Shown here in pieces: positions 1-64,000 of a stretch of 64,000 bases of DNA. The position numbers and the translations under genes are program-made. The DNA is taken from sequence record NC_070957.1. One strand, given 5' to 3'. Positions within the stretch are counted from its first letter, which is position 1. Each line of letters opens with the position of its first letter. Below the pieces are notes generated by a model. That model had not been told where the DNA came from. It worked only from the letters and a program-made list of their open reading frames with translations, and made no database searches.

Positions 1-2
1 CT

Positions 3-311
3 GCGATCGAGATCGACTCTCCTGTAGCGATCATCCTGGAAGAAAGCCTGATCGTGGATGACTTCGGGGACGTTCTGAAACTGTTGAGCGAAATCGACAG
101 TGAAGATGCACTCCGGATCGGTTCCGATATCAACAGCGTCCTGGACGTAAGCCACACCATGTACCGGTCCAGTGAGGGTCGTCAGAATGCTCACGTTGGT
201 ATCTGGTTGACCAAACTGAGTAAGACCAAACTCCCTGGTGAGTTCGTCACTTGCTCTGGTTCCAGTGAAGAAGAAGATTTCTTCTGCGACGTAACCGTCT
301 GTATCAACTAA
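3..311 (+). CDS. C-terminal part of a hypothetical protein (5' end outside window)
   Basis: Frame is open from position 3 to the stop at 309-311 and is followed by a hairpin terminator. Confidence 0.75.
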   Translation, partial: AIEIDSPVAIILEESLIVDDFGDVLKLLSEIDSEDALRIGSDINSVLDVSHTMYRSSEGRQNAHVGIWLTKLSKTKLPGEFVTCSGSSEEEDFFCDVTVCIN

Positions 312-314
312 GTG

Positions 315-345
315 AAGCTCTGGGGTCTTCGGATCCCAGAGCTTT
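315..345 (+). terminator. Rho-independent terminator
   Basis: aagctctggggtc-ttcg-gatcccagagctt hairpin just after a stop codon. Confidence 0.8.
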
Positions 346-358
346 AAGTCCCATATCT

Positions 359-382
359 TTTTAATTAGATATCATTAACGTG
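359..382 (+). promoter_or_regulatory. Putative early (virion-RNAP) promoter
   Basis: ttttaattagatatcattaacgtg matches the recurrent TTTCA-N3-NGATATTATTANNGTG motif. Confidence 0.55.
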
Positions 383-421
383 TAGCAATCAGCTATTACA
401 TTTAACTAAAGGAAAGAGACC

Positions 422-1162
422 ATGAAAAAGATTATTATCGCCACACTGTTCTTCGTCCCGTTCTTCGGTAATGCAGCTTCCTTTGACTGTCGCAAAGCGA
501 CCACTGTCATCGAGAAAACAATCTGCGAGGACGAAGTTGTCAGCAAGCTGGATGAAGAAGTCGCAAAAGTTTACAAGGCAGTTCGTCAGGCTAATCCTGG
601 TGATCAAGACATCATCAACCAACAACGTGACTGGATCAAGTCCCGCAACAAAGCCACCAGTGTTGTGGAGCTGGAAGAGAAACACAGGGACCGCCTGGAC
701 GTTCTCAAGATCATGCTGAAAGCCTCCAACGAACCCCAGGCTATGAAGCGTGACAACGCCGGTCCTGTTGCTATGAAGCGTGGCGATGCTCCTGTGAAAA
801 CTCAGGAACAGAAAACCAAGCCGGTTAAGAAAGGCACCATTGCCGAATTGGATGACATGGCCAAGCAGGTTAGTGAGACTGGCTACTATGTTGACCCTAA
901 AGGTATGAAGTTCGATGGTCGCACTCTGGGTGCAGACATCAATGGTTTCCCTGGCTGGTGTGCTCAGCGTGTTAACCACGTCACCGACACCCTGGTTCTG
1001 CAAATGGTGAAGACCGATGAAGAACGCGCGGCATTCGTCAAACACAGTTCCATGTTCCGCATCGTAATGGGTAATATGATGTTGGAGAGTGCCAAGATGA
1101 CTACCGAGAAAATGGGTGTTCCTTTTGATGCCAACAATTTCTGTTTCAATCTGGACGTATAA
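422..1162 (+). CDS. Secreted protein with N-terminal LprI (lysozyme inhibitor, DUF1311-type) domain
   Basis: Signal peptide MKKIIIATLFFVPFFGNA, then ASFDCRKATTVIEKTIC...LDEEVAKVYK...INQQRDWIKSRN, the characteristic LprI signature; AAGGA RBS. Confidence 0.8.
   Translation: MKKIIIATLFFVPFFGNAASFDCRKATTVIEKTICEDEVVSKLDEEVAKVYKAVRQANPGDQDIINQQRDWIKSRNKATSVVELEEKHRDRLDVLKIMLKASNEPQAMKRDNAGPVAMKRGDAPVKTQEQKTKPVKKGTIAELDDMAKQVSETGYYVDPKGMKFDGRTLGADINGFPGWCAQRVNHVTDTLVLQMVKTDEERAAFVKHSSMFRIVMGNMMLESAKMTTEKMGVPFDANNFCFNLDV
740..796 (+). repeat. Imperfect 30-nt in-frame tandem duplication (AMKRDNAGPV / AMKRGDAPV)
   Basis: gctatgaagcgtg is identical at 740-752 and 770-782. Confidence 0.8.
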
Positions 1163-1171
1163 GGAAAGATC

Positions 1172-1561
1172 ATGAAAAAGATTATTCTTGCGTTGTTCTT
1201 TACTTCTTTCTTCGCTGTGGCTGATACCGGTGTCAGTAAGGAAGAGGTTGAAGAGCTGATCGAAGTTGCTTCCGGTCACGTAACCGAAATCGATATCAAC
1301 GGTTTCGCCGTCTCCGGGACTTCTATCAATACCACATCCAACAAAGAGTTGCGTAACTGTGCCCAAGCTTTGGGTTCGCAGTTGATCGCCGACGTCTACC
1401 TCAAGCCAGCCCACGAGTATGGGCTTTACGCGGAACTGACCAACGTCCGTGATGGAGCCAACACCGTTGGTGCAAATATGGTGATCAATCAGCTCCTGGG
1501 GATCTCTGGGTCTGATGAAGTCGCTCTCACTATCTGCAACAAACTTCGGAGCAACATGTAA
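1172..1561 (+). CDS. Secreted hypothetical protein
   Basis: Signal peptide MKKIILALFFTSFFAVA; RBS; 129 aa. Confidence 0.8.
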   Translation: MKKIILALFFTSFFAVADTGVSKEEVEELIEVASGHVTEIDINGFAVSGTSINTTSNKELRNCAQALGSQLIADVYLKPAHEYGLYAELTNVRDGANTVGANMVINQLLGISGSDEVALTICNKLRSNM

Positions 1562-2040
1562 TGTTCAAATATCTGTTTGGTAAAATGCGTCTGGTTGACG
1601 ATCAGGGCGAATCCATGAAGGACGATGTCTTGATGGTCACCAGACGTTGTGACTCCTTCCAACATCGCGACATGGCACAGAGTGGTAAACTCATTCCTTT
1701 CGCCGGTGGGTTCTGCGGTAGCGGCCTGAACCCCGACAACTACTTCCCTGGTCAGTTCAACGGCGAGTCCATCTCTTGCCGGGTCAAGACTGATTCCTTT
1801 ACGGCTGAAGAAGTCAAGAGTGAACTGGAAGAGCACGACATTTATATGTCCGGACTCTCCCCGTGGGAAACCCATAGTAAGAAGGCCAAACTCTATCTGA
1901 CGGCCATCTTTGTTCCGAAGGGAACCCGGCCCGATAAACCCAGGAATCCGGAGATCAAAGGACCTGACTGGGTTCTGAAAACTCCGGAAGAGTTCTGTTC
2001 AGAAATGAAAGAAGTCTTCGACGATCCGTATTACTTCTAA
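1561..2040 (+). CDS. Hypothetical protein
   Basis: TAATG stop/start coupling with the upstream gene; 159 aa. Confidence 0.75.
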   Translation: MFKYLFGKMRLVDDQGESMKDDVLMVTRRCDSFQHRDMAQSGKLIPFAGGFCGSGLNPDNYFPGQFNGESISCRVKTDSFTAEEVKSELEEHDIYMSGLSPWETHSKKAKLYLTAIFVPKGTRPDKPRNPEIKGPDWVLKTPEEFCSEMKEVFDDPYYF

Positions 2041-2049
2041 GGAGCAACC

Positions 2050-2271
2050 ATGCCCATTGTGGAAATCTTTCTTGGTTTGTTGGCTTTACTGTACCTGTTT
2101 ATAGGTTGGGAGATTTTCGCACCTATGGGTTGGTACTTCGGTGAGTCGTTCAAACGGACCTGGTATAACAACGTGTTATACTTTATCGCATTCCCCACTG
2201 CTGTTGTGATGTGGTTGCCGATTCTCGCAGTCATTGTCATTGGTGGGGTGACGTTTAACCGCAAACCGTAA
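2050..2271 (+). CDS. Small membrane protein (2 TM)
   Basis: GGAG RBS; two hydrophobic segments; followed by a terminator. Confidence 0.75.
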   Translation: MPIVEIFLGLLALLYLFIGWEIFAPMGWYFGESFKRTWYNNVLYFIAFPTAVVMWLPILAVIVIGGVTFNRKP

Positions 2272-2275
2272 ATAA

Positions 2276-2307
2276 AGCTAGAGCTACCCGCTTGGGTAGC
2301 TCTAGCT
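2276..2307. terminator. Bidirectional terminator between convergent genes
   Basis: agctagagctaccc-gctt-gggtagctctagct perfect 14-bp stem. Confidence 0.85.
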
Positions 2308-2317
2308 ATTACATTAA

Positions 2318-2932
2318 TTATTTTTTCATTTTTGCCGCAATCACATGTTCGGCATAGAACACGGGAATAACGTAGTTCTGCATGGCGACACAGAGTGGTG
2401 TCACACTTCCTGAGCGCCTCGTAGAGGCGTTTATTGCATTATCTATGGAAACGGTCAGCTTGTCCCAATAAAGGTCGCCAAGGAGTCCCTGGACATCTTT
2501 AATTGACTTCTTACCTGAATTGAGAACAATTGCGTATTCTTTCTTATCGGTAAGATAAAAGATCCCAAAGGAAATAACCTTATCTTCGATCTTCACAATG
2601 AGATCACTCTCTTTGATCTTGGTCGGAGCTATTTCAAAATCACGGAAGATGTCGAGCAGTGTTTGCTTCTCTATCAGCGCGTCGGCATGGAAATACGGAG
2701 CACCGGCCCTTGTCAGGAAACAAGCTCTCATGATTCCGTTCGCAAACGTCTTTACCGGTTCAATCTGTACATTATCGGGAGCTATCCCTAGATAACGCTG
2801 CCGTGCCAGATCTATCTTCTTTTGGTCGCCTTCGAGATGTATTTCATTCAGTCGCTTAGTGACGTAAGCCTTGATGGCGGAGAAGACTGGATCTTTGATG
2901 ATCTTACTCCGCTCTATTTTATCAGTGATCAT
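2318..2932 (-). CDS. Hypothetical protein (204 aa; start moved to the ATG with a GGAG RBS)
   Basis: Long ORF; caggagaacgttatg on the minus strand. Confidence 0.7.
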   Translation of the reverse strand: MITDKIERSKIIKDPVFSAIKAYVTKRLNEIHLEGDQKKIDLARQRYLGIAPDNVQIEPVKTFANGIMRACFLTRAGAPYFHADALIEKQTLLDIFRDFEIAPTKIKESDLIVKIEDKVISFGIFYLTDKKEYAIVLNSGKKSIKDVQGLLGDLYWDKLTVSIDNAINASTRRSGSVTPLCVAMQNYVIPVFYAEHVIAAKMKK

Positions 2933-3032
2933 AACGTTCTCCTGTAACTGGATCAAAAGATCCTTTTAGTAAAATACTAATCTTGTTATCTTAGGAGCGA
3001 ATTCCGCTATTAATTTAAACTTGGAGTAAGGT

Positions 3033-3641
3033 ATGCAGATCAGAAAGCAATTTGATCCCAACAACCTTCCCGAAGATATCAACAGTATCTATGATCAGAG
3101 TCGCTACATTCCGAAACGTAGCGGTGGACCGAACACTCCTAACGAATGGTTTTGGAGTGATCTCCATATTGACCATTTACCAGCGCTTAAGGCGCGTGGT
3201 TGGTTCGGTGCTTTACAAGAGTATCAAGATTACGTTGCATTCATCTGGGACACCCACGTTAAAGATATCGACACCATTCACTTGGTAGGCGATATCGCAT
3301 TAACATGGCAGGGGTTGCGTTGGATCAGCGAGAGGACTGGGAAGAAGATTCTCTATATGGGTAACCATGATACAGAACGCGAGAACTGTATTCGTGACCT
3401 CCTCTCTGTTTACGACGACATCAGGGGATTCTGGAAACACAAGAAAGGTTTCTACATTGGACATTGTCCAAGTCACCCTAGTGAGTTGCGTGGAAGAAGA
3501 ATGATCCATGGTCATACTCATACCAAGGTAATACAAGATCAGCGCTTCATCAATGTTGCTATCGATCTTCTTCCTAACGGTCCTGTTAACATGAAGGACT
3601 TGGTGTCAGGAGATTACCGTAGTTATCGAGACCCGGCATAA
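3033..3641 (+). CDS. Calcineurin-like metallophosphoesterase
   Basis: All five motifs present: SDLHIDH, GD, GNHD, GHCP, HGHTH. Confidence 0.9.
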   Translation: MQIRKQFDPNNLPEDINSIYDQSRYIPKRSGGPNTPNEWFWSDLHIDHLPALKARGWFGALQEYQDYVAFIWDTHVKDIDTIHLVGDIALTWQGLRWISERTGKKILYMGNHDTERENCIRDLLSVYDDIRGFWKHKKGFYIGHCPSHPSELRGRRMIHGHTHTKVIQDQRFINVAIDLLPNGPVNMKDLVSGDYRSYRDPA

Positions 3642-3644
3642 ACT

Positions 3645-3676
3645 AATCCATCACTGCCTTAGGGTGGTGATGGGTT
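3645..3676 (+). terminator. Rho-independent terminator
   Basis: aatccatcactgcc-tta-gggtggtgatgggtt hairpin after the stop. Confidence 0.7.
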
Positions 3677-3689
3677 GATCTCCATATCT

Positions 3690-3713
3690 TTTCAAGTAGA
3701 TATTATCTAAGTG
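3690..3713 (+). promoter_or_regulatory. Putative early promoter
   Basis: tttcaagtagatattatctaagtg motif match. Confidence 0.6.
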
Positions 3714-3745
3714 CATTCATAATCAAAATTGCTAAGGAGCAATAA

Positions 3746-4219
3746 ATGAATCTCTTAAATAAAGCACTCGTCAAAATGTTCATGTTGGCAGGTTGCCGGA
3801 GTCGAATCTGTGGGAGGGATCGTCAAGTCTTCATTCTGAAGAAATGTGTGGTGAAGATACCGGTGATGTCCAATGGCTGGTTTGAATTCGTCCGTGGTTA
3901 TTATTCCAATCTCAAAGAGATGGATAGCATCCGAGGTTACGAAGGTAATTTCCAGGAACATCTTCCAGAAATACTGGGGAGTTATTTATTTGGGTTAGTC
4001 GTCGTTTACAAGAAATATCGTGAGATTATGGATGGTAAAGATGACAACGAAACCGGCGACTTTGCCGAGTACACTAGGTTCCTAGGTAAACTTGATGACA
4101 TCCGGAGAAATGAGAAAAACTCAGAAAAATATATCTGGACTCAAGACACCAAGATCTTTAACTTCGGCTGGGATAAATATGGCCGGGTGGTAGTCATCGA
4201 TCTGGGGACACCTTACTAA
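3746..4219 (+). CDS. Miniature protein-kinase-like fold protein (paralog 1)
   Basis: GRDRQVF (G-loop), VVKIP (Lys), NLKEM (alphaC Glu), DTKIFN (catalytic loop), VIDLG (DFG-like). Confidence 0.7.
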   Translation: MNLLNKALVKMFMLAGCRSRICGRDRQVFILKKCVVKIPVMSNGWFEFVRGYYSNLKEMDSIRGYEGNFQEHLPEILGSYLFGLVVVYKKYREIMDGKDDNETGDFAEYTRFLGKLDDIRRNEKNSEKYIWTQDTKIFNFGWDKYGRVVVIDLGTPY

Positions 4220-4235
4220 CAAAGAGGGAATAATT

Positions 4236-4634
4236 ATGTCTGAAGTAAACATGAGTGAACTTATGAAGAAAGTTCATGAGAAAGGAATGAAAGCGTTTGA
4301 GGAAATGGACCATAAGGAGCGCTGGGCTTTCTGGACCGCAGTTTCCGTCCCTCCTCTCCGTTTTGTTCTTCGTAACGCAATGTCTTGCGAAGATAAGAAG
4401 TTGCGGTATGACCATCGTGACATTTCGTTGGTGCTGGGTTACGTATTGGGAATGTACAAGGTCGCTCCCATCCGTGACCTCATGAACAGTCAATCCATTC
4501 GCCTGGCCATTGTGGTTCTCCTGGACGCAATGACCGAGATGAAAGAAATGGATACGGTCATGGATGACATGGTCAATATCGCGGCCAAAACGATGAACAC
4601 CATCGACAACAAGATACTCTACTATTACCAATAG
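4236..4634 (+). CDS. Hypothetical helical protein
   Basis: GAGGG RBS; 132 aa ORF in the operon. Confidence 0.75.
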   Translation: MSEVNMSELMKKVHEKGMKAFEEMDHKERWAFWTAVSVPPLRFVLRNAMSCEDKKLRYDHRDISLVLGYVLGMYKVAPIRDLMNSQSIRLAIVVLLDAMTEMKEMDTVMDDMVNIAAKTMNTIDNKILYYYQ

Positions 4635-4642
4635 GCGGGTGT

Positions 4643-5032
4643 ATGAAACCTGAAGTCATTGGAACAACTCGCCACGTAAGGTTATTCAAACATTTCGTGG
4701 TAAAGTTTCCTAGGATGACAACGTGGTATGAGAAAGGCTTTAATCTAAGAGTCTTTCTCAATAACCTTTATCTCAATCGTAGAGAGCGCAGATTGGCAAA
4801 GAAGTATAAGGGAGCCGAAGGTATTCCTCATATTTACTTTGCAGACCCATTCGGTTTTGTTGTTGTAATGAAACGTTATAACACTAACCTGAAGACTGAA
4901 CAATTCTGCGCACTTTATAATTCACTACTCGACAGGACTGAAATAGATCCTGAATTTTGGGAAGATGATTCGACTGTCCCTAACTTCGGTTTAACTGAGG
5001 ACGGGAAACTTGTTAAAATTGATTTGGGGTAA
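4643..5032 (+). CDS. Miniature protein-kinase-like fold protein (paralog 2)
   Basis: GTTRHV, VVKFP, NRRERR, FVVVMKRY hinge, DSTVPN, KIDLG at the very C-terminus. Confidence 0.7.
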   Translation: MKPEVIGTTRHVRLFKHFVVKFPRMTTWYEKGFNLRVFLNNLYLNRRERRLAKKYKGAEGIPHIYFADPFGFVVVMKRYNTNLKTEQFCALYNSLLDRTEIDPEFWEDDSTVPNFGLTEDGKLVKIDLG

Positions 5033-5035
5033 CTA

Positions 5036-5392
5036 ATGCAACACTGTACTTTTGATACTGTAGGTGAATTGGTAGGTGTCTTAAATGGTCTCGGGAAACC
5101 CGAAGCCATGGTGGATAGCTTTTATGTCTATGAACGACAGGAAAGAAACTACATCGTGATGGAACAAACTGATGAAGGTGAAACTTCTTTCAACTTTGCT
5201 CCAGTTCGTCACCGTCACCCTTATCAAGGTTATGACGATATTGTAATCTCGTCCTCACTCACAGTGGGTAAGTTTATCGAGATGTTAGAAACTTTCCCGC
5301 TGGATACGCACATCAAGTACATCCGGTTGAAAGGTGCCGACAACATGGTGGCAATGAACGTTGAAGAAGACGGCATTGTAATCCACGATTAA
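5036..5392 (+). CDS. Hypothetical protein with an internal TVG(E/K)xxxxL duplication
   Basis: TVGELVGVLNGL and TVGKFIEMLETFP. Confidence 0.7.
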   Translation: MQHCTFDTVGELVGVLNGLGKPEAMVDSFYVYERQERNYIVMEQTDEGETSFNFAPVRHRHPYQGYDDIVISSSLTVGKFIEMLETFPLDTHIKYIRLKGADNMVAMNVEEDGIVIHD

Positions 5393-5402
5393 GGAAACTG
5401 TC

Positions 5403-5783
5403 ATGAACAATAAACATTACTACATTCCTGAGCCTAAAACCTTAGGAGTATTTGCCCGGGCATTGGAAAATCATCTCATCACCAAACTGGCCCAAGATAC
5501 AATGGGTCATGTCAACTATCCAGCACAAGGTAAGTTTCTGAATCCTGGTGCTTATTCATCCCCAGGACTTAGTGCAATGTCATCCAAGGATGACACTATG
5601 TTCAGGGTGGAAGAAGAGAATGGGTACGATCTCGTATCCAGGTACATGGAGACCATGGATCCAAATTGGGAAGGCGAACCTTATATTCCTCCCTCCACCA
5701 GGACACCCCGTGATCTCCTGGAAATGAAAACCCACGGGGCTTTGAAGCGCAGCTTCCAACCCCCTAAACGTACCAAGTACTAA
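5403..5783 (+). CDS. Hypothetical protein
   Basis: AAGGA RBS; operon context. Confidence 0.7.
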   Translation: MNNKHYYIPEPKTLGVFARALENHLITKLAQDTMGHVNYPAQGKFLNPGAYSSPGLSAMSSKDDTMFRVEEENGYDLVSRYMETMDPNWEGEPYIPPSTRTPRDLLEMKTHGALKRSFQPPKRTKY

Positions 5784-5812
5784 CCCGCCTCGATAATAAT
5801 AAAGGAAATGAA

Positions 5813-6175
5813 ATGTTTGACTTTTCTGGTGTAAAGAAGAAGTTCCGTAAGAGTTTGAAGAAGCGTTACGGCACTATTGTCCCGATGGTTGTTGGTGGTG
5901 ACAAACAGATCTACAACTTCCTGAGTATGTTCGCTGGACCGCAGCATTTCCGGCGTGTTAAGTTCCAGTGGAGACACGAACGGGCACCGTTCTGTTTCCG
6001 ACCGGTACTCGACGGATACCAGTGCGTCAAAACAGGTTTGATCATCCAAGCTGACAATGTGTTAGCAATGACCAATCAATTTGAAACAATGGCCAGGACT
6101 GCCAAGGAAGAAGGGAAGCTCGAAGAGTTGACTAAACGCCGGGTCAGTTACGAGCTCAATCACAAACGTTTTTAA
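5813..6175 (+). CDS. Hypothetical protein
   Basis: AAGGA RBS; operon context. Confidence 0.7.
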   Translation: MFDFSGVKKKFRKSLKKRYGTIVPMVVGGDKQIYNFLSMFAGPQHFRRVKFQWRHERAPFCFRPVLDGYQCVKTGLIIQADNVLAMTNQFETMARTAKEEGKLEELTKRRVSYELNHKRF

Positions 6176-6186
6176 TAGGAATACCC

Positions 6187-6606
6187 ATGAACGCCTATCT
6201 CAAGAGCTGCATCAACGACGTTAAGTTTTCGATGCTGTTAAAACGCAGACTTACCTGGCACTGGATAATGGTTAACATCGTCATACCGGTGCGGTGTTAT
6301 TTCAGAGCCAGGGAAATTGTCTATGTCGACATGGGTGTGTGGTTTACCTATAAAGGAGTAACCATGTGTCCGGTCGAATGGAAACTCCAACCCAAATGGT
6401 TCCCATGGACATTGGGTCCTTCCCACAAAGGTTATCGGGTTCATGGTTACAACAAACCCTTTGAACTCACTAGCGAAGTAGAAGTCATGTTGTATTGCGA
6501 ACAGCTCGCATACCGCAACAGTCGTTTACTTAAATCGGCCAATACACTCACCAAGAAACTTGATGAGATGGTGGCTAATATGGAAAAACAACTTCTCGAA
6601 GGTTAA
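6187..6606 (+). CDS. Hypothetical protein
   Basis: AGGA RBS; operon context. Confidence 0.7.
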   Translation: MNAYLKSCINDVKFSMLLKRRLTWHWIMVNIVIPVRCYFRAREIVYVDMGVWFTYKGVTMCPVEWKLQPKWFPWTLGPSHKGYRVHGYNKPFELTSEVEVMLYCEQLAYRNSRLLKSANTLTKKLDEMVANMEKQLLEG

Positions 6607-6607
6607 C

Positions 6608-7990
6608 ATGACCGACGAACAATATATCAATGAAGAGGTAAGTGAAATGAACCAACATGATAACACGTTCCAGGTTGGACTCCGCCGTCTCCAAATCGCC
6701 ATTTCCGGTGGTTGGGGTGAAAAGGAGCGTCAGATCGCTAAGGCGGCAACAGAGCTCTATATGAAGAACAAGCGCGAGTTCTTGCTCTGCAAAGACCCTG
6801 TTGCGTTAGCAGGAATGATGGGTAATACTGAGCGTTACCCTGAACTCGAGGGACTCCTGGAAACAGGGACTATCGCAACCAATGCAATCCTTCACGCATT
6901 TGTATCCACCACTCAATTTAACTACAAGTATGATGAGTGGGCCGGCGATACCATGGATTACTGGGGTGTCAATCCCGGTACCATCAAGAACAAGTTTGAA
7001 CACTGGTACCTGGAACTCATTCGTCAGCTGATGACTGAGACCTCCAAGGATGATCGCACTGGAACAGGGACTCGTTCCCTGACCACCGCCGTGTACAAAC
7101 ACGATCTTCGTGAATCGTTCCCTCTGCTCCGTAGCCGATTCCTGAAACCGGAGAACCCTGGTAAGGAATACATCTGGATGCTTTCCGGTTCCAACAACGA
7201 AAAGGAACTGGCTGCAATGGGTGTTCCCTTCTGGAGCGAGTTTGCCGATGAGACCGGTGATCTGGGTCCTGTGTACGGTTACCTGTGGCGCTACTGGCCT
7301 AATGGTGACGGCACCACCACCGACCAAATCGAATACGTTCTGGAGACTCTCCGCAAGTCCCCTGAAAGTCGACGTGCTGTGGTCAGTTGTTGGCACCCTG
7401 GGTTGATCCCCGATAGCAAGACTCCGCCCAAGGAAAACTACAAGGTAGGGAAACAAGCACTGACTCCGTGTCACTATGCTTTCCAATTCCTGGCAAGTCC
7501 CATCGGGTTCTGTGAGCGTCTGGCGTGGGCTAAACAACACAAGCCCGAACAGATCGCATTCCTGTATCCCGTGACCGGGTATGACTGGACCGAAAGGACA
7601 GAAGAAGCAATGAATCGGATTGGAGTACCCAAGTACTACCTGGACCTCCAATTCAACATGCGGAGCTCCGATACTGTTCTGGGTCTTCCGGCAAACTTCA
7701 ACTTCTACGGGCACATGTGTCACGCATTCGCCAAAGAGTTGAACATGGTTCCTCGTTTCCTGTCCTACACCGGGACTGACGTCCATTTGTACGTCAACCA
7801 TATCAAGGGTATGAAAGAAGTCTTTGATTGGGTGAAACAAAACAAAGAGAAAGTCTTTGACGAAGTATCCCAAATCAAAATCGTGGGTGAGTTCGAAAAC
7901 CTGTACGACATGAAGCCTGAAAACTTCGAGTACATCAACTACAGCCGTGAGCTGGTCGGTCCGGCCAAACGCTTCCCGGTTGCTGTTTAA
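6608..7990 (+). CDS. thyA: Thymidylate synthase with N-terminal extension
   Basis: DRTGTGT, FPLL, GDLGPVYG, DQI, SRRAVV, LTPCHY (catalytic Cys), RSSD, GLPAN, DVHLYVNH. Confidence 0.95.
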   Translation: MTDEQYINEEVSEMNQHDNTFQVGLRRLQIAISGGWGEKERQIAKAATELYMKNKREFLLCKDPVALAGMMGNTERYPELEGLLETGTIATNAILHAFVSTTQFNYKYDEWAGDTMDYWGVNPGTIKNKFEHWYLELIRQLMTETSKDDRTGTGTRSLTTAVYKHDLRESFPLLRSRFLKPENPGKEYIWMLSGSNNEKELAAMGVPFWSEFADETGDLGPVYGYLWRYWPNGDGTTTDQIEYVLETLRKSPESRRAVVSCWHPGLIPDSKTPPKENYKVGKQALTPCHYAFQFLASPIGFCERLAWAKQHKPEQIAFLYPVTGYDWTERTEEAMNRIGVPKYYLDLQFNMRSSDTVLGLPANFNFYGHMCHAFAKELNMVPRFLSYTGTDVHLYVNHIKGMKEVFDWVKQNKEKVFDEVSQIKIVGEFENLYDMKPENFEYINYSRELVGPAKRFPVAV

Positions 7991-8005
7991 TGGTTGCTTA
8001 ACAAT

Positions 8006-8034
8006 GGTTAGTGCGGGGAATCCCCGCACTAACC
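8006..8034 (+). terminator. Rho-independent terminator
   Basis: ggttagtgcgggg-aat-ccccgcactaacc perfect stem. Confidence 0.8.
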
Positions 8035-8095
8035 TGCTACCATCAATTTCTCTAACAACGTTAACTGGAGAGCAGAAAACTAAAAGGGAATAGTC

Positions 8096-8404
8096 ATGCA
8101 ATTTGTATTAGGTCATTTAGTGCTTAATGGCTCTGTGTTAGTAGGTTACTATCTGATCTTTGTTTTGATCAGTCAAGTATTCAGGGACGATTATCGTCGT
8201 TACCAAGTCAGAAGGATATGCAGGATAATTCTGCTATCTTATTTCTCTTGGTATACCTGGGGCTTAGAAAGTCTGGCAATCGCTAATGATGCACTCGTGC
8301 ATGTTAGAATGACTGCCCTCATTATCGCCATCTGTGCTTTACAAAATGCAGTTGGTTGTTTAATCGCTAAAGAAGAAAGGAAAGCTAGTTATGATTACCG
8401 CTGA
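8096..8404 (+). CDS. Membrane protein (about 3 TM)
   Basis: Hydrophobic segments; AGGG RBS. Confidence 0.7.
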   Translation: MQFVLGHLVLNGSVLVGYYLIFVLISQVFRDDYRRYQVRRICRIILLSYFSWYTWGLESLAIANDALVHVRMTALIIAICALQNAVGCLIAKEERKASYDYR

Positions 8405-8672
8405 ATTGATCCTCGGAATCTTGTTTGTTTACATCACCTCTATGTTTGGTTCCATGTTGATTAAGCCAGGAGCTGACGGTAAAGTGATCCGTAGTACTAT
8501 CACTGTCATCGCCTTCATCATCCTGGGGATCCTAATCTGTTCTGTTAACCATCGGAACAGTTGGCTATATCTTGCGTTTACGAGATCAGTTGGCGGGATA
8601 CTGTTAGCTCTCGCAGCAGCTCACGTTGTAATGATCGTAGATATTCACCGCAAAACCAATCATAAGAAATAA
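8391..8672 (+). CDS. Membrane protein (about 3 TM)
   Basis: Hydrophobic segments; AGGA RBS. Confidence 0.7.
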   Translation: MITAELILGILFVYITSMFGSMLIKPGADGKVIRSTITVIAFIILGILICSVNHRNSWLYLAFTRSVGGILLALAAAHVVMIVDIHRKTNHKK

Positions 8673-8682
8673 GGAGGTCGTC

Positions 8683-9081
8683 ATGACTGTTAAAATTGAC
8701 GCACTGAACATATTCGACACTAACGATATTTTCTCGCTGGTGTTTGAATCGCGTAACCGTGAAATTGAAGACGGAACCATTTTGAAAAGTGATGTTGCTG
8801 GTGTTAAAACCACACTCCATCTGTTTGATCAAAAAGGTTCTCTGATCATTGAAGGTTCAATTGGTCACTCCACTATACTCATTGCCCATGTTAACAACAA
8901 GTGGCTGATGTATATGAACAAGGATACCAATACCTTGCCGGCGGGTGCCTTGCGTAAACAACGCATCCAGTATTTCAACACCGTAATGAAGAACCCAGCG
9001 ACAACTGGTACTTCTTGCGAAACCGACGACTGGGATTCCTTCGCAGGAACCATCTGTCGTTTTATTAAGGACGCGCGATGA
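8683..9081 (+). CDS. Hypothetical protein
   Basis: AGGAGG RBS; 132 aa. Confidence 0.8.
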   Translation: MTVKIDALNIFDTNDIFSLVFESRNREIEDGTILKSDVAGVKTTLHLFDQKGSLIIEGSIGHSTILIAHVNNKWLMYMNKDTNTLPAGALRKQRIQYFNTVMKNPATTGTSCETDDWDSFAGTICRFIKDAR

Positions 9082-9293
9082 CCGGATATGAGGGGATGTT
9101 CTTCGTCCTTCTCATGCTAATCCCTATGACGATCATTTCGATTGGATTGGGGATGCGTGATCAGGACGTGACCAAAACAAGTATGAAGAACTTCAAGATC
9201 AAGCTTAACCACTTCTGTGGGTTCATCACAATAGCTGGTGCGTTGGCTTATGGGTTCTTCCTATTCTTTCTGAAACAAGGTATAGCATGGTAG
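9078..9293 (+). CDS. Small membrane protein (2 TM)
   Basis: ATGA overlap with the upstream gene; hydrophobic. Confidence 0.7.
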   Translation: MTGYEGMFFVLLMLIPMTIISIGLGMRDQDVTKTSMKNFKIKLNHFCGFITIAGALAYGFFLFFLKQGIAW

Positions 9294-9508
9294 ATTTCTT
9301 TAAGCAGTTTTACGGTGAGGTGATCAACACCTGGTACGTCTTTTTGCTGATCCCGTTCGTGAGTGGTCCCGTGATCACTTTCTTGACGTGGTTGAAGACC
9401 CGCAAGGATGTGAACCGTGAAACCTGGATAAGGATCTACATGAACGAGGTGGCGTCAGAGTACGCCATCTACGTTATTATCGTGGGTCTGGTTTTGTATT
9501 TTAAATAA
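9287..9508 (+). CDS. Small membrane protein (2 TM)
   Basis: Overlapping start; hydrophobic. Confidence 0.7.
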   Translation: MVDFFKQFYGEVINTWYVFLLIPFVSGPVITFLTWLKTRKDVNRETWIRIYMNEVASEYAIYVIIVGLVLYFK

Positions 9509-9517
9509 GGAAGGAAC

Positions 9518-10663
9518 ATGCATTTCTCTAAACCTCGTTTGGTAGTTGGTTTCGATATGGATGACACCATGTGTCAAACCGGCGAATACATCAAACAAGC
9601 CATCCGGCATTTCGCCCTCAAAACCAACAACAAAGACTTGTTGGACTACCTGGATCGGACAGTAGAACTTTCCACTATGCACTACGAACCCTGGGTCAAA
9701 GACCTGGTTTGGTCCGAAGTGGTTAGTAATGGTCGCTTCATGCTCGACGCTCTCCCCACTGACATCTGTGAAAATGGTGGGTTGGTAGATCGTGTCTCCC
9801 TTTTCCGTGACGAAGAGTGCAAACACGGTGAAGTCGCACTTGTAATCTGTACTCACCGCGGGTTCCATGAACAAGGTAAACTGTTCACCGAGACCTGGCT
9901 CAAGGATAGGGGACTGGATTGGGTCTTTGATGAGATTCACTGTATCTCCCCCGAGGAACACAAGGATAAGATCAAGTATCTGAAAGAGCAATATCCTGGT
10001 TCCCACATCCTGCTGATCGACGACAACCCGATGGGTGAGTCCGCACCTCACACCCCTGCCATGGACGAACTTATCATCTACGATAAGTACACCAAGTTCC
10101 AGGCGTATAAAGATCAGGTTACCTACCAATCTGATAATCAAGTTATCGAGATCATGCGTGATCGCTTGAAAAAGCAAACCCCGCTGACTATCGAGATGTA
10201 TGACAGTGGCAAAAAGATCGAAGCCAAGCACTACCTGGGTGTTGGTCAAATGGTTCGTCAACTCCTGGTTGTTGAACATCAATACGCCAAGTCTCTTTAT
10301 GAGACGTCCGGTCTGATCGATCCGAGCACTTCAATCAACGAACTCGTTGAGTATATCTCTGGATACGATAGCTCCGCTGTCAAATCGTTTATTCTGTTTG
10401 CTGATGGTGAACCGGTCGGATACACCCGAGCTTTCAATGATGGTGATCCGGCGCACTGGAACCTCTGTGCCTTCGTCATCGACGAAGCCGTTCGGGGGAA
10501 AGGTTTCGGTAAACAGTTCGTTCGTCTGGTAGAAAACAAACTCAAGGCCAATGGTGCCGAAGAGATTGTCCTGGATCACAAATACGATAACAACCAAAGT
10601 GCTGCCTTCTGGCAAAAACTTGGTTATATCCCGCACACTGTTGTTTGCTCGAGGAAACTGTAA
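9518..10663 (+). CDS. HAD-family phosphatase fused to a C-terminal GNAT acetyltransferase
   Basis: HAD motif I FDMDDT and motif IV LIDDNP; GNAT motif A VIDEAVRGKGFGK and N--SAAFWQKLGY. Confidence 0.8.
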   Translation: MHFSKPRLVVGFDMDDTMCQTGEYIKQAIRHFALKTNNKDLLDYLDRTVELSTMHYEPWVKDLVWSEVVSNGRFMLDALPTDICENGGLVDRVSLFRDEECKHGEVALVICTHRGFHEQGKLFTETWLKDRGLDWVFDEIHCISPEEHKDKIKYLKEQYPGSHILLIDDNPMGESAPHTPAMDELIIYDKYTKFQAYKDQVTYQSDNQVIEIMRDRLKKQTPLTIEMYDSGKKIEAKHYLGVGQMVRQLLVVEHQYAKSLYETSGLIDPSTSINELVEYISGYDSSAVKSFILFADGEPVGYTRAFNDGDPAHWNLCAFVIDEAVRGKGFGKQFVRLVENKLKANGAEEIVLDHKYDNNQSAAFWQKLGYIPHTVVCSRKL

Positions 10664-11244
10664 TGACCAAAGCACTCTTTTCCGCAATCTGGGCTCAAAC
10701 CGCTACTGGTGGTATGGGTATCCACAACACCCTCCCTTGGCCGCACTCTCCTGCCGACATGGAATGGTTCCGTAAACACACCATGGGGAAACCCATCGTG
10801 ATGGGTCACAACACCTACAAGTCCTTGGGTATCCATCAACTCAATGGCCGGTTGAACGTTGTGATTTCAAAGACACAACCAGTGGGTGCGGAACACCTCA
10901 ATACCTACAACGGTCATGAGACCAATGAAGGGTTGTACTGGATCGAGTCTGTTGAACGTTTCCTGGAAACCGTTCCCAGTGTTTGGGACACCAAGGAAAT
11001 CATGATCATCGGTGGTCCGAAAACTTACGTTGAGTTTAAGGAAGTCATTGAGCGTGTCTACACCACCACCTTCATGGGTGAGTTCGAAGCCGAGATTGGA
11101 CTCTGTTCACAGACCGATGCCGAGGAAGCGTTCCACACCGTTTACTATGATGAGTTCTCATCTAAAGAAGTAGTGTTCCGGATACTGGAACGTATCGACC
11201 CGTCAGACGAACTCGACATCGAGGTGTGGAAAGTTAATGATTGA
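10663..11244 (+). CDS. folA: Dihydrofolate reductase
   Basis: AIWA...GGMG..NTLPW...DMEWFRKHTMGKPIVMGHNTY..LNGRLNVV..IIGG; TAATG coupling. Confidence 0.92.
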   Translation: MTKALFSAIWAQTATGGMGIHNTLPWPHSPADMEWFRKHTMGKPIVMGHNTYKSLGIHQLNGRLNVVISKTQPVGAEHLNTYNGHETNEGLYWIESVERFLETVPSVWDTKEIMIIGGPKTYVEFKEVIERVYTTTFMGEFEAEIGLCSQTDAEEAFHTVYYDEFSSKEVVFRILERIDPSDELDIEVWKVND

Positions 11245-11473
11245 TCCAAGCATTTACGTTTCCATTCTGGTGATCATCGCTGCTATCGTCTGGCTGGTGA
11301 TCGGTGTGAATATCTCAGCCAGAGTTCATTGGGCTTTTGGGACCTCGCATAACACCATGCGATTTGGTTCGCGTCTGAAGAACAACGCCATTTTCATCGG
11401 CAACGCTGTCTTTTGGCCATGGTTGGGATTGTTCTTTCTCTACGCAATCCTCGAAGCAAATTTCGATCGTTAA
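11237..11473 (+). CDS. Small membrane protein
   Basis: Two hydrophobic segments; followed by a terminator. Confidence 0.7.
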   Translation: MIDPSIYVSILVIIAAIVWLVIGVNISARVHWAFGTSHNTMRFGSRLKNNAIFIGNAVFWPWLGLFFLYAILEANFDR

Positions 11474-11478
11474 TAAAT

Positions 11479-11512
11479 AGCTCTTTGGGGTTTCGACCCC
11501 AAAGAGTTTTTA
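11479..11512 (+). terminator. Rho-independent terminator
   Basis: agctctttggggt-ttcg-accccaaagagtt plus T tract. Confidence 0.85.
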
Positions 11513-11525
11513 TTTGTCTATAGTT

Positions 11526-11549
11526 TTTGAAGCAGATATTATTAGGGTG
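11526..11549 (+). promoter_or_regulatory. Putative early promoter
   Basis: tttgaagcagatattattagggtg motif match. Confidence 0.6.
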
Positions 11550-11569
11550 TAAACAACAGGAGAACTCTC

Positions 11570-11662
11570 ATGGGATACTTTATATTGCTTTTGCTTTTGA
11601 TCGCTGTTCTGGTTAAACTGAGCCGGATAGAAAAGAAGTTGGGGAGAAAGAAAGATGTCTGA
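11570..11662 (+). CDS. 30-aa single-TM peptide (not in the ORF track)
   Basis: CAGGAG RBS; MGYFILLLLLIAVLVKLSRIEKKLGRKKDV; stop overlaps the clpP start. Confidence 0.6.
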   Translation: MGYFILLLLLIAVLVKLSRIEKKLGRKKDV

Positions 11663-12377
11663 TCAAGAAAAACCTGTTATCAAGATTAACACATTCAGCT
11701 TCTTGTGTGACATCGATGATCAGGCGTTGCACAAGTTCTTCGAGTTCTACGACTCGATGTCTGTCAAAGACGGATTGATAATCAATGTCTCGAGTGATGG
11801 CGGGAACCCGGAAGTAACACTGAAGATCCAAGACTTCGTGACATCCAGGAACCGTCCCACTCTGGTTGTTGCAATCGGTGATTGCTCCAGCGCTGCGGTG
11901 GGATTCTTCGGAATACGAGGGACTACCAGACTCGCGTACAGCAGTTGCCGGTTCATGGAACATCAACTCTTACTGAACACCCCCAAGATGAGTATTGAAT
12001 CCATCTGCTCGTCCATTGATGAAGTTCAGTCCAGATCCCATCTCTTTGAGCAACGTCTCACCAACTGGTGTGGGTTGAGGGAAGAGGAGTGTAAAGAACT
12101 CTTCAGTCCAAACGACCTTTACTTTGATGCAATCGATGCATTGATGTTTGGGACTCGTGGTATTATTGACGGGATCATCATCCGTCAACTGGACGACTTC
12201 GAGTGGATCGTTCTCACCAGGGATGGGTTCAAACGTTTCATGTTCCCCAGGGATATCATCGATGAGAACCCGGTATTAACAGATGAGGAGTTAAAAGAAT
12301 ATGGGTTGAAACCCTATAAACCCGATAACGTTATCAAAGCGATAGAGCGACGTAAACATCGTCAAAGTCTCGCTTAA
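11655..12377 (+). CDS. clpP: ClpP-like serine protease (peptidase S14)
   Basis: VSSDGG (INSPGG equivalent), GDCSSAA (Ser), FMEHQ (His), NDLYFDA (Asp), GIIDGII. Confidence 0.82.
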   Translation: MSDQEKPVIKINTFSFLCDIDDQALHKFFEFYDSMSVKDGLIINVSSDGGNPEVTLKIQDFVTSRNRPTLVVAIGDCSSAAVGFFGIRGTTRLAYSSCRFMEHQLLLNTPKMSIESICSSIDEVQSRSHLFEQRLTNWCGLREEECKELFSPNDLYFDAIDALMFGTRGIIDGIIIRQLDDFEWIVLTRDGFKRFMFPRDIIDENPVLTDEELKEYGLKPYKPDNVIKAIERRKHRQSLA

Positions 12378-12406
12378 TCACAACACACTTAATAAAGGAA
12401 CCAGAC

Positions 12407-14035
12407 ATGTCCATTCTGAATGATGTAACTTATACCAACCGTGCCGGCACTCGTGAGATCATCGACGAGGTTGTCCAGGAGGCATTCGATAGCGTTTGTT
12501 CCACCATGGGTCCGGATGGTAACTACGTCGTGATCAACCAATCCAACGTTCCGGTTACCACCAAAGACGGTGCTTCCGTAGCCAAGGCATTGGACTTCGG
12601 TGAAACCCGTCGGAACATGATCGCGCAACTGGTTCGCGAACCGAGTCTCCGAGTAGAGCGTGAAGTCGGTGATGGTACTACCACCACTGTCTTCATGACC
12701 ACCAAGCTCTATCAGGCGTTCTGTGACAACATGACTTTCCGTGAAATCCGTTTCATCGATTCCATGGTTGGTAAAGCGCTCGAGGCGCTCCGGAAACTGA
12801 TCATCCCGGTCAAAGCGAGCTCCCCCGAGTTTAAGCTCATGTTGACTACCACTGCGAACTATGAGACCGAGATCGTTGAACGCATCCTGGAGCTCTATCA
12901 GGGCGATGCTCTCCCGAACATCACGCTTCGGAAGAATCCGAGTATCCCCGAGGACCGTGTTGAGCGTGTCACTGACCTCCGTTACAACGGCGCGTATCCA
13001 TCACCTGAAATTCAGGCTATGAGTAAAGCTCCTCGTAGCCGGATTACTTTTGGTGCTGGTACAACCGTGGTCGTGGTCGACAGTAACATCGAGACCATCC
13101 AGATGGGTGATCTGGCACGTTTGGCACAACCTGGTGGGGATCCGGTAGTTATCATCGCTACCAGCTTCTCTATGGCTGCTATCCAGGCCATCAAGGGTTA
13201 TTACCAGATGGCTAACGAAGAAGCACTGAAAGCACTCCAGGCTGATAAGAGTGCCAATGTCGCATTGACTGCACCTATTGTTCCGTTCACTGTTCAAGCA
13301 GGCGGGACTCTGGGGAAAGCAATGTTGCTGGAAATGGCACAACTGCTGGGTCTGACAACTGCGGTCGATCTGTCCAATGGTATCACCCTCGCCAAAGAGT
13401 GTGATGCTCCTTTCGTTCTGAGTCAAGACGGTGTGACCATTCCTCGGGAATGCGAGCATGTGGAAACTCGCCGGAAAGAGATGTTGGAAATCAACACCGC
13501 TCAGTACGAAGAGCTCGATCAAGCTACTCGTCAAAAGGCACCCGGCCTGATGCTGTTCGAACGCATCGGGATTCTTTCTGGTACCAACATCACTGTCAGT
13601 GTGACCGGCCAAACAGAAAGTGACTGTTCTGAACGTTACTATCGTTACGAGGACGTCATCACCGCTGCCCGTAGTTCACTCGGGTTCGGTGTACTTCCTG
13701 GTATCGGTTGGGGGTATCTGCAAGCAGCTAAAGAAGTCGAGGACCACTTTTACGAAGTGGGGATCACCCAGAACCAACGTATCCTGATGGATAAGTTCCT
13801 GGATGTTCTTCGTGCCCAGTACACCTACCTCACCGGTAATGTTTACCGTGACATGGATCGTGTCTCCTTCCTGGATCTCACCACTGGTGAAGAATCCAAG
13901 GATCCTGGCAAGGTCTATGATAACGCCGCTGCAACCTGTCTCGCTCTTGAGAGTGGTTGGGGTGCTGCCAAGACCCTGGGTAAACTGAGTACCATCACTG
14001 GTCGTGGTGATACCAACTATCTCCACAAGCGTTAA
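12407..14035 (+). CDS. groEL: Phage chaperonin (GroEL-like; EL gp146/OBP gp246 type)
   Basis: STMGPDG, TTKDGASVA, GDGTTT, RYEDVITA, GVLPGIG; 542 aa; no GGM tail. Confidence 0.92.
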   Translation: MSILNDVTYTNRAGTREIIDEVVQEAFDSVCSTMGPDGNYVVINQSNVPVTTKDGASVAKALDFGETRRNMIAQLVREPSLRVEREVGDGTTTTVFMTTKLYQAFCDNMTFREIRFIDSMVGKALEALRKLIIPVKASSPEFKLMLTTTANYETEIVERILELYQGDALPNITLRKNPSIPEDRVERVTDLRYNGAYPSPEIQAMSKAPRSRITFGAGTTVVVVDSNIETIQMGDLARLAQPGGDPVVIIATSFSMAAIQAIKGYYQMANEEALKALQADKSANVALTAPIVPFTVQAGGTLGKAMLLEMAQLLGLTTAVDLSNGITLAKECDAPFVLSQDGVTIPRECEHVETRRKEMLEINTAQYEELDQATRQKAPGLMLFERIGILSGTNITVSVTGQTESDCSERYYRYEDVITAARSSLGFGVLPGIGWGYLQAAKEVEDHFYEVGITQNQRILMDKFLDVLRAQYTYLTGNVYRDMDRVSFLDLTTGEESKDPGKVYDNAAATCLALESGWGAAKTLGKLSTITGRGDTNYLHKR

Positions 14036-14040
14036 TTGAA

Positions 14041-14070
14041 AGGGAACCCCGAAGGGTTCCCTCTCTTCTT
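14041..14070 (+). terminator. Rho-independent terminator
   Basis: agggaaccc-cgaa-gggttccct followed by a pyrimidine/T-rich tail. Confidence 0.8.
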
Positions 14071-14137
14071 TACACATTTTATTTTTGTCTCCAACCAGTA
14101 TCTGTTGTAACTCAATTACCAACTAAAGGAATGAGCG

Positions 14138-14980
14138 ATGTCTAAAGTGCATTTTATCTATGGTCCCATGAACAGTTCTAAGACCACCACTTTGATCACC
14201 ACTGCATACAACTATCGTGAAGAAGCACAGAACCCGGTCATCATGAAACCTTCCCTGGATACTCGGGATGGCGTTGAACCGATGATAAAGTCTCGTCCTG
14301 GTCTGACCGCTGCCTGCCAACTTTTCGACAAGAGTGAGAATCTCTTCGTCAAGGTCGCTGCACTCTCTGGAGCTACCCAGGAAGAACTGAACTGGCTGGA
14401 AGAAAACCTCCCTCCTCGACCCGCACCGGATGTAGCCGAAATGGTCTCTGGTATCAGAACCGCCTGGATCAACAAGGGGGTGATGCTCAAGGACATCCTC
14501 CCTGGCTATGACCAAAGTCGTCTTGACGAACTCAGCGAGATGCTGAAGACCCAGAAAGTCAGGGTGAAAGAATACCAGTACACCCGCCACCAAACTCTGG
14601 AACTCTTCGGGACCCGCATCAATAAAACCATCGACTGTGTTCTGGTTGATGAAGTTCAGTTCCTGACCGAGGAACAGGCCCTCGATCTCCTGGACATCGC
14701 CGATTATCTCCGTATCCCTGTAATGGCCTTTGGTCTCCGGAACGACTTCAAGGGGGAGATCTTCCCTGCCTCCAAGATCCTGATGGCTCAGGCAGAAGTC
14801 TGTAAAGAGAACAAGGGTGTGTGCTGGTGTGGTCGTAAGGCTACCCACGTGCTCCGCATAGCCGAAGATGGTACTGTGGATACTGATGGTCCTCAGGTTA
14901 AGGTTGGTGGTAATGACACCTACAAATCCGTCTGTCGCTATCACCACCGTGCAGGTATGTATCGTAAGCCAGGGATTTAA
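14138..14980 (+). CDS. tdk: Thymidine kinase with an about 85-aa insertion
   Basis: GPMNSSKT P-loop, VLVDEVQF, AFGLRNDF, CWCG, VGGNDTYKSVCRYH. Confidence 0.92.
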   Translation: MSKVHFIYGPMNSSKTTTLITTAYNYREEAQNPVIMKPSLDTRDGVEPMIKSRPGLTAACQLFDKSENLFVKVAALSGATQEELNWLEENLPPRPAPDVAEMVSGIRTAWINKGVMLKDILPGYDQSRLDELSEMLKTQKVRVKEYQYTRHQTLELFGTRINKTIDCVLVDEVQFLTEEQALDLLDIADYLRIPVMAFGLRNDFKGEIFPASKILMAQAEVCKENKGVCWCGRKATHVLRIAEDGTVDTDGPQVKVGGNDTYKSVCRYHHRAGMYRKPGI

Positions 14981-15006
14981 TAGCTGAAGATTTAACATGG
15001 AGGATA

Positions 15007-15030
15007 TTTCAGACCGATATTACTATAGTG
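15007..15030 (+). promoter_or_regulatory. Putative early promoter
   Basis: tttcagaccgatattactatagtg (contains TATTAC). Confidence 0.65.
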
Positions 15031-15079
15031 AAGATACATAGGGTATCTCATTAATGTAACTACATCGGAGAAATATAAC

Positions 15080-15769
15080 ATGGCTATCATCACTATCAAA
15101 TCTGTATCCCTGGTTGGCGTTTCCAAGTTCGTTCGTGCCTTCGCCTTTGACGAAGATAAGATGGGTGTTCACCAGGCCATCATGGAAACTCCTGAGTATA
15201 AGGAGCTTTCCAAACTGACCGATATGAGTCAGTATGACAAAGACGTTTGTGCAATGGACTACGAAATCAAATTCGAATCCATCCGTCACAAACATCATCC
15301 GCTGAACAATCAAACTCTGCGTCAGCAAGTCTGGTACACCACCCTGGAAATCGTTAAAGAGGAGAAGATCAAATTGGAACCCATCGAAATCAAAGTACCG
15401 CGTATCAAGGTTGAAAGCTACACCCGTGAACTGGACTTCGGTCGTCAGTACCGCAGCCTGCACGCCAACAAGATCACCAAGTCCAAGAACTACACCGGTA
15501 TGGCTGTAGGTGCCCTGGCTGCCGTTGGTCTGGAAGTGCTGGCTGAAGACAGCAATGCCGCCTCCATCGTAGCTGCTGCTGCCGGTGCTGGACTGGGTGC
15601 CCTGGCTGTATCCAACGCCGCCGACATGATGGACGACAACCTGGCCAACTCTGCACTGCTGGGTCTGTACACCATGTCCGCCGGGATCATGTTCGGTCGC
15701 ATCACCGCCGTACTGACTGCCGATAAAGAAGTCGAGCAGGTTTCAGCAGAATACGCCGACGAGCTGTAA
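15080..15769 (+). CDS. Hypothetical protein with C-terminal Gly/Ala-rich TM helices
   Basis: GGAG RBS; strong codon bias; three hydrophobic G/A-rich segments. Confidence 0.8.
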   Translation: MAIITIKSVSLVGVSKFVRAFAFDEDKMGVHQAIMETPEYKELSKLTDMSQYDKDVCAMDYEIKFESIRHKHHPLNNQTLRQQVWYTTLEIVKEEKIKLEPIEIKVPRIKVESYTRELDFGRQYRSLHANKITKSKNYTGMAVGALAAVGLEVLAEDSNAASIVAAAAGAGLGALAVSNAADMMDDNLANSALLGLYTMSAGIMFGRITAVLTADKEVEQVSAEYADEL

Positions 15770-15776
15770 GAGATAT

Positions 15777-15808
15777 CCCTCCTGCCATTGGCAGGAGGGT
15801 TTCTTATT
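15777..15808 (+). terminator. Rho-independent terminator
   Basis: ccctcctgcc-att-ggcaggaggg plus T-rich tail. Confidence 0.8.
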
Positions 15809-15892
15809 TCACATTTAATTTTTCATTATATGAACTCCGCATCCTTTCTATTGGGAGAGTGCGACTCATAACTTTTGCACAAGGATATACGA

Positions 15893-16501
15893 ATGCAATC
15901 AGTTAACCTGAAGAAACCCGTGGACTACTTCATCAATATTCTTCGTGAATATCGTCCGATGTCTCTGTTCGAGGACACTCCCGACAACAAGGATATCATC
16001 CTGTCCAACTGGACTACTGACGCCGATGGCGTTAGCGATGTTGTGGTTCGTTCCGAAGTAACCGCCAACCAAAAGACCGAACAAGTCAAGTTCCAAGCAG
16101 GCACCCTGCTGGGAATGTTGCGTGGTGTTGCCAAGGAATACACCGAGGAAGGTGTTGATGTCGGCCTGTACCTCATCGAGAACGAGCTCGCGCTCTTTAT
16201 CGAAGAAGGTAACCAGGATTTCGTAGCCGCACTGGAATGCACTGGCTATCAGTTCGATGAAGGCAACCTCAGCTTTGGTAACTCCCCCGAGGGTGACGAA
16301 GATGTGGCCGTCGCTGGTATTCTCCACATCGAGTATCCCTTTGTGGTCGGTAAGATCCCCGTCTATGTGATCGCCGATGCCCCGGTAGAAGAGGAATCCG
16401 AAGAACCCTCCCAGGAGGAAGAGAAGGAAGTCACTCAACAACCGGTACAGAAACAACATTACGGTCATCAAGGCCGTAAGAACAAACAAAAGCACAACTG
16501 A
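15893..16501 (+). CDS. Acidic hypothetical protein
   Basis: AAGGA RBS before ATG 15893; D/E-rich body with a basic C-terminal tail. Confidence 0.8.
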   Translation: MQSVNLKKPVDYFINILREYRPMSLFEDTPDNKDIILSNWTTDADGVSDVVVRSEVTANQKTEQVKFQAGTLLGMLRGVAKEYTEEGVDVGLYLIENELALFIEEGNQDFVAALECTGYQFDEGNLSFGNSPEGDEDVAVAGILHIEYPFVVGKIPVYVIADAPVEEESEEPSQEEEKEVTQQPVQKQHYGHQGRKNKQKHN

Positions 16502-16530
16502 TCATTGATGCTTATTAGTTAACACGCACA

Positions 16531-16564
16531 AATACCAAGGCTGGGGAAACCCGGTCTTGGTATT
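16531..16564 (+). terminator. Rho-independent terminator
   Basis: aataccaaggctggg-gaaa-cccggtcttggtatt. Confidence 0.8.
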
Positions 16565-16585
16565 AACTTTCTATGTCCTATTTAT

Positions 16586-16609
16586 TTATAGATCGATATT
16601 ATTACAGTG
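16586..16609 (+). promoter_or_regulatory. Putative early promoter
   Basis: ttatagatcgatattattacagtg motif match. Confidence 0.6.
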
Positions 16610-16677
16610 ACGAACAACTCCATGTTCATTCAATGCAGTCATACGTACTGTCAACCATAACGTATTAGAGGTCTATT

Positions 16678-17409
16678 ATGATTAACGAACAAATGCTTGC
16701 TGGTGCCATTCGTAAGGCGATCGAACCCCTGACTTCAATCGAGGATAACAACCTCTTTATGTTTGAAGTAGGTCAGGTACTCTGTCGGTTTAAAACCAAC
16801 GTTTACATGATGTTGGACGAAGACATGTGTTACCGAGATCCCAACGAGCTGATTAACTTTGTCATCACTGCTGGTGCGGACGTTGTTAATGCGGGCGGGT
16901 ACACTGAGATCATTAAACGTGACCGAACCGTTCTTCGGATTTCTGGTGTTCATGATTACGGTGCGACTACCCTGGAACAGGGACACGAGTTCTTGTACAA
17001 CGAAGATATCAGCGATCTCATCCCTGCCGACCGTTTGGTCAGAATGCACGATACCCATTTCATGAGTGCACGTCAAGAAGGGGAAGGTGCACCCAAGAAC
17101 GATCTGGAACGATTCGAATCCTTAGGGTTCAATCTGGAAAGTGCTCACGGTTATCATTTCAACACTGATCGTTTCCTGGATTCCAGGGCCACTGTAAGTA
17201 TGACTATCAGTGGTCGTGTCTTCGCTGCGGCGTACGCTAAGAAGCGTCGTGAAACAGCCGAACGTCATCCTGGGTCTGAAGGTCGTTATCTCAGCCAGGG
17301 TCGTGAAGCTAATCGGTTGCAACGACTGGAAGATGAAAGTAATCCTGTTCCGGAAGAACGTCCTGGTTTATCCGGTCGTCAGTTCCACATGCAATTCATG
17401 GCTAAGTAA
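16678..17409 (+). CDS. Hypothetical protein
   Basis: GAGG RBS; 243 aa. Confidence 0.8.
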   Translation: MINEQMLAGAIRKAIEPLTSIEDNNLFMFEVGQVLCRFKTNVYMMLDEDMCYRDPNELINFVITAGADVVNAGGYTEIIKRDRTVLRISGVHDYGATTLEQGHEFLYNEDISDLIPADRLVRMHDTHFMSARQEGEGAPKNDLERFESLGFNLESAHGYHFNTDRFLDSRATVSMTISGRVFAAAYAKKRRETAERHPGSEGRYLSQGREANRLQRLEDESNPVPEERPGLSGRQFHMQFMAK

Positions 17410-17418
17410 GGAATGTAA

Positions 17419-17985
17419 ATGAGTAATCTCGTAATCTTAGAAACCAAGGGCAGGGGTTTTTGGAAACCCATAATTTCCGAAGATGGTGCCAAGTGGGTCG
17501 AAACAAATGTTCCCCCTCACTTTGGTTCCATCCAGGCGCACTCCACAATCATGTCGGTGGGCTATCACTGGAAGAAACATGCTGTACTGTTTAGCATCAT
17601 GGGTACCTTGCGTGGATACGACATCTTTATTAACGCATGGTCCCTTACAACCGACACCTGTACCCCTCGTCTGGTAAGAGTAAGGTTGGAAGGTCAACCA
17701 CTTGGATGGCTTTCCAAAGAGGAATCCCTGCGGTACCTCAAACGTTGGTTGTTGAGTGAAGGGCTCTACACAGTGGCAGGTTATCCTCCCAGAACCAGGA
17801 AGATGATCTATCAGATGCTGGAGGAGATAAAGGATGATCACGTAACCACTTACTACCCTGGCTATCTATACAGGTTAAGTAAACATCATGGTCGTTGGCG
17901 TTTATCTCACGACGGAAAAGTTTGCCTGGATATCAATCATCTCAATCAAATCACTCAAGCCAATCTGTACCATTTGGCCGTGTAA
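17419..17985 (+). CDS. Hypothetical protein
   Basis: AAGGA RBS; 188 aa. Confidence 0.75.
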   Translation: MSNLVILETKGRGFWKPIISEDGAKWVETNVPPHFGSIQAHSTIMSVGYHWKKHAVLFSIMGTLRGYDIFINAWSLTTDTCTPRLVRVRLEGQPLGWLSKEESLRYLKRWLLSEGLYTVAGYPPRTRKMIYQMLEEIKDDHVTTYYPGYLYRLSKHHGRWRLSHDGKVCLDINHLNQITQANLYHLAV

Positions 17986-17994
17986 GGAATAACC

Positions 17995-18435
17995 ATGTTA
18001 AAAGACCCGGTAGTCGTTTACACCGATCCAGAGAAAACCATCATCAGTACTCACGGTGAAAATCTAGCCCAGAAAGACTTTGGCCTTTACAACGAAATAA
18101 GTGAATTCAGAAGAGAGGGGTTCAAAACACCCGATCAGATCAGATCAATTCTGGATAGGGGTGGTTTCTCGTTACGTCGTCGGGTTGATGGCAAGAAAGG
18201 ATTCATTCTTGAACGCAAGTTTGGATTCACTCACATCGGGGTCATTGAAGAAATAGTGATGGAAGAAAACACCATGGCTGTTTTAGGTTGGGAAGTTCGC
18301 CAAGATAGCCATGATAAGATTTTCATTAAAGAGATCAGACATGAAGTAGGTCGCGGTAGCGAAGACTTCAACCCTAGGAAGGGATGGCTCTGTGATGTAA
18401 TCTCCTTCAGTGTGTTGCTGGATGAACTTTTGTAA
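17995..18435 (+). CDS. Hypothetical protein
   Basis: AAGGA RBS; 146 aa. Confidence 0.75.
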   Translation: MLKDPVVVYTDPEKTIISTHGENLAQKDFGLYNEISEFRREGFKTPDQIRSILDRGGFSLRRRVDGKKGFILERKFGFTHIGVIEEIVMEENTMAVLGWEVRQDSHDKIFIKEIRHEVGRGSEDFNPRKGWLCDVISFSVLLDELL

Positions 18436-18440
18436 TAACA

Positions 18441-18483
18441 TAATAAACCCCTACCCCATCCTTTCGGAGGGGTAGGGGGTCTT
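18441..18483. terminator. Bidirectional terminator; inverted near-identical copy of 36409-36449
   Basis: acccctacccc-atcctttcgga-ggggtagggggt between convergent genes. Confidence 0.85.
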
Positions 18484-18485
18484 TA

Positions 18486-19136
18486 TTAAGGATTATTTTT
18501 GATTACGTCTTCCAACTCTTTGACGTATGTCTGGAGTTCGAGGATTTGCTGACGTTGTTGTTCAATGATGATCGTTGCCGACGGTTCATCAGTGATGCGA
18601 TTTTGGCGAGACTGTTCCCATGCCTCTGCTTCCAATTTGGAAACGTATCCACGGGTAGGTACGGTAGTCACAACCACGTTAGGGTTCTGAATCCCGAATG
18701 CACCTTTCAGATACTCGTCAATGTACGCAACGGCATTATTGACACGATCTTTCAGGTGTGGTGGGCAGGAACCCAGGTCGGCCACAATGCCAACACGCTC
18801 ATAGATCACACCATCCGCAACTGGGAACGATTTGATGTAAGTAGAGAGCACATAGGTGGGACCACGACCACGACTCGCCAGAGAGACAACCACAGCGTTT
18901 TGCGAGATAGCCGTTTCAATCTGGCTGTTCACTTCACTTACATGGTTCGGGTCATCTTTGCTATACCCGAGCGGTTCGTAAATGATTTTGAACAGATCCA
19001 GTTTGAGCGCCTGCATCTCAGGGATCGTTCGGTTAGCCTCGACAGAATAGAAGACGTCTTCTTTTACCACTTTGTCGAACGGAGCTTCTGCTACGAACTT
19101 ACCAGCCGCTCTGATCGACGGAATGTTATTCGTCAT
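18486..19136 (-). CDS. Conserved phiKZ-like putative virion protein
   Basis: PSI..AGKF..EAPF...Y.VEA.RTI.EM pattern; syntenic with the neighbouring virion gene. Confidence 0.6.
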   Translation of the reverse strand: MTNNIPSIRAAGKFVAEAPFDKVVKEDVFYSVEANRTIPEMQALKLDLFKIIYEPLGYSKDDPNHVSEVNSQIETAISQNAVVVSLASRGRGPTYVLSTYIKSFPVADGVIYERVGIVADLGSCPPHLKDRVNNAVAYIDEYLKGAFGIQNPNVVVTTVPTRGYVSKLEAEAWEQSRQNRITDEPSATIIIEQQRQQILELQTYVKELEDVIKNNP

Positions 19137-20463
19137 CTACAAGACCGTCCTTAATGAATTGATAGCGGGTCGCCATGGTGATCTTGGCAACGCTACTACG
19201 TTTTGTCAGGTACATCCGACCACCGATAGTCACCCGTTGCATACCTGCCGGAGGGAGGTCTGTCGGACGGTTGACTTCCGCAGCAGCCAGCATGGATTCC
19301 AAGTCGAACACGAACTGGTGAGTCTCTTTACTCATGTAACCAGCCTGGCTGTCGTCGGACGGAATCAGTTGGTAATCAGGGAATACCTGACGGATGTGGA
19401 TCCGACCTTGGTTGTTCCGGGGCTTGCCTACAAAGGACACTGCTGCTGATTTATAGAGCGACGGAACGATCTGGAGGGATTTTATGATATCATCCTCTGC
19501 GTAGAAGTCAGCGTACTTCTTCGCAAGTGCATCTCCACCTTGGAAAGTAAAGATAGGACTCAGAGTAGAACCTTTCTGTGTCTCGTTCAACAATGCAAGC
19601 TCATTCCAGTGAGGAATGGCGATGAACTCCAGTGGGTTAAACAAGTCTGGTATGACTTCCTCCCACTTGGTTTCGGGGTGCTTGGAGTTGGAGAGAATAC
19701 AGTTTCGGATCGCCTCAAATGTTTCTTCTTCGGCGTCGTTCGGGTTCCCGTAATAAATCACCGTCCAAACAGCTTTATTGAACTTCGGCTTGTTGATCAA
19801 GTCGTAGACATTAAAGGTGTAAGTGGTGCGCAGTGTGTATGGATCGGTTTTACCAACCAGGGCATCAACACGATCTTGGACCTTATCGGTGGTTTCTTCG
19901 TACAGACGGTTTTGCACTTCTTTATAGTTGTGCTCTGCCAGATAGTCGATGTCACCAGGAGGGATAGGACCAACGACGTAGATCTCCCGGTACGGGAACT
20001 CCAGAGCAAAGGCGGCATTAGCCATCCAGATTTTGAACTCGTGGACCACCCCACCTGCTTCATAGGTGAAGTTAATGCTGGAGGGTAACCAGATAGTGCT
20101 ATTGGTCACCATCTCACCAACACTCTTCCAAACCCATCCTTTCGAGAAATTGGTCTTGAGAGCTTGGAGACAGATATTGGAATCATCAGTGATGTTTCCC
20201 TTCTTCGCCTCGTTGTACAGCCAGTCCAGCATCGTGAGAACCGGGTCTTGGTGACTCGTCGGAATCTGCTCATAGCGGTTTTCCGGGGAGTCCAATTTAA
20301 CACCACGGAATCCAACCAACAGAACGGGACTGTCTTTCTTGAAATAGAAGTCAGGTTCCTTCGCATAGGTTTTGGTCTTGTTGGTCAACTCGCCAATCGG
20401 TGAGTTAGAACCATTCCTTACCAAACCCGCCACTTCCGCGAAGCAACTGTAGAGGTTACTCAT
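19126..20463 (-). CDS. Conserved phiKZ-like virion structural protein (gp157-like by synteny)
   Basis: 445 aa; N-terminal PIGELT..TY motif; next to the RNase H-like gene as in phiKZ. Confidence 0.6.
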   Translation of the reverse strand: MSNLYSCFAEVAGLVRNGSNSPIGELTNKTKTYAKEPDFYFKKDSPVLLVGFRGVKLDSPENRYEQIPTSHQDPVLTMLDWLYNEAKKGNITDDSNICLQALKTNFSKGWVWKSVGEMVTNSTIWLPSSINFTYEAGGVVHEFKIWMANAAFALEFPYREIYVVGPIPPGDIDYLAEHNYKEVQNRLYEETTDKVQDRVDALVGKTDPYTLRTTYTFNVYDLINKPKFNKAVWTVIYYGNPNDAEEETFEAIRNCILSNSKHPETKWEEVIPDLFNPLEFIAIPHWNELALLNETQKGSTLSPIFTFQGGDALAKKYADFYAEDDIIKSLQIVPSLYKSAAVSFVGKPRNNQGRIHIRQVFPDYQLIPSDDSQAGYMSKETHQFVFDLESMLAAAEVNRPTDLPPAGMQRVTIGGRMYLTKRSSVAKITMATRYQFIKDGLVDDE

Positions 20464-20506
20464 ACTTTTTGATCCTCAGGTTATTGTACAATGAATAGGG
20501 TGTGAA

Positions 20507-20941
20507 TTGATAAAATGGTGGAACATAAAAATGTGGTTCGTGATAAGGGAGGTAACAGACCGGTTCGTTTTGAACCGGGTGGTAAACTGGGCGTCTGATA
20601 AGACCCAGAAACACCTTGTCGGTAGCCTTTCCGGTGCCGTTGTGTTCTGTGTGTTCTTACTCATGATTCTGGCTAACGTTTCCGTTAAAGCCATGACTCT
20701 GTGGTATGAACGCCGAGCTCTTCTCGACAACTTGACTCATGTAGAGGCAAGAATGTTAGACGTGCAAGAGAACACGAATCTCTTTATCGGCGTACTCCAT
20801 GAGACGAATGAATCTAAACAGGCTTTGATCGCTGACAACATCAAGTTGAAAAATGACCTTAGCTTGTTGATGCTTCGTAACAAGGAGTTGGTAAAGAGAA
20901 ATCGGCTGCTTGAAAAGGAGTTAGATCTCTCCCAGAAATAA
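20507..20941 (+). CDS. Single-TM protein with C-terminal coiled coil (start uncertain, possibly 20531)
   Basis: GAVVFCVFLLMILANV TM followed by heptad-rich sequence. Confidence 0.65.
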   Translation: MIKWWNIKMWFVIREVTDRFVLNRVVNWASDKTQKHLVGSLSGAVVFCVFLLMILANVSVKAMTLWYERRALLDNLTHVEARMLDVQENTNLFIGVLHETNESKQALIADNIKLKNDLSLLMLRNKELVKRNRLLEKELDLSQK

Positions 20942-21015
20942 AGTGATCTAAATAAAATTTCACTCAAAGAAGAATCGGTTGTCCCATAGTTAAACCCAAC
21001 GTGCAGGTATAAACA

Positions 21016-22440
21016 ATGAATGTCGTCTATTATCTTGTCAGCACAGCTATTAAAGACAAGACGGTTGGTGTTTCGGGCGGTCATGGGTATTCCTACTCAT
21101 CTCAACCCAACGGAAACACCAGAAAGTTGACCAAGGACACTCCATCCTCCTACGGATATTTCGTTAATGGAAGTCTGCAAAGCATTGCCGTCACTCAGGA
21201 AGGGATCTTCAATGGTCGTGGTCTTGGAGCACCAACACCATACGAAGCGTTCCTTTCTCACTTTGTAGCGCTGGTAGAACATCTGAAAGATAAAGAAGTC
21301 GAGAAGCTCCTGATCATACACAACTGTCCTAATGGACAGAAACTGTTGAAAGCAGCAACCCTGACCGAAAAGTTTCGTAACAACGAACTGGTTCTGAGAG
21401 CACGGGAAAGGTTCAAAGAGCTGGGTGATCGTGTCATCCTTGATGACGAGTATTACGTTAAAGGTGGCGAAGGTGCCAAGCAAGCCCATAAACAATTGGA
21501 CTTCGCAAAGGCCCTGGTAGAAGTCGGGCAACTCCAGATGGATGTCATTGATGAAATGACACCTAAAGAGTTTAAGAATCCCGAGAATGACTTCAACAAG
21601 ATAGTGACCGCATCCCGCTGGTATTTCAATACCGGTGATCGTTCGACGCATTACAACGTTGATGATAAAGGTTACTTGGAGTATAACTTTGGTCGTCCCG
21701 AGCCAGCCAAGCATTATTACGGCAAGGCCACCCCGGACACCATGTACTCCAGTTTGTTCACCAAGAAACCAATTACGGTTCTGGATAAACTGTACGACTT
21801 CTGTAAGGAACGTAAACCGAATCCATATAACCTGCTTGCAGCAGCGAATGTGGACATGGTTAAGTCCAAGGAGATTAGTCGGATTATCGACATCCTCCCT
21901 GGTACCGTGCAACGTAACAGTTTGGTAGCTCCAATGGAGATAGGTGGGAAGGAAGATCCCATCTTGGTCGATTTTATCGATCCCCCTGGTCTGTCCTACC
22001 GTATCGTTGATTTCCATGAAAAGCTTCGGTACTACCACACCTTCTTCCAGATGCGAGATGAAAATAATGTTCATGGCAAATCAGCCTTTGTGGACATTAC
22101 CAATCTTTTCTATCTTACTGACGAAAAGGGTAAAGTAAAAATCCATCCTGGGTTCACCAACAACACAATCACCATTCCCATTCCTGTGGAATGTCCTGGT
22201 TGTGTTAAACCGGTGACTATTAACTTGGCGATCAAGTATGATTGTCCTGAGCGTAATGCTTTCAACAGCCTGATCAATAACAAGGTTGTTGATTTCAAGG
22301 TATGGCTTGGTTTGGACTTCTCCAATGAGTCGGGTGTTCGGTATTACACCATCATCGAGACTCCGGAGTTCAACTATATTCATTCCAACGCTTCAGCCAA
22401 TCTGCGTGTGTACAACCTGAAAGAACTCGGTCGTAGTTAA
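21016..22440 (+). CDS. RNase H-like protein (phiKZ gp155-like), active site apparently degenerate
   Basis: 474 aa; N-terminal GGHGYSY and YYVKGG..G elements plus synteny; canonical DGS not seen. Confidence 0.5.
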   Translation: MNVVYYLVSTAIKDKTVGVSGGHGYSYSSQPNGNTRKLTKDTPSSYGYFVNGSLQSIAVTQEGIFNGRGLGAPTPYEAFLSHFVALVEHLKDKEVEKLLIIHNCPNGQKLLKAATLTEKFRNNELVLRARERFKELGDRVILDDEYYVKGGEGAKQAHKQLDFAKALVEVGQLQMDVIDEMTPKEFKNPENDFNKIVTASRWYFNTGDRSTHYNVDDKGYLEYNFGRPEPAKHYYGKATPDTMYSSLFTKKPITVLDKLYDFCKERKPNPYNLLAAANVDMVKSKEISRIIDILPGTVQRNSLVAPMEIGGKEDPILVDFIDPPGLSYRIVDFHEKLRYYHTFFQMRDENNVHGKSAFVDITNLFYLTDEKGKVKIHPGFTNNTITIPIPVECPGCVKPVTINLAIKYDCPERNAFNSLINNKVVDFKVWLGLDFSNESGVRYYTIIETPEFNYIHSNASANLRVYNLKELGRS

Positions 22441-22456
22441 GAACGTAATTAAAGTA

Positions 22457-22488
22457 ACCCTCACCTCCCTTGACGGGGAGGTGAGGGT
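22457..22488. terminator. Bidirectional terminator
   Basis: accctcacctccc-ttgacg-gggaggtgagggt between convergent genes. Confidence 0.85.
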
Positions 22489-22502
22489 CTTTATCTTATT
22501 TG

Positions 22503-23450
22503 TTATTTTTCAGAGGGGTCAAAACCCATGAACGCCTCGAGGTCGGCGGGTTCGATCATATCGATCGGCCTGAAAGCTTTTGCCACATCACCACCGGCTT
22601 CACAGAGACGGAAGATGAGTTTATTACAGCTATCGATCGCCCGGCCCAGTTCGTTGTTCATCTTGGTCAGGAAGTTGGTCACCTTGTTGGCGTGACGTTG
22701 TTCCATTTCCGTACCAGTTGCCAGCATCTTGTTATAGATCTCAGCGAACTTGGTGTTCTCTGCAACAGATTTGGATTGGAGGGCACGATAGGCACCGCGC
22801 AGTCCTTGAACCAACGATGCCAGGTTGTAAGCTTCTGCTGTGGTTTTTACGACACCGCTGAAGTTACCATCTTTACGACGCTCGATCATGGAATCGACTT
22901 TGTCGTAAGCCGCCTGGATTGCTTTGAACTCCGCTTCGAAGGTGGGGCACTTCTCACCGATGGTCTCGGCTGACTTGCAAACGTCATTGATCATGCCGTT
23001 CTTGTTAGTGACGTACTTGTCACTCAAACCCTTCAAGGTTGCAGGGAGAGGTTTGGCCAGCAGGACGTTGAGTTCTTTGGCTTTAGTCTCTGCCTTAGCT
23101 TTGACTTCCTCGGACGCTGTCTTGATTTCAGCTTCCACTGTTTTAGAGACCTTATTGGTATCAGCCACAGCTTTGGTAACAGCTTGATCTTGACCACGAC
23201 CTTTAGAGCCAAAGAAGAAGTCCTTGACCATCTTCAGAAAGTTCATTACCATTTCGTAGAACTTCTTACCAGCACCAACGATCGCAGTACCGAGACCTTC
23301 ATTCCCTGCAATGTCTTCGAGTCCATTGAGACGGAGACAGGTATGAAGGTATTCACCATCAGGACCTTCCAGTTTGCCGGTTGTGTTCAGTTCTTCAAAC
23401 CCCGCCAACAGGGCGTCGGTATGGTCCGGCATACCAAAAGCAATATTCAT
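22503..23450 (-). CDS. Putative internal head protein with propeptide
   Basis: GGAG RBS before ATG 23450; acidic N-terminus ending IAGNE, then GLGTAIVGAGKKFYEMVMNFLKMVKDFFFG, typical of phiKZ-like head paralog families. Confidence 0.6.
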   Translation of the reverse strand: MNIAFGMPDHTDALLAGFEELNTTGKLEGPDGEYLHTCLRLNGLEDIAGNEGLGTAIVGAGKKFYEMVMNFLKMVKDFFFGSKGRGQDQAVTKAVADTNKVSKTVEAEIKTASEEVKAKAETKAKELNVLLAKPLPATLKGLSDKYVTNKNGMINDVCKSAETIGEKCPTFEAEFKAIQAAYDKVDSMIERRKDGNFSGVVKTTAEAYNLASLVQGLRGAYRALQSKSVAENTKFAEIYNKMLATGTEMEQRHANKVTNFLTKMNNELGRAIDSCNKLIFRLCEAGGDVAKAFRPIDMIEPADLEAFMGFDPSEK

Positions 23451-23460
23451 GTAAAGCTCC

Positions 23461-25587
23461 TTAGAAAATATCGAGAATGTTAGCCCGCTTGAAAATAGGC
23501 ATTGCACGTTTGACAGTAAGTTCCAGATCTACTTCGAGATCTTTGTCCAGTGTAGGAACATCCCAAACCATCCCAGATTCAAAACCACCGAATGCAATCG
23601 GATTCTGGTTGAGTTGTTTCAGACCAGGGATCTTACCACCACCCATTAGTTGGTTCACCAGCTCTTCGGACCACTGCATGATATCGATGGAACGAGAGGT
23701 GATGTTTTCTTCTTTACCAGTGTCCAAGTCGAAGAGATAGACAAAGCATTCTTCATCTTGCCCACGACGATAAATCCGAGCGATGGTCTGTACCAGTTCG
23801 TAAGAACGGAACGGGGAGTTCATCAAAAGGATTTGGTTTGCCATGGTCATTTGTCTACCTTCACGCAGAGTGTTGAAGGTGGTGACGAGCGGGTTGATTT
23901 CAGGTCTGTTGGTGAACTCATTAATGATGGTGTTGATCTCATTGGTGTTCTCACCGTACAGAGGACTCGCAATCATCCCTTGTGTTTCCAGATAACTTAC
24001 TACCTCGTGCACAACGTCAACGTAAGAGGTGTAGACAAGCGTCTTCTTCTTAACAGCGTTGATGTACTTGGGAAGGTCTGCGTGAGCAATGGTAAGCCTT
24101 ACAGCTTCCATACGGGCTTTACCGAGGACATTACCCAGCGCTTCACCACGGATCTTCAAATTCACATACTTGACGGCGGATTTGATGTGACGCCAGTATT
24201 TGCGTTGTTCACCGGTCATCCCCACAGTCTGTTCCATCTCTCGCTCAAACTCGTTAGCGAACTTGGAAAGCGGACCATCGGTGGAGTTGTCGAAACCCTT
24301 GGTTCTGAACTTGTTAACGATCTCCAGATACTTGCGGAGTTTCTCGATATTGACTTTATCGTGAACCACTGCTTGTCTGTAGGCGTTAACAATGGATGTC
24401 CAGTCTTCCAGGTATTCGTCGGCCATGGATGCGTAGAAACGAACCCGATCGGTGATGAACATCGCCATTTCAGCGCGAATAGCGTCCAGAGTGAAGTTCT
24501 CTGCACCAGGGAACTTAACCTTCACGATGATAGGTTCCGGAGGACTATCCATATTCGTAATTGCAGAAATGGTGTACTTGATCCGACCCAGTCGATGCGC
24601 AAGCATCTCGTTAAGGTAGGTGTTGTCGCGACCATAGAGCTTGAGGAACTGACTGTGTACAGCTTCATCGAACATCGGGTCGATGATGTTGAAGAGTGTA
24701 AAGGTTTCTTTACCCTGTGCCTTAATCGGCGTTCCGGACATCATCAAGACATCGGAAATAAATGGGTTCTTGCAAAACGAAGCCAAACCTTTGGACTGAG
24801 AAGAAGTGTGTACGTTGTAGTTATGGGATTCATCAACAATAACTTTGGCGGGATTCCTTCCTGACTTAGTGATTGTTTTGATGGCCAGATCCCATTCACC
24901 GGTTCGGATTTGTTCTTTGTGGATAATGAATATCTTGGCGTCCAGGTGATCCATGATATCAGTACCGTCCAAAGTGGACCAAACCTTTGGTGGGTTTTTG
25001 TACAGTTTGTTGATCTCTTCTTTCCAAGGGTTATCGACCAATCCCTTAGGAACGATAACGAAGATAGCTCCGTCACTGATCATCTCCGCCCAGATCAGAG
25101 ACGTTGGGGTCTTACCACTCCCTACTGCCGCATCCAGAAGACAACCACGTAGTTTGAACCCCTCTCTGATCCCATTGTAATTATCTAAGAAATCACGCTG
25201 GTCAGGATATGGTGTGATGGTAAATTTCTTCAGTGCTTTATTGACGTCATGGGACGGGAAAGTACGGAAAGTGCTTTCAACCCAAGTCTGAGTTTTGATC
25301 TCATCGTAGAGTTGTTTGTACTTGTGCATACCAACGTAGTAGCGGTCAACAACACGCTTGTTACTTTGGTTTGTAAGATGATGAATCAACCAGGTGAATT
25401 CGATCATAAAGAACTGGTGAATCTTAAACGACCTTGAGGAGGTCCGAGTAATCAGGCGGCTGAATATTACGCTCGTTCCGAAATTACTCGATAAATCGTG
25501 TTCGAATGCTTTTACATTTATACCACTTACGGTATAGTAGGAACCCACCTTTTCTATTTTAGGTGAGAAGTTAAAGAAACCCTGCAT
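23461..25587 (-). CDS. SF2 (SNF2/DExH-like) helicase
   Basis: GSGKT, VIVDESHN, MSGTP, REGRQMTMAN, QTIARIYRRGQ. Confidence 0.9.
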   Translation of the reverse strand: MQGFFNFSPKIEKVGSYYTVSGINVKAFEHDLSSNFGTSVIFSRLITRTSSRSFKIHQFFMIEFTWLIHHLTNQSNKRVVDRYYVGMHKYKQLYDEIKTQTWVESTFRTFPSHDVNKALKKFTITPYPDQRDFLDNYNGIREGFKLRGCLLDAAVGSGKTPTSLIWAEMISDGAIFVIVPKGLVDNPWKEEINKLYKNPPKVWSTLDGTDIMDHLDAKIFIIHKEQIRTGEWDLAIKTITKSGRNPAKVIVDESHNYNVHTSSQSKGLASFCKNPFISDVLMMSGTPIKAQGKETFTLFNIIDPMFDEAVHSQFLKLYGRDNTYLNEMLAHRLGRIKYTISAITNMDSPPEPIIVKVKFPGAENFTLDAIRAEMAMFITDRVRFYASMADEYLEDWTSIVNAYRQAVVHDKVNIEKLRKYLEIVNKFRTKGFDNSTDGPLSKFANEFEREMEQTVGMTGEQRKYWRHIKSAVKYVNLKIRGEALGNVLGKARMEAVRLTIAHADLPKYINAVKKKTLVYTSYVDVVHEVVSYLETQGMIASPLYGENTNEINTIINEFTNRPEINPLVTTFNTLREGRQMTMANQILLMNSPFRSYELVQTIARIYRRGQDEECFVYLFDLDTGKEENITSRSIDIMQWSEELVNQLMGGGKIPGLKQLNQNPIAFGGFESGMVWDVPTLDKDLEVDLELTVKRAMPIFKRANILDIF

Positions 25588-25602
25588 AACGGAACCTTAG
25601 TC

Positions 25603-26700
25603 ATGAAGAAATTGGAAAGTTTGAATTTTGAGAACCTGATCAACCATGTTTACGCCATGGGTTTACAGCTCGGTGAGAACATCGATTGCGCCGCTGATGA
25701 TAAAGTGGTTGATGGTCATGTCATAGCATCGGTTGGTGTCCACCGTTTCGTGGTTCGTAACGACACCTGGGACACTTTCGTCAACGTGGTGAACAACGGT
25801 ACAACCGACGAGTTTTACGGAATGGTCAACTCCGTTCAAGTGGCTATTCGTTACGAGGTGATCATGGAATCACCCAACGATTACAAAGTCATTCCTGTCG
25901 TTGGCACCGAAGTGAAAGAAATTCCGAAGGCGTTGGAGCAGCTCTTGCTGGAACGCACAACAGGTCTGATGAGCATCTGTGCCGGGGCAATGGGTCGGAT
26001 CGCCAAACTCGTGAATATCGCTCAAGATCGAAACCAGCGTAATGGCGAACTGGTCAAAGACTTTGATGCGATGCTCACTTTCAACACTGAGCTCGGTCAT
26101 GGCTTCAAGCCAGAACTCTGCTTCGACAAGATTCCGGCCATTCTTCGTGAATACGAAGGTTTCCATATCGACCGCACTCCGTTCACTCAGGAGCTCAAGG
26201 AGCAATTCCTGACCCACGAGTACAAACTGATCGACCGTGAGCTGGAAATCCTCCACGACGTCGTACAGGCGTTCCTGAACTCCAAAGCAGTCAAGTCTAT
26301 GGTCTTGGCCGAGGAGCTCGCGATCAACGTAGTAAACAGTGCACTGGTCGCACCACTGCTGGATCAGCAAATCACCTTTATCAGTTTCGGCGGAGTTGAC
26401 AACTGGCGGTTGACCGGGGATCTCACTCCTAACAGTCAGAAGTGTCACGACATCATGGATGTTGAAATCGAAAGTATCATGGACATGCTTCGGACACTCC
26501 CGCTGGAAGAAGGTGTCGACTATTGGGCGATCGATACCAAGACTCTCAACGTTTACGGCCGGACCGAACTGAATGCAACCAGTGAGAAACCTCACGACAT
26601 TTCGGAAGCTATTTCCCTGAGCTATTGTGATGGTCTCCTTGAACTGTTGAAAGTTCGTCTGAGCATGCACGATAACAAACACGTTATCACTATCAACTAA
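25603..26700 (+). CDS. Hypothetical protein
   Basis: 365-aa ORF with phage codon bias; terminator downstream. Confidence 0.8.
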   Translation: MKKLESLNFENLINHVYAMGLQLGENIDCAADDKVVDGHVIASVGVHRFVVRNDTWDTFVNVVNNGTTDEFYGMVNSVQVAIRYEVIMESPNDYKVIPVVGTEVKEIPKALEQLLLERTTGLMSICAGAMGRIAKLVNIAQDRNQRNGELVKDFDAMLTFNTELGHGFKPELCFDKIPAILREYEGFHIDRTPFTQELKEQFLTHEYKLIDRELEILHDVVQAFLNSKAVKSMVLAEELAINVVNSALVAPLLDQQITFISFGGVDNWRLTGDLTPNSQKCHDIMDVEIESIMDMLRTLPLEEGVDYWAIDTKTLNVYGRTELNATSEKPHDISEAISLSYCDGLLELLKVRLSMHDNKHVITIN

Positions 26701-26706
26701 CAAACA

Positions 26707-26743
26707 AAAGACCCTAGGGCCGGTTTCCCAGCCCTAGGTCTTT
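26707..26743. terminator. Bidirectional terminator
   Basis: aaagaccctagggc...gccctaggtcttt. Confidence 0.75.
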
Positions 26744-26749
26744 ATGGTA

Positions 26750-27517
26750 TTAGTTCAACTTCGGAAGTTGGATCACGTGGTTGGTCATGATAGCAGTGAG
26801 GTTGCTCAGCTGTTCGGTAATGAAACCAACATACTGCACTGCTTGAGCCAACGTGTTCAGTGACTCATTCAGAATTTCCTGTTGGGGTTCACTGAGACTG
26901 ATTTCCTGCTCCAGGATTTTCCGCTTGAGCAGATCAGCCATCCTGATTACTTCGTCTGCGCTCTTCGCCAGCATTTCGGCATCACGAGCGTTCAACTTAC
27001 CGGCAACGCGGTTGAAGTTATCGAAGATATCTTTACCAATGGTCCAGTTGGGATAGAGTTCACTAACCGGACGAGTGGACGGATTCCCAACGGTGAATAC
27101 CAGGTCGGTTTTGGCTTTCAGATCAAAGATCAGAGTCATTGTGTCATGATTAAACATTGCCACAGGGACTTGACCTTTAGCTGCCGCCAGCTTCAGACCA
27201 CGGTAAACTGATTCACAACCGGTGGTAGCAATTTGCATTGCACCGATAGCTTGCAGACACAATTCCACGTATTCCTGGAAGGAACATTTCGCCGGGTTAA
27301 AAAGAACTGGCGATTGGATATGTTTGTAAGCAATATCGAAATAGTTATTTTTGTGACGGAGGGTGTTGAACAAACCACCATCTTTAATAACGTGAACCGA
27401 CTTGTTGAAATTGCGAGCATTGAACTTGTCGATGCCGAGGCTCAGCTCAGAAAAGAAGGACGAAACCTTCTCGGACAGAGTCAGGGCTTCCTGACCCGCG
27501 ATATTCGCGATTGACAT
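26750..27517 (-). CDS. Putative virion (head) protein, gp153-like by synteny
   Basis: Short leader ending IAGQE; divergent from uvsX. Confidence 0.55.
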   Translation of the reverse strand: MSIANIAGQEALTLSEKVSSFFSELSLGIDKFNARNFNKSVHVIKDGGLFNTLRHKNNYFDIAYKHIQSPVLFNPAKCSFQEYVELCLQAIGAMQIATTGCESVYRGLKLAAAKGQVPVAMFNHDTMTLIFDLKAKTDLVFTVGNPSTRPVSELYPNWTIGKDIFDNFNRVAGKLNARDAEMLAKSADEVIRMADLLKRKILEQEISLSEPQQEILNESLNTLAQAVQYVGFITEQLSNLTAIMTNHVIQLPKLN

Positions 27518-27573
27518 ACTTTGGTTATCTCCAAACCGTAACGAGTTTCATAAGATAAATTAAGAGGGCATAT

Positions 27574-29037
27574 ATGCTGGGTGCATTGGATTTCCTGAAA
27601 AACTATTCTGCTGAATCTGACCTTCAGATTGGGCTGAACGTTTCTCCCATTTTCGACATGCTGACAACCAGCATGATCAAAGACCATCGTGGTGTCTGGG
27701 TACAGAACGGTGGCCTCATGCCTATCAACGCTCTGGCCGGTGGCAACAACACTCAGAAGACAGGTCGTACTGTGAAAGACACTGCGGCGTTGCTCTACCG
27801 TTTCCAAACCGCCAAAGTGTTGTACGGTGACTCTGAATCCACTCTGGACATTTCCCGTCTGGCCGAAGAGGTTGACCGTCTGTTTGATGAAGAGGGCTAC
27901 TTCGAAGAGCACATCAACAACAAGCGTTTCTTCTACATGCCGTACTCTGCCGGGATCGATGGGACCGAACTTCACCGTCGTGTCCAAGAGATCTTCACTC
28001 GTATCGATGCGTTGTCCAAGTCCAAGGACAAGGACGAACAGGCTGCTTACGAAGGAATGTTCATCGACACTCCGTTCGTTTCTGCCAAGACCGGTAAACG
28101 GATTCGCGTCCAGGGTCCGATGTTGTTCATCATGGACTCCATCTCCGAAATTCTGTTCGACACGCTCATGTTCAAACAGTTCGATGATGGTGACATCGAT
28201 GAAGGCGGCAAGAAGCGTACCCGTGACATGGAAATCGGTAACATGCGTCGCATCCTGATGACTGACGTCTGTATGCTCGGTCCGCGTGTCGGACTCCGGA
28301 GTTACTGGATCGCTCAGTCCGCTGACGTCATGAACATCGATGGTAAGCCCAAGGAAAAAGACTCCACCTTCCTGCGTCACAACAAGAAGATCGCCGCCCC
28401 GAAAGCGATTCTCAAACTTCCGCACATTGGTGTGGAGATCATCCGCGGTGCGGTACTGAAACAGAACGACCACTCTGTTACCTACCCCCGTGGTAAAGAG
28501 TCCCAGATCTGTGCCAACGCCAAGAGCAATCCGGAACTGGTGGAATACAGCACCACTGTCTTCCGTAACAAGTCTGGTCAGTCTGGCGGTGACATCAAGT
28601 TTATCGGTTCCCAGGAAGAAGGTATCCTGGAATCTCTGAGCATGTACAACTCTCTGAAAGACGAAGGGTATTTCGGACTGAATGGATCGGCCATTCGTCA
28701 CAACTGTGCCCTTATCCCAGACGTGTCACTCACCCGACCCACCGTCCGTGACATCCTGGACGAGAACAAGAAGCTCCGCCGTGCTATCGAGATCACGTGG
28801 CAACTCTGGTACATGCAGACCTTCTGGACCAACTTCCCGGCTGAATGGCGAATCGAGCCTGCCAAGCTCTATGAAATGGGTAAAGAGAAGGGTCTGGATT
28901 GGGATGACATCCTCGAGAACACTGTGTACTTCTGGCACGACAACCCCGAGCACATCAAAGAACACACCCTTACTGTTTACGAACTCCTCGAGATCGTAGT
29001 TAACGGTAAGAAGCCCTATTGGAAGGAAACTAAGTAA
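27574..29037 (+). CDS. uvsX: UvsX/RecA-like recombinase (phiKZ gp152-like)
   Basis: Variant Walker A GGNNTQKT, YGDSESTLD, Walker B FIMDSISE; 487 aa. Confidence 0.75.
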   Translation: MLGALDFLKNYSAESDLQIGLNVSPIFDMLTTSMIKDHRGVWVQNGGLMPINALAGGNNTQKTGRTVKDTAALLYRFQTAKVLYGDSESTLDISRLAEEVDRLFDEEGYFEEHINNKRFFYMPYSAGIDGTELHRRVQEIFTRIDALSKSKDKDEQAAYEGMFIDTPFVSAKTGKRIRVQGPMLFIMDSISEILFDTLMFKQFDDGDIDEGGKKRTRDMEIGNMRRILMTDVCMLGPRVGLRSYWIAQSADVMNIDGKPKEKDSTFLRHNKKIAAPKAILKLPHIGVEIIRGAVLKQNDHSVTYPRGKESQICANAKSNPELVEYSTTVFRNKSGQSGGDIKFIGSQEEGILESLSMYNSLKDEGYFGLNGSAIRHNCALIPDVSLTRPTVRDILDENKKLRRAIEITWQLWYMQTFWTNFPAEWRIEPAKLYEMGKEKGLDWDDILENTVYFWHDNPEHIKEHTLTVYELLEIVVNGKKPYWKETK

Positions 29038-29405
29038 TGACCGAACAAACCAACACCTCGATGTTTTACGACTACTCTGTGCTGGTAGTGGTGGAACCTG
29101 AGTTCGAATCCAAGGTTAAGGATATCGAGGCGTATCGTAACAACCTGGTCAAGCATCTGACCAAACGAGCGGGAGGGACCCCGCTCCGTATTGTGACCCC
29201 GAAAGGTAAATTTGGGTTCGTGGGTTTCGAAGAGATGGAAAGCGATGATCGTAACAAAACTGCGTTCGTTCGTTCTGTTGAGGATTATTTGACCCAACTT
29301 AACGAGATCGTGGTTGTTGCCAACTATCAGCAACATCCCTTCTTTGACGCTCTGAGCAACAGCGCCACAGGAGCAAGCAAGACGGTCTCTTTCTACGGCT
29401 ATTAA
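29037..29405 (+). CDS. Hypothetical protein
   Basis: TAATG coupling; 122 aa. Confidence 0.75.
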   Translation: MTEQTNTSMFYDYSVLVVVEPEFESKVKDIEAYRNNLVKHLTKRAGGTPLRIVTPKGKFGFVGFEEMESDDRNKTAFVRSVEDYLTQLNEIVVVANYQQHPFFDALSNSATGASKTVSFYGY

Positions 29406-29414
29406 GGAACCCTC

Positions 29415-30095
29415 ATGCTTAAAAACAGAAAAGAGATTCAGAATGACATCCTTTTCTTGGCAAAGCGTATAACTCCCGGTGGTGGCAATCACCGGATTTA
29501 TACCGCTCTGTTTGAAGAGATGTCCGATGATCAGTTCAAACTGTTCTGGAATGGCATCCATGATTCCGGTTTCATTCCTTTTATCGTTGACAACTACGAT
29601 AACAAGGAAATGATCGATTATGACGGTATCGCCAAGCTCGCTAAGGAACTCAACATTCCATTGGAGCAGCGTATCATTATGACCGATCCCGATACCGGGC
29701 TGGAACACACCACTCCTGAAACCTATCTGGTTGGTATTGCCGAAACCCGTAAACAACGCCAACTCCAGGCTAAGAAGTTTGGTGCATCCAAACATGACCA
29801 CGATATCGAAGACTTGACTGGTCAACCTACTGGTGACTCTAAAGCCGGTGGTATCTCTAACCCCGAAATTCAGGTTCTGCTTTCGCTTGGTCTGAAGACT
29901 ATGGCTAAAGAACTCGCTGACGTTCGTGGTGGTGATATTGGGGCTTACCAAGCTTACAAGAACGACATCATCTCTGGTGGTGAAACAACTGTTCAATCTA
30001 CCCTGGAACGGGGAACTGGTGTTAAGTCCTTGAGGACAGCTCACTGGATGCTTCGTGGTCGACTGCTCGATAACAACCTGCACCGGAGGGACTGA
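29415..30095 (+). CDS. Virion RNA polymerase beta subunit, C-terminal part (phiKZ gp149-like)
   Basis: LTGQPTGDSKAGGISNPEIQVLLSLG...ELADVRGGD aligns with RpoB VTQQPLGG...FGEMEVWAL...EMLTVKSDD. Confidence 0.82.
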   Translation: MLKNRKEIQNDILFLAKRITPGGGNHRIYTALFEEMSDDQFKLFWNGIHDSGFIPFIVDNYDNKEMIDYDGIAKLAKELNIPLEQRIIMTDPDTGLEHTTPETYLVGIAETRKQRQLQAKKFGASKHDHDIEDLTGQPTGDSKAGGISNPEIQVLLSLGLKTMAKELADVRGGDIGAYQAYKNDIISGGETTVQSTLERGTGVKSLRTAHWMLRGRLLDNNLHRRD

Positions 30096-30598
30096 TGTGG
30101 TTTGATGAAACCGGTAAACCGGTAATGGAAGATCAGGTAGCCATGCTTATCGATGCAATCGCACTCGAAAAGATGAATGAGCTCCAGGTCAATGGTGATG
30201 TGTCTAAATTCTGGACTGTCGTCTCTGACACGATTAACTCTTATCCGGTCGCTGCATTTATGCAGGCGTACAAAGACTTCACCTTTTATCTCCTGAACGA
30301 TCCTTCGATGTGTAAAGAGCTTTTCGACTATACAACTTGTCTGGTTGTTCAGCTCCGTACGAAACCCTACTACACGAAGGCGGTTGAAAGCAGTCTCTCT
30401 GTACTGACCCAGATCAAGAATCACGATGCGTTTGCTGACGTACTCGATGAAAACGTCCAGGGTCTGGATGTGATCGCAGAGTTGTTGATGTTTATCCGAC
30501 TCAACCATCGTGTGATCGAACGTCGCCTCATCGAGATGGCAGGTGGCCAGGTGAAACTCCCTCGACCTTCATCGAAACAGGATGGAGGTGAAAGATGA
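30095..30598 (+). CDS. Conserved hypothetical protein
   Basis: TGATG coupling; 167 aa. Confidence 0.75.
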   Translation: MWFDETGKPVMEDQVAMLIDAIALEKMNELQVNGDVSKFWTVVSDTINSYPVAAFMQAYKDFTFYLLNDPSMCKELFDYTTCLVVQLRTKPYYTKAVESSLSVLTQIKNHDAFADVLDENVQGLDVIAELLMFIRLNHRVIERRLIEMAGGQVKLPRPSSKQDGGER

Positions 30599-31323
30599 TC
30601 TCCATCTACACCGAGTTAGGGTCGTTGTTCGATGAACGAAGAATGATTCTATGTAAACTTGCTCGTGAAACTGTCGGATTTAAATTCGACTGGGTTCGTA
30701 ATTTTCAGCAAGTGTATCAAGAACGTCTCTACGATGTTTTTGAGTATCCCGAATTCGGGATTACCGATGAACGTTATAAAGAACGGTTTGAGCGTAGAAG
30801 TAAGGAAGATTTCGCGGATCGCCTCGAGAACTTCCTTTACCCGTCGAAGGTATGTCGGGATATGTTCAATATCGTCCGAGAGTATGAATTCGGTGTGGGT
30901 AAGCTCCTCTCTGTTTCCAAGTTCACTGTGACTGTCAACACATGGCCATATGAACTGAACGACGAGGAGCAAGCGGAATTGATCGGTGCGATCAAGGGAA
31001 CTGTTAGTTGGAGTTTCGACGTCAACTTGGTTCACCTTCCTCCCCAACAACTCATCCCGCACTTCCTTCATGGTTTCGATTACGTGTTCAAATACGACTA
31101 CATGCTTTCACCTCACATGGGTAAGTATTGGGAGTTGTACGAGACCTCACTTCCTAGCAGAACCAAAATCGTGGTTCCTGGAGTGTTCAAAGGTAAAGTG
31201 ACCCTTACAGATGGAATGGAAGCGGATTCGCCGAAAGACCTCATCTTTAAGTTAAGTGCATACCAGGGCGGTAAGGTTACCTGGATACCGTGCGATAAAA
31301 GCATTTATGACTCATACTCATAA
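30595..31323 (+). CDS. Conserved hypothetical protein (possibly degenerate HAD-like fold)
   Basis: ATGA overlap; N-terminal IYTELGSLFDER resembles a DxD..LDTR motif lacking the Asp residues. Confidence 0.7.
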   Translation: MISIYTELGSLFDERRMILCKLARETVGFKFDWVRNFQQVYQERLYDVFEYPEFGITDERYKERFERRSKEDFADRLENFLYPSKVCRDMFNIVREYEFGVGKLLSVSKFTVTVNTWPYELNDEEQAELIGAIKGTVSWSFDVNLVHLPPQQLIPHFLHGFDYVFKYDYMLSPHMGKYWELYETSLPSRTKIVVPGVFKGKVTLTDGMEADSPKDLIFKLSAYQGGKVTWIPCDKSIYDSYS

Positions 31324-31326
31324 ATC

Positions 31327-31356
31327 ACCTCCTAGGACCTACGGGTCCTAGGAGGT
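31327..31356. terminator. Bidirectional terminator
   Basis: acctcctaggacc-tacg-ggtcctaggaggt. Confidence 0.85.
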
Positions 31357-31377
31357 TTACTTTATGTTTGTTCTGTA

Positions 31378-31908
31378 TTAAAAAGTGGCTTCGATTTCAG
31401 AGATGTCTATTTCTTGAACACCTTGGTCGATTTCTCCTTCTTTGATGCGTTCATCGAAAGAGAGTTCCTTGATAGGTTTCAAGGGATCGAGAATCATTGC
31501 CCGGTCACCATAGTTCGGAAGCACCAGTTTACCAGCAGCGACTTCGTTGAGCGCGTTAACGAAAGTTGCAAAGTTGGCACGGTTGTCCTCGGCTTCTTTC
31601 TCCTTGGCCCGTTCTTTCCGCTCATCCCGGATAGTCTTCTCCAAGAGACCGGTCAGAGTGTTGATGGAGTCAAGCAGTTTACAGTTACTCGGCTTACTGA
31701 TGTAGGTTTCCATTGCCACGTCGAGAAGCAATGCACGTTGCTTGGTGAGCATACTGACAAGCTCTGATTCGGCTTGACGCTTATCATCGGTCTTATTCAA
31801 TATGCGGTTGATCTCAGCGATAAATTCATCTTTCTTCTTAATGGACTTATCAGCTTTGGTGCCCTCTACTGGCTGAGGGAGAATTCCTGAATCTTCTTCG
31901 TCGTACAT
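31378..31908 (-). CDS. Hypothetical coiled-coil protein
   Basis: GGAG RBS before ATG 31908 (MYDEEDSG). Confidence 0.7.
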   Translation of the reverse strand: MYDEEDSGILPQPVEGTKADKSIKKKDEFIAEINRILNKTDDKRQAESELVSMLTKQRALLLDVAMETYISKPSNCKLLDSINTLTGLLEKTIRDERKERAKEKEAEDNRANFATFVNALNEVAAGKLVLPNYGDRAMILDPLKPIKELSFDERIKEGEIDQGVQEIDISEIEATF

Positions 31909-31950
31909 TGTATGCTCCAGAATGTCTAAAGTTTTAACTGTTCTAAACTT

Positions 31951-31974
31951 TTTCAAGCAGATATTATCATGTTG
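31951..31974 (+). promoter_or_regulatory. Putative early promoter
   Basis: tttcaagcagatattatcatgttg motif match. Confidence 0.6.
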
Positions 31975-32012
31975 TAAGTGCATGAAGATATCTAAAATTA
32001 GATGAGGTAACC

Positions 32013-32561
32013 ATGTTTGAAAAGCTACTTATGCGGTTCTCTTTCTTCAGAAGGAGGGCTAAAAGAAAGTTAAGGACTACGTTAGCAGTCCTCACTGAAA
32101 AGATAAACCAACAAGGTGCTTTCAACGATGATGACATAGTCACTATACACAACATCGTAAAAAGCCCTCTAATCTCGTATGACGAGAGTTTGGTGTTGGG
32201 TGCTGATGAGACTATACGTTTCTATTCGGTGACCTCTAACAAGGCTCTCGTTGCTCTTGAAAAGAGACCAGATGTACTGTCCCCCGCCAACCTTAATTAC
32301 GATATCACGGCCAATCCAAAAGAGCGGCCTTTCTACACTTGGTATTCAAACCAAGATAGTGTTCGACACTACGTGGATACTGTATCTGAGATGCTGGATG
32401 CCCACGTCGACACCATCGTTACCGAGATTGATATCAAAGGCACCTGGCGACCCACATTAACAGAAGAGGACCAAGAGTTCCACGATGGGTTACTTTATCG
32501 ATTGTTCCTGTTAGACCTGTTGAACATCATCAACTTCTATATGGAACGGCAATCCGACTAA
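32013..32561 (+). CDS. Hypothetical protein
   Basis: GAGG RBS; 182 aa. Confidence 0.75.
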   Translation: MFEKLLMRFSFFRRRAKRKLRTTLAVLTEKINQQGAFNDDDIVTIHNIVKSPLISYDESLVLGADETIRFYSVTSNKALVALEKRPDVLSPANLNYDITANPKERPFYTWYSNQDSVRHYVDTVSEMLDAHVDTIVTEIDIKGTWRPTLTEEDQEFHDGLLYRLFLLDLLNIINFYMERQSD

Positions 32562-32573
32562 AGGTATAAAACA

Positions 32574-32996
32574 ATGGCAAAGAAACCAACCAATAAGACA
32601 GGCTTTGAGCGTAATAAGAATTTTGTGCCGGATGAACAACTGACCGATACCCCGGCTCGGTTATTCAGGAAGATCTCCAACGCCATGGGAATGAACCTCA
32701 GCAAGTGGACATCCTACATGGGTGAATACTTGCGTTGGTTACACCCGGAAGACTCTGGAACACCACTGGAAGTCAAGAAGGCAAGATCGACCACTCTGGG
32801 TAACGCGCAAAGTGCTTACTACTACAGCAAGTCTCTCAGCTTTAATAAGCTGATTGCAGGAATGAAAATTCTTAAATTCAAGAAGGTCACTTTCACCATT
32901 ACTGGTGAAACTGCAACCGGTGAAGTTATCACCGTGAGCGAGACTACGTTCCTTAATCGCGATACACCAACACCTGAAGACCCGTCCGAAGAGTAA
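32574..32996 (+). CDS. Conserved phiKZ-like hypothetical protein (basic, possibly DNA-binding)
   Basis: LFRKI...W..YM.EYL...GN...LSFNKL..GMKIL pattern. Confidence 0.7.
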   Translation: MAKKPTNKTGFERNKNFVPDEQLTDTPARLFRKISNAMGMNLSKWTSYMGEYLRWLHPEDSGTPLEVKKARSTTLGNAQSAYYYSKSLSFNKLIAGMKILKFKKVTFTITGETATGEVITVSETTFLNRDTPTPEDPSEE

Positions 32997-33005
32997 CGCG
33001 GTCAT

Positions 33006-33037
33006 CTGTTACCCCTACCACATGGTAGGGGTAACAG
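33006..33037 (+). terminator. Hairpin terminator (ACCCCTACC stem family)
   Basis: ctgttacccctacca-ca-tggtaggggtaacag. Confidence 0.8.
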
Positions 33038-33078
33038 TCAACTTATCCAATTTCTTTTTTGTCTAAATAGAGGTCGTA

Positions 33079-35274
33079 ATGGCTAATAAAGTTAGCACGC
33101 AAGACAAGAACCTTGTGACGAGGTCCTTTCGTCTTTTGAGTGACGGCGTTGCAAACCCGACCGATGAGTATATAAACACAGACTACGATCTGTACACCAG
33201 TTTCTTCTCAACGGCGATCGGGGATAACAAGTACATCAACCCGCTACCAGGATATGGATTCAACACGGATCCCTATCCAGAACCCATCATGGAAAACCGA
33301 TACGGTAACATGGGTCGTTTCTACAAACGTATCCATCACGACAATGCAGAAATGGTAACACTCACTGCTTGTGTCCCTGAGTTTACAGGTATCCTTCCAT
33401 TCCTTATGAATATGTTTGACTATAGCGCCGCCGTTATGGTTAACAAAGGTCGTGCTCCTGGTTGGGCGTTCTATATAGGTCAAGCCGCCGGTGCTATCGC
33501 GTTCTTCCCCGCACAGATCGTAGCCGCCAGTTGGAACTTCTTCGAATACCTCACTCAACAACCGAAGAACCAATGGTACTACGGCAAAGCTGCTATGGGT
33601 CAGTACTTGACAGCAGCTCAAGGTATGTTCAACGACCTGATGGTTGCCGCTGGATATACATTGACTGTTCTTCCCCAAGGTTCCCAGGTAATGGATACCA
33701 AGTTGGGTGATCGACAATCAAACGGCCTCAAAGGTTATCGGACACACAGTGACCAAGCAAAGAGTAACTACAGTTACCTGAACTCCATGTTCCCTGATGC
33801 GATTAACCAAGACGGAACCGTGGACATCACAAGGGTCGCGTTACGTGGTGTGAGGAAATATCGCTATTTCCTTAATAAGGTTAAGTCGTTGGACGAAGGC
33901 TCTCGTTTCCGTAGTGTCGGGGAGAAAGACCTCGCTATTGAACGTATTCTGAATGGTCTTATTAAAGACGGTAACTTCATGAATGGTTCTGTTGGCCCGG
34001 CGGGGAAAATAGGGACTTACGAGATACTCACCAAGGAGCTCGGGTCAGTAGGCGCGTCACGGGGTTCTGATGAGATATCCTACCCTGAAGTTGCATCTGC
34101 TTATACCAACCCGAGTGCTTATGCCGAGATTCTTCCTGCTGATATGGACACAGGTCAAGCAAGTGGTTTTGATAGTGTCCGTGCCAAAGTGGAAGGTCAG
34201 GTGTCTGCCGAACGCGAAGAACGTTTCGGAATCAACCAAGGTAACTCCGGTGCAGCTGATGGTGCCACGTCACCACAACTGCAAGGAACAGAGGCGTTCT
34301 TTAATGACACCAATAATCTTTCTGAAGATTCGTGGCTGACACAAGTTGGTTCCTTGTTGATGGATCACCTTTACGGTGGTACTGACGGGATCACGTTTAG
34401 GACAGAAGGGACAGGGGCTGTTAGTGATTCATTCTCTAACGCTTCTCAACAATCTGCTATTGCCAGCAGCTTCAACAACACAGTACAAGCTGTCCAAGAC
34501 TTCAAGTTCAACATGGGTGGTGGTGTTACTGGTATCGAGTTCATTGACAAGGCAATGGAGATCGTTAAAGACTCTGTAACTGGTCTGATGGCTGGTAGTG
34601 TGGTTGGTAACCTCCCGTTGGCGTTGCTGGGTAACTCCAGGGTTATCATTCCAGAACACTGGCAAGATTCAACTACCAGTCTTCACAGTGAAACGATCAA
34701 CCTGTATTTCCAGGCTCCTTATGCACATCCTTATTCGATCGCCACAAACGTATTCCTTCCAGTAGCGTTGATCATGCCGTTCTTTGTTCCATTCAGTACA
34801 GGTGGTGCGATGTATGGTTCTCCGTTCATGGTTAAGAGCTTTGCTCGTGGGAAAGGAATCATTCGTTCTGGTATGGTTCGTAACGCATCCATGACTTGGG
34901 GTGAAGGTCCGCTGGGTTGGACTACGGATAAGAAACCGTTGAACTGCCGAATCACTCTGGATTTGGTTGACTTCGATCCGATTCTTTCCGTTCCGGTTAC
35001 TCGCGTCACTAACCCACTTGACTTGGTTAACATCGCTAAGCAATCTTCCCGTTATCTTGGTGACATCGGTAAGTACAACGACTGGGTGAACCGGGTTGCT
35101 GGCCTGGACTATATCGACACTGTTCTTCGTTATAACGACATGAACCGTCGACTCACTCGTTTCACCAATGACGTTGAAACCATGTTCTCCCCTGCCAACG
35201 TAGCAAACATTGTCAACGACTCCATTATCGGTGACGTTTCCCGTTTGTTTGTTGGTCGTCCTATGAACCGTTAA
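33079..35274 (+). CDS. Tail/baseplate virion protein (phiKZ gp182-like)
   Basis: 731 aa; LGN...IPEHWQDS and Y.SPFMVK...RG...GMV motifs; convergent with the gp181-like gene. Confidence 0.65.
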   Translation: MANKVSTQDKNLVTRSFRLLSDGVANPTDEYINTDYDLYTSFFSTAIGDNKYINPLPGYGFNTDPYPEPIMENRYGNMGRFYKRIHHDNAEMVTLTACVPEFTGILPFLMNMFDYSAAVMVNKGRAPGWAFYIGQAAGAIAFFPAQIVAASWNFFEYLTQQPKNQWYYGKAAMGQYLTAAQGMFNDLMVAAGYTLTVLPQGSQVMDTKLGDRQSNGLKGYRTHSDQAKSNYSYLNSMFPDAINQDGTVDITRVALRGVRKYRYFLNKVKSLDEGSRFRSVGEKDLAIERILNGLIKDGNFMNGSVGPAGKIGTYEILTKELGSVGASRGSDEISYPEVASAYTNPSAYAEILPADMDTGQASGFDSVRAKVEGQVSAEREERFGINQGNSGAADGATSPQLQGTEAFFNDTNNLSEDSWLTQVGSLLMDHLYGGTDGITFRTEGTGAVSDSFSNASQQSAIASSFNNTVQAVQDFKFNMGGGVTGIEFIDKAMEIVKDSVTGLMAGSVVGNLPLALLGNSRVIIPEHWQDSTTSLHSETINLYFQAPYAHPYSIATNVFLPVALIMPFFVPFSTGGAMYGSPFMVKSFARGKGIIRSGMVRNASMTWGEGPLGWTTDKKPLNCRITLDLVDFDPILSVPVTRVTNPLDLVNIAKQSSRYLGDIGKYNDWVNRVAGLDYIDTVLRYNDMNRRLTRFTNDVETMFSPANVANIVNDSIIGDVSRLFVGRPMNR

Positions 35275-35284
35275 GGAGTAAGAA

Positions 35285-36403
35285 ATGGGATTATTAGGTC
35301 GCAGCTCTACCTTTAACGGGGTGGATGTAGACAACCCTATCAAGAAGGCGTCTCAATCGATCGCTGACGCAATCTCTGGCTTTGGTGATCAACTTGTCAA
35401 CCCCATGACTAACGTCTCTCAGGCGGAGACTGGCGTCGCTCTGGTTGATGAGAATAGCAGTTCCGTTAACGCATCGCTGACCAACTATAAATCCTTCACA
35501 CTAGAAGGGATTATGGCCCGATCACGTGATCTCGTTGGTGGGATACTGAACAACCCTGACTTGGGTCGGGTGTTGACCTGGGAAGATGGGTTCAATGTCG
35601 ACACTGACGAGCTGTTCCGTATCGCCGCTCAGGGTCTTGGTTTCTCGCTCAATGGCATGGGTGATATCAAACGCAGTATTGGTGATAGCTTCCTCGAAAG
35701 CTTGAACGATATGACTGGTGGTTTGAGTAGCGGTCTCTATTTTGATGACCAAATGAAACTCAAGATCGGTGACGGTTGGCAGATGGATGTTGCTGATGAG
35801 TTCCTGGGTTTCGTCAGCAAAATGGATAGTGACTTCGGAAAGGTCCTGAACCTTGCTGGTGTTAACGCGGTACTGAACACAATGGTGAATCAGGCCGCTA
35901 TGAACAGTATGTATCAGACCTACGATTCATTCGCTGATCAATACCTGTTCTACAGTGACTATGTTGATGCACTGATCAACTCCCTGGAGTTCATTCTTGG
36001 TCGTGGCGATCTCGAGTCCATGAACAAGATCTTCGAGATCATCGAGGAAGAAGGAATCCAGAAGGTAAGGGCACAATACCCTGACTTTATCGAACGTGCA
36101 CTTGCCAACTTCTACTTCACCAGTGATGTTTATCCTGAGGACTATGAAGAAATGGCGATCATGCTGGATAAAGTCCTTGTCCTGTATGGCGGAGAAGATT
36201 GGTTCTACTCTCATACCGAGTTTGGTAAATTGGTTAACCTTGCCGTTGTTTCTAACATCAGTGAAGACGCCAAATTACTTCTTGGTGATTTTGAGAAATA
36301 CCATGTGCTGTTACTCGGCGCAGGGATTTACCAAGATGAAAGTGCGTACGACGTATTCCTTCGTCAGATTCCCAACGCTATCGACTTCCAAATGAGAACA
36401 TAA
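35285..36403 (+). CDS. Putative virion structural protein
   Basis: AAGGAG RBS; 372 aa in the tail module. Confidence 0.6.
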   Translation: MGLLGRSSTFNGVDVDNPIKKASQSIADAISGFGDQLVNPMTNVSQAETGVALVDENSSSVNASLTNYKSFTLEGIMARSRDLVGGILNNPDLGRVLTWEDGFNVDTDELFRIAAQGLGFSLNGMGDIKRSIGDSFLESLNDMTGGLSSGLYFDDQMKLKIGDGWQMDVADEFLGFVSKMDSDFGKVLNLAGVNAVLNTMVNQAAMNSMYQTYDSFADQYLFYSDYVDALINSLEFILGRGDLESMNKIFEIIEEEGIQKVRAQYPDFIERALANFYFTSDVYPEDYEEMAIMLDKVLVLYGGEDWFYSHTEFGKLVNLAVVSNISEDAKLLLGDFEKYHVLLLGAGIYQDESAYDVFLRQIPNAIDFQMRT

Positions 36404-36408
36404 ACATA

Positions 36409-36449
36409 AGACCCCTACCCCTCCGAAAGGATGGGGTAGGGGTTTATTA
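36409..36449. terminator. Bidirectional terminator; inverted near-identical copy of 18441-18483
   Basis: agacccctacccctccgaaaggatggggtaggggtttatta. Confidence 0.85.
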
Positions 36450-36451
36450 TC

Positions 36452-39400
36452 TTAACCTAATCCAACAGTGTTCGGTCGACCACCTTTACCTTGGCTGGCC
36501 ATCAGGTCATTCAACCTACCAAGCTGACTGATGATCCCACTCAACAATTGCTGAGCTCCTTCATCACTGACTGCTTGTGTTCCCGTGCCAGTCTGTTTGG
36601 GAGCTGGTTTGGGAGCCGGACCAACACTAGAAACAGTGGTAGGGCCTGCCGGTTGACTTACTGGTGCCGGAGCACTCGGTTTGGGAGTCGGAGCCTGAAC
36701 TGGTGCCGGACTCGGAACTGGGTTAGTAACAGCGGCGGTTGGTGCCGCACTAGGAGATACCGGCGGAGACGCTGTCGCAGCTTTCTGTTGATTAACGCTG
36801 CTCTTATCCAAGAGCTCATCGACTTCCTGCTTATGAGTCTTCTTGGTAGATGCGACTTTCTCTTCAGCGGCCTTGGGGACATTCTGATCGGCAGCGTTAG
36901 GAACATCCGCTATCTTATCTTCACCGCCAGAGGTTGGTGCAAAGTCGGAGGTCTTTGTCGGACCCGCTGCTTTGATTTGACCGTTCTGGAGTTTAGCAAG
37001 ATATTCGGTATATGCCTTACGACGTTCGTCAGTAAAGGGAACAGAGTTACCACCGTTGATGCCACGAACAGCACTATCGAAGTCACCAGTCGTCGCAATG
37101 GACTTGATCGCTTTATTACCCAGAAGGTAACGAACAGCGGAGTCTGCTACAACGTTAGGATCTTCGGATACCAGTCGTGGGTTACTTACGACGTCTATCC
37201 CTGTCTCACGCTTGTACTTTTCGTAGTTGGCTTTACCAGTGAGCTGGAACAAACCACGACCACGATACAACCAACCATCCTCAGGCTTCTCGTTACCGAG
37301 TGTGGGACCTTTGGGTGCTCTACCATACACATACATCGCACGTTGTTCTGGTGGCATTGCTGCTACCTTTTCCGCTGTAGCCATGTCTGGTATGTTCCTG
37401 AAATACTTCTTCAGGGTTGGTGCAGACCAGTTGGTGTTTTCTACCGTGGACTTGTAGTTACCCGTTTCAACCTTGGCAAGTGCCAGAGCGAGAGCAATCT
37501 GCTTGTTGTCTGTGATACCAGCACGGAGCAGACCTTGAAGGAGGAGTTGTTCACCCTGTTCCGGAGTCATGGAGAGACCTTGGTCATCACCTGCCTTCAG
37601 AGTGGGATCCATTTCCCAGCCTTCACTGAACCCACCACTATACTGACCACCGCTACCAGCACCTACTGTCCCTGGGGTAGTTCCCATTCCACCAGGAGGG
37701 AAGGCATTAGCAAAGCCATTGCTTGCGTAGTTGTTTCCACCGAAAGTCCCACCTTGCTTACCGGCTTGTTCCCTGCGTTTCATACGCATGGCAGTCAGTT
37801 CTGCAATACGGGCCTGTTCAGCTTGTTTCCTGGCTTCGGACTTATCTTGGAGTTGTTCACCGATTGCTTTAGAAGCAGCCTCCTCCATTACCGGGTCGCG
37901 CAACGCTGCTTTCATTGCATCGCTGTTAAGCGACTTAATGTAAGTATCAGCCCTATCGCTGTCGGTACCGGATTGAGCACCTTCGAACGGACTCGCTTTC
38001 ACGTTCCAGACAGAAGTCTCTTCACCATCGACCATTACCATGATCTCTGACAGCACTTTAGCTATTTCGGCTTTGTTGCTATTAGAGAGCTGACGCCAAC
38101 CTTGTTTCGGAGATGACCCACGTTGTTTGTAAACCAGTGCGTAATACTTCTGGAGTACAGGGAGGAAACGTGATTCGAACCAAGCCTTCCAGTTCGCCAT
38201 CATCAGTTCTGTTTTGATCCTGAACATCGGCTTGAAGAGAGCCAGTACAGACTCCAGTGGGATTTCGAGTTTCCCCAGCCCATTGGAAAGAACCATGTTC
38301 TCTTCGCAATAACGTTCAAGTTTCAGAACTGCATCTACACGCCAGTTGATATTGGCATCGTTACCGTACACGGCAAGACGAGCAAGCGTGAATGGTTCGA
38401 TTTCTGTGTCTCCATCTTTGTGGAGGTCAGATATGTCGATGTCCTTAATTTCCGCTGTGACAGCGAAGGTTTTGTCGATGTGTTCTTGTGATCTGATTAA
38501 CGACTCGTTGCCGAACTTATTCTGGAACCAAGCGACAACCTTATTGTCCGATACTTCCGGATTCAGGTTGGCTTGACGTTGCTCATCATAAGTCCTCAGC
38601 TTGAGACCGTCTGCCTTCTTCTCGGCTGGATAAGCTTTACGAAGTTCATTCATCAAATCAGCGACTTCGCCAGTAGTAGCAATTCTTGACATCGTCCCAG
38701 TATCTTGGTCAATCGGGACGTCGATAGTGTAAGGATTGGTCGACATGTGGCCAACGGCTTCCTGTACACGCTCTGCGACAAGAACTACTTCATGGGTCTG
38801 ACCGGCATCGTACTCTTGAAGATCGCCAAACCTTGCAGCGTTAGCCGCGGCAACGAAAGTCAAGAAGATGGGTTTGAACCGCGCTTGGAACCAAGTGTTG
38901 ATATTATCACGTGGAACCGGAGCCGAGTTCTCAACGAACTGTCTGAAGACTTCAGCGACCGCCTCAGGTTTACTGAAACCTGCTGACCCACTACCCACAT
39001 TAACATGCGGGAGCAACATCATCTCGAGACGTTGTACACGTTCTGCTAAATCACTCCGCCATTCACGAATGCCGTACATCGCGAAACGAAGACGTTTCTG
39101 AATGGAGTTGGCCAGCAGAGTTGTCCGGTAAGTGGTGCCGTTGTACTTGTACCCTTCCGAGTTAGCCATATGCTGTTCGGCGTCACGACGGTCTGTGAAG
39201 AACTGTCCATCATCGGTCCAGTACACACCAGTGTTCTTGATACCGTCAATCCAACTCTTGGGCATTACTGCTTCAAGAACCGTGGTCCCGATACCGATCT
39301 GAGGAATCCAGTTTGCAGCATCCTCTATCTGATCAGCAGTGGTCACTGGACGTTTCTGGTTGAACATGTTCTCTTCAGTAGGTGTGGAAGAACTGTCGTC

Positions 39401-42400
39401 ACCTGTCAACAGGTTGTATGCTAGAGCACTACCACCAAGGAGTGCGCCGAAACGACCCATCCCTTTATTGAGTTTACCCCCTCGCCCACCAGGACCACCC
39501 ATACCAAACAGTCCAGCGATACCACTACCGGCCATCTTGGCGATGGGACCTAACAGACCACCCAACATCTTTATACCTCCGCTAAGAAGTTTAAAGATGG
39601 GAGAACCGATACCCAACACACCAGAGAACAACGCACTTCCAATTGTCCCTAAACGTTTCACACTGGCAGCCATGGAACCGCCAACCATCCCGAGTAATGA
39701 ACCCAGTGGGTTCTTGAAGAATCCGCCGATGGAACCCATCATGTCGTAGAGCTTGCCAAAGAGACCAGGTTTCTTACCTTTCTCTTCACCTTCCCCTTTC
39801 TTCTTACTCTTACCGGTGAGTGTATCACCAATATCGATGATTGCTTTCTGGACTCGATCAGATTGCGATGCTGCGGCCTGACGCGCTTTATCCTCAAGGG
39901 AGTTCTTACGCATCGCCGGACCACCAGCGTCATCAAGTTCTTCGTCCTCAATCTCCATGCCAAACTTTTGGGAAAGGAGTTTGTAGATACGATCAAGACG
40001 ACGCTCAACCCCGTTCATGTTGGTACCGCGACCACGAACCGCAGAGACATGTGAGCTGGCTTGCTCGTTAGAACGCTCGAAACCAAGTTTACCCATCATG
40101 TTGGTAAAGAGTTGTTTACCCATACCGACAGCAGCACCAGCCATGTTAGAACCCATGGTTCCCACTTGTCTGATACGTTGACCTGTACGAGTTACCAAAC
40201 CTTCATCAAACTCGGCTTGGGAGATAAGTTCGTTACCTTCTTCATCGTAAACTGGACCAGAGATTTCGTTCCAACCCTTGACAGGTTTGAAAGTTCCGTT
40301 CTCATCTTTCCAGTACTCAACGTTCTTAAACCCTACTGCGCGGAGACGAGGGTTTTGGAGATCACCTTTCACAAAGACGTCTTGTTGATAGATGATTTCT
40401 TTACCCATGTCGATACCGGCGCGGAGCTTACCGATTGGGTTCACAAAGTTGTAGGCATTGACAATCATCCCCTTAGCGGTTTCGATCCCACGAAGCACTA
40501 CAGCGCGACCATCAGGACCGAAGATGCGACCACCCAGTTCACGAACTGTGATGATTGCTTTGGATACCACGTCAATGACAGGACCTTTAATTTCACGGTA
40601 CGTGTTAATAACACGCTTAGTGATCGCGTCAATGTACTCACCAGCTTTGAGCTTTGCTGACTTCAGAATGCTTTCACCGTTTTCATCTACGATGTCTTCA
40701 TCATCAGAAGGTTCGTTCGCACTGACTTTTTCTTTACGGTCCTTGTTACCCCAGTACTGAACGAGACCGCCCAGAGCCAGACCACCCACCGCCATAGATG
40801 CAGCGGCAATAGGGTTAGATGCAAAGTTGGAGGCAATGCCACCAAGTACGCCACCCAACACTATCGGAGAGTTCTTGACCAGTAAGTCCATACCGCGACC
40901 GAACATACCTTCCGGGAACAGACCTTTGATCTTACTCATCAGACCTTCTTTAGCTTGCTCTTCTTGGCGTTCCTCATTGGCGTTCTTTGGAGCACCTGAG
41001 AACAACTTGCCTTTATTAGCAAGATCCAGAAGTGAAGAAAGGATTGTTTCCATCCGCTGATTACTTTCTGCAATCTTGGATGTGTTGGAAACGATCTCTC
41101 CGGTCTGAGTGTCCATGTATGCCGTATCCGGCTTACCGGACTTGGAAGACATGTTGCTGCTAGCCAACACGTCCAGTTTCTCTGTCAGTGTGTTGAGAGA
41201 ACTGGAGAGACCAGCGAAGGAGGCACCTTCAGTACGCTTTCCATCATTGGTCGGAGCGGGGCGATCAGGAATGTGGAAACTGTTCCTGGTTTTCTTACCT
41301 TGAGTTTTGTCGCTGGGATTCATCCCTCTGAGCGCTGGGTTGTTAGGATCGTCCATGAACATGCCGATACGTTCGTGGAATACTTCCATATCAACCTTGT
41401 CGATACCGTTCTCTGTATAGATCACACCAAGGTCACGAAGCAACTGTTCATTACCAGTGGCCCTGAGCATGTCGATACGTTCAGCGATATTCGGAGCGAG
41501 GTCTTTCAGGTTGGTTGCAGCGGACCCTGCTTTATTGAGACGCTCTTGATACCTGGAGTTCCGCATCTCTGTCATCACTTGCATACGCTCGAAACCTGTG
41601 GTCTCGTTGAAGCGAGCAATGTCTTGATCACGCAACCCAAAGTGACGACGTACCACCGCATGGATCTCGTCGAGCATCGGGCCAGAGATACCAGGAATGT
41701 CCCCGATATAGTAGAACGGGTTAAAGTTCTTCTCTCGGTCAACGTCTCTTGCGATTACCTTAGCAAATGCTTTACGGGCTCCCTGGGACAACGTCTTCTT
41801 GGGATCCAGGTCATCAACGAACTCAAGAGCAGCAGTCGCATACCGATCGAATTCAGCGGCGGGCATCAGGTCGGCTTGAACAGCGATCTGTTTGTTGGTT
41901 TCGTTCTGGAACTGACCACGCATGTAGTTGTAAGTAACCAACTCGGCATTACTGTCACCAGTTCTGATCATCTCCAACAGTTGGTTGGTACGAGAAATCA
42001 AACCAGGTATTACTTCATTCAGTGTGACGTTGTTACCCTGAGTCCAGATACCAGCATCGACCAAATCACGTGGGTTACGTTTCTTGAGAGTGTACTGGGT
42101 ACCTTTAGCCTGGTTCATCTCAGACATAAACGAGTTCATTGCGGCTTTAGCGCGGTTACTCGCGGCGTTCTGAATTGTCCACCTGGCTTTACTCATGGGT
42201 TGTTTGTCGGGAGGAAGACTGGCAACGTAGTCTTCGTAATCAATGAACGGCATCTCGTCCATTGCTTGGTAGTCTTCAGCCATGAAGTTGATCAGGCCAA
42301 CTCCGGCGTTAGACATGTACGAAGCTTTCGAACCTGTGTTGGAGAGTCGCCCCCATTGACGTCGCAATGCCTTTGCTTCAGCTGGGTTTTTCTTGGCAAG

Positions 42401-43513
42401 GCTTTCCAACATTCTTTTACCAGGACCTCGGGCAAAGAAGTTGGGAAGGTTACGGACAGCAGCGCCTGCTAAACCTCGACCAGCCATGTCTCCTAACATC
42501 CCAGCAGATACTGGCATACCGTCAGACATCTCGAGCATGTCGGCGACCATTCCCAACACACTACTGGCGCTATCTGAAGCATCTTGCCTGGCTTCTTTAC
42601 CAAAACGATCCCTGATGAGACCAGTCAGGCCGCCAACACGACGCCCTACTGTACTAAACAGGGAATCCCGCATGTACTGTTTGGAAGCGGTGAAGTTCGA
42701 TGTCTTTTGGTAATCAGACATCATCGTCCCTTTCAGGATCTTCTTCAGTTCAGCAACCTGGGCGTGCATGCCCTTTTCCATGAACTTGTAGTACTTGACG
42801 TTAGCCACATAGCCTTTCGCCATCAAGTTCAATTTGGTCTGTTCGATTTTGAACTGTACGTTGCGCTGGTAATCGTTAAGATCACGAACACTGGTTTCGA
42901 TATTGACAAGTTGGCGGTTACCGGCCATGACGGCAGAACTGATTTGACCGCCAACGTTTGCAGACATTACGTTGAGGGAGTTCGTCATTTCTGAGAACAA
43001 CCCTTCTTGACGACTCATAACGCTGTCGAGTACCAAAGTCAAGTCATAATCAGACTCTTCTTCAATACCCTCCATGCTATTATAAGACCCATCACTCTTC
43101 TCCCAGTCAGAGAAATCTTTCTGGGAAAAGTCATCCATTTTGTTACGAAGGCCGCCAGGTAACTTCTCACCGAAACGGTTGGAAAGCTGGCCGGCAATGC
43201 TTTGTAATGATCTGACCGATTCGTAGTTTTGCTCTTTGAGCTCTGTCTTGAGTTCATCGTAGCGTTCGATGGCACGGTTGGTTCGGTCGAAAGCGTTACT
43301 GAAAGTGTTGGGCAAAATAGTGCGGAGTGATCTAGTGATCGCTGCACCTGACCCTACTGTTTCATTAACGAGTCCACCCAAGAACCCCGACGCCATACTT
43401 GACACGAATCCTTTACCTTTGAAAGGATCGATATCAAAATCTCCATCGAGATCGAAATCACCCGCAAACGGGTCATCCCAATCATCGAGACCGAGATCAT
43501 CTTCATATGACAT
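36452..43513 (-). CDS. Large tail protein (phiKZ gp181-like) with C-terminal GH19 lysozyme domain and Pro-rich tail
   Basis: 2353 aa; VETGNY...DGWLYRGRGLFQLTGKANY...SAVRY...INGG is the GH19 signature; divergent from vRNAP beta'. Confidence 0.85.
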   Translation of the reverse strand: MSYEDDLGLDDWDDPFAGDFDLDGDFDIDPFKGKGFVSSMASGFLGGLVNETVGSGAAITRSLRTILPNTFSNAFDRTNRAIERYDELKTELKEQNYESVRSLQSIAGQLSNRFGEKLPGGLRNKMDDFSQKDFSDWEKSDGSYNSMEGIEEESDYDLTLVLDSVMSRQEGLFSEMTNSLNVMSANVGGQISSAVMAGNRQLVNIETSVRDLNDYQRNVQFKIEQTKLNLMAKGYVANVKYYKFMEKGMHAQVAELKKILKGTMMSDYQKTSNFTASKQYMRDSLFSTVGRRVGGLTGLIRDRFGKEARQDASDSASSVLGMVADMLEMSDGMPVSAGMLGDMAGRGLAGAAVRNLPNFFARGPGKRMLESLAKKNPAEAKALRRQWGRLSNTGSKASYMSNAGVGLINFMAEDYQAMDEMPFIDYEDYVASLPPDKQPMSKARWTIQNAASNRAKAAMNSFMSEMNQAKGTQYTLKKRNPRDLVDAGIWTQGNNVTLNEVIPGLISRTNQLLEMIRTGDSNAELVTYNYMRGQFQNETNKQIAVQADLMPAAEFDRYATAALEFVDDLDPKKTLSQGARKAFAKVIARDVDREKNFNPFYYIGDIPGISGPMLDEIHAVVRRHFGLRDQDIARFNETTGFERMQVMTEMRNSRYQERLNKAGSAATNLKDLAPNIAERIDMLRATGNEQLLRDLGVIYTENGIDKVDMEVFHERIGMFMDDPNNPALRGMNPSDKTQGKKTRNSFHIPDRPAPTNDGKRTEGASFAGLSSSLNTLTEKLDVLASSNMSSKSGKPDTAYMDTQTGEIVSNTSKIAESNQRMETILSSLLDLANKGKLFSGAPKNANEERQEEQAKEGLMSKIKGLFPEGMFGRGMDLLVKNSPIVLGGVLGGIASNFASNPIAAASMAVGGLALGGLVQYWGNKDRKEKVSANEPSDDEDIVDENGESILKSAKLKAGEYIDAITKRVINTYREIKGPVIDVVSKAIITVRELGGRIFGPDGRAVVLRGIETAKGMIVNAYNFVNPIGKLRAGIDMGKEIIYQQDVFVKGDLQNPRLRAVGFKNVEYWKDENGTFKPVKGWNEISGPVYDEEGNELISQAEFDEGLVTRTGQRIRQVGTMGSNMAGAAVGMGKQLFTNMMGKLGFERSNEQASSHVSAVRGRGTNMNGVERRLDRIYKLLSQKFGMEIEDEELDDAGGPAMRKNSLEDKARQAAASQSDRVQKAIIDIGDTLTGKSKKKGEGEEKGKKPGLFGKLYDMMGSIGGFFKNPLGSLLGMVGGSMAASVKRLGTIGSALFSGVLGIGSPIFKLLSGGIKMLGGLLGPIAKMAGSGIAGLFGMGGPGGRGGKLNKGMGRFGALLGGSALAYNLLTGDDSSSTPTEENMFNQKRPVTTADQIEDAANWIPQIGIGTTVLEAVMPKSWIDGIKNTGVYWTDDGQFFTDRRDAEQHMANSEGYKYNGTTYRTTLLANSIQKRLRFAMYGIREWRSDLAERVQRLEMMLLPHVNVGSGSAGFSKPEAVAEVFRQFVENSAPVPRDNINTWFQARFKPIFLTFVAAANAARFGDLQEYDAGQTHEVVLVAERVQEAVGHMSTNPYTIDVPIDQDTGTMSRIATTGEVADLMNELRKAYPAEKKADGLKLRTYDEQRQANLNPEVSDNKVVAWFQNKFGNESLIRSQEHIDKTFAVTAEIKDIDISDLHKDGDTEIEPFTLARLAVYGNDANINWRVDAVLKLERYCEENMVLSNGLGKLEIPLESVLALFKPMFRIKTELMMANWKAWFESRFLPVLQKYYALVYKQRGSSPKQGWRQLSNSNKAEIAKVLSEIMVMVDGEETSVWNVKASPFEGAQSGTDSDRADTYIKSLNSDAMKAALRDPVMEEAASKAIGEQLQDKSEARKQAEQARIAELTAMRMKRREQAGKQGGTFGGNNYASNGFANAFPPGGMGTTPGTVGAGSGGQYSGGFSEGWEMDPTLKAGDDQGLSMTPEQGEQLLLQGLLRAGITDNKQIALALALAKVETGNYKSTVENTNWSAPTLKKYFRNIPDMATAEKVAAMPPEQRAMYVYGRAPKGPTLGNEKPEDGWLYRGRGLFQLTGKANYEKYKRETGIDVVSNPRLVSEDPNVVADSAVRYLLGNKAIKSIATTGDFDSAVRGINGGNSVPFTDERRKAYTEYLAKLQNGQIKAAGPTKTSDFAPTSGGEDKIADVPNAADQNVPKAAEEKVASTKKTHKQEVDELLDKSSVNQQKAATASPPVSPSAAPTAAVTNPVPSPAPVQAPTPKPSAPAPVSQPAGPTTVSSVGPAPKPAPKQTGTGTQAVSDEGAQQLLSGIISQLGRLNDLMASQGKGGRPNTVGLG

Positions 43514-43539
43514 TTTAATACCCCTAAGGAAAAGTTTTA

Positions 43540-45159
43540 ATGAGTCGACAACCCACTAACTTTACGTTGCTTAATCCGAGGACCTTCCCTTGGCAAGCAA
43601 TGGAACCGGTTACGACAGGCGACACTTTTGAGGGACAGACTACGAACCTTCACGAAGAAGGCTTGTACTCAACTCGCATCTTCGGACGTGTCGGTACTGA
43701 TGACCGTGATAACACTGAATCCTACATCAACACCATCCTCCCCATTTTCAACCCCACCTTCTTTAAAGCACTGATTCAACTCAAGGCTTTGTATGGTGAG
43801 ATCTTCAAAGGCAAGGTATATGCCAAGTGGGATCCCGAGGAAAAGGATTTCATAAAATCCAACGTCCTTGAAGGTGATACTGGTTATGCCTTCTTTATGT
43901 CTCACTATGGTGAGTTAAGTCCGGCTAGTAACGCCTCTTTCAAGCGGACACAGAAAATCCAAATGCTGGAACGGCATCGCGACATTGCACTTCATAGTCG
44001 CATTCCTGTTATTCCAGCCGGGCTCCGTGATGTAGAGATCTCTCCTATCAACGGGCAAGTTACAGAGAACGAGATCAACGATCTTTATCGTAAACTCTTG
44101 TTCCGTAGCAAATCACTGAACATCAAGAACCCTGATGAAACAGATCCTGTCTACGATAACATCCGTTGGGGACTCCAAGAGTCTCTTAACAATATCGATC
44201 AGTATTTGTTCGACCTTCAGGAAGGTAAACGTGGCTACATGCAACGTCGCATGTCTCGTCGTGCTGTACATTCTGCAACACGTAACGTCATTACCTCTCG
44301 TAAGGTTTCCGTTGAGGACATGGATAACAACCATACCGGTGATCCTAACTCCACTATCATCGGGATGTATCAAGCCCTGCTTGGTTACTCGCTTACCTGT
44401 CAACACGAGCTGTTGAACGGTTATCTCTCTGAGTGCTTCACTCCAGGGATGCCCACTGCTCGACTCATCGACACTAAGACACTCGAAAGCATTTATATCG
44501 ATGTTGACCCGAGTGTTGTGGATCGGTTCACTTCTGCTGACGGGATTGTTGGTCTGATCAACAAGTTCTCTGATCCGGAACTCCGTAACCGACCGATTAA
44601 GATCGAAGGGAAGTACCTGGCCCTGGTATATGATGACGGTAAGCGTGTTTGCTTACTCCATGATGTTAACGATCTTCCTGAGTCCATGCCCAAGAAGTTC
44701 GTCCGTCCGGTAACTTATATTCAGTTCTTCTACATGCAGTGTGTAAAAGCAATTGAACGTAAAATGTTACAAGTTACTCGGTACCCAATTACAGGGATAG
44801 GCTCCATCTTCCCGAGTCGTGTTTTCGTCCTTCCTACCAACGCTACTTCTGAAGAGCGTCAATTGGTAGACTTGGATGGAACCGTCATCGGTGGATATCA
44901 TTTCTTCCCGTATTGGACAGAACAGCCCAGTTACTTTGATGGGATGTCCATCAGCAACATACGACTTGGTCTGGCCGGTGGTGACTTTGACGGTGACCAA
45001 CTTTCGGCTAACTCCATTCAGGCTGCTGACTCCATCAAGGAAATCGAAGATATGTTTGATAAACGTATTTTCTATATTTCCGGTGCTGGTGAGTTCCTTT
45101 ACGACCCGGTTCAAGAACCGCACGAGTTTCTCCTTCGTGCATTAACTAATGGACTCTAA
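43540..45159 (+). CDS. Virion RNA polymerase beta' subunit, N-terminal part (phiKZ gp180-like)
   Basis: GLYSTRIFG, PVIPAGLRD, RYP, catalytic GGDFDGD. Confidence 0.9.
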   Translation: MSRQPTNFTLLNPRTFPWQAMEPVTTGDTFEGQTTNLHEEGLYSTRIFGRVGTDDRDNTESYINTILPIFNPTFFKALIQLKALYGEIFKGKVYAKWDPEEKDFIKSNVLEGDTGYAFFMSHYGELSPASNASFKRTQKIQMLERHRDIALHSRIPVIPAGLRDVEISPINGQVTENEINDLYRKLLFRSKSLNIKNPDETDPVYDNIRWGLQESLNNIDQYLFDLQEGKRGYMQRRMSRRAVHSATRNVITSRKVSVEDMDNNHTGDPNSTIIGMYQALLGYSLTCQHELLNGYLSECFTPGMPTARLIDTKTLESIYIDVDPSVVDRFTSADGIVGLINKFSDPELRNRPIKIEGKYLALVYDDGKRVCLLHDVNDLPESMPKKFVRPVTYIQFFYMQCVKAIERKMLQVTRYPITGIGSIFPSRVFVLPTNATSEERQLVDLDGTVIGGYHFFPYWTEQPSYFDGMSISNIRLGLAGGDFDGDQLSANSIQAADSIKEIEDMFDKRIFYISGAGEFLYDPVQEPHEFLLRALTNGL

Positions 45160-45161
45160 CA

Positions 45162-48100
45162 ATGACAGAAACCCAACTCGCGTTACTCGGTCTTGCCGGT
45201 AACGAGGCGATTGAGTACAACCAGTTTGTTAAACTCTTCGCCACGAGAGAACGGGCCAGTGATGTCGTCAATCCCCGATACCAGTCTATCGGGGATGTGA
45301 TGCTTCCACGAAGCTCTGTGTTCCATTATCAGCCTAAAGGGTTGAAAGAGATGGGACCGAGCAATACCGCTCCGTTCATCTCTAACTATGATCGTCAGAT
45401 CAACATGTTCTTTAACCCCAACTACGTTCATGACCGTGGTGCCATCAAAATGGTTCCGCTTCAGATGAGCAAGTTGGAGAAAAGCTATTTGGCTGGTCAC
45501 TACAACTATCGTCGCACCCGTCAGATCTCTGCGGTTGCCAGCAAGCCTGGCGAACTGCTCATTGATAACATGGCACCTGGTCGACTCCCGGTTGTTTACC
45601 GCCGCATCACCATTCAAACTGGTTTCGACCAGGCTTACAACGAACTTGCCACGTTGATGGCTAACGTTGGTCAGTTCAGTAGCTACAATCTGAACCAATT
45701 TGCCGAGTTCCCACTTCCCCGTGCTTTCCCCAGTTACAAGTTGCTGGAGTTCAAGTTCGAGAAGTACATGAAACACTTCTTTAAGCGTTCCAAGGATGGC
45801 GAGAGTCTCGTTATGGAAGGCTGGGATAAAGAAACTCTGAAAGAGTTCCAAGCGGAATCTTCTTTCTGGCTTCTTGATCTTTATGGAATGATCATGGGTC
45901 ATGGTTATGAACAGTACTCACTGTTCAACCGTCTGAACGAGAAAGCTCGTTCTCAGTTCAACATGATTTTCACTTACAACGGTCGTTGCTGGATTGTTAA
46001 TCTTCAGACCCTGATCAACCTGATCGGTTATGATGATAAACCGAGTGATAAGAAACCGTCCGCGATCAAGATTGCGTACTTCAAGCGTTTCTACCTGTCA
46101 CTGATTTCTCTGGTAACACCGATTACTCAAGAGACACCAGAGGTCAGTAACGATGAGCACGTTGTGGAAGAAGATGCTGAAAGCGAACCAGCGTCTGTCG
46201 GAGATCAAGGGAAGAACACCAATGTGGACAATCGTTCTGGTGGGGGTTCTCTTGACGACCTTTATAAGAAGCCTGTGGACGCTAAGTCTGTGGGTAAAGG
46301 ACAGCCAGGCGATGTCGAACCAACTCCAGTTGGAAGTCAGGACGGAGGCAATAACAAGGAGTCGGAAGGGGCCGGATCAAACAGCGATGGAGCTGGAGAT
46401 GCGACTGACGGAACAGAGTGGGGGACTGACATCCCAGATGAAGTATTCGAACGAGCTACTGTTGAACAAGCAGAAGTAGTTGCCGCTGACTCCAGCTATG
46501 GACCAACAGTTACTGCTGACCGCATTCTTCAACGTCTTGCACGTCAGGGTCAGCTGACCACTAAAGAACTCAAGTACTACACCGACATCTCTCGTAGTTA
46601 TAAAGACATCGAGTTCGGTGGTCGTACCTTGGAAGAGATCGTTGACATCAAGTATAGCGATCTCGAGTTGAAGCCTGAGAAGATTGGTACCGACTCTGTA
46701 TTGGTTGCCGATAAATCTGTTCAGCAATCCAGGACTCAACAGTTTGTTAATGGCTACACCAAGGAATATCTGGAACGTGACATTATCAACATGATCCTGG
46801 GTGTTCAGAACGGTGGTACCGCACTGGTTGATTTCGATCGTGAAACAACTATCACCGCCGAATCCAAGTACGACGTGTACAAGCTTCGTCTCCAACCCGT
46901 TGAAGGTGGTGCGCTGACCACTCGGCCATTCCGTATTCCCAAGGTTGATGATGACGGCACTCTGTTCATGGGTGGGGTAAAGATCTATTGCCAGAATCTC
47001 CGTGTAGATATTCCGGTAAGAAAGATTTCTCCGACCAAGGTCAGTCTCTCTTCTTATTACGATAAGAAGATCATGATCGAACGCAGTCCGTACAAGGTCA
47101 ATGACTTTGCTGCGTGGTTGAAGGCCGCTATCCTGAACAAGAGTCGTGTGAATAAATCCCTCGTCGTCACTCTGGGTGGTCAGAAAGCAGATCAGAAAGA
47201 AGTGTGTTGGTACTACTCTGTACTCGCCAGCCGGTTCAAGGAAATTCAGTTCGGAAACTACCATTTCAAGTTTGACACCAAATCTTTGATTGGTGATAAC
47301 AAGGCGTGGGGGGAACTCTGTAACGCTGAAACCTGGGTGATCGGGGTAGAAGGTGATAAACCTGTTCTGATCGACAGCTCTGGTTTGATTTCTGTGGAAG
47401 GTGAAGAGCGTGGGTACATTGAAGAAATCCTCGGTCTGGAAATCTTCAAAGCGCCGATACCGAACTGCACTGTAAACATCAACGGGTTCATGTTCCCGAT
47501 CATCGCAGTGCTTTCGTATTGGGTTGGGTTCTCAGAGGTGATGAAACGCCTCAAACCTGTTTACCGGAGTATCGAACCTGGTGTTCGTCCTCAGCTTAGT
47601 GCTGATGAATACATGGTACAACTCGCCGATGAACGACTCGTGTTCAACCGTCGTGATGAGTTCGCCACGCTGATCTTCTCCGGTCTCGAAAACATGCCGG
47701 GTACCAAGAACTTCGCTCGTTCACAACTTGACGATCCGAACGTGTGGTTCTCCATCATCAGTAACGACAAAGTTAAACCTTCTCACTTTAGCGAAATGGG
47801 TTTGATCTACGATATGTTTATCGACCCCATCACAGCTCGTGAGTTGGAACGTCGCAAATATCCGCTGGTGATGGACCAGTTGCTGATGGCAGCGGCTAAA
47901 CTGTTGTTGAGTAACGAAGCTTCTCACGAAGTAGAAATCACCGAACAGCGGTTTGTCGGTACTGAACGTATTCCAGGTCATGTTTACCGGGAGTTCGTGA
48001 AGTCTACCCGACAGATGCGTAACAAGCCAGGTAAGAAGAAGACATTCGATCTGAACCCCGAAACAATCATGATGAACATTTTGACTGACTCCTCGTTCCA

Positions 48101-49520
48101 AAGCGTGGAAGAGGTTAACCTTGTTCACCAGGTTAAGCAGCAAGAAGAAGTGACATTCGGTGGTTCTTTTGGTCGTACCGATCAAGCAATGGTTCGTCGT
48201 ACTCGTGGTCAACTGGATAACTATGCTGGCATCATCTCTGAGGCTGGTAAGGACTCCGGTAAGGTAGGGTTTATTTCCTACATGACGTCCGATGCAAAGA
48301 TCGTCGATCTTGCTGGTAACATCGATGTTGACCTTCCTGGTACTCCTGCTGGTCGTGGTTCTATTACCGCCAACCTGCTTTACGGCACCACTCGAGACGA
48401 TACCAAGCGTTCTCTCTTTGCTGGTGTACAGCTGAGTCAGTGGATGGCTACTGATAGTTACGGTCCCGTTCCGCTCCAAACGTCCTATGACACCCAAATC
48501 GCTTATCGTACTAGCGAACTCTACTCTTCTGTTGCCAAAGATGACGGTGAAGTCATCGAAGTAACTAAAGAGGGGATGGTGGTCAAGTACAAGAACGGAA
48601 ACACCGATCGGTTCTTCTTGGGATATGAGATTGGCAAGGGTGCTGGTGAAAACCACAAACACCTGAAGATCACCGACATGAAAGTTGGTGACAAGTTCAC
48701 CAAGGGTAAAGTCGTTGCTTGGGACAGTATGTTCCTGGCTCGCGATATTCGTGACCCCAACCGCGTTTGTACCAAGCTCGGGACAATGACACGGATGGCG
48801 CTCGGTGAAGGTCAATTCACCTTCGAAGACTCGATAGCGATCAGTAAGAACTATGCGCTGAAGAGTACCACTCCTTACGTTAAGGAGAACCACTTCGTTG
48901 TGAACTATACCGATGTCATCACCATGCATGTTAAGGTGGGTGACAAGGTTGAGTACGCACAGCCTTTGGCAGATCTGCAAGACCCGACATCCGCAACCTT
49001 TAATGATGATAGCATCATGAACGGATTGGATCGTCTGGGGATCAAACAGATCAAGGCTAAACAGGCTGGGGTAATCACCAAGGTCGAAGTCGTCTACAAT
49101 GGTGACATTGAGGATGCTGATCCGTCAGTTAAGAAGTTCATCCAGCAACAAGACTCTGTCCGCGGTAAAATGGCCAAGTACCGCAACAACACGGCTACCG
49201 ATGGTAACGTTGGTGGGAACACCTCTGTAGGTAAGAGCAAGGTATACCCTGGTACTGCCTCTGTCTCCATTTACATTGAGAACAGTCTCACTACCACCGT
49301 CGCGGATAAGTTCGTTGCAGGTAACCAAATGAAGGGTACTGTCGGGTTCATCTACCCCAACCCCATCTACACTGAAGATGGTCGAGAGGTTGATTGGTTC
49401 TTCTCCTTGAAGTCCCTTCTGAACCGCATGGTGCTCAGTCTCCGTGATAAGCTTGTTGCTAACGAAGTCAATAACGTTTACACGATTCGCATGATCGAGA
49501 AATATCCGAGGTATGAATGA
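45162..49520 (+). CDS. Virion RNA polymerase beta subunit, N-terminal part (phiKZ gp178-like)
   Basis: 1452 aa; GIISEAGKDSGKVG, R..FAGVQLSQ, FEDSIAIS, ADKF..GNQMKGTVG. Confidence 0.9.
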   Translation: MTETQLALLGLAGNEAIEYNQFVKLFATRERASDVVNPRYQSIGDVMLPRSSVFHYQPKGLKEMGPSNTAPFISNYDRQINMFFNPNYVHDRGAIKMVPLQMSKLEKSYLAGHYNYRRTRQISAVASKPGELLIDNMAPGRLPVVYRRITIQTGFDQAYNELATLMANVGQFSSYNLNQFAEFPLPRAFPSYKLLEFKFEKYMKHFFKRSKDGESLVMEGWDKETLKEFQAESSFWLLDLYGMIMGHGYEQYSLFNRLNEKARSQFNMIFTYNGRCWIVNLQTLINLIGYDDKPSDKKPSAIKIAYFKRFYLSLISLVTPITQETPEVSNDEHVVEEDAESEPASVGDQGKNTNVDNRSGGGSLDDLYKKPVDAKSVGKGQPGDVEPTPVGSQDGGNNKESEGAGSNSDGAGDATDGTEWGTDIPDEVFERATVEQAEVVAADSSYGPTVTADRILQRLARQGQLTTKELKYYTDISRSYKDIEFGGRTLEEIVDIKYSDLELKPEKIGTDSVLVADKSVQQSRTQQFVNGYTKEYLERDIINMILGVQNGGTALVDFDRETTITAESKYDVYKLRLQPVEGGALTTRPFRIPKVDDDGTLFMGGVKIYCQNLRVDIPVRKISPTKVSLSSYYDKKIMIERSPYKVNDFAAWLKAAILNKSRVNKSLVVTLGGQKADQKEVCWYYSVLASRFKEIQFGNYHFKFDTKSLIGDNKAWGELCNAETWVIGVEGDKPVLIDSSGLISVEGEERGYIEEILGLEIFKAPIPNCTVNINGFMFPIIAVLSYWVGFSEVMKRLKPVYRSIEPGVRPQLSADEYMVQLADERLVFNRRDEFATLIFSGLENMPGTKNFARSQLDDPNVWFSIISNDKVKPSHFSEMGLIYDMFIDPITARELERRKYPLVMDQLLMAAAKLLLSNEASHEVEITEQRFVGTERIPGHVYREFVKSTRQMRNKPGKKKTFDLNPETIMMNILTDSSFQSVEEVNLVHQVKQQEEVTFGGSFGRTDQAMVRRTRGQLDNYAGIISEAGKDSGKVGFISYMTSDAKIVDLAGNIDVDLPGTPAGRGSITANLLYGTTRDDTKRSLFAGVQLSQWMATDSYGPVPLQTSYDTQIAYRTSELYSSVAKDDGEVIEVTKEGMVVKYKNGNTDRFFLGYEIGKGAGENHKHLKITDMKVGDKFTKGKVVAWDSMFLARDIRDPNRVCTKLGTMTRMALGEGQFTFEDSIAISKNYALKSTTPYVKENHFVVNYTDVITMHVKVGDKVEYAQPLADLQDPTSATFNDDSIMNGLDRLGIKQIKAKQAGVITKVEVVYNGDIEDADPSVKKFIQQQDSVRGKMAKYRNNTATDGNVGGNTSVGKSKVYPGTASVSIYIENSLTTTVADKFVAGNQMKGTVGFIYPNPIYTEDGREVDWFFSLKSLLNRMVLSLRDKLVANEVNNVYTIRMIEKYPRYE

Positions 49521-50389
49521 ACAACAACCGTGAAGTCTTTGGACTGAAAAGTATCCAAAGCTTGATGCGGGAAGTTGGTCTTTATGGAGGGCGCATCGAC
49601 GCCCTCTTTGGACCGTCCTGTGTCAACGCAATGAAAGCCCTGGTGGCTAATGCAAATCCGTCCTACAACCCGATTGTAGCCGTTCCTACTTATGACGCTA
49701 CCGATGTATTCAAGTGGGTACAGGAATACCTTGTGCGCGCTGGCAAGACCCCTAACGGGTTTGCCGTAGATGGTAAGTGGGGTAGTGGTACCGAAGGTGA
49801 ACTCGGTAAACTCTGTAACATGTACGCTGAAGCGCATTCGCTTCCTTTCTATAGCTACGCTTGGACCGCTCACCCCAGGATCACTCCTGAGATGGTCGCG
49901 AAGGTAGAAGCATGGATGGTGAAGTGGGGTAAGCCCAAAGAACACGTCAACTATTTGTTCAGTTGTATGGCACTGGAAACAGGTCGTACTTTTGACGCTT
50001 CTATCAAGAACAAGCATTCCGGTGCTGTTGGACTGATCCAGTTTATGCCCGGTCCTAATGGTTCCGCTGTTGATCTCGGAACCACCACCGATGCCTTGGC
50101 GAAGATGACCGAGGTTGACCAGCTGGACTATGTCTTCAAATACTTTGAAAAGTACGGGTACATCAAGAAGTGTGCTCGACTGGAAGACTACTACCTCACC
50201 ATTTTCTATCCTGCCCATGTCGGTAAAGACCCCAACATCAAAGTTGGCGTGGAAGGAACCAAACTCTATAGTCAGAACTCTGGTTTTGACCGTGAGAAGA
50301 AAGGGTTCTACACCGTCGGTGATATCGCTTTCGCGATTACCGAATTCTACTGGGAAGGTATGGATCCGAAGAAACGTACCATTAAGTAA
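49517..50389 (+). CDS. Modular endolysin (EL188-like): two peptidoglycan-binding repeats plus lytic transglycosylase-type domain
   Basis: GRIDALFG and VDGKWGSGT repeats; CMALETGRTF, GLIQFM, QLDYVFKYF, LEDYYLTIFYP; same position after vRNAP beta as EL188. Confidence 0.88.
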   Translation: MNNNREVFGLKSIQSLMREVGLYGGRIDALFGPSCVNAMKALVANANPSYNPIVAVPTYDATDVFKWVQEYLVRAGKTPNGFAVDGKWGSGTEGELGKLCNMYAEAHSLPFYSYAWTAHPRITPEMVAKVEAWMVKWGKPKEHVNYLFSCMALETGRTFDASIKNKHSGAVGLIQFMPGPNGSAVDLGTTTDALAKMTEVDQLDYVFKYFEKYGYIKKCARLEDYYLTIFYPAHVGKDPNIKVGVEGTKLYSQNSGFDREKKGFYTVGDIAFAITEFYWEGMDPKKRTIK

Positions 50390-50398
50390 GGAATTCAC

Positions 50399-50566
50399 AT
50401 GTCCAAGCTGTTCGTCGACAACGTAACTACGCTGTCGAACCTCTACGAAGTCATTGCAGGAACGCTCCAGCAAGTTGGCTACGAATACCAAGCCCCTCTG
50501 TCTCCGGCAGAGGAACAGGAAGTGATCTCTCGTCAGATCAAAAACAAAGTTCTGAGTGAGGACTAA
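50399..50566 (+). CDS. 55-aa hypothetical protein (not in the ORF track)
   Basis: AAGGA RBS; fills the gap exactly between the endolysin and the next gene. Confidence 0.65.
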   Translation: MSKLFVDNVTTLSNLYEVIAGTLQQVGYEYQAPLSPAEEQEVISRQIKNKVLSED

Positions 50567-50568
50567 TA

Positions 50569-52077
50569 ATGATCCGTCAATCAACCATTCTGGCGATGAC
50601 CCCTATCGCCATGGAACTCTCCAACAAAAACATCGATTTGTCTGATAAGGTTGGCGACATCATCAAAGGTCTGAACGATGTTTCTGCTGGCGTTGCCGCC
50701 ATGACCGAAGACAACGTTGCCGTGAATCTTCCCGAAGCTGCTGATGATGGTGATCACTCCATGATCCAGGCCGAGGTCAACGCTCGACTCGCTGCGGTTA
50801 TCCGCGCAAGTATGGGTGTGATCAGCAACTGTGTCAAACCGATCCTGAAGGACGCTGACCGTCTGATCTCCAACTGTATCGGTGAAGGCGGTGCTCTCGA
50901 TGCAGCACTCTCCCAGATCCGTATCGACATGACCAACATGGAACCGGCGTTCCTGGCTTCTGGGATGTGTCCCTCTGAAGTTCCCGCTTCTTTCGCCCAG
51001 AACCCCACCATCAATGTGAACAACATTATTAAGGGTAACTGGCCGCGTATCGAAGACGCTCACGAAGTGTATAAGTTGATCGACGTTGACGTTGACGTTA
51101 TCAACCCGTTCCTGACCGATCCGGACGAAATCAAGAAAGTCTATAACGACTTCTTCGCCGACAAGTACTACTGGACCATCTTCGAAAGCCGTGTTCGTGA
51201 AGGTGACGTGGTGAACGTCCTGAACCCGCACCACTACAAGTTCAGTTCTTTCCGTTCGATGGTCATCCTGTCCCTGCTGGTCAACAAGTTCCGTTCCATG
51301 GACGATCCGTTCGATGGCGTGATGGGTGTCTCCCTGGAAGACTACCGTGCCAACCTGAACTTCCTCCGTGACCTGACCAACACAGTTCTGGCTCGTTTCC
51401 GCTTTGTATGGCTGGATCGCGCCAAGGCTGGTCTGGTGATCATCGATGAAGACGTCAAGGTAGCTCCGGCTACTTTCGGACCGCTGGAAGGTATCGAGAC
51501 TGTTCAAGGTACCATCCGGATTGGTTATAACAATTCCATGTTGGAAGTGTTCGCCAATAAGGAAGAAGAGTCCATCATCGACTACGCCCTGGGTTATGCT
51601 TACGCCAAGTACCGTGGTTACAAAGTACGTGATGTCATCACTGATGGCGACGTTGTCGTAAGTGCGTACAAGGAGTACATTCACGGTATCTCTGCCGCCA
51701 TGACCGTTAACGCGGACAAGCAGGGTCGTGAAGCATTCCTGACAGCTTGCCGTAACTTCTCCACTGATGAGAAGAACAAGGGTTACCTGGAAGTCATCAA
51801 ATCTGATGTTCCTCTGAGCAATCGCATTGCGGTGGCTGTCAACTCCAGGATCAACCTGGAAGGTTTCTTCACTGAATACCTGGTGAACGGGATTGCTCGT
51901 GGCGAGCGTTCCACCATGGGCACTGCTCTGGCAGTGGAGTTGGCTGAGATCTTTGGTTCTCCCATCGCCGCCGAGATTCTGAAGAACAACATGGGTGGTA
52001 CTCCTGCCTCCATCGAACAGCAGCGGAAAATCCTGACTGGTTCTATCGTTGCTGCAATCCTCAAGCGACTGGTGTAA
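50569..52077 (+). CDS. Conserved phiKZ gp177-like protein
   Basis: 502 aa; synteny between vRNAP beta and the head protease; strong codon bias. Confidence 0.65.
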   Translation: MIRQSTILAMTPIAMELSNKNIDLSDKVGDIIKGLNDVSAGVAAMTEDNVAVNLPEAADDGDHSMIQAEVNARLAAVIRASMGVISNCVKPILKDADRLISNCIGEGGALDAALSQIRIDMTNMEPAFLASGMCPSEVPASFAQNPTINVNNIIKGNWPRIEDAHEVYKLIDVDVDVINPFLTDPDEIKKVYNDFFADKYYWTIFESRVREGDVVNVLNPHHYKFSSFRSMVILSLLVNKFRSMDDPFDGVMGVSLEDYRANLNFLRDLTNTVLARFRFVWLDRAKAGLVIIDEDVKVAPATFGPLEGIETVQGTIRIGYNNSMLEVFANKEEESIIDYALGYAYAKYRGYKVRDVITDGDVVVSAYKEYIHGISAAMTVNADKQGREAFLTACRNFSTDEKNKGYLEVIKSDVPLSNRIAVAVNSRINLEGFFTEYLVNGIARGERSTMGTALAVELAEIFGSPIAAEILKNNMGGTPASIEQQRKILTGSIVAAILKRLV

Positions 52078-52080
52078 TAC

Positions 52081-52830
52081 GTGATCGATATCACTACTCT
52101 TAAACATGATCGAGGGCTGCCTAGCGCAGTCCTCAAACTCATGCCTGATGGCTCCGCTGTCGCTACCAAGCGATTGAAGTGTTGTATACCCAAGAACTGG
52201 GAGCGGAGTAATCTTGCTGAGATCGCTGACGTTGTAACGACTATTCTGATGGTGGGTTTGATCTGTGACGGTAAGTATGCAATGCTGGGTGGAATGACTC
52301 GCATTGTTATGAAACCGGGTGAGATCGATGAAATCTCTATCGGTGGTACTCGGTACTACATCTTTGATTTCGAGCCGGGTGAAGTGGTTATCGAGAACAT
52401 GACCATTCCTCAGGACAGCAACATCGGATATTACTACTACCTCGAGTTCACCAAATATGCTCGACTGCCGTGGTATTGTTCCGAGGCCAGTTTGCTCGCC
52501 GTTTACGACGCAGCAAAGTTCTACACTGGCAAAGGGTTTGGGACCAGTAACCAATGTATCCGGGTTTTGTACGCGCTTGTAATGCGTGATCCCAACAACC
52601 TGGATTTACCATTCCGTTACTCCCCTGATTTAAACAAAGGTGGGAAACCGAAAATCATCGGTATCAACAACCCGGGTCAACTGCTCAACAGTACCTTCTC
52701 TCGTCTCTCGTCTGGTTATATGGCTGATAACATCATCGGTGGTATCCTCAACCCTGATACGAAGGTTACTGAGCTTGAAGAAGTAATCCGTGGTCTTCCT
52801 GCCGAACTGAGAGACAATAGCAATGTCTGA
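52081..52830 (+). CDS. Conserved phiKZ gp176-like protein
   Basis: GTG start; 249 aa; synteny. Confidence 0.65.
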   Translation: MIDITTLKHDRGLPSAVLKLMPDGSAVATKRLKCCIPKNWERSNLAEIADVVTTILMVGLICDGKYAMLGGMTRIVMKPGEIDEISIGGTRYYIFDFEPGEVVIENMTIPQDSNIGYYYYLEFTKYARLPWYCSEASLLAVYDAAKFYTGKGFGTSNQCIRVLYALVMRDPNNLDLPFRYSPDLNKGGKPKIIGINNPGQLLNSTFSRLSSGYMADNIIGGILNPDTKVTELEEVIRGLPAELRDNSNV

Positions 52831-53668
52831 AATTAGTTTCGGGAATATCATCCTGGCTAACAGCGGTAAACAGGGCATACTGAAACCCGACGCTACCGGT
52901 CGTTATCTGTTGAATGCTGGCGGGTTCAATATCGCCAATGCTAGCGGGATTAACTATCCCGCTAACCAATACATCGTCTCCCAGATGGACAAGAACTCCG
53001 ACCTGATGCGTCGTGTCAGTCAGGGTTATTGCAAGATGGAAGTTGAACATCCGGAACCTTTCGTTTACGTGGAAGAGAACGGCGTTCGTTACAAGAAAGC
53101 AATGACTTCCATTCTGGAGTGGATCAACCGGCTCCGTAGCTACGATCCTGATCGTATTTGCGGGCTCATCAGCGAGATCTCCTTCCGTCCCACAGATCCC
53201 AACGATCTGACCAAGCCGATCTACAACATGATCTACTGTGAACCCTTCGGTCCCCGTGGACCTGAGTTCAAAGAGTCGCTGAACAACCCCCGTCACAACA
53301 CGGCCGTTTCCATCCGTACTCAGGTTTCTCCTTTCCGTCCTGGTGACAACAAGAAAGAAGTTGAGTACTGGGTTGGTTATGACTGGGTCGGTGAACCTGG
53401 TATGGTTCATGCCAACAAGCACATGACCGCTGGTTGTGAATCGCTGATCCTCAATCTGAACGACAACGTACAGAAGTTCAAAGTCGCTGACGTTCTGGAT
53501 GCAATGGAAGAGATGTTCACCGATGCCACCGCTAATGCTGAAGCTCTGGAGCGGGTTGGTGGTATGGAGTCTCTCAATGCCATGCGTGAAATGCACGACC
53601 GTCTGAAACAGAATTACCGCACAGGCGAAACTGTTCGGATGGGTGCCAGCTTTGCCGATATCTTCTAA
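52823..53668 (+). CDS. Prohead (head maturation) protease, phiKZ gp175-like
   Basis: GGFN, MEVEHP (His), NTAVSIRT (Ser), YDWV.EPG. Confidence 0.82.
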   Translation: MSEISFGNIILANSGKQGILKPDATGRYLLNAGGFNIANASGINYPANQYIVSQMDKNSDLMRRVSQGYCKMEVEHPEPFVYVEENGVRYKKAMTSILEWINRLRSYDPDRICGLISEISFRPTDPNDLTKPIYNMIYCEPFGPRGPEFKESLNNPRHNTAVSIRTQVSPFRPGDNKKEVEYWVGYDWVGEPGMVHANKHMTAGCESLILNLNDNVQKFKVADVLDAMEEMFTDATANAEALERVGGMESLNAMREMHDRLKQNYRTGETVRMGASFADIF

Positions 53669-53678
53669 TACCTAAATT

Positions 53679-53716
53679 GAGTAACCAGGGCTTCGGTCCT
53701 GGTTACTCTTTTCTTT
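53679..53716 (+). terminator. Rho-independent terminator
   Basis: gagtaaccagggc-ttcg-gtcctggttactc plus T tract. Confidence 0.85.
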
Positions 53717-53739
53717 TGTACTCAACTGTTATTATATTG
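53716..53739 (+). promoter_or_regulatory. Putative early promoter (weaker match)
   Basis: ttgtactcaactgttattatattg. Confidence 0.4.
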
Positions 53740-53771
53740 TTAAGCAATCGTCATCAACCAAGGAAATAGAA

Positions 53772-54344
53772 ATGAACTTTGACCACCTCCGCATTTACAC
53801 GCAACTCCGCGCACTGATCCAAACTGCGTACACCATCAAGAACACCCGTGCCGCTATGGTCTCCACTTGGGATGAACTCAAGGACGCCGAAGGTAAGGAA
53901 ATCATCGTGGAGCAGTACATGACCAGGGCGAAAGCTCAGTTGGTTCAGATGTACGCACGTCGTCTGATGAAGTACATGGAAAGTATCGCCAACCTGGACG
54001 TCATCCCGATGACCACCGAAGATGTCAAAATCGGTAATTGGCGTGTGGACTCCATCATCATCCAACTGGCCAGTAACGAGATCAAAGATCACGACCACAT
54101 GTTCCAGTTGATGATGACCAACATCTATGGTGTTACGACCAAGATGTTCGATTTCATCGACTCTGGTTTCAAACTGGAGAAATTGCTGGACCTCATGTCT
54201 AAGCAATACCTCTCCAGCTTCGAAGAGCTCAATGACGAGTCCTTTGAAGTAACTGAGGAATGGGCTGAAGATCTCATCAAGGCGTTCATCAACGGTGAGC
54301 TCCAGGATCCTGGTTTCAAGTTGCTTTCTTTGACTAAGAAGTAA
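53772..54344 (+). CDS. Hypothetical helical protein
   Basis: AAGGA RBS; strong codon bias; 190 aa. Confidence 0.8.
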   Translation: MNFDHLRIYTQLRALIQTAYTIKNTRAAMVSTWDELKDAEGKEIIVEQYMTRAKAQLVQMYARRLMKYMESIANLDVIPMTTEDVKIGNWRVDSIIIQLASNEIKDHDHMFQLMMTNIYGVTTKMFDFIDSGFKLEKLLDLMSKQYLSSFEELNDESFEVTEEWAEDLIKAFINGELQDPGFKLLSLTKK

Positions 54345-54354
54345 TAACCACTAC

Positions 54355-54392
54355 TAGAACTAGGAACCCACTGGGTTCCTAGTTCTATTTTA
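54355..54392 (+). terminator. Rho-independent terminator
   Basis: tagaactaggaaccc-act-gggttcctagttcta plus T tract. Confidence 0.85.
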
Positions 54393-54406
54393 TTTGGTCT
54401 ATTTAT

Positions 54407-54430
54407 TTTCGGATATACATTATTAACATG
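54407..54430 (+). promoter_or_regulatory. Putative early promoter
   Basis: tttcggatatacattattaacatg motif match. Confidence 0.55.
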
Positions 54431-54499
54431 AGCATAGAGCATTGAACAACCGCGGACCACTTCCGGTAAAACTCTTGTCTCTTTTAAGGGAGAAACAAT

Positions 54500-55558
54500 A
54501 TGTTTAACGACTACTACGGATTTCGCACTTCCATTAATGGCGGTGTGACATTCACCATCACCCCGCTAGGTGATAGACAGTATCTGGAATTCCATCTCCG
54601 GGATTTGGATACTGGTGAAATGAAAGTATCCAGGATGAACCTCACCGCCGAGTCCGGTGGAACACTTTGTTCACTCCTGCTTCGGATGATGACCCATATG
54701 GAAAGTGGGGGAGGAAAGAAGACCTTCAAGTGGGATGGTTCTATCCCATTGGTGTTTGTTTACGAAATAGGTATTGGGATACGGATCTGCGCAGATGGGA
54801 AACATTATGTGTTCCTGTCTGGTAACAAAAACCTGTTGCTGCGTGGATTGGAATCAATCGGTGAGATGACGGAAGCGTGCGTCAAGAAAGACTATGACTA
54901 CGCCCAGCATATCGCCTATTGCTACAGGCTACTCCCGAACTATGTGGATCAGGTATTCGAACAACAAGAATCCCGGGTCCGGATGGTTCACAATACCAGG
55001 TTCGGTTTCGACATCTGTCACGAAGACAAGCAAGGTAGCTTCCGGCTTTCCTTTGGTGGGAAACGTCTTGATGTTATCGAGATCCACGAAATGATAGTTG
55101 CAATCATCAAGTTAACCTGTAGCGTTAACGATGGTAAAACAATCAACATCGGAAAGTACATCTTTACCAACCTCGATACAGAGAGCGGGGATCGTTACAT
55201 TGGAATTTTCCGTAATGCGATTCACGTTTCTTGTCGTGCCAAGATGTTACTGGTGGGCACTGGAGAACTGGAAGCTATTGTCCAATCTCTGGGTAACATC
55301 ATTTTCATGGAGACGACACGTCGTGGAAGTGATAGTAAAGAACTGGCTCGTTTCACCAGAGCAGAGAGCGAAAACCTGAAGAAGAACGTACAGCGACTGT
55401 GCGAGCTTTACAGCGATCGTCACAAATGGACGGACCAAGTTTACACCTGGTTGAGAGAATGCACTACAATGAGCTTACAAGAGCTCTCAGTGGAGTACGG
55501 TGGGGTACAGATCAATCGTAATAGACTGCTCCGTAACAAACCGCTACTCAATAAGTAA
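54500..55558 (+). CDS. Hypothetical protein (repeated beta-sheet/helix modules)
   Basis: GGGAG RBS; 352 aa. Confidence 0.8.
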   Translation: MFNDYYGFRTSINGGVTFTITPLGDRQYLEFHLRDLDTGEMKVSRMNLTAESGGTLCSLLLRMMTHMESGGGKKTFKWDGSIPLVFVYEIGIGIRICADGKHYVFLSGNKNLLLRGLESIGEMTEACVKKDYDYAQHIAYCYRLLPNYVDQVFEQQESRVRMVHNTRFGFDICHEDKQGSFRLSFGGKRLDVIEIHEMIVAIIKLTCSVNDGKTINIGKYIFTNLDTESGDRYIGIFRNAIHVSCRAKMLLVGTGELEAIVQSLGNIIFMETTRRGSDSKELARFTRAESENLKKNVQRLCELYSDRHKWTDQVYTWLRECTTMSLQELSVEYGGVQINRNRLLRNKPLLNK

Positions 55559-55583
55559 TTTCCTACTCATGTAGGGATGAGGT

Positions 55584-55611
55584 GGAGGAACAATTCCGTT
55601 CCTCCTTTTTT
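55584..55611 (+). terminator. Rho-independent terminator inside a structured intergenic region
   Basis: ggaggaac-aattcc-gttcctcc followed by TTTTTT. Confidence 0.7.
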
Positions 55612-55675
55612 CGCAGTGCTACCCCGTAAAACGGATGACTGCATTATTGCCATGGCTAAACGCCTAGGAGTAATT

Positions 55676-56659
55676 ATGAACGTTATGAAAATGATTCACG
55701 CACCGCTTGACAATCTCGGTGAGTACCACGTCGGGATGTTCCCCGAAGATCCTGAACGAGTCTACTTGATGGACTTAAACTTCCACGAACACAATTCCAT
55801 GGTGATCCATCGCTACACCAAACACGAAATGGGTGAACTCTCAAAGATATTCAAGAGTGTTCTTACCTCCATGCAATTTGCAAGGAATGCGACCATCAAG
55901 TTCGATGTTGCTGAATACGGTGTATCGGTCATCAAAGGGGCGAGTATCGAGATCCGTAATCTCGAACACGTTCATCGCCCTAATCTGACAATGAGATTCT
56001 GGGGACGGGCGAGTGATAAAGACCCTAGCGGTGAACTCGATTGGTTCTCCCAGACTGAGCGTGCACTACTGGTCCTTTCTGAAATCTTCGGAGCAATGCA
56101 CGAGCTTAACGAACCAGGTAAGAAAGGAAAACTCTCGACAGTGATGCGGTTGTTTAAGAAGCATTCGTCAGAACATGAACTATCGGAAAAGCAGTTTGTC
56201 GATTTCATCGGCGCTACCAGACCGGATAGACGCGAACTGATAAACGACATCATCATGATCGGGCACTCGCTGAGCGATGGTCCTGTTCACCATTCCGGGT
56301 TAACGTTTGCAAGTACCGCTGACCACTATCATCTTGCACTGGATAAAGGAGAACACCTCCCTGCATTGATAAATAGTTTCAGCAAAGTAGTCCGGGGTGA
56401 AGATGCCGTGGATCACTTCACGGAATACAACGGGGAATATCCCTGGATGTCCCATAGCTTTATGGGTTATTCTGCAAAGAAAGGGATGCCCGCCTGGAGA
56501 GACCGAACTGTCGTTATGGGGTATAACACCTACATGAAGACAGGACGGTTCAGTACTTTGACGAGTGTAGATGTACTTGAGTATATTGTTCAAGTACTTA
56601 TCGAAATTGAGGAACGAGTGAAACGACTAGTCGAACTCTATCCTCCTAAGACCAAGTAG
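55676..56659 (+). CDS. Hypothetical protein (327 aa; start moved to the ATG with an AGGAG RBS)
   Basis: taggagtaattatg; the track's longer N-terminus runs through a terminator. Confidence 0.75.
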   Translation: MNVMKMIHAPLDNLGEYHVGMFPEDPERVYLMDLNFHEHNSMVIHRYTKHEMGELSKIFKSVLTSMQFARNATIKFDVAEYGVSVIKGASIEIRNLEHVHRPNLTMRFWGRASDKDPSGELDWFSQTERALLVLSEIFGAMHELNEPGKKGKLSTVMRLFKKHSSEHELSEKQFVDFIGATRPDRRELINDIIMIGHSLSDGPVHHSGLTFASTADHYHLALDKGEHLPALINSFSKVVRGEDAVDHFTEYNGEYPWMSHSFMGYSAKKGMPAWRDRTVVMGYNTYMKTGRFSTLTSVDVLEYIVQVLIEIEERVKRLVELYPPKTK

Positions 56660-56665
56660 TGTGGC

Positions 56666-56691
56666 AGGGTGGAGACTTCGGTCTCCACCCT
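56666..56691 (+). terminator. Rho-independent terminator
   Basis: agggtggagac-ttcg-gtctccaccct. Confidence 0.85.
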
Positions 56692-56723
56692 ATAAACCTT
56701 TATTATTTCTTTGCTCTATATCT

Positions 56724-56747
56724 TTTCAAATCGATATTATTAAGGTG
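56724..56747 (+). promoter_or_regulatory. Putative early promoter
   Basis: tttcaaatcgatattattaaggtg, the closest match to consensus. Confidence 0.65.
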
Positions 56748-56801
56748 TATGCAAGGCCATATAAATTAACTAATCTTCAACAATGACTAGAGGAAATACC
56801 C

Positions 56802-57773
56802 ATGAATGATTTCATCGCTGCTCGTTTCGGACATAACGTTTTCATCGGCTTCGATCTGGAGACACCTGATTGCTTGGATGTGATCAGTGCTTCCGGTGAA
56901 CGCATGGAAGTGCTGGCGATCAGCCATTACCGTCAGGATGCTCGCGGAATGTTCCGTGATCGTCGTTACGCACTGGTCCGTGCTATTGAAGGGATGTTGA
57001 TCCATCTCTCCGTTCTCCCCAACGAGAAACACATCAAAGCGTTTGACTTCCTGGAGCTGTCCTACATTCCAGGGGAAGGCTGCATGCTTCGTTACGACCG
57101 TCAGCGTGTATACCTGATGCGTTGCCCGCGACACATCAAAGCTCAGGAATTCAATGTCCCTGGCTTGGTCGTCGTCCTGACTCGTTTGATGAACCTGATC
57201 AAGGCCAACATCGAGTACTGTGACAATGACCTGAATGAAAAGGAAGCGCGTCTCAAGTACAAAGAGAATGACTACCTGATCAACACCCATCTTTACGAAG
57301 TGACCCGGATGGCAAGTCCTACTGGTAACTTCAACCGCAGTTATCAACGTTACTGGGCTTTGGCAGTTCGGATGTTCCAAGGTACCCAGGGAACCCCTAC
57401 TGATCCGGCACAACCGTATGCTTACGCCAAGGTACGGTTCTACAGTCCGCGTGGTTTCATGATCTATCAGACTGGTGCTGGTGTTGGTTGCAAGGAACGA
57501 GATGCGAAACTGTTTGACGCTCTCGATCGTTGCCGCCTGGGTGATCATCTCCAAGTGGTGTACACTACCCAACGTGGTGCGATGACACTTTCAACTACTC
57601 CGGATTGCGAACCGGATGGTTATGGTGAAATCAACATGCACCTGGTCAGTGGTCCTGCCGGTAGTTCGTTGACCATCCCGTATGAAACAGACGCGATCGT
57701 GTTCATTAAGAACTCCATCGCTGCGGCAAGTCGTGAAGCAACTGAAGCAGTTCGTGCACTGCGTTCGGCATAA
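56802..57773 (+). CDS. Hypothetical protein
   Basis: GAGGA RBS; 323 aa. Confidence 0.8.
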   Translation: MNDFIAARFGHNVFIGFDLETPDCLDVISASGERMEVLAISHYRQDARGMFRDRRYALVRAIEGMLIHLSVLPNEKHIKAFDFLELSYIPGEGCMLRYDRQRVYLMRCPRHIKAQEFNVPGLVVVLTRLMNLIKANIEYCDNDLNEKEARLKYKENDYLINTHLYEVTRMASPTGNFNRSYQRYWALAVRMFQGTQGTPTDPAQPYAYAKVRFYSPRGFMIYQTGAGVGCKERDAKLFDALDRCRLGDHLQVVYTTQRGAMTLSTTPDCEPDGYGEINMHLVSGPAGSSLTIPYETDAIVFIKNSIAAASREATEAVRALRSA

Positions 57774-57790
57774 TCTAAGAGGAAGCTAAC

Positions 57791-58129
57791 ATGTCAGTAG
57801 AAAGCATTAAGGAACGTGTTAAGAATTTCGTTAACATGTCCGGTATCGATGTGAACTTCAATGGTCGCATCATTACACCCAAGGCCAGGTTCCGTAAAGA
57901 CCGGATGAAAGCCACCCAGGAAACCGCTCGTCACTATCGCGAGATCAGGATTTCTGATGACGTACTGGACAATCTCGGAATCGAGAAAACGGATGGCAAG
58001 AACATCCCGACCATCGCCGAGTGTTTTGAGATGCTTCCTCCTCACTTCAAGCGGAAGGACAGTATCGTCAAGTACATGGAATCCCGCCGTACCGAATTTG
58101 ACAACCGGCTGAAGGAGTACCTGCAATGA
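57791..58129 (+). CDS. Hypothetical basic protein
   Basis: GAGGA RBS; 112 aa. Confidence 0.75.
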   Translation: MSVESIKERVKNFVNMSGIDVNFNGRIITPKARFRKDRMKATQETARHYREIRISDDVLDNLGIEKTDGKNIPTIAECFEMLPPHFKRKDSIVKYMESRRTEFDNRLKEYLQ

Positions 58130-58272
58130 CTGATGAGAATCTTCCTCAGTACATCCCTTTAGACTATATAGGGAAAGTCAGGAGTCGAGTCAAAAAGCAC
58201 GACGCGGCAAGACTCAAAGCGATGTACGAACGTGCACGCAATGTCGTCAAGAACAATACCCAGTCTAAATGA
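58126..58272 (+). CDS. 48-aa basic hypothetical protein (not in the ORF track)
   Basis: ATGA overlap; AAGGAG 8 nt upstream. Confidence 0.55.
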   Translation: MTDENLPQYIPLDYIGKVRSRVKKHDAARLKAMYERARNVVKNNTQSK

Positions 58273-58367
58273 CTGGGTTATCGAGTTGCGAGTATTCAGG
58301 TGGTATTATCCTGAGCTCGCAATCATGATGGACAATTCCGTTCATCATAATTTAAGAGGAAAGTAAG

Positions 58368-59282
58368 ATGTCCTGTAAACTGCTGAGTATCAATGTTCAC
58401 CCGACCTTGTCCATGGTTATCACTGAGGACAAAAGTTCTCATTTGCGTTTCCTTGGTCACACCAGTGAAAAGATGGCACTGACAACCACACCCATCAAGT
58501 TGGCTGGGGAGTTGATCGAGATCACTGATTTGTGGCGGGCGAGTGAATCAACATCCGGGATCGCGACCACACGCTTTAAGGTGATCAAGTCCTGCCTGGT
58601 CTATTACCCATTTGCCGGTAACGCAATAACGCTGATGAAAGCCGAGAACCGCGAAGAAGGTATTCGGAAATTGGAACGGCTCATCCAAATATTCAAGCAA
58701 TTCACCGACTACATTGCCGACGTTATTGACTTCGAAACAGCAACTAAACAGTTGCGTGAATTAGAAGATAAAACGATGGATGGATTGGTCTTCATCTACG
58801 GCGGTAAAACTTCGCAAGGTGGTAAACGTTTCTTCGAGAAGACTGAGTTCTTGGTCGGACGGTTGGTTGTAAGAACCACTTCTTTGGTTACCACCGATTT
58901 GGGTGAACGCAAAGAAGTTCCCGTTGGGCTCCAACTGGTTTTCACTGGGACAACAGGTAGCGCTATATTTGCTGTCCTGGACAACCCTATCAACAATGAC
59001 AAGTACGAGGCGATCATGAGGATGACCAAACCTCATCCCGATTGCGTTCCTCGTATTTTTCATACTGCTGGATCTACTGCACACGTTAGCAGTGGACACG
59101 GTCAGAATTTACCTGACGGATTCCCCGTCGGGATTACGTTCACCTATGTATCACCGGTGACCGCTAGACAACTCACTCTCTATCGGGATGCTGATGGAAT
59201 GGTCGAGTTCTTCGAGAAGACCTATCATGATGCAATGCTTCACGGTCATCTCAACCCTATCAACAACGAAAGTAAGGAGTAA
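58368..59282 (+). CDS. Hypothetical protein
   Basis: GAGGA RBS; 304 aa. Confidence 0.8.
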   Translation: MSCKLLSINVHPTLSMVITEDKSSHLRFLGHTSEKMALTTTPIKLAGELIEITDLWRASESTSGIATTRFKVIKSCLVYYPFAGNAITLMKAENREEGIRKLERLIQIFKQFTDYIADVIDFETATKQLRELEDKTMDGLVFIYGGKTSQGGKRFFEKTEFLVGRLVVRTTSLVTTDLGERKEVPVGLQLVFTGTTGSAIFAVLDNPINNDKYEAIMRMTKPHPDCVPRIFHTAGSTAHVSSGHGQNLPDGFPVGITFTYVSPVTARQLTLYRDADGMVEFFEKTYHDAMLHGHLNPINNESKE

Positions 59283-59285
59283 ATA

Positions 59286-59651
59286 ATGGGCGGTGTAAAC
59301 CCTCTGTTCGCAGCACTGTTGGAACTGATCGGCATCGATGTCTATGATACCGACAACTATCAAATCGGTCGCACTCGTTCCGGTAACTTCACCGACAACG
59401 GTAACAAGATCGAGTACGCAATCCGGACCATCCGTCTGGGTGGTTCACTCTGGATCACTGGTACTCTGGGTGATGACGTGGTTGAACTGCGTGTTGTAGA
59501 ACCTGGCGTAGCCGCGTTCAGCATCGGTCTTCCCAACAAGAACGATGCTGAGACTACCAGCAAGATCGTGTTCAACATCTCCTTCACCTGCGAAGAAGAT
59601 CTCCGTACCGCCTGGCGTCGTGTTGAAGGTCTCTTCAGCTACGCCGGTTAA
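59286..59651 (+). CDS. Hypothetical beta-rich protein
   Basis: AAGGAG RBS; strong codon bias; 121 aa. Confidence 0.8.
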   Translation: MGGVNPLFAALLELIGIDVYDTDNYQIGRTRSGNFTDNGNKIEYAIRTIRLGGSLWITGTLGDDVVELRVVEPGVAAFSIGLPNKNDAETTSKIVFNISFTCEEDLRTAWRRVEGLFSYAG

Positions 59652-59658
59652 ATCGACA

Positions 59659-59681
59659 AGGAGGGAAATAAATTCCCTCCT
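59659..59681 (+). terminator. Hairpin terminator
   Basis: aggagggaa-ataaa-ttccctcct. Confidence 0.65.
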
Positions 59682-59687
59682 ATAATC

Positions 59688-59711
59688 TTTCACACCTATA
59701 TTACTTAGGTG
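59688..59711 (+). promoter_or_regulatory. Putative early promoter
   Basis: tttcacacctatattacttaggtg (contains TATTAC). Confidence 0.6.
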
Positions 59712-59796
59712 CTGGTACGAATAGTAAAGCTTTACGCTTCGTGCTATAACTTGTTAACCAATTGTTTCTTTTCCACAACTAAGGGAAATCTGAAAA

Positions 59797-60243
59797 ATGT
59801 CCAAGAAAACTGAACTGACCTTCGCTGAAATCATGTCCGCCGGTAAAGACTCCCTGGTGAAGGGTGCTGACATCCACAACGCGACCCACACCATCAAGTT
59901 CAAGGCCGAAGACCTGACCATGCCCAAGGGCGTGACCGCTGAGTCTCTGGACCTCCACATGAACTTCATCAACCAGTCTTCCGAGCAAGTCAGCGCCGCT
60001 GTCATGGACATCGCCCAGGACCGCTACGAAGACACCAAGCACCTGGCTTGGGATGGTGTTCTGGAAGTGACCCCCGGTCTGATCCTGACTGGTTTCGCCA
60101 ACCTCCGTGAAGAAGTCGACGGCGAAGCTGTCTTCGGTTCCATGTCCAGCCTGGTCGACTACAACTACGGCACCGAGCTGACCGACTGGATCACCAGCAA
60201 CCAAGAGCTGATGGCCGAGAAAGCCAAGAAGCTCTTCGAGTAA
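59797..60243 (+). CDS. Acidic hypothetical protein, probably highly expressed and monocistronic
   Basis: Own promoter motif and terminator; strong C-ending codon bias; 148 aa. Confidence 0.85.
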   Translation: MSKKTELTFAEIMSAGKDSLVKGADIHNATHTIKFKAEDLTMPKGVTAESLDLHMNFINQSSEQVSAAVMDIAQDRYEDTKHLAWDGVLEVTPGLILTGFANLREEVDGEAVFGSMSSLVDYNYGTELTDWITSNQELMAEKAKKLFE

Positions 60244-60254
60244 ATGTTCGATCG

Positions 60255-60299
60255 CCCGTTCCTGGAAACAGGAACGGGTTACTTCATCTCTTTTTATTT
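60255..60299 (+). terminator. Rho-independent terminator
   Basis: cccgttcctg-gaaa-caggaacggg plus T tract. Confidence 0.85.
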
Positions 60300-60311
60300 T
60301 TGGGTTTTTGT

Positions 60312-60893
60312 ATGAACGATCGTCCCAATGCTAAACAAGTTCTTGCAAAACACACATCTAGAACGTTCCTTTGTGATGGTGATCGTTTAAGTTGTGTGTC
60401 CTTTATTCATCACGTAACCAAACACGTCTGGATAAAGGGTGGTGAGAGCTCAACTTATTTCCACGACGCCACCAACTTGAAACTTTTCCTGGGTGGAAAG
60501 ATCATCAAGCTTCATAGCTGTGATCTGGGTAGTGTTCACTACGGCCTGGTTGATTTCGTTCGTAAACTGGACGTGATTATAAAAGCTGTCAGTAACACAC
60601 TCGACTTCCTTGGTAAGAATCCAAAGTACGGTGACCGTTTCGTAGTGAAGGAATTCCTTAACCCGGTGGATGGTAACTTGGTGGACATCTATACCAGTTC
60701 CATAGCTATTACATCTAGCCCCACTCACGGGTTGACGTTTGAACTCGCGTCATGTGACTTTAAGAGCCGTATCACCCTACAACGCAAATCCGGTCCCAAG
60801 TTCCTGAGGAAGTTTCTTGATTTCGTCACCAAATGCCGAAATGAAGTTCAGAGTACTCTGGACAAGCACACTGGTACATTACAGGAGAGTTAA
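60312..60893 (+). CDS. Hypothetical protein with two IKLH-type repeats
   Basis: IKLHSCD...DFVRKL and LASCDFKSRITLQ...FLDFV. Confidence 0.7.
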   Translation: MNDRPNAKQVLAKHTSRTFLCDGDRLSCVSFIHHVTKHVWIKGGESSTYFHDATNLKLFLGGKIIKLHSCDLGSVHYGLVDFVRKLDVIIKAVSNTLDFLGKNPKYGDRFVVKEFLNPVDGNLVDIYTSSIAITSSPTHGLTFELASCDFKSRITLQRKSGPKFLRKFLDFVTKCRNEVQSTLDKHTGTLQES

Positions 60894-60895
60894 AA

Positions 60896-61432
60896 ATGCA
60901 TCCTAATGCAGAACGTGTTATGAACGGGGCTTTTGATGAAATCATTTTCTATGATAAGATCGAAGGTCCGCGAATTTACATGGATTGGGACTTCGGTCAG
61001 AATCCCATCACTGTAAGCGGAAAAGAAAGTGACATGAAGGTCCCTAGGCTTGAGCGGCTGGCAAAGATTCTGGAGTGGGAGGATAAAACCTCTTGGGTCC
61101 TGACATTTACTAATGGTGAATGGCCGAGCTGTTCCATCGAGTCTGTTGACCGTCGTGTCACCAAAGATCCTGACTGGGAACTTCCCTTTGACACTGTGGA
61201 AGAATGTCTTCTGCACATCCACGATCACATGGGTGAGAAAGGGCTGGTCTATCGTTCCAAGCAAGAAATGCCGCTCGATTTGACCAGTGTTGTCAAGCCG
61301 TGGGATCTCAGTAAGGAAACCTACACCAACGAGGAAGTTCGCATTCTCATGGAAATGATGAAGGCGGAATTCGTTGAGACAACCAACCAACTTTTCGATC
61401 GTATGCTGGGTCGTCTGGCAATAAAGGAATAA
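60896..61432 (+). CDS. Hypothetical protein
   Basis: AGGAG RBS; 178 aa. Confidence 0.75.
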   Translation: MHPNAERVMNGAFDEIIFYDKIEGPRIYMDWDFGQNPITVSGKESDMKVPRLERLAKILEWEDKTSWVLTFTNGEWPSCSIESVDRRVTKDPDWELPFDTVEECLLHIHDHMGEKGLVYRSKQEMPLDLTSVVKPWDLSKETYTNEEVRILMEMMKAEFVETTNQLFDRMLGRLAIKE

Positions 61433-61443
61433 GGAGTATAAAA

Positions 61444-61992
61444 ATGAAAAAGCTGGGTGTGTTTATTGTACTACTCTTTGCATCGATGTTTGCCATGGCC
61501 GGTGGTACTACGAAGGCCAATCTGGACCTCGGTAGCATGGGTTGGGTAGTCGACAAACGTACCGAAGACGGCAAAGCGTACATGATTCGTAATAAAGGGA
61601 ATAACGGTGGAGTCATCCGACTCGGCTGTAATGTCCCTGGCGGGGATGTTTCTGTCAAGTACATCTATCGGGGACTCAATAAAGACTTCTTCATTATTGA
61701 GCTTCTCACTGATGCCAGACTGGATTCCTATCCCTATACGGCCATGTATGGAGTTAAGTCATTGAACCAAGCAGCGATGTACAAGCAGTTCGCTATGACC
61801 GATGCTGGTTTCATGATGACTCGTTTTGCCGAAGGTGCGGCTGAGCGATTCTTTAAGAGTCGCAAAGATCGTGAGGTTTACGGACTCCCCCGTCCCATTG
61901 GTACGGAGCTGTTCGTTGGTCACGAGCAAGTAGCTGATTATATCAATGATGTTAAAGCCACTTGCGGTTTCACTGAGGAACCTCTTCACTGA
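61444..61992 (+). CDS. Secreted two-Cys protein
   Basis: AAGGAG RBS; signal peptide MKKLGVFIVLLFASMFAMA. Confidence 0.8.
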   Translation: MKKLGVFIVLLFASMFAMAGGTTKANLDLGSMGWVVDKRTEDGKAYMIRNKGNNGGVIRLGCNVPGGDVSVKYIYRGLNKDFFIIELLTDARLDSYPYTAMYGVKSLNQAAMYKQFAMTDAGFMMTRFAEGAAERFFKSRKDREVYGLPRPIGTELFVGHEQVADYINDVKATCGFTEEPLH

Positions 61993-62025
61993 GGAGCCTT
62001 TTCTATTAACTTAGGAAACCGGTAA

Positions 62026-62520
62026 ATGTCCTGTGTAAATATTGAAAGACTTGAAAAGGTCGGATACGTCATAGAACGTAGGTCGGATAGACTGGACCAA
62101 TTCATTTTAAGATCAAGGGAGCCGGGTGATCGCCCTGGGGTATTTGCGAGTGATGGTATCGAAGACAATCCTCGCTGGACTTCTGATGAACGTATGTCAT
62201 TCACAGTGGCATGTGACGTTTCTGCAAAGAAGTACATCATCTCACTGTTCATCTTTGGACGGTCGGATGAACTACCCCCTACGTATTTCCTGTTGGACGT
62301 TGAACCAACATCTCTTTGGCTGGCTGTTGAAACAGTCTTAGAGACTCAACCTCTGACTCCGGTTGACGAAACGATTGAAGCTCGAGACGACATCATTTCT
62401 GACGGAAAGGTTTATACTACCGACCAGGTGGTCACCCTGATAAAGTTAGTCCGCGGAGATCTCAACTCTCCTGAGGGTGATAAGCACATCGCGATGCTGC
62501 TCAAGAGTGTGCAGCCATAA
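62026..62520 (+). CDS. Hypothetical protein
   Basis: AGGA RBS; 164 aa. Confidence 0.75.
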   Translation: MSCVNIERLEKVGYVIERRSDRLDQFILRSREPGDRPGVFASDGIEDNPRWTSDERMSFTVACDVSAKKYIISLFIFGRSDELPPTYFLLDVEPTSLWLAVETVLETQPLTPVDETIEARDDIISDGKVYTTDQVVTLIKLVRGDLNSPEGDKHIAMLLKSVQP

Positions 62521-62528
62521 TAAATAAG

Positions 62529-62560
62529 CTCCTAGGAACGCTTGTGGGCGTTCCTAGGAG
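62529..62560 (+). terminator. Rho-independent terminator
   Basis: ctcctaggaacgc-ttgtgg-gcgttcctaggag. Confidence 0.8.
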
Positions 62561-62633
62561 TATATGTGTGTCATTTAATACAGAGGTCGTAACTATTCGT
62601 TATAGAGCGTTACAGAGCTCTAGATGCATAATT

Positions 62634-62657
62634 TTTCAGCTATACATTATTATAGTG
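62634..62657 (+). promoter_or_regulatory. Putative early promoter
   Basis: tttcagctatacattattatagtg motif match. Confidence 0.6.
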
Positions 62658-62691
62658 TAATGACAATCATTATTCTACTAAGGAGCACGAC

Positions 62692-63297
62692 ATGAAAACC
62701 ATTATTGCTTTTGTATTGTTTATGTTCGCTGTCGGTGTAGAAGCCGCCAGCTACGATATCAAAGAGGACCCGGTCTTCAATCTGGAAACTGCGGTCAACA
62801 ATGATGTCAGTGTTAAAAAGATCTCTGGTAAAACTCACATCAAGATCCAGGGTGTGAGTGCCGAGGGTAAACACAACCAGTGGGAGTTCATCTGCACTCC
62901 CTTCAAACCTGAACTTGTCATCAAGAACAACTCAGTTAACGAGGATGGTCAGATGACGAAGGAAGGAACTGGTTTCGCCATTCAGTTCTATATGGATGAG
63001 GAAGAAGTGGGACGTCCAATTGGCGAATGGGACAACGCGGACATTTATGTTTGGGATGATGGTCGTCAAGCTCTCGACCTCGCTCTTAACCGTTTACTTC
63101 CTATCGGCCAAGGCTGGATCGTATTTACAGTGTACGACATCGGGATGGGTAATGACAGGATTCCGGTTTCTTACAGTCACAAGTACCCGGTCGGTGTTGC
63201 ACAAGACATCGTGCGGAAACTGGTTAAAGCGGACGCTCTGGTTGATTGCAACTCTGCATTGATTCAAACTGGCGCTACCATCAAGTTCACTAACTAA
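62692..63297 (+). CDS. Secreted two-Cys protein
   Basis: AAGGAG RBS; signal peptide MKTIIAFVLFMFAVGVEA. Confidence 0.8.
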   Translation: MKTIIAFVLFMFAVGVEAASYDIKEDPVFNLETAVNNDVSVKKISGKTHIKIQGVSAEGKHNQWEFICTPFKPELVIKNNSVNEDGQMTKEGTGFAIQFYMDEEEVGRPIGEWDNADIYVWDDGRQALDLALNRLLPIGQGWIVFTVYDIGMGNDRIPVSYSHKYPVGVAQDIVRKLVKADALVDCNSALIQTGATIKFTN

Positions 63298-63308
63298 GGA
63301 AAAATACC

Positions 63309-63929
63309 ATGCGTTTTATTATTGCTTTTCTTACACTGGTTCTCTCCACTGGCTCCTATGCTTTCAGCTTCGGTAAGAAGGCTGTTCCGGTAGAGGAGAA
63401 CAGCTTCGAAACATCTTGGGCTCGTGTCCTCACTCTCAAAGATCAAATCTCTATGGGATGGACTGCTCGGGACATGAGTGACCGGGAATTCGATATTACC
63501 ATGATGTGCGACAGCATCCGCTCGACCATCTGGAATTACAAGTTCCCAGGCCAACCTGGTGTAAAGGTAGACGGCCTTGCCATGCTGATGGTCCGTGACG
63601 TCGGAAACGATTTGTCGAAGATCGACCTGGAGACCGAAAGCCGGAACTACATGGTGATCTTTGATAGTAACTATGCAATCGACGGTTCTGCGAATCTGGA
63701 AGTGCTGGTGAAAGACTCCAAGCGCATCGATGTGATTCCTGAACACATCAAGTTCCTGTGGGTTGGTTATAAAGCTAACCATACTGGTACCTGGATTGTT
63801 GCATCTGGACCCAAGATGTCCGCTGAAGGTATGTTCGGTCGTATGCAGTCTTACGCTGACTTCCCTCGTACCCAATTGGACACTTGCAGTCGTTCCATGG
63901 AGGAGCCTTCTTATAAGGTAGCCAACTAA
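63309..63929 (+). CDS. Secreted two-Cys protein
   Basis: AAGGA RBS; signal peptide MRFIIAFLTLVLSTGSYA. Confidence 0.8.
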   Translation: MRFIIAFLTLVLSTGSYAFSFGKKAVPVEENSFETSWARVLTLKDQISMGWTARDMSDREFDITMMCDSIRSTIWNYKFPGQPGVKVDGLAMLMVRDVGNDLSKIDLETESRNYMVIFDSNYAIDGSANLEVLVKDSKRIDVIPEHIKFLWVGYKANHTGTWIVASGPKMSAEGMFGRMQSYADFPRTQLDTCSRSMEEPSYKVAN

Positions 63930-63930
63930 G

Positions 63931-63962
63931 AAAAGCCCCGTGTTCACGGACACGGGGCTTTT
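63931..63962 (+). terminator. Rho-independent terminator
   Basis: aaaagccccgtgt-tcacgg-acacggggctttt. Confidence 0.8.
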
Positions 63963-63974
63963 AAGGAGTTATCC

Positions 63975-64000
63975 ATGAATAACAAAACTGTTGTATTTCT
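63975..64000 (+). CDS. Start of a CDS running off the window
   Basis: AAGGAG RBS followed by ATG (MNNKTVVF...). Confidence 0.55.

Follow-up and report, generated by a model that had tools for sequence, protein, structure and literature searches.

A secreted LprI/DUF1311-type protein of Aeromonas jumbo phage D3 as a candidate periplasmic antagonist of wall-degrading enzymes

RESULTS

Gene D3_0184 and its surroundings

The window analyzed here is a stretch of 64,000 nucleotides from sequence record NC_070957.1. Its open reading frame at positions 422 to 1162 (+ strand) is the annotated coding sequence D3_0184 of the Aeromonas jumbo phage D3 (MN102098.2, 100% identity). The product of 246 amino acids (aa) begins with a Sec signal peptide, which is followed by an LprI/DUF1311 domain, then by a disordered linker, and finally by a C-terminal domain (C-domain) with two cysteines. 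A previous interpretation made from the DNA letters (the sequence-only reading) had listed a signal peptide, an LprI signature, a linker duplication, and two further C-terminal cysteines, and we found all of these in the translation. The features of the gene and of the region around it are the following.

315 to 345, + strand: terminator-like hairpin, AAGCTCTGGG ... CCCAGAGCTT, then TT, closing the upstream gene D3_0183; read from the sequence
353 to 382, + strand: AT-rich phage promoter-type motif ATATCTTTTTAATTAGATATCATTAACGTG, following the D3_0183 hairpin; core at 369 to 382, 40 nt before the ATG at 422
408 to 418, + strand: ribosome-binding region AAAGGAAAGAG, from the sequence; a direct repeat involved in a natural deletion has its left edge here
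409 to 1160, + strand: segment missing in phage D9, 752 nt, essentially the whole gene 184; from annotation and junction alignment
422 to 475, + strand: Sec signal peptide MKKIIIATLFFVPFFGNA, aa 1 to 18, without a lipobox; from the translation
476 to 733, + strand: LprI/DUF1311-like four-helix N-terminal domain, aa 19 to 104, a two-Cys variant; from Pfam, AlphaFold2 (AF2), and a VIA structure match
734 to 832, + strand: disordered linker, aa 105 to 137 (pLDDT <50 for aa 115 to 137), with two AMKR units at aa 107 to 110 and 117 to 120
833 to 1159, + strand: C-domain, aa 138 to 246, with a helix, a beta-hairpin, and four helices in the AF2 model
1172 to 1561, + strand: D3_0185, 129 aa, with its own signal peptide MKKIILALFFTSFFAVA (followed by D) and a probable stand-alone paralog of the C-domain
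1561 to 2040, + strand: D3_0186, 159 aa, without a signal peptide or family match
2050 to 2271, + strand: D3_0187, 73 aa, two hydrophobic segments, last gene of the unit; from hydropathy and translation comparison
2276 to 2307, no strand assigned: hairpin with a 14-bp stem between the converging genes 0187 and 0188, a probable transcription-unit end; from a terminator scan

D3_0184 is a member of phrog_4675, a PHROG family without functional annotation, which it matches over the full length of the profile (E 1e-44, 154 bits, aa 1 to 230 on positions 1 to 223 of 235). The dN/dS ratio between D3 and LAh10 is 0.11, and the position of the gene is conserved in a relative whose protein shares 49% identity over the N-terminal part. 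Because of this low ratio, the position kept in a relative, and the existence of a full-length family in several phage types, we consider D3_0184 a real, constrained gene. Searches with D3_0184 to D3_0187 gave no matches in NCBIfam or PADLOC; a PDB sequence search returned spurious matches only, and a word-index protein search returned only 4 matches.

Promoter motif and transcription unit

The AT-rich motif was found by a by-eye alignment of all intergenic regions. Its core ATAYTAYTANNGTG, with at most 1 mismatch, is present in 8 copies in the window, all on the + strand; the expected number is 0.49, and 100 shuffles gave at most 3. Seven of these 8 copies are intergenic and located 34 to 100 nt upstream of + strand start codons, and the extended motif also precedes the genes at 3746, 11570, 15080, 16678, 54500, 56802, and 62692. 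An exact k-mer search of the same upstream region yielded only AGCTATTACAT, present 3 times, which was unconvincing and was set aside. A sigma-70 promoter scan revealed no site upstream of 422, and the AT-rich motif differs from the sigma-70 consensus; we therefore consider it phage specific and not of the host type. Motifs of this type are described as early promoters, used by the virion RNA polymerase, in jumbo phages with multisubunit RNA polymerases (PMC7598289), and phage D3 encodes multisubunit RNA polymerase subunits. The sequence-only reading had placed D3_0184 first behind a putative early promoter 40 nt upstream; the gene is indeed the first behind this recurring phage motif, which fits the published description. 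As judged from this promoter-type motif only, D3_0184 is probably made very early in infection.

The hairpin downstream of D3_0183 is identical in phage LAh10; it was missed by the consensus terminator scan because its T run is short. With the early-type motif at the start and a hairpin at the end, D3_0184 is directly predicted to open a four-gene unit (0184 to 0187).

Export signal and N-terminal domain

The signal peptide was called according to the classical n-, h-, and c-region rules. In MKKIIIATLFFVPFFGNA, which is followed by ASFDC, there is a KK n-region, a hydrophobic core of 12 residues, and small residues at positions -3 and -1, and the segment AASFDC directly after the hydrophobic core is invariant across the family. 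Given these features, the signal peptide should be cleaved and the product released as a soluble periplasmic protein. The description of D3_0184 as phage encoded and periplasmic thus agrees with its status as a coding sequence of phage D3 and with the predicted export.

An HMM search against the Pfam family LprI (PF07007), to which the N-terminal part had been assigned by the sequence-only reading, gave 24.6 bits versus a cut-off of 22 (E 3.5e-5), with aa 23 to 83 aligned to profile positions 1 to 76; when the entire phage record was scanned in all six frames with this profile, the score was 26.2 bits. The signature string ASFDC..A....EKTIC...LDEE....Y...QQRDWIK.RN is indeed present in the translation. 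A phmmer search with D3_0184 at a threshold of E<=1e-3 retrieved 4593 representative proteins. Nearly all of them align with aa 1 to 100, and PF07007 was carried by 32 of the 35 matches sampled. The AF2 model of the domain has a pLDDT of 87 to 95, and VIA matched it to 6ar7_A (Z 11.3, 76 aa, rmsd 2.6) and to the DUF1311 structure 3gi7_B of PP0307 (Z 8.3, 65 aa, rmsd 1.8). Helical bundles easily give middling Z scores, and the fold is therefore supportive only together with the sequence match. The LprI/DUF1311-type domain in D3_0184 is genuine.

The domain keeps C23 and C35, and the second canonical Cys pair is replaced by NKATSVxEL throughout the phage family. This second pair is present in 112 of the 153 proteins fetched and absent from the phage family; since other accepted PF07007 members also lack it, its loss defines a subclass and does not exclude the proteins from the family. 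In bacteria, LprI is a generic N-terminal module that precedes many unrelated C termini, for example, ankyrin repeats or CHAT, and a module joined to such diverse partners predicts little about the target.

Linker, C-domain, and downstream genes

The linker contains two 10-aa units, PQAMKRDNAG and PVAMKRGDAP, with a duplication period of 30 nt and an exact 13-nt repeat in the DNA (740 to 752 and 770 to 782). AMKR or [AP]MxR-like motifs are also found in the linkers of distant family members.

Three residues of the C-domain do not vary within the family: C180, N218, and C241. Modelled alone with AF2, the domain reached a pLDDT of 88.4 and a pTM of 0.79. The best score in a VIA-wide fold search was Z 4.3, with none reaching 5; Foldseek against the PDB gave nothing below E 0.4, the ESM Atlas gave no match, and BFVD gave weak matches only, at most one of them to the same family. 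The C-domain thus has a confident model and matches no solved fold.

Several data point to a relationship between this domain and the protein encoded by the following gene. D3_0185 was matched by a C-domain profile built without it (E 6.8e-6, aa 44 to 122), aligned with the C-domain in hhalign (probability 77%, E 2e-5, 86 columns), and matched the C-terminal part of phrog_4675 (E 1.5e-3). It keeps the invariant C/N/C columns and has a dN/dS ratio of 0.04. D3_0185 is thus probably a secreted stand-alone copy of the D3_0184 C-domain. As to the remaining genes of the unit, in L009, a distant relative, a counterpart of D3_0186 comes directly after the LprI gene, and a 68-aa homolog of D3_0187 is encoded at the same place.

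Phage distribution and natural loss of the gene

The full-length family was found in jumbo phages, in T4-like phages (AS-zj, CC2, Aes012, and 65.2), and in SSU5-like phages, and both the two-domain family and the C-domain were seen only in phages and phage-like contigs. A scan of viral contigs retrieved 77 loci with an alignment as the query and 0 with the single D3_0184 protein. In two T4-like phages, the LprI-family gene is found in the interval from gene 61 to gene 56, no more than ~2 kb from the position of sp in T4; the gene is located in the 41-61-56 region in Aes012 and Klebsiella phage P545, and RB49 has an LprI-domain gene ~3 kb from the holin gene t.

The 752-nt segment missing in phage D9 is bounded by the direct repeats AAGGAA(AG)AGAyCATGAAAAAGATTATT, and the same joint (408 to 1161) is present in contigs of the sequencing runs X3 and X4, which come from two studies. 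The exact loss of gene 184 in D9 and in these contigs shows that the gene is dispensable. D3_0184 is thus a nonessential accessory protein of a phiKZ-type jumbo phage. Phages D3, D6, and LAh10 carry 184 and 185, D9 carries only 185, and L009 carries only 184. Every lineage examined therefore keeps at least one secreted C-domain while the LprI module can go, which suggests that specificity probably resides in the C-domain, with the LprI module serving as an accessory module for binding or as a scaffold.

Lysins of phage D3 and the lysozyme-binding premise

The sequence-only reading had named a GH19 tail lysin and an endolysin as possible targets, and in D3 both enzyme assignments held. The 2352-aa protein encoded at 36452 to 43513 (- strand) contains a GH19 domain at aa 1965 to 2185 (25.7 bits with Pfam; E 1.8e-18 to a GH19-type endolysin structure), and the endolysin encoded at 49517 to 50389 has a lytic-transglycosylase-like catalytic domain and a weak PG_binding_1 match.

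The assumed ability of LprI/DUF1311 domains to bind lysozymes and inhibit them is a weak premise. The Pfam domain "LprI" is the N-terminal helical module of Mycobacterium tuberculosis LprI, and according to PMC7933661 that protein also has MliC, the established lysozyme-binding fold; deletion of ScwA, a periplasmic protein with LprI and without MliC, left lysozyme susceptibility unchanged (PMC7933661). D3_0184 gave no match to MliC (PF09864) even at E<=1, and its C-domain is predicted to be mainly helical.

LprI-domain proteins have been linked to type VI secretion. The DUF1311 protein Etsi4 of EHEC rescues cells from Etse4 toxicity (PMC12981562), Psi15 is the predicted DUF1311 immunity partner of a wall-targeting type VI effector (2026 preprint), and LprI-domain proteins adjoin type VI effectors that are lysozyme-like, pesticin-like, or of the LysM/transglycosylase type (PMC9796082, PMC8867033, PMC12135965, and a 2026 preprint). 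Etsi4 and D3_0184 show no pairwise similarity (BLASTP E 1.4), and among the neighbors of D3_0184, which are small phage genes, we found no hydrolase or type VI domains.

DISCUSSION

Few periplasmic proteins of virulent phages have, to our knowledge, been studied, the classics being Spackle, Imm, and RI of T4, and we know of little on how the envelope of the infected cell is defended during the latent period of jumbo phages. D3_0184 had been read as a lysozyme inhibitor with a possible exclusion function analogous to that of Spackle. Parts of this reading stood, namely, the phage gene, the export signal, the LprI domain, and the early-type motif; its lysozyme-binding premise did not, and there is neither an MliC domain nor homology to Spackle. 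What we retain is the tentative possibility that D3_0184 may act as a periplasmic binder of incoming wall-degrading enzymes. Soon after infection, the protein would bind another protein in the periplasm. This target would be an incoming peptidoglycan-cleaving enzyme, namely, a tail lysin brought by a superinfecting phage or a type VI effector of the muramidase type. With the enzyme bound, the infected cell would retain an intact wall, resulting in exclusion or in protection from lysis-from-without.

In its most extended form, which we think unlikely as a whole, this proposal would have proteins with a signal peptide, an LprI module, a linker, and a C-domain of new fold constitute a phage-only family of periplasmic shields. 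Such a family would have spread among unrelated phages of Aeromonas and enterobacteria (jumbo phages, T4-like phages, and SSU5-like phage-plasmids) and would guard the wall of the infected or lysogenic cell against the tail lysins that competing phages bring or against the muramidases of type VI systems. Its members would be analogues of Spackle, or orphan immunity proteins of the type VI kind, made from different folds, with the C-domain recognizing the target. The carrier phages have different tail lysins, those of the T4-like ones being unlike the GH19 domain of D3. A single phage lysin as the common target is therefore doubtful, unless the divergent C-domain is adapted to the lysin in each case.

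The evidence on the C-domain is also compatible with a target other than a wall enzyme. The protein might mask or block a receptor, an envelope machine, or a step of DNA entry that takes place in the periplasm. The C-domain, possibly together with the two-transmembrane protein 0187 in the manner of T4 Imm and Sp, would then be the active part and LprI a scaffold or oligomerization module. This reading, which we rate as somewhat unlikely, would account for the retention of a secreted C-domain in each lineage and the loss of the LprI module in D9, for a confidently modelled domain that has no known fold and is confined, as far as seen, to phages and phage-like contigs, for the fusion of bacterial LprI modules to many unrelated C termini, and for the conserved protein 0187 at the end of the unit. 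The LprI module is, however, strongly conserved in the phage family and hence not a neutral spacer, and the analogy with Imm is one of size and topology only. That D3_0184 instead modulates host wall metabolism as ScwA does, altering the level or stability of host lytic transglycosylases or endopeptidases and so adjusting the envelope to the needs of phage growth or release, seems to us decidedly unlikely. ScwA is a soluble, periplasmic, disulfide-dependent protein with LprI and without MliC that controls murein hydrolase levels and whose overproduction causes lysis (PMC7933661), and D3_0184 is also predicted to be soluble and periplasmic and contains cysteines; against this, LprI is C-terminal in ScwA, the remainder of that protein is unrelated, and no similarity was seen beyond the domain.

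Control of lysis timing, with D3_0184 as an antiholin-like periplasmic inhibitor of the D3 endolysin (49517 to 50389) or of a periplasmic holin domain, is very unlikely. It would agree with the predicted location, with the transglycosylase-type endolysin of D3, and with the proximity of an LprI-domain gene to holin gene t in RB49, but D3_0184 follows an early-type promoter and is distant from the D3 lysis genes, is dispensable, and showed no homology to known antiholins in any profile library searched. We consider it extremely unlikely that the protein protects infected cells against lysozyme of animals (c-type or g-type), as reported for mycobacterial LprI. Only the Pfam family name and the habitat of the host would speak for it, Aeromonas living in animals such as fish. 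During a lytic cycle, lysozyme from outside seldom enters the periplasm of a Gram-negative cell that is still intact, and D3_0184 has no MliC, PliC, Ivy, or PliG-type domain. The unchanged lysozyme susceptibility of the ScwA deletion mutant (PMC7933661) is a further argument against this explanation.

The family lends itself to experiments, because the protein is small and predicted to be soluble and because the natural deletion variant D9 exists beside its kin D3, D6, and LAh10. It is widespread in Aeromonas phages considered for phage therapy in aquaculture. Should D3_0184 be an exclusion or anti-type VI factor, this would bear on the design of phage cocktails, since kin phages may exclude each other, and both the LprI/DUF1311 module and the new C-domain fold would gain a function. 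Should it be neither, a misleading name would be corrected, as the label "lysozyme inhibitor LprI" is spreading to phage proteins without evidence.

Comparison with known systems

A comparison with described families and proteins places D3_0184 as follows. (i) With Pfam family PF07007, the N-terminal domain shares the helical fold, the place directly after the signal peptide, and the motif FDC...IC...LD...Y...Q..W..R; D3_0184 differs in being a two-Cys variant joined to a phage-specific C-domain. (ii) M. tuberculosis LprI (Rv1541c), like D3_0184, has an LprI-type N-terminal domain and, as predicted for D3_0184, is located outside the cytoplasmic membrane. It is a lysozyme-inhibiting lipoprotein with MliC (PMC7933661), whereas D3_0184 has neither a lipobox nor an MliC match. 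(iii) Salmonella ScwA is a soluble periplasmic protein with LprI and without MliC, a combination also predicted for D3_0184, but its LprI domain is C-terminal, its remainder is unrelated to D3_0184, and it regulates the levels of host hydrolases (PMC7933661).

(iv) T4 Spackle (gp61.3) is a secreted, early, nonessential periplasmic protein with cysteines that blocks gp5, the lysozyme of the tail; other T4 exclusion genes are, like sp, nonessential. Spackle and, by prediction, D3_0184 are both secreted periplasmic proteins of virulent phages, but size and architecture differ and there is no sequence relation: hhalign gave a probability of 4.6% with only 13 signal-peptide residues aligned, and Spackle was absent from the fold-match lists of the D3_0184 domains. 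Homologs of sp were found in 904 records, and Aeromonas was not among the ten commonest first names of these records. A complementary distribution of the two genes was considered and rejected, since Klebsiella phages of the Marfavirus type carry a spackle-annotated gene together with an LprI-family gene; the LprI family is thus not a simple replacement for Spackle. A Spackle-like role is proposed for D3_0184 as a reasonable analogy.

(v) The DUF1311 type VI immunity proteins (Etsi4 and the predicted Psi15 and Salmonella Dublin SED_RS06230) combine a signal peptide with a DUF1311-type domain, as D3_0184 does. They are single-domain proteins of ~110 to 150 aa encoded beside their effector, whereas D3_0184 has two domains and no effector neighbor. 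These proteins are thought to neutralize wall-degrading enzymes in the periplasm and, by analogy, lend indirect support to D3_0184 as a possible periplasmic antagonist of wall hydrolases.

Gene D3_0184 and its phage

The first 3 kb of the window are 100% identical to positions 186001-189000 of Aeromonas phage D3 (MN102098.2), a Ludhianavirus of 262 kb, and 95 to 98% identical to the phages D6, LAh10, and D9. Since phage D3 encodes split multisubunit RNA polymerase subunits, it is placed among the phiKZ-type jumbo phages, whose early genes are read by a virion RNA polymerase. The open reading frame at 422-1162 (+) is the annotated coding sequence D3_0184, labeled "hypothetical protein"; its LAh10 ortholog already carries the label "protein of unknown function DUF1311." The sequence-only reading had described a secreted LprI-type protein, and the features that it listed are all present: (i) a signal peptide (MKKIIIATLFFVPFFGNA, followed by ASFDC), (ii) the LprI motif string, (iii) a 10-aa duplication in the linker (PQAMKRDNAG and PVAMKRGDAP), which contains an exact 13-nt DNA repeat (740-752 and 770-782), and (iv) two more cysteines in the C-terminal part (C180 and C241). 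Because the Sec signal is cleavable and there is no lipobox, D3_0184 is predicted to be a soluble periplasmic protein, and the presence of one Cys pair per domain is in keeping with an oxidizing compartment. Between D3 and LAh10, 17 of 738 coding positions differ, and the dN/dS of 0.11, calculated from these few substitutions, indicates purifying selection. D3_0184 heads a four-gene unit, which continues as follows.

1172-1561, + strand: D3_0185, 129 aa, with its own signal peptide
third gene of the unit: D3_0186, 159 aa, no signal peptide and no family match
2050-2271: D3_0187, last gene of the unit, 73 aa, two hydrophobic segments
2276-2307: hairpin with a 14-bp stem that ends the D3_0184-D3_0187 unit

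The size and topology of D3_0187 are reminiscent of small immunity or holin-like membrane proteins, and a homolog is found in a distant relative, the metagenomic contig L009 (8300-8506).

An early-type promoter motif upstream of D3_0184

A sigma-70 scan found no promoter upstream of position 422. Alignment of the intergenic regions of the window revealed a recurring, phage-specific AT-rich element, TATnTTTT-n6-GATATTATTAnnGTG, and the promoter motif that had been claimed 40 nt upstream of the gene is a copy of it (369-382, 40 nt 5' of the ATG), located directly 3' of a terminator-like hairpin (315-344). The core ATAYTAYTANNGTG occurs in eight copies with at most 1 mismatch, all on the + strand, compared to an expected number of 0.49, and none of 100 shuffles gave more than 3; seven of the eight copies are situated 34 to 100 nt 5' of + strand start codons. 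The following sites were compiled.

353-382: AT-rich promoter-type motif
3684-3720: AT-rich promoter-type motif
11520-11549: AT-rich promoter-type motif
15010-15030: AT-rich promoter-type motif
16580-16609: AT-rich promoter-type motif
54415-54445: AT-rich promoter-type motif
56718-56747: AT-rich promoter-type motif
59695-59711: AT-rich promoter-type motif
62630-62657: AT-rich promoter-type motif

Jumbo phages with such RNA polymerases each possess a conserved AT-rich motif of ~10 nt, centered near -10 and upstream of early operons, which is the early promoter in every phage with profiled transcripts (PMC7598289). The motif found upstream of many + strand genes is thus probably the early promoter of phage D3. 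D3_0184 is the first gene behind a copy of it, and early expression can reasonably be inferred from this copy together with the published rule. D3 and LAh10 do not differ in the 110 nt upstream of D3_0184.

A predicted two-domain protein with a flexible linker

A search against the Pfam profile PF07007 (LprI), suggested as a check by the sequence-only reading, retrieved D3_0184 with 24.6 bits (cutoff, 22); when the complete phage record was scanned in all six frames, this was the sole copy (26.2 bits). An exhaustive phmmer search matched 4593 representative proteins at an E value of ≤1e-3, nearly all of which aligned only to residues 1 to 100, and PF07007 was present in 32 of 35 sampled matches. 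The AlphaFold2 model, based on a 26-sequence alignment, predicts two well-folded domains (pLDDT of 87 to 95 and 73 to 92) joined by a disordered linker (pLDDT of <50 for residues 115 to 137). The N-domain model superimposes on 6ar7 (Z score of 11.3, 76 aa, root mean square deviation [rmsd] of 2.6) and on the DUF1311 structure 3gi7 (Z score of 8.3, 65 aa, rmsd of 1.8); 6ar7 is also the top Foldseek match, with a probability of 0.99 yet an E value of only 0.8. Family members conserve A18-C23, E31, I34, C35, D44, Y51, Q68, W71, and R75. The second Cys pair, kept by about three-quarters of the LprI-domain proteins fetched, is absent from the phage family, which has NKATSV.EL instead. The disordered linker (window 734-832; aa 105 to 137) contains two AMKR motifs, and an identical or related motif ([AP]MxR) is present in the linkers of five distant family members (P0007, P0012, P0023, P0008, and P0014). 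This motif might serve for processing or docking.

Modeled alone from the family alignment, the C-domain (aa 138 to 246) reached a pLDDT of 88.4 and a pTM of 0.79 and consists of a helix, a beta-hairpin, and four helices, with C180, N218, and C241 conserved. A VIA-align comparison with 48,161 representative chains gave a best Z score of 4.3 and none of ≥5, Foldseek found no PDB match below an E value of 0.4, BFVD had none at an E value of ≤0.001, and the ESM Atlas provided no usable match. The second BFVD row was a DUF1311 protein of Aeromonas phage 60AhydR15PP (E value of 0.29), a phage whose record also holds a D3_0184 relative. As modeled, the C-domain is without a convincing solved neighbor, and no other feature of the locus is as original.

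D3_0185 is probably a stand-alone, signal peptide-bearing paralog of this domain. A C-domain profile built without D3_0185 matches its residues 44 to 122 (E value of 6.8e-6), hhalign aligns the two over 86 columns (probability of 77%, E value of 2e-5), the C-terminal part of phrog_4675 matches D3_0185 (E value of 1.5e-3), and the invariant Cys, Asn, and Cys columns are present. The ribosome-binding sites and first five codons of D3_0184 and D3_0185 are near-identical in DNA, whereas the domains are only ~15% identical. The dN/dS of D3_0185 (D3 versus LAh10, few substitutions) is 0.04, indicating purifying selection.

A natural deletion of D3_0184

In phage D9, which is ~98% identical in this region, D3_0184 is exactly missing. 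The D9 junction (L099, 811-920) keeps the D3 sequence, promoter motif included, as far as AACTAAAGGAA, after which come the ribosome-binding site and first part of D3_0185. The deletion comprises 752 nt (window 409-1160) between short direct repeats, so that D3_0185 immediately follows the promoter motif. In public assemblies, contigs of two runs from two studies jump from 408 to 1161 in the same way, with 9 nt shared at the junction, and contigs of two other runs contain the full form with D3_0184. The deletion is therefore not a single-assembly artifact, and phage without D3_0184 is viable: D3_0184 is a real gene, constrained yet dispensable. On contig L009, the syntenic position is occupied by a D3_0184 homolog that is 49% identical in its N-terminal part; homologs of D3_0186 and D3_0187 follow, and D3_0185 is absent. 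There are thus three arrangements, namely, both genes, D3_0185 only, and D3_0184 only, each with at least one secreted C-domain. This suggests that the indispensable part of the unit's role resides in the C-domain rather than in the LprI module, although the pattern is anecdotal at three lineages.

Distribution of the family

D3_0184 matches phrog_4675, a PHROG of unknown function, over its full length (E value of 1e-44), and tblastn retrieved 156 phage records. Full-length relatives with 30 to 37% identity occur in (i) the T4-like Aeromonas phages AS-zj, CC2, Aes012, 25, 65.2, and avDM6, (ii) the SSU5-like group, comprising SSU5, a 110-kb Salmonella contig, and many IMG/VR contigs, and (iii) metagenomic contigs. 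The only member labeled "Aeromonas salmonicida" is on short contigs amid T4-like phage genes, so that, among the members found so far, the two-domain family appears limited to phages. In phage 65 (cluster of family member P0010), the gene forms two ORFs, 65p072 and 65p073 (91 and 117 aa), and phage 65.2 has one 220-aa protein; the two-ORF form stems either from a frameshift or sequencing error or from a genuine division into N and C parts.

The signal peptide and LprI module also occur in RB49-like coliphages and Klebsiella Marfaviruses. The C-terminal part of the RB49 member differs and is beta-rich, and the Marfavirus C terminus matches the C-domain profile only marginally (E value of 0.0024). 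RB49ORF260c (L004, 4001-4759) and the protein of Klebsiella phage P545 (L012, 3001-3753) each have a Cys pair in these other C-terminal parts. The LprI module seems to be a carrier of exchangeable periplasmic domains. Bacterial LprI modules precede very diverse C termini (including ankyrin repeats, CHAT, and propellers), mostly without any Pfam family.

The domain call itself is already known: apart from the LAh10 label, RB49ORF260c was recorded as a weak DUF1311 match in 2006 (PMC1524935), and the phage homologs are listed in UniRef as "LprI-like N-terminal domain-containing." Our literature search found no functional treatment of any phage member. The new contributions are a two-domain family, delimited here and so far encountered only in phages, that spans unrelated phage groups; a confidently modeled C-domain without known fold and its secreted stand-alone paralog; the precise natural deletion; and a caution on the LprI family name.

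Proposed function and comparison with known systems

The premise that LprI/DUF1311 domains bind and inhibit lysozymes is weak. The LprI protein of Mycobacterium tuberculosis combines its LprI domain with an MliC domain, and it is the MliC fold whose binding to lysozyme has been established by experiment (PMC7933661). A Pfam search of D3_0184 gave no MliC match. Salmonella ScwA, a periplasmic protein with LprI and without MliC, acts on wall hydrolase levels, its deletion mutant is no more susceptible to lysozyme than the wild type, and its authors consider the Pfam name to be without experimental support (PMC7933661). An action of D3_0184 against animal lysozyme is accordingly very improbable; a ScwA-like effect on host hydrolases is unlikely, and a role in lysis timing still more so.

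DUF1311 proteins are also recurrent signal peptide-bearing partners of wall-targeting type VI effectors (PMC9796082, PMC8867033, PMC12135965). Etsi4 of enterohemorrhagic Escherichia coli rescues cells from Etse4, which is toxic in the periplasm (PMC12981562), and in Pantoea a pesticin-like effector and an LprI-domain protein form a working effector-immunity pair (2026 preprint). Etsi4 (EDL933_RS01130, adjoining Hcp on the EDL933 chromosome) shows no BLASTP similarity to D3_0184 (E value of 1.4) and is itself below the Pfam cutoff; function can therefore be transferred at the superfamily level only. We propose that D3_0184 would bind a periplasmic partner early in infection. Tentatively, the likeliest partner would be of the class of enzymes that enter from outside and cleave peptidoglycan, either the tail lysin of a superinfecting phage or a muramidase of a type VI system, the binding of which would leave the infected cell's wall intact. 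A role centered on the C-domain and apart from muralytic enzymes, such as a block of a receptor or entry step, perhaps with the two-transmembrane protein D3_0187, is an alternative that is only slightly less likely, and the retention of a C-domain copy in all three arrangements speaks for it. The proposed function is readily testable.

As a possible target, a GH19 tail lysin had been named. The GH19 domain of this 2352-aa protein (36452-43513, - strand) was confirmed at approximately aa 1987 to 2157 (E value of 1.8e-18 to a GH19-type endolysin structure). The protein is annotated "putative endolysin" and adjoins RNA polymerase genes; its size and position suggest a lysin of the phiKZ gp181 type, carried in the virion or associated with the tail.

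The sequence-only reading had further considered D3_0184 analogous to T4 Spackle on a different fold. T4 sp is indeed unrelated in sequence (hhalign probability of 4.6% to the D3_0184 family, with only the signal peptide similar), and the fold-match lists for D3_0184 contain no Spackle structure. The two are not simple alternatives, since Marfavirus has both a spackle-annotated gene and the LprI family. Homologs of sp were found in 904 phage records, from enterobacterial phages. In Aes012 (L011, 3001-3687) and P545, the LprI-family gene is located in the interval from primase gene 61 to dCTPase gene 56, the same hyperplastic neighborhood in which T4 carries sp (61.3, in the 41-61 interval), which is a mild positional hint.

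Follow-up and report, generated by a model that had tools for sequence, protein, structure and literature searches.

The window analysed here is a 64,000-nt stretch of the 262-kb genome of Aeromonas jumbo phage D3 (NC_070957.1). A tight row of genes on its + strand begins with gp085 (3746..4219, 157 aa), followed by gp084 (4236..4634, 132 aa), gp083 (4643..5032, 129 aa) and gp082 (5036..5392, 118 aa). The first and third of these, gp085 and gp083, are both listed in RefSeq as 'hypothetical protein' and are described below as predicted minimal kinase-like proteins; gp084 has no assigned function, and gp082 belongs to phrog_13970, whose function is unknown. Directly upstream of the row lies gp086 (3033..3641, +, 202 aa), a calcineurin-like metallophosphoesterase that matches phrog_547 'phosphoesterase' in the PHROG profile search (E 3e-39) and Pfam Metallophos_2 under the cut-off (E 0.018), and that is annotated in databases as a phosphoesterase or putative Ser/Thr phosphatase. 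It is a neighbour by position, and a functional tie to gp085 and gp083 is only putative. In D3, as in phage ZPAH34, the kinase-like genes are found a few kb upstream of thyA.

An inverted repeat read from the sequence at 3649..3674 (+), directly after the gp086 stop codon, could form a hairpin that marks a possible transcript end or processing site; it is absent from the output of the intrinsic-terminator scan, which, together with the sigma-70 promoter scan of the window, performed no better than chance. A promoter-like 20-nt motif at 3687..3706 (+), 40 nt 5' of the gp085 start codon, occurs at five places in the window (356, 3687, 11523, 31948 and 56721, all on the + strand) against 0.03 expected, unlike a 14-nt motif whose count was no better than chance. 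An earlier note, made from the sequence of the window, had placed the two genes first and third in a row behind such a motif, and this arrangement is borne out. No tRNA genes were found in the window.

The same note had described the two open reading frames as minimal kinase-like paralogues, and every motif it quoted is present, in the order Gly-loop, beta3 Lys, alphaC Glu, hinge, D-x4-N and I-D-L-G (all on the + strand). In gp085, an N-terminal helix (residues 3-14) is followed by the Gly-loop GRDRQV (G23-V28, 3812-3829), the beta3 Lys in VVKIP (K37, 3854-3856), the alphaC Glu (E58, 3917-3919), the hinge LVVVYKKY, the catalytic loop DTKIFN (D134-N139, 4145-4162) and I-D-L-G (151-154, 4196-4207), after which only three residues precede the stop codon. 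The corresponding elements of gp083 are GTTRHV (G7-V12, 4661-4678), the Lys of VVKFP (K21, 4703-4705), E48 (4784-4786), FVVVMKRY, DSTVPN (D109-N114, 4967-4984) and I-D-L-G (126-129, 5018-5029), with the stop codon (5030-5032) straight after the Gly. The paralogy is confirmed by BLASTP (31% identity over 144 columns, E 6e-14). Between D3 and phage LAh10, gp085 differs by 21 synonymous codon changes and one non-synonymous change, and gp083 by 11 synonymous changes and none that is non-synonymous; the stop codon is kept in both genes, and both are under purifying selection in this comparison.

Annotation by standard models is uninformative. No Pfam kinase model matches gp085 or gp083 at threshold, neither protein is matched by PADLOC defence models or NCBIfam models, and single-sequence searches of the PDB returned nothing relevant. 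The sole PHROG match of both is phrog_4301 (E 4.9e-14 for gp085 and 2.1e-10 for gp083, profile positions 45-168 of 225), an entry that carries no functional annotation and is in fact the family itself; its 225-column profile contains extensions that are missing from most members. Word-index protein searches gave two matches each, and an exhaustive HMM search (E<=1e-3) was used instead, which defined a family of 157 cluster representatives, mostly of 115-135 aa. The conservation and tail counts given here rest on an alignment of 147 of its sequences.

The motifs noticed in D3 are not chance occurrences, as the same columns are conserved across the 147 aligned sequences. The Gly-loop retains its G and R in 100% and its V in 95%, the beta3 K is found in 100%, and the alphaC E and the D of the DFG-like motif are each found in 99%. 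The catalytic loop has D (85%) or E (15%) at its first position and N (86%) or S (12%) at its last, and the two positions covary: D is paired with N in 122 sequences and E with S in 17, while D with S occurs in none, the compensatory pattern that one would expect if the active site works. Of the 147 members, 120 have the strict K, E, D, N, D set, and only 63% have the Lys two residues past the catalytic Asp (Thr in gp083). The metal-binding motif of the family reads D-[Y/L/F]-G, and there the chain ends: the tail after the Gly is at most one residue in 81/147 and at most three in 94/147. The C-terminal extensions of the long members were considered as a remnant C-lobe and rejected, being unrelated to kinases. 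Sub-threshold Pfam matches (ABC1, PIP49_C, APH) occur in seven of the 147, and one long relative has a weak match to the PD-T4-6 kinase model, at the catalytic loop and DFG (E 0.0035). The median pI of the family is 9.1.

Members are distributed over 126 phage records, including T4-like phages, jumbo phages and siphophages (Pseudomonas siphophages among them), and most of these phages have a single member with unrelated neighbour genes. Two motif scans of 185,579 bacterial and archaeal genomes found no relatives; the family is apparently phage-restricted. Literature searches found no description of it, and the term 'protein kinase' occurs nowhere in the text of a comparative survey of jumbo phages (PMC7824862). 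Within this large and uncharacterised family, gp085 and gp083 are two ancient paralogues.

The fold was predicted with AlphaFold2 as monomers, with a pLDDT of 93.9 and pTM of 0.84 for gp083 and a pLDDT of 92.5 and pTM of 0.85 for gp085. Both models have the N-lobe strands and helix in the order expected of a kinase and end after the second C-lobe strand. When the models were compared with the PDB using Foldseek, the top 50 matches of each were almost all kinase-like folds at a probability of ~1 (Rio2, Bud32/PRPK, OspG, WbdD, AceK, PknB, PpkA, PhK and APH), with Rio2, Bud32, AceK, WbdD, PhK and ArkI among the matches of gp083 and RIOK2, OspG, WbdD and PknB among those of gp085; the TM-scores over the query were 0.45-0.65 against solved kinases. 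The family profile, searched against the PDB, hit almost exclusively protein kinases at marginal E-values (0.006-0.02), the best being TTK (E 0.006) over the catalytic loop and DFG. The earlier note had proposed a comparison of predicted structures with kinase-like folds as a check, and the models proved to be kinase-like. The prediction for both proteins, made with high confidence, is a protein-kinase-like fold that goes no further than the DFG equivalent. From the models, the fold and profile matches and the family-wide end at DFG, we infer that each is a kinase-like core of nothing but Hanks subdomains I-VII, lacking the activation segment, alphaF and the later helices; the note's claim that they end zero to three residues past I-D-L-G holds, at zero for gp083 and three for gp085. 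A chance resemblance of motifs in proteins of some other fold would agree with the missing Pfam kinase match and the fruitless single-sequence PDB searches, but it is extremely improbable given that the profile search, two independent high-confidence models, two fold libraries and column conservation all concur.

In Hanks-type Ser/Thr kinases such as TTK/Mps1, PknB and phosphorylase kinase, the Gly-loop is likewise followed by the beta3 Lys, the alphaC Glu, the hinge, the catalytic loop and then DFG. TTK, the best sequence match, aligns with the family column for column in the last two of these elements, and the fold matches include PpkA, PknB and PhK, the last at a TM-score of 0.65 over the query. 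Unlike these kinases, which have at least ~250 aa against ~120 aa in the phage family, the phage chain ends at the DFG Gly and is devoid of subdomains VIII-XI (activation segment, alphaF and alphaG-I), and its Gly-loop contains an invariant Arg. RIO2 and Bud32/PRPK are the best Foldseek matches (1zar, E 2.6e-3, TM 0.58 over the query; 3enh; 6g18_v), and they also lack a classical activation loop. However, their C-lobe helices continue past the metal-binding loop and their N-terminal part carries additional elements, the TM-score over the target is only 0.17-0.36, and no Pfam RIO or Kae1-associated kinase match was found in gp085, gp083 or the 147 members.

OspG, with its 168-aa chain, ranks among the smallest kinases whose fold has been solved, and it is the second-best fold match of gp085 (4q5e_A, E 9e-4). 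It was solved bound to an E2-ubiquitin conjugate and offers a model for a partner-stabilised minimal kinase, but it is a secreted bacterial effector with C-lobe helices past the DFG equivalent and has no sequence match to the phage proteins. ArkI, the archaeal tRNA 2'-kinase of the AQ578 family, is derived from eukaryotic-type protein kinases (ePKs), comprises subdomains I-V, VIa/b, VII, IX and XI without VIII and X, and acts on RNA via a basic patch (PMC9095486). It is likewise small and a fold match (8yv5_B), and the basic pI of the phage family is a loose likeness only; the match is weak (E 0.067) with none at the sequence level, and the phage proteins lack subdomains IX and XI. The T7 gp0.7 kinase (T7K), which acts on host proteins and sets a precedent for promiscuous anti-defence phosphorylation by a phage kinase, has D-P-V in place of DFG and a C-terminal DNA-binding shut-off domain (PMC13645617). 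The suggestion of a gp0.7-type kinase does not fit gp085 and gp083, which match only phrog_4301 and not the separate PHROG of T7K, and in whose family the chain ends after D-[Y/L]-G; T7-like 'protein kinase' entries are weak fold matches only (E 2e-3).

If the proteins lack half of a kinase, the other half might be supplied in trans by gp084 or gp082, or by read-through from gp083 into gp082. The gene order invites this reading, as gp084 is located between the paralogues, gp082 starts one codon past the gp083 stop in the same frame, and gp083 and gp082 combined have roughly the size of a kinase domain. It is nevertheless largely refuted and very improbable. By tblastn, gp084 was found only in D3, D9, D6 and LAh10, four Ludhianavirus genomes, and in ZPAH34 and PS1 the paralogues lie side by side without it. 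It is therefore a lineage-specific insertion and not a conserved partner, and the role of partner or scaffold that the earlier note had offered for it was rejected, as it is confined to one genus. Neither protein resembles a kinase when searched separately, and both were rejected as a C-lobe in trans: gp084 has no Pfam, PHROG or PDB match, and gp082 has no Pfam family and no PDB sequence match. The C-terminal ~60 aa of gp082 are found at other, distant loci in the Aeromonas phages PS1, ACP1 and AVP1, and among eight other loci for which coordinates are annotated, the in-frame arrangement recurs in PS1 alone. The downstream genes of eight other family members are mutually unrelated, no conserved downstream partner across phages was detected by BLASTP among 26 neighbour proteins, and no partner was found that supplies the missing activation segment or C-lobe helices. 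The 81 of the 147 clusters with a tail of at most one residue end at the same position whatever the neighbour. What had been put forward as a candidate system is not multi-gene, and is better described as two copies of a stand-alone accessory gene.

The explanation that we favour, and hold to be moderately probable as a whole, is that gp085 and gp083 are the nucleotide-binding and phosphotransfer half of a Hanks-type kinase, acting on the host and standing alone. Such a unit would consist of an N-lobe (Gly-loop, beta3 Lys, alphaC Glu and beta4-5), a hinge, one long helix, the catalytic loop, a beta-hairpin and the Mg-binding D-[Y/L/F]-G. Mg-ATP would be bound between the two sheets and its gamma-phosphate passed to a hydroxyl acceptor, for which a host protein is the most likely candidate. 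Because the activation segment and the P+1/alphaF-alphaG substrate platform are absent, the active site would be open and unregulated, and the protein might recognise its target through a surface that is non-canonical and mostly basic, or dock directly onto it, as in partner-stabilised minimal kinases. In many virulent phages the genes lie scattered among small accessory genes, which suggests that the proteins act alone and on the host, in what may be takeover or counter-defence, and the most likely function is that of an active, unregulated phosphotransferase on host macromolecules. Several observations count against this reading: the Pfam matches are sub-threshold and the E-values against solved kinases marginal, the Lys after the catalytic Asp is incompletely conserved, and the gene contexts give no clue to a substrate. 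In addition, no active kinase-like enzyme that lacks the alphaF helix is known to us, and the smallest named fold matches (the 173-aa chain of ArkI and the 168-aa chain of OspG) retain later C-lobe helices.

To our knowledge, the alphaF helix and the C-lobe have been taken as an indispensable scaffold of every protein-kinase-like enzyme, yet in this family, which spans over 150 sequence clusters and over 120 sequenced phages, every catalytic residue is kept under purifying selection in chains that end at DFG. The family may define the smallest kinase-like catalytic unit known. The bolder proposal is a self-sufficient, active 'half kinase' of ~120 aa (subdomains I-VII) which would fold on its own and transfer phosphate with neither an activation segment nor the alphaF scaffold; unregulated and with an open site, it would act on host macromolecules in many unrelated virulent phages. 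Such a protein would be smaller than any other kinase-like enzyme known and would found a new class of phage enzymes that modify the host; this proposal we advance tentatively, as less probable than not. If the proteins are active, the minimal catalytic unit of the fold would be redefined, a tiny, regulator-free kinase scaffold would be on offer, and a second, unrelated kind of phage kinase would stand beside T7 gp0.7 in phage-host conflict; if they only bind or hydrolyse ATP, they would exemplify a kinase core reused as a nucleotide module. Either way, an unannotated PHROG of T4-like phages, jumbo phages and Pseudomonas siphophages acquires a name and a testable hypothesis.

The same catalytic core could instead phosphorylate a non-protein acceptor, such as RNA (at a 2'-OH or 5'-OH, as in ArkI), a nucleotide or nucleoside, or another small molecule, for which no peptide-binding C-lobe would be needed. 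Every element that binds a peptide substrate is indeed missing, the family is basic, and the fold matches include ArkI, an RNA kinase that is small and ePK-like. The contexts of some members point the same way: the family gene abuts or overlaps the RNA ligase gene rnlB in Dhakavirus phages, an RlaP-type RNA-repair nucleotidyltransferase is encoded two genes downstream of a long member, the 2L372X gene lies between nrd genes, the D3 and ZPAH34 genes are near thyA, and the phosphoesterase gene is immediately upstream in D3. However, the adjacency to rnlB is limited to one phage lineage, other contexts are unrelated (a terminase/portal gap, a homing endonuclease, a methyltransferase), ArkI is a low-ranked match that keeps subdomains IX and XI, and the best sequence matches are Ser/Thr protein kinases. 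In known small-molecule kinases of the kinase-like fold, moreover, the substrate pocket is made of C-lobe helices, and these are absent here. We consider such an acceptor rather unlikely.

A further reading, which we regard as distinctly unlikely, is that the proteins bind nucleotide without being kinases, serving as an ATPase or ATP-dependent switch (as RIO and Bud32), as a nucleotide sink, or as a kinase-mimicking decoy for a host factor. The best fold matches, Rio2 and Bud32/PRPK, are atypical kinases whose generally accepted role is that of ATPases acting on ribonucleoprotein complexes; a protein that has lost its entire substrate-binding half would fit nucleotide binding or hydrolysis only, and the strict catalytic set is incomplete in 27 of the 147 members. 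The catalytic-base and Mg-binding columns, however, are kept and covary (D/N against E/S), which a pure binder or decoy would not need, and the Lys, Glu and DFG-Asp columns are 99-100% conserved.

The segment of the window from 3000 to 6200 is 100% identical to Aeromonas phage D3 (NC_070957 / MN102098), a Ludhianavirus of 262,372 bp whose host is A. hydrophila, and 95–99% identical to phages D9, D6, and LAh10. D3 has split genes for a multisubunit RNA polymerase, encodes a GroEL, and carries many genes of nucleotide metabolism. The two ORFs claimed in the earlier note are present, namely gp085 (3746–4219, + strand, 157 aa) and gp083 (4643–5032, + strand, 129 aa), both annotated in RefSeq as "hypothetical protein". 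Their claimed paralogy is borne out (31% identity, E 6e-14), and each of the kinase motifs attributed to them was found, in the correct order. As had been described, the chains end 0–3 residues past the I-D-L-G that serves as the DFG equivalent: the stop follows right after the Gly in gp083 and 3 residues on in gp085.

By fold and catalytic motifs, as judged from predicted structures and sequence, gp085 and gp083 are members of the kinase-like superfamily. AlphaFold2, run with the family alignment, gave models with pLDDT 93.9 and pTM 0.84 for gp083, and 92.5 and 0.85 for gp085. The predicted order is three strands, a long helix, two strands, a long and a short helix, and a terminal beta-hairpin, to which the gp085 model adds an N-terminal helix (residues 3–14). 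The kinase-like fold had been put forward as a claim that structure prediction could overturn, and it withstood both AlphaFold2 and Foldseek: nearly all PDB matches of the two models were kinase-like folds, with probability of about 1. For gp083 these were Rio2, Bud32/PRPK, AceK, WbdD, phosphorylase kinase (TM over query 0.65), MLKL, Src, APH, and the 173-aa archaeal RNA kinase ArkI, together with a few entries of the structurally related SAICAR synthetase; for gp085 they were RIOK2, OspG, capreomycin phosphotransferase, WbdD, PpkA, and PknB. In BFVD, the top matches were family members of other phages, with T7-like kinases ranking lower, and the member from Ralstonia phage RP12 is already named "Protein kinase domain-containing protein" there. 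When all PDB sequences were searched with the family profile, almost exclusively protein kinases were matched, with TTK/Mps1 at the top (E 0.006), followed by KSR, PknB-like, CK1, Aurora, PknG, and an APH-type enzyme; the aligned region runs from the helix ahead of the catalytic loop through that loop to DFG. Individual family members matched ABC1, PIP49_C, and APH weakly in Pfam, and a 209-aa Ralstonia phage homologue matches KIN28, MAPK9, and PKA as far as DFG and not past it.

Word-index searches returned almost no relatives. When 1.84 billion representatives were searched exhaustively with a profile, 157 proteins were matched at E<=1e-3, mostly 115–135 aa long, with the profile match reaching the last residue. 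In an alignment of 147 of these 157 proteins, the tail past the DFG-like Gly is <=1 residue in 81/147 and <=3 in 94/147, and exceeds 40 residues in just 12/147. Because of these tail lengths, a chain end at the DFG equivalent is, on the aligned sequences, the normal architecture of the family, and neither a peculiarity of D3 nor an artefact. In the same alignment (n=147, gp083 numbering), G7, R10, and K21 are conserved in 100%, E48 and D127 in 99%, P23 in 98%, G71 in 97%, N45 in 96%, V12 in 95%, G116 in 93%, Y128 in 87%, G129 in 77%, and K111 in 63%; position 109 is D in 85% and E in 15%, and position 114 is N in 86% and S in 12%. These two catalytic-loop columns covary (D...N 122, E...S 17, E...N 4, D...S 0), a compensation that would be expected from selection on a working active site. 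The subfamily of 17/147 in which Glu and Ser replace the catalytic-loop Asp and Asn (columns 109 and 114) is, from its residue pairing, a compensated active-site variant.

The family stops after subdomains I–VII and lacks an activation segment, a P+1 region, alphaF, and every helix that would follow. ArkI retains subdomains I–V, VIa/b, VII, IX, and XI (PMC9095486), whereas the phage family is without both IX and XI. Beyond the DFG-like Gly, a short additional motif is common to the longer members, after which their sequences diverge. Since these extensions match neither Pfam nor any kinase, the family contains no intermediate with a C-lobe recognizable from sequence. By their architecture, gp085 and gp083 do not qualify as full kinase domains, nor do they qualify as members of the T7 gp0.7 kinase, RIO/Bud32, or ArkI families; they belong to phrog_4301 and constitute a minimal kinase core ending at DFG. 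Literature searches for a description of the family found none. Phage PaulHMueller, which we take to be a member of the BASEL collection, encodes a weak relative (31.9% identity, E 0.07). In the study of the T7 gp0.7 kinase, BASEL phages were searched for protein kinases and only homologues of the T7 enzyme were studied, with P1vir, which has the unrelated Doc kinase, as a comparison phage (PMC13645617).

Between D3 and LAh10, codon changes are 21 synonymous versus 1 non-synonymous in gp085 and 11 versus 0 in gp083, with both stops kept. A tblastn search with one typical member matched 126 phage records, with hosts in Escherichia, Pseudomonas, Aeromonas, Erwinia, Klebsiella, Salmonella, Ralstonia, and others; four depositors label the family member a serine/threonine or "STE family" kinase. 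Two narrow motif scans found 0 cellular relatives in 185,579 bacterial and archaeal species (one genome each), a motif scan of the viral collection gave ten relatives, and the examined clusters derive from metagenomic contigs of phage-like size. Gene contexts are diverse. In Dhakavirus, the family gene immediately precedes rnlB (RNA ligase 2) or overlaps it; for example, it is directly 5' of rnlB in the T4-like JS10 (locus L005, 2977–4354), and in the T4-like NC-G (locus L021, 2492–3869) it overlaps the rnlB start, pointing to co-translation with this RNA-repair enzyme. It is found near a tRNA cluster in some Tequatrovirus phages, between nrd genes in 2L372X, flanked by RIIA and a hydrolase in a Pseudomonas siphophage, surrounded by small genes of unknown function in 121Q and AH04, and, in metagenomic viral contigs, next to a GIY-YIG homing endonuclease or an FkbM methyltransferase. 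In two such contigs (L011, 673–1047; L012, 2066–2449), it separates the large terminase gene from a P22-like portal gene, in a place typical of accessory ("moron") genes. From these contexts, the family gene behaves like a stand-alone, mobile accessory gene.

The suggestion that gp084, the gene between gp085 and gp083, is a partner or scaffold did not hold: it is restricted to four Ludhianavirus genomes, and the paralogues are adjacent in ZPAH34 and PS1. They lie 3 kb apart in AhC3_1, and several related Aeromonas jumbo phages carry just one family gene. PS1 has three, the third (record 30341–30703) being ~6 kb from the adjacent pair, so the family grows by duplication within jumbo phages. No similarity is shared among 26 neighbor proteins (from nine other phages' loci and D3's own five), and gp082 and gp084 had no sequence match to any solved structure. 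In D3, gp082 is in frame with gp083, one codon past its stop (5030–5038). This arrangement looks coincidental: it is not conserved in other phages, recurring in 1/8 loci compared with D3, and the C-terminal domain of gp082 is found elsewhere at distant loci; gp082 and gp083 were analyzed apart.

The alignment and models show a predicted compact kinase-like core whose catalytic set is intact and covarying and whose truncation is family-wide. By their codon changes and gene contexts, the proteins are under purifying selection and have no conserved partner. Mg-ATP would sit between the sheets, and the gamma-phosphate would leave from an open, unregulated active site. The favored reading is a host-directed phosphotransferase acting on protein, for which the T7 gp0.7 kinase is a precedent as a promiscuous phage kinase (PMC13645617). 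A protein acceptor is favored because Ser/Thr protein kinases come closest in sequence, and a host-directed role because of the scattered accessory-gene distribution, as in phage takeover and counter-defence functions. An RNA or small-molecule kinase remains a rival, given that every peptide-binding element is lost, the family pI is basic, ArkI is similar, and rnlB and RlaP occur as neighbors. Likeness to Rio2 and Bud32 also keeps an ATPase or nucleotide-binding switch as a remaining rival to the favored protein phosphotransferase.

The claimed operon corresponds to a tightly packed + strand row in which gp085 and gp083 occupy positions 1 and 3, and the promoter motif claimed ahead of it was located 40 nt 5' of gp085, as an AT-rich, promoter-like sequence of 20 nt. 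Five copies occur in the window versus 0.03 expected, all on the + strand (356–375, 3687–3706, 11523–11542, 31948–31967, and 56721–56740); a generic sigma-70 promoter and terminator scan did no better than chance. As D3 encodes its own multisubunit RNA polymerase, the motif may represent a phage-specific promoter class.

Directly 5' of gp085 is a calcineurin-like phosphoesterase (phrog_547, 3033–3641), labeled a putative Ser/Thr phosphatase in GenBank; this phosphatase–kinase–kinase neighborhood was seen in the Ludhianavirus group only. At the end of its N-terminal helix, gp085 has a lipobox-like L-A-G-C (residues 14–17, window 3785–3796), which is probably a coincidence since it is absent from two gp085 orthologues (P0002/P0007) and the AlphaFold model has this stretch packed as a helix. 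The LAh10 record annotates an upstream start for the middle gene (locus L025, 1196–1735), overlapping the gp085 orthologue by ~125 nt, which is inconsistent with the later start annotated in D3 and D6. The row extends to an unusually long thymidylate-synthase homologue (6560–7990, RefSeq start 6608; 460–476 aa), whose Pfam Thymidylat_synt match begins only at residue 150 and does not account for an N-terminal extension of ~150 aa; instead of a plain ThyA, the protein could be a nucleotide-modifying variant.

What the first reader, a model, noticed from the sequence alone, without database searches (positions are those of the whole stretch)
11570..14035. Early proteostasis operon: TM micropeptide, ClpP-like protease and GroEL-like chaperonin
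Seen: promoter motif, 30-aa TM peptide, ClpP with a full Ser-His-Asp triad, GroEL, then a terminator. No GroES or Clp ATPase is in the window, and a separate gp175-like head protease exists, so this ClpP is unlikely to be the prohead protease. Known: EL gp146 and OBP gp246 chaperonins work without a co-chaperonin; ClpP normally needs ClpX or ClpA. Inference: a paired fold-or-degrade module in which the phage ClpP hijacks or poisons host ClpX/ClpA/ClpP rings (redirecting degradation of antitoxins or defence proteins), or partners the heptameric chaperonin.
Basis: partly seen in the sequence, partly recalled or inferred. Interest (0 to 1): 0.65.

Follow-up and report, generated by a model that had tools for sequence, protein, structure and literature searches.

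The report
Phage ClpP-like protease and chaperonin operon
A giant Aeromonas phage transcribes an unusual ClpP-type protease, which lacks the parts that normally couple ClpP to its ATPase motors, in one early unit with its own GroEL-like chaperonin; many related phages keep this arrangement, but nothing yet shows that the two proteins act together.

Summary
The window is Aeromonas phage D3 (phiKZ-like, genus Ludhianavirus), record positions 186001-250000. A terminator (11479-11508) and an early-type promoter motif (11535-11549) precede a 30-aa hydrophobic ORF. Then come a 240-aa ClpP-fold protein with a Ser79-His103-Asp154 triad, a chaperonin 42% identical to OBP gp246, and a second terminator (14041-14062). 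The whole genome has no GroES, Clp ATPase or ClpS. A canonical prohead protease lies at 52823-53668.

The protease belongs to a small divergent family (85 hits among 1.84 billion representatives). Ser and His are invariant in it. The ClpP N-terminal gate and helix A are missing, the aromatic ClpX/ClpA docking pocket is not conserved, and there is a family-specific C-terminal extension. This argues against hijacking of host ClpX/ClpA and for an ATPase-independent peptidase.

The gene lies upstream of the chaperonin in most OBP-clade phages and in six metagenome contigs, often with a 2-TM protein (phrog_9878; in D3 at 11237-11473). It has been lost from pAEv1810 and pEt-SU, which keep the chaperonin, so the pairing is not obligatory.

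The genes are already annotated, and this scan has noted the same unit in sister phages.

The parts
11237..11473 (+). 78-aa two-transmembrane protein (phrog_9878). It is homologous to the N-terminal half of the gene that lies between the ClpP-like gene and the chaperonin in other phages.
   Evidence: phrog_9878 E 1.4e-10. The same PHROG matches the N-terminal half of N1M2 gp193, Yubaba_01100 and the SXP01 141-aa protein, and also AH04 gp230 and CF8_0197. Shared motif W-x-F-G-T-S ... W-P. dN/dS 0.11 against LAh10.
11479..11519 (+). Intrinsic terminator of the preceding unit: a hairpin at 11479-11508 and a T-rich tail TTTTTATTTGTCT.
   Evidence: 13-pair stem with 6 GC pairs. The tail resembles the phiKZ terminator tail TTATKYYGT reported in PMC10914365. 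Comparable hairpins with a T-rich tail stand at the same place in CF8 and OBP.
11535..11549 (+). Early-type (virion RNA polymerase class) promoter motif GATATTATTAGGGTG. The predicted transcript start is G11549.
   Evidence: 11 matches against 0.9 expected in the window. The same motif stands upstream of the unit in CF8, OBP, AH04, SXP01, Yubaba, ZPAH34, AerS_266, PS1 and five metagenome contigs. It fits the AR9 early consensus ...ATATTAT-(6N)-G+1 (PMC5312081). No RNA data were listed.
11570..11662 (+). 30-aa ORF with a hydrophobic N-terminus and a basic tail. It is the first ORF on the predicted transcript, and its stop overlaps the next start codon.
   Evidence: ORF and Shine-Dalgarno sequence. 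Intact in D9 and LAh10. There are only 3 nucleotide differences from LAh10, 2.5 of them nonsynonymous, so coding selection cannot be judged. No family match.
11655..12377 (+). 240-aa divergent ClpP-fold serine peptidase (D3 gp068). Triad Ser79-His103-Asp154, no N-terminal gate or helix A, and a family-specific C-terminal extension (residues about 180-240).
   Evidence: PF00574. AF2 model with pLDDT 95 and pTM 0.90. ClpP structures match at Z about 19, rmsd about 2 A, over model residues 10-178. Invariant G49, G50, S79, H103 and D172 in 34 family members. dN/dS 0.053.
12407..14035 (+). 542-aa GroEL-like chaperonin of the OBP gp246 type (D3 gp067).
   Evidence: phrog_5725 E 1e-96. PF00118. 42% identity to OBP gp246, PDB 6HDD. 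GDGTTT nucleotide-binding motif invariant. dN/dS 0.019.
14041..14062 (+). Intrinsic terminator hairpin that closes the unit.
   Evidence: 9-pair stem with 6 GC pairs, followed by a T-rich tail.
52823..53668 (+). Context only: the canonical phiKZ-type prohead (head maturation) protease. Its presence shows that the ClpP-like gene is not needed for that role.
   Evidence: phrog_3014 E 3e-74. Homologues in 254 phage records, including phiKZ-size Pseudomonas phages and SPN3US-like phages. It lies beside virion structural genes.

Best explanation
The region is an early transcription unit of the phiKZ-like Aeromonas phage D3. It was inherited from the common ancestor of the OBP-like clade of jumbo phages.

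The unit encodes two main proteins. The first is a catalytically competent peptidase with the ClpP fold. It has lost the N-terminal axial gate, helix A and the aromatic docking pocket through which ClpP is coupled to ClpX/ClpA, and it has gained its own C-terminal beta extension. The second is an OBP gp246-type chaperonin, a type that works without a co-chaperonin.

I infer that the peptidase assembles into ClpP-like rings with an ungated pore. In that form it would cut peptides and unfolded or loosely folded proteins without any AAA+ partner, early in infection, while the chaperonin folds phage proteins. On this reading the two are co-regulated members of one proteostasis programme, often together with a small 2-TM membrane protein, and are not an obligatory physical machine.

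Shown here: the fold, the triad, the missing N-terminal elements, purifying selection, the conserved promoter and gene order, and natural loss of the peptidase.

Inferred: ring assembly, independence from an ATPase, the substrates, and early timing.
For: - Fold. The AF2 model has pLDDT 95. The best PDB matches are all true ClpPs, at Z about 19 and rmsd about 2 A, and include the long handle helix 114-139.
- Catalysis. S79 and H103 are invariant and the oxyanion GG is invariant in 34 diverse family members. The Asp column is D in 25 of 34 and E in 6.
- Selection. dN/dS is 0.053 against LAh10.
- Missing coupling elements. Model residue 10 aligns with ClpP residue 26. The family N-termini vary from 3 to 56 residues and are not conserved. 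The docking-pocket aromatics are replaced.
- No phage-encoded partner. The genome has no Clp ATPase, ClpS, AAA protein or GroES.
- Unit structure. Terminators lie on both sides and an early-type promoter motif heads the unit. The motif is conserved across the clade and resembles experimentally defined early promoters of AR9 and phiKZ-related phages (PMC5312081).
- Chaperonin. OBP gp246, its orthologue at 42% identity, is a single-ring heptamer that is active in vitro without a co-chaperonin (PMC9598537).
- Not an obligatory pair. There is an in-frame deletion in pAEv1810. The family is absent from pEt-SU, EL, VP4B, Miami and RisingSun, with positive controls in OBP, N1M2, AH04 and Kc263.
- Prior suggestion. 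Iyer et al. 2021 already listed ClpP of group 1 jumbo phages among patchily distributed peptidases that are probably aimed at the host (PMC7824862).
Against: - No biochemical, proteomic or transcript data exist for this protein or any family member. No RNA run was listed.
- Ring assembly and an open pore are extrapolated from a monomer model and from my recollection of E. coli ClpP N-terminal deletion mutants.
- The pocket comparison rests on an alignment at 18-22% identity.
- The gene order ClpP-like then chaperonin, with only the 2-TM gene ever inserted between them, has survived divergence down to about 25-30% identity. A Kc263 paralogue moved elsewhere while one copy stayed next to the chaperonin. 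This could mean tighter coupling than co-regulation.
- The conserved C-terminal extension (R189 in 33 of 34 members; G191 and K193 in 30 of 34 each) has no explained role and could be a docking element for a partner.
Confidence: 0.5

Rival explanations
1. First reader's main idea. The phage ClpP docks onto host ClpX or ClpA, or mixes into host ClpP rings, and so redirects or poisons host ATP-dependent proteolysis, for example of antitoxins or defence proteins.
For: True ClpP fold with a handle helix and an intact triad. No phage-encoded ATPase, so any ATP-dependent unfolding would have to be borrowed. Other jumbo phages encode ClpS adaptors that use host ClpAP (PMC7824862).
Against: The N-terminal loops and helix A, which contact the ATPase pore-2 loops and form part of the docking pocket, are absent. 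The pocket aromatics Y60, Y62 and F82 are not conserved, and the F82 column is S, A or T. The family-specific C-terminal extension starts where the ClpP C-terminus reaches the apical (docking) face, an inference from the fold. NCBIfam ClpP equivalog models score 22-42 bits against cut-offs of 228-361.
Confidence: 0.13
2. The ClpP-like heptamer docks coaxially on the seven-fold ring of the phage chaperonin. It would act either as a lid that stands in for GroES or as a degradation chamber fed by a GroEL-type ATPase.
For: The gene occupies the groES position, directly upstream of the chaperonin, in most OBP-clade phages and in 6 of 7 metagenome contigs. The Kc263 copy next to the chaperonin was retained. 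Both folds form seven-fold rings in their relatives (PMC9598537; ClpP structures). The genome has no GroES. A conserved C-terminal extension of unknown role exists.
Against: OBP, EL and AR9 chaperonins refold substrates in vitro without any partner. The chaperonin persists without the protease in pAEv1810 and pEt-SU, and in all more distant clades. The synteny is explained by a single ancestral arrangement. The extension is modelled as a rigid beta sheet with pLDDT 98, not as a mobile loop. The binding prediction could not be run.
Confidence: 0.12
3. The peptidase works at the membrane with the small 2-TM protein (phrog_9878), and perhaps with the 30-aa hydrophobic peptide, as a tethered protease in the manner of NfeD or SppA-type ClpP-fold enzymes.
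For: A phrog_9878 2-TM module lies immediately before the protease gene (D3, CF8, ZPAH34, AerS_266, contig L021) or immediately after it (N1M2, Yubaba, SXP01, AH04, and probably OBP gp245 and pEt-SU gp168, which carry a similar 2-TM N-terminus in the alignment but no phrog_9878 match). In CF8 it lies inside the same terminator-bounded unit. Two family members also hit NfeD1b_N.
Against: In D3 a terminator and a promoter separate the 2-TM gene from the protease. PS1 has the protease but no detectable phrog_9878 gene. pEt-SU keeps the membrane protein next to the chaperonin without the protease. The protease itself has no hydrophobic segment.
Confidence: 0.12
4. It is a second head-maturation or virion-associated protease, as the automatic label 'head maturation protease' on several relatives suggests.
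For: OBP gp244 and N1M2 gp192 give weak hits to the NCBIfam 'head maturation protease, ClpP-related' model (about 41 bits). ClpP-fold prohead proteases also lack the ATPase-coupling elements (my recollection).
Against: Those hits are far below the cut-off of 120 bits, and D3 gives none. The gene lies among nucleotide-metabolism genes behind an early-type promoter, not in the head module. The canonical phiKZ-type prohead protease is present. A viable phage lacks the gene.
Confidence: 0.04
5. It is a catalytically dead ClpP-fold scaffold with a purely structural or regulatory role.
For: The Asp of the triad is replaced by G or T in some Chaoshanvirus members (CF8, ZPAH34, AerS_266).
Against: Ser, His and the oxyanion glycines are invariant over 34 members that are only 17-40% identical to D3. 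D3 itself keeps the full triad.
Confidence: 0.04

Closest known systems
Bacterial ClpP (MEROPS S14, Pfam PF00574), e.g. E. coli, S. aureus and T. thermophilus ClpP
   Same: The core fold is the same, including the handle helix (Z about 19, rmsd about 2 A over 163-170 residues). The Ser-His-Asp triad and the oxyanion GG lie at the same positions.
   Different: Sequence identity is only 14-22%. There are no N-terminal axial loops and no helix A. The aromatic residues of the ATPase docking pocket are not conserved. An extra C-terminal segment of about 60 residues carries a conserved [WY]-x-x-x-T-R-x-G-x-K motif. No cognate ATPase is encoded. ClpP equivalog models score far below their cut-offs.
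OBP gp244 - gp245 - gp246 locus of Pseudomonas phage OBP; the chaperonin gp246 has been characterised and solved (PDB 6HDD)
   Same: The unit is orthologous. The same early-type promoter motif and preceding hairpin are present. It has a ClpP-like gene (26% identity to D3) and a chaperonin (42% identity), within the same DHFR ... TK neighbourhood.
   Different: OBP has a 2-TM plus DUF1653-like protein (gp245, phrog_12584) between the protease and the chaperonin. D3 lacks the phrog_12584 domain entirely and carries the 2-TM module as a separate gene upstream of the terminator. D3 also has a longer C-terminal tail on the protease.
ClpP-related phage head maturation proteases (NCBIfam NF045542) and ClpP-fold membrane proteases (SppA, NfeD)
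   Same: They share the ClpP/crotonase fold and are used without an AAA+ partner. Some family members give weak hits to these models.
   Different: The gene is not in a head module, and the phage has its own phiKZ-type prohead protease. It uses Ser-His(-Asp), not the Ser-Lys dyad that SppA and NfeD use (my recollection). Scores are far below the cut-offs.
groES-groEL operon
   Same: A gene for a protein whose fold forms seven-fold rings sits directly upstream of, and is co-transcribed with, a GroEL-type chaperonin gene.
   Different: The upstream protein is a protease fold, not Cpn10. No Cpn10 exists in the genome. Orthologous phage chaperonins work without a lid in vitro.

Membership tests
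ClpP (S14, PF00574) | Score above the curated family threshold | tested here: met
   PF00574 scores 29.9 bits against a cut-off of 20.2. 30 of 34 family members match PF00574. The NCBIfam ClpP equivalog and subfamily models, however, score only 22 bits against cut-offs of 228-308.
ClpP (S14, PF00574) | ClpP fold with the handle helix | tested here: met
   AF2 model with pLDDT 95. The top 1000 PDB matches are ClpPs, at Z 18.5-19.2 and rmsd about 2 A. Helix 114-139 corresponds to the handle.
ClpP (S14, PF00574) | Ser-His-Asp catalytic triad at the canonical positions | tested here: met
   S79, H103 and D154 align with E. coli S97, H122 and D171. Ser and His are invariant in the family. The Asp column is D in 25, E in 6, G in 2 and T in 1 of 34 members.
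ClpP (S14, PF00574) | N-terminal axial loops and helix A, which gate the pore and contact the ATPase | tested here: not met
   Only 9 residues precede strand 1. Model residue 10 aligns with ClpP residue 25-26. The ORF cannot be extended upstream. Family N-termini are not conserved.
ClpP (S14, PF00574) | Hydrophobic docking pocket for the IGF/LGF loops of ClpX/ClpA | tested here: not met
   E. coli L48, Y60, Y62 and F82 correspond to E, I, N and S in D3. The F82 column is S, A or T in 28 of 34 members. There is no equivalent of L23 or E26. The list of pocket residues is from memory, and the alignment is at about 20% identity.
ClpP (S14, PF00574) | Assembly into a tetradecamer of two heptameric rings | not testable with these tools
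Only a monomer model is available.
ClpP (S14, PF00574) | A cognate AAA+ unfoldase | tested here: not met
   The D3 genome has no AAA_2, AAA or ClpS match above cut-off. Use of host ATPases was not testable.
ClpP-related head maturation protease (NF045542) | Family score above cut-off and a position in the head module | tested here: not met
   D3 gives no hit. OBP and N1M2 score about 41 bits against a cut-off of 120. The gene lies among DHFR, TS and TK genes. A separate phrog_3014 prohead protease exists.
Phage GroEL-like chaperonin (EL gp146 / OBP gp246 type, phrog_5725) | Full-length family match, a nucleotide-binding motif, and no co-chaperonin gene | tested here: met
   phrog_5725 matches at E 1e-96 over residues 8-530. 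42% identity to OBP gp246. GDGTTT is invariant. The genome has no Cpn10. The ring stoichiometry was not testable.
phiKZ-type early (virion RNA polymerase) promoter | An AT-rich conserved element with a start site a fixed distance downstream, and early transcription | tested here: inconclusive
   The motif is over-represented (11 against 0.9 expected) and intergenic. It is conserved across the clade and fits ...ATATTAT-(6N)-G of AR9. No RNA run was listed, so timing and the start site are unverified.

The most novel reading that the evidence does not exclude
The ClpP-like protein forms a heptameric ring that caps the single-ring phage chaperonin through its family-specific C-terminal extension. 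The result would be a protease chamber fed by a GroEL-type ATPase instead of an AAA+ unfoldase: a true fold-or-degrade machine. The small 2-TM protein might anchor or regulate it. A weak lead, from memory only: the extension in the Aeromonas clade reads W-I-V-L-T-R-D-G, which recalls the GroES mobile-loop core G-I-V-L-T-G. In the model, however, it is a rigid strand, so this may be coincidence.
Probability: 0.1. Interest if true: 0.9.

Novelty: new variant of a known kind. Interest (0 to 1): 0.48.

Why it matters
Phage chaperonins of the EL and OBP type are studied as a possible third chaperonin group that works without a lid. All of that work used the chaperonin alone.

In OBP itself, and across its clade, the chaperonin gene is co-transcribed with a ClpP-fold peptidase stripped of its ATPase-coupling elements, and often with a small membrane protein. 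This points to partners or a cellular context that the in vitro work has not examined.

If the peptidase is autonomous, it is a compact example of an ungated ClpP that a virus deploys early in infection, and a candidate host-takeover or recycling enzyme. If it docks on the chaperonin, it would be a new kind of chaperone-protease coupling.

Either way there are natural controls. pAEv1810 and pEt-SU lack the peptidase, which makes the question directly testable.

Tried and rejected
There is no result, so it says nothing about binding.
- The word-based protein search with the protease found only its own cluster.
- Two IMG/VR scans with family alignments gave nothing usable. One had no conserved stretch. 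In the other, none of the 32 pattern hits was confirmed.
- No RNA sequencing run was listed for the unit.
- No whole genome is held for the window. The D3 record was therefore searched through a locus handle instead.
- EL gp145, the gene upstream of the EL chaperonin, was tested as a possible hidden ClpP. It has no Pfam hit and no family-profile hit, so the idea was rejected.
- I first read Kc263 as a case of the protease being unlinked from the chaperonin. The profile search showed two copies, one of them about 390 nt upstream of the chaperonin, so that reading was withdrawn.
- I tested whether the long C-terminal tail of the D3 protease derives from the intervening gp245/gp193-type gene. There is no similarity, and D3 has no phrog_12584 domain.
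- Selection on the 30-aa ORF could not be judged. It differs from LAh10 at only 3 positions, and the whole 11237-11662 segment is unusually similar between D3 and LAh10 (97% against 91% in the flanking genes). This is probably a mosaic boundary.
- The motif TTATTT(N0-2)GTCT, tried as a promoter candidate, occurs only 3 times and fits the terminator tail better.
- Papers on N1M2 and ZPAH34 hold no proteomic or functional data on these genes.
Full report
IDENTITY OF THE WINDOW. The stretch 11200-14200 is 100% identical to Aeromonas phage D3 (NC_070957.1, 262,372 bp), at record positions 197200-200200. The window therefore covers record positions 186001-250000. D9, D6 and LAh10 are 92-99% identical. 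D3 belongs to the genus Ludhianavirus. It carries split multisubunit RNA polymerase genes, which makes it a phiKZ-like jumbo phage. GenBank already labels the two main genes 'putative Clp protease' (gp068) and 'chaperonin groEL' (gp067).

- The preceding gene (11237-11473) is followed by a 13-bp hairpin with a T-rich tail at 11479-11519. The chaperonin stop is followed by a 9-bp hairpin at 14041-14062.
- The motif GATATTATTAGGGTG lies between them, at 11535-11549.
- I collected the intergenic regions of the window and saw the same element after several terminators. The pattern GATATYAYYWNNGTG occurs 11 times with up to one mismatch, against 0.9 expected. Its six exact copies are all on the + strand, and the five within the annotated part I tabulated are intergenic.
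- The motif fits the experimentally defined early (virion RNA polymerase) promoter of the phiKZ-related phage AR9, AAATATATATTAT-(6N)-G+1. [quoted passage not shown]
- The terminator tails (TTATTTGTCT) resemble the conserved phiKZ terminator tail (PMC10914365).
- If the AR9 rule applies, the transcript starts at G11549. The first ORF is then the 30-aa one, which has AGGAG 7 nt upstream of its ATG. Its stop overlaps the start of the ClpP-like gene (ATGTCTGA).
- No RNA run was listed for this DNA. 'Early' therefore rests on the motif alone.

THE PROTEASE: FOLD AND CATALYSIS.
- Pfam places the 240-aa protein in PF00574 only weakly, at 29.9 bits.
- A word-based search found only its own cluster. 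An exhaustive HMMER scan of 1.84 billion representatives found just 85 proteins at E<=1e-3 and 17 at E<=1e-10. The family is small and divergent.
- In an alignment of 34 members that are 17-40% identical to D3, eight columns are invariant: G49, G50, S79, H103, G140, G166, G169 and D172.
- Against E. coli ClpP, S79, H103 and D154 fall on S97, H122 and D171. The Asp column is D in 25 members, E in 6, G in 2 and T in 1 of 34.
- D3 against LAh10 gives dN/dS 0.053 for this gene and 0.019 for the chaperonin.
- An AlphaFold2 model built on that alignment has pLDDT 95 and pTM 0.90. Foldseek and VIA-align return only genuine ClpPs at the top, at Z 18.5-19.2 and rmsd about 2 A over 163-170 residues. The match includes the long handle helix, residues 114-139.
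- This is a real ClpP-fold enzyme that looks catalytically competent and is under purifying selection.

WHAT IS UNUSUAL ABOUT THE PROTEASE.
- The structural alignments start at model residue 10, which corresponds to ClpP residue 25-26. They end near residue 178-180.
- The N-terminal axial loops and helix A of ClpP therefore have no counterpart. The ORF cannot be extended upstream. In the family, the segment before strand 1 varies from 3 to 56 residues with no conservation.
- The aromatic residues that form the IGF/LGF docking pocket of E. coli ClpP (list from memory) are not kept. L48, Y60, Y62 and F82 correspond to E, I, N and S in D3. The F82 column is S, A or T in 28 of 34 members.
- After the ClpP core comes a family-specific extension, modelled as strands 173-196 plus two short helices. 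Its motif is conserved: R189 in 33 of 34 members, G191 and K193 in 30 each, T188 in 24, and an aromatic residue at position 184 in 30.
- NCBIfam ClpP models score an order of magnitude below their cut-offs, and so does the 'ClpP-related head maturation protease' model.
- The D3 genome holds a single PF00574 gene and no AAA_2, AAA, ClpS or Cpn10 match above cut-off.
- From what I recall of E. coli ClpP N-terminal deletion mutants, they have an open pore, degrade unfolded proteins without an ATPase, and couple poorly to ClpX and ClpA. On that basis the most economical reading is an ungated peptidase that does not depend on an ATPase. This is an inference. Ring assembly could not be tested.

THE CHAPERONIN. 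The 542-aa protein matches phrog_5725 over its full length at E 1e-96. It keeps the GDGTTT motif. It is 42% identical to OBP gp246, whose structure is solved as PDB 6HDD. According to PMC9598537, OBP gp246 is a single-ring heptamer, EL gp146 is a double ring, and both act without a co-chaperonin in vitro.

CONSERVATION OF THE ARRANGEMENT.
- tblastn found the protease in 24 phage records and the chaperonin in 151.
- In CF8, PS1, PS2, AVP1, ACP1, AhC3_1, ZPAH34 and AerS_266 the two genes are directly adjacent.
- In OBP (gp244, gp245, gp246), N1M2 (gp192-194), Yubaba, Sureiya, SXP01 and AH04, one gene lies between them. In AH04 that gene is split in two.
- Seven metagenome relatives were looked up. 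Six lie directly upstream of a Cpn60 gene, five of them followed by TK. The seventh lies next to a ribonucleotide reductase gene.
- That last arrangement matches one of two copies in Kc263. The other Kc263 copy lies about 390 nt upstream of the chaperonin.
- The early-type promoter motif (A/T)AGATATTAT(T/C)A-N3-TGTA stands upstream of the unit in all of these lineages.
- Hairpins bracket the unit in CF8 and N1M2. In OBP one precedes it.

WHY THE ARRANGEMENT IS WEAK EVIDENCE FOR A JOINT MACHINE.
- The pair sits inside a longer collinear block (thymidylate synthase, acetyltransferase, DHFR ... chaperonin ... thymidine kinase) that the same phages share. The adjacency is best counted as one ancestral event.
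- The chaperonin-TK part of the block extends to more distant chaperonin clades (VP4B, Miami, RisingSun). Neither they nor EL have the protease: a family-profile search was negative for all four, with strong positive controls in OBP, N1M2, AH04 and Kc263.
- Two members of the OBP clade lost the protease but kept the chaperonin. pEt-SU has no profile hit. pAEv1810 has a 33-aa ORF made of the N-terminal and C-terminal ends of the PS1-type protein, which is a clean in-frame deletion of the core.
- The protease is therefore dispensable for at least some viable phages, and the chaperonin does not need it.

A THIRD RECURRENT COMPONENT.
- The gene between the protease and the chaperonin in N1M2, Yubaba, SXP01 and AH04 has an N-terminal two-helix membrane module (phrog_9878). 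Its C-terminal domain is DUF1653-like (phrog_12584).
- OBP gp245 and pEt-SU gp168 have a similar hydrophobic N-terminus in the alignment but gave no phrog_9878 match.
It matches phrog_9878 at E 1.4e-10 and shares the motif W-x-F-G-T-S ... W-P.
- CF8_0197 is equivalent and lies inside the terminator-bounded unit.
- ZPAH34 and AerS_266 have unannotated ORFs of the same kind between the promoter and the protease.
- D3 has no phrog_12584 domain. PS1 has the protease but no phrog_9878 match.
- The membrane protein is thus a frequent companion, not a universal one.

THE 30-AA ORF. It is intact in D9 and LAh10. Only three nucleotide differences separate D3 from LAh10 here, and the whole 11237-11662 segment is unusually similar between them, so selection cannot be assessed. 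N1M2, Yubaba and SXP01 carry short hydrophobic, basic-tailed ORFs near the same place, but in a different position relative to the promoter and without clear homology. Whether the D3 ORF encodes a peptide is plausible but open.

NOT THE PROHEAD PROTEASE. A phrog_3014 head maturation protease (E 3e-74) lies at 52823-53668 beside virion genes. It has homologues in 254 phiKZ-like records.

LITERATURE.
- Iyer et al. [quoted passage not shown] They placed it among patchily distributed peptidases probably deployed against the host.
- A 2025 paper on Aeromonas phage Z90 lists the ClpP and GroEL ORFs side by side as 'assembly-related', without any test.
- I found no paper that tests this protease, and none that examines it together with the chaperonin.

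EARLIER NOTES OF THIS SCAN. s1-161731 and s1-160865 describe the same unit in sister phages and likewise conclude that joint action is untested.
- the family-wide catalytic conservation;
- the missing ATPase-coupling elements;
- the C-terminal extension;
- the identification of the D3 78-aa gene as the membrane module;
- the natural deletions;
- the Kc263 paralogue;
- the link of the promoter motif to the AR9 early consensus.

VERDICT.
A conserved, co-transcribed protease-chaperonin unit exists. The ClpX/ClpA-hijack mechanism is disfavoured. An obligatory pairing is contradicted by natural losses.
- My best explanation, at about 0.5, is an autonomous, ungated ClpP-fold peptidase co-expressed early with the chaperonin.

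Noticed in passing
window 11237-11473: The 78-aa two-transmembrane gene upstream of the unit is phrog_9878. The same module forms the N-terminal half of the gene between the ClpP-like gene and the chaperonin in N1M2, Yubaba and SXP01, and is AH04 gp230. A weak second match lies at window 2056-2256.
   Followed up: yes
L011:3347-3448 (Aeromonas phage pAEv1810): The 33-aa ORF annotated upstream of the chaperonin is an in-frame fusion of the first and last residues of the PS1-type ClpP-like protein. It is a natural deletion of the protease core in a viable phage.
   Followed up: yes
Kosakonia phage Kc263 record, 7204-7815 and 247391-248023 (both on the - strand): Kc263 has two ClpP-like paralogues. 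One lies about 390 nt upstream of the chaperonin. The other lies next to the ribonucleotide reductase small subunit, and the metagenome protein P0021 (L027) shares that second context.
   Followed up: partly
L005:2944-3606 (SXP01); L017:2130-2371 and L018:2130-2375 approx. (ZPAH34, AerS_266): There are unannotated genes in public records. The SXP01 ClpP-like ORF (220 aa) has no CDS in GenBank. ZPAH34 and AerS_266 have unannotated 2-TM ORFs (FWWCFG ... WP motif) between the promoter and the protease gene.
   Followed up: partly
window 11237-11662 against 11655-14035, compared with LAh10 (L002): Nucleotide identity to LAh10 is about 97% over the 2-TM gene, the intergenic region and the 30-aa ORF. 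It drops to about 91% in the protease and chaperonin genes (dS 0.02-0.10 against 0.43-0.47). This suggests a recombination boundary near the start of the protease gene.
   Followed up: partly
window 368, 3699, 11535, 15016, 16595, 56733: Six exact copies of the early-type promoter motif GATATYAYYWNNGTG are present, all on the + strand; the four read in full at 368, 3699, 11535 and 16595 each lie shortly after a hairpin, while no hairpin is evident before 15016 and 56733 was not inspected. The thymidine kinase gene directly after the chaperonin terminator has no such motif.
   Followed up: partly
window 9518-10663: A 381-aa protein has a C-terminal GNAT acetyltransferase domain and an N-terminal part without a Pfam match. 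In relatives this region is annotated as two genes, HAD-like and GNAT. It belongs to the same conserved block upstream of DHFR.
   Followed up: no
window 11655-12377, residues 183-191: The conserved extension reads E-W-I-V-L-T-R-D-G. From memory this recalls the GroES mobile-loop core G-I-V-L-T-G. In the model it is a rigid strand (pLDDT 98), and only the T-R-x-G-x-K part is conserved across the family, so it is probably coincidence.
   Followed up: no
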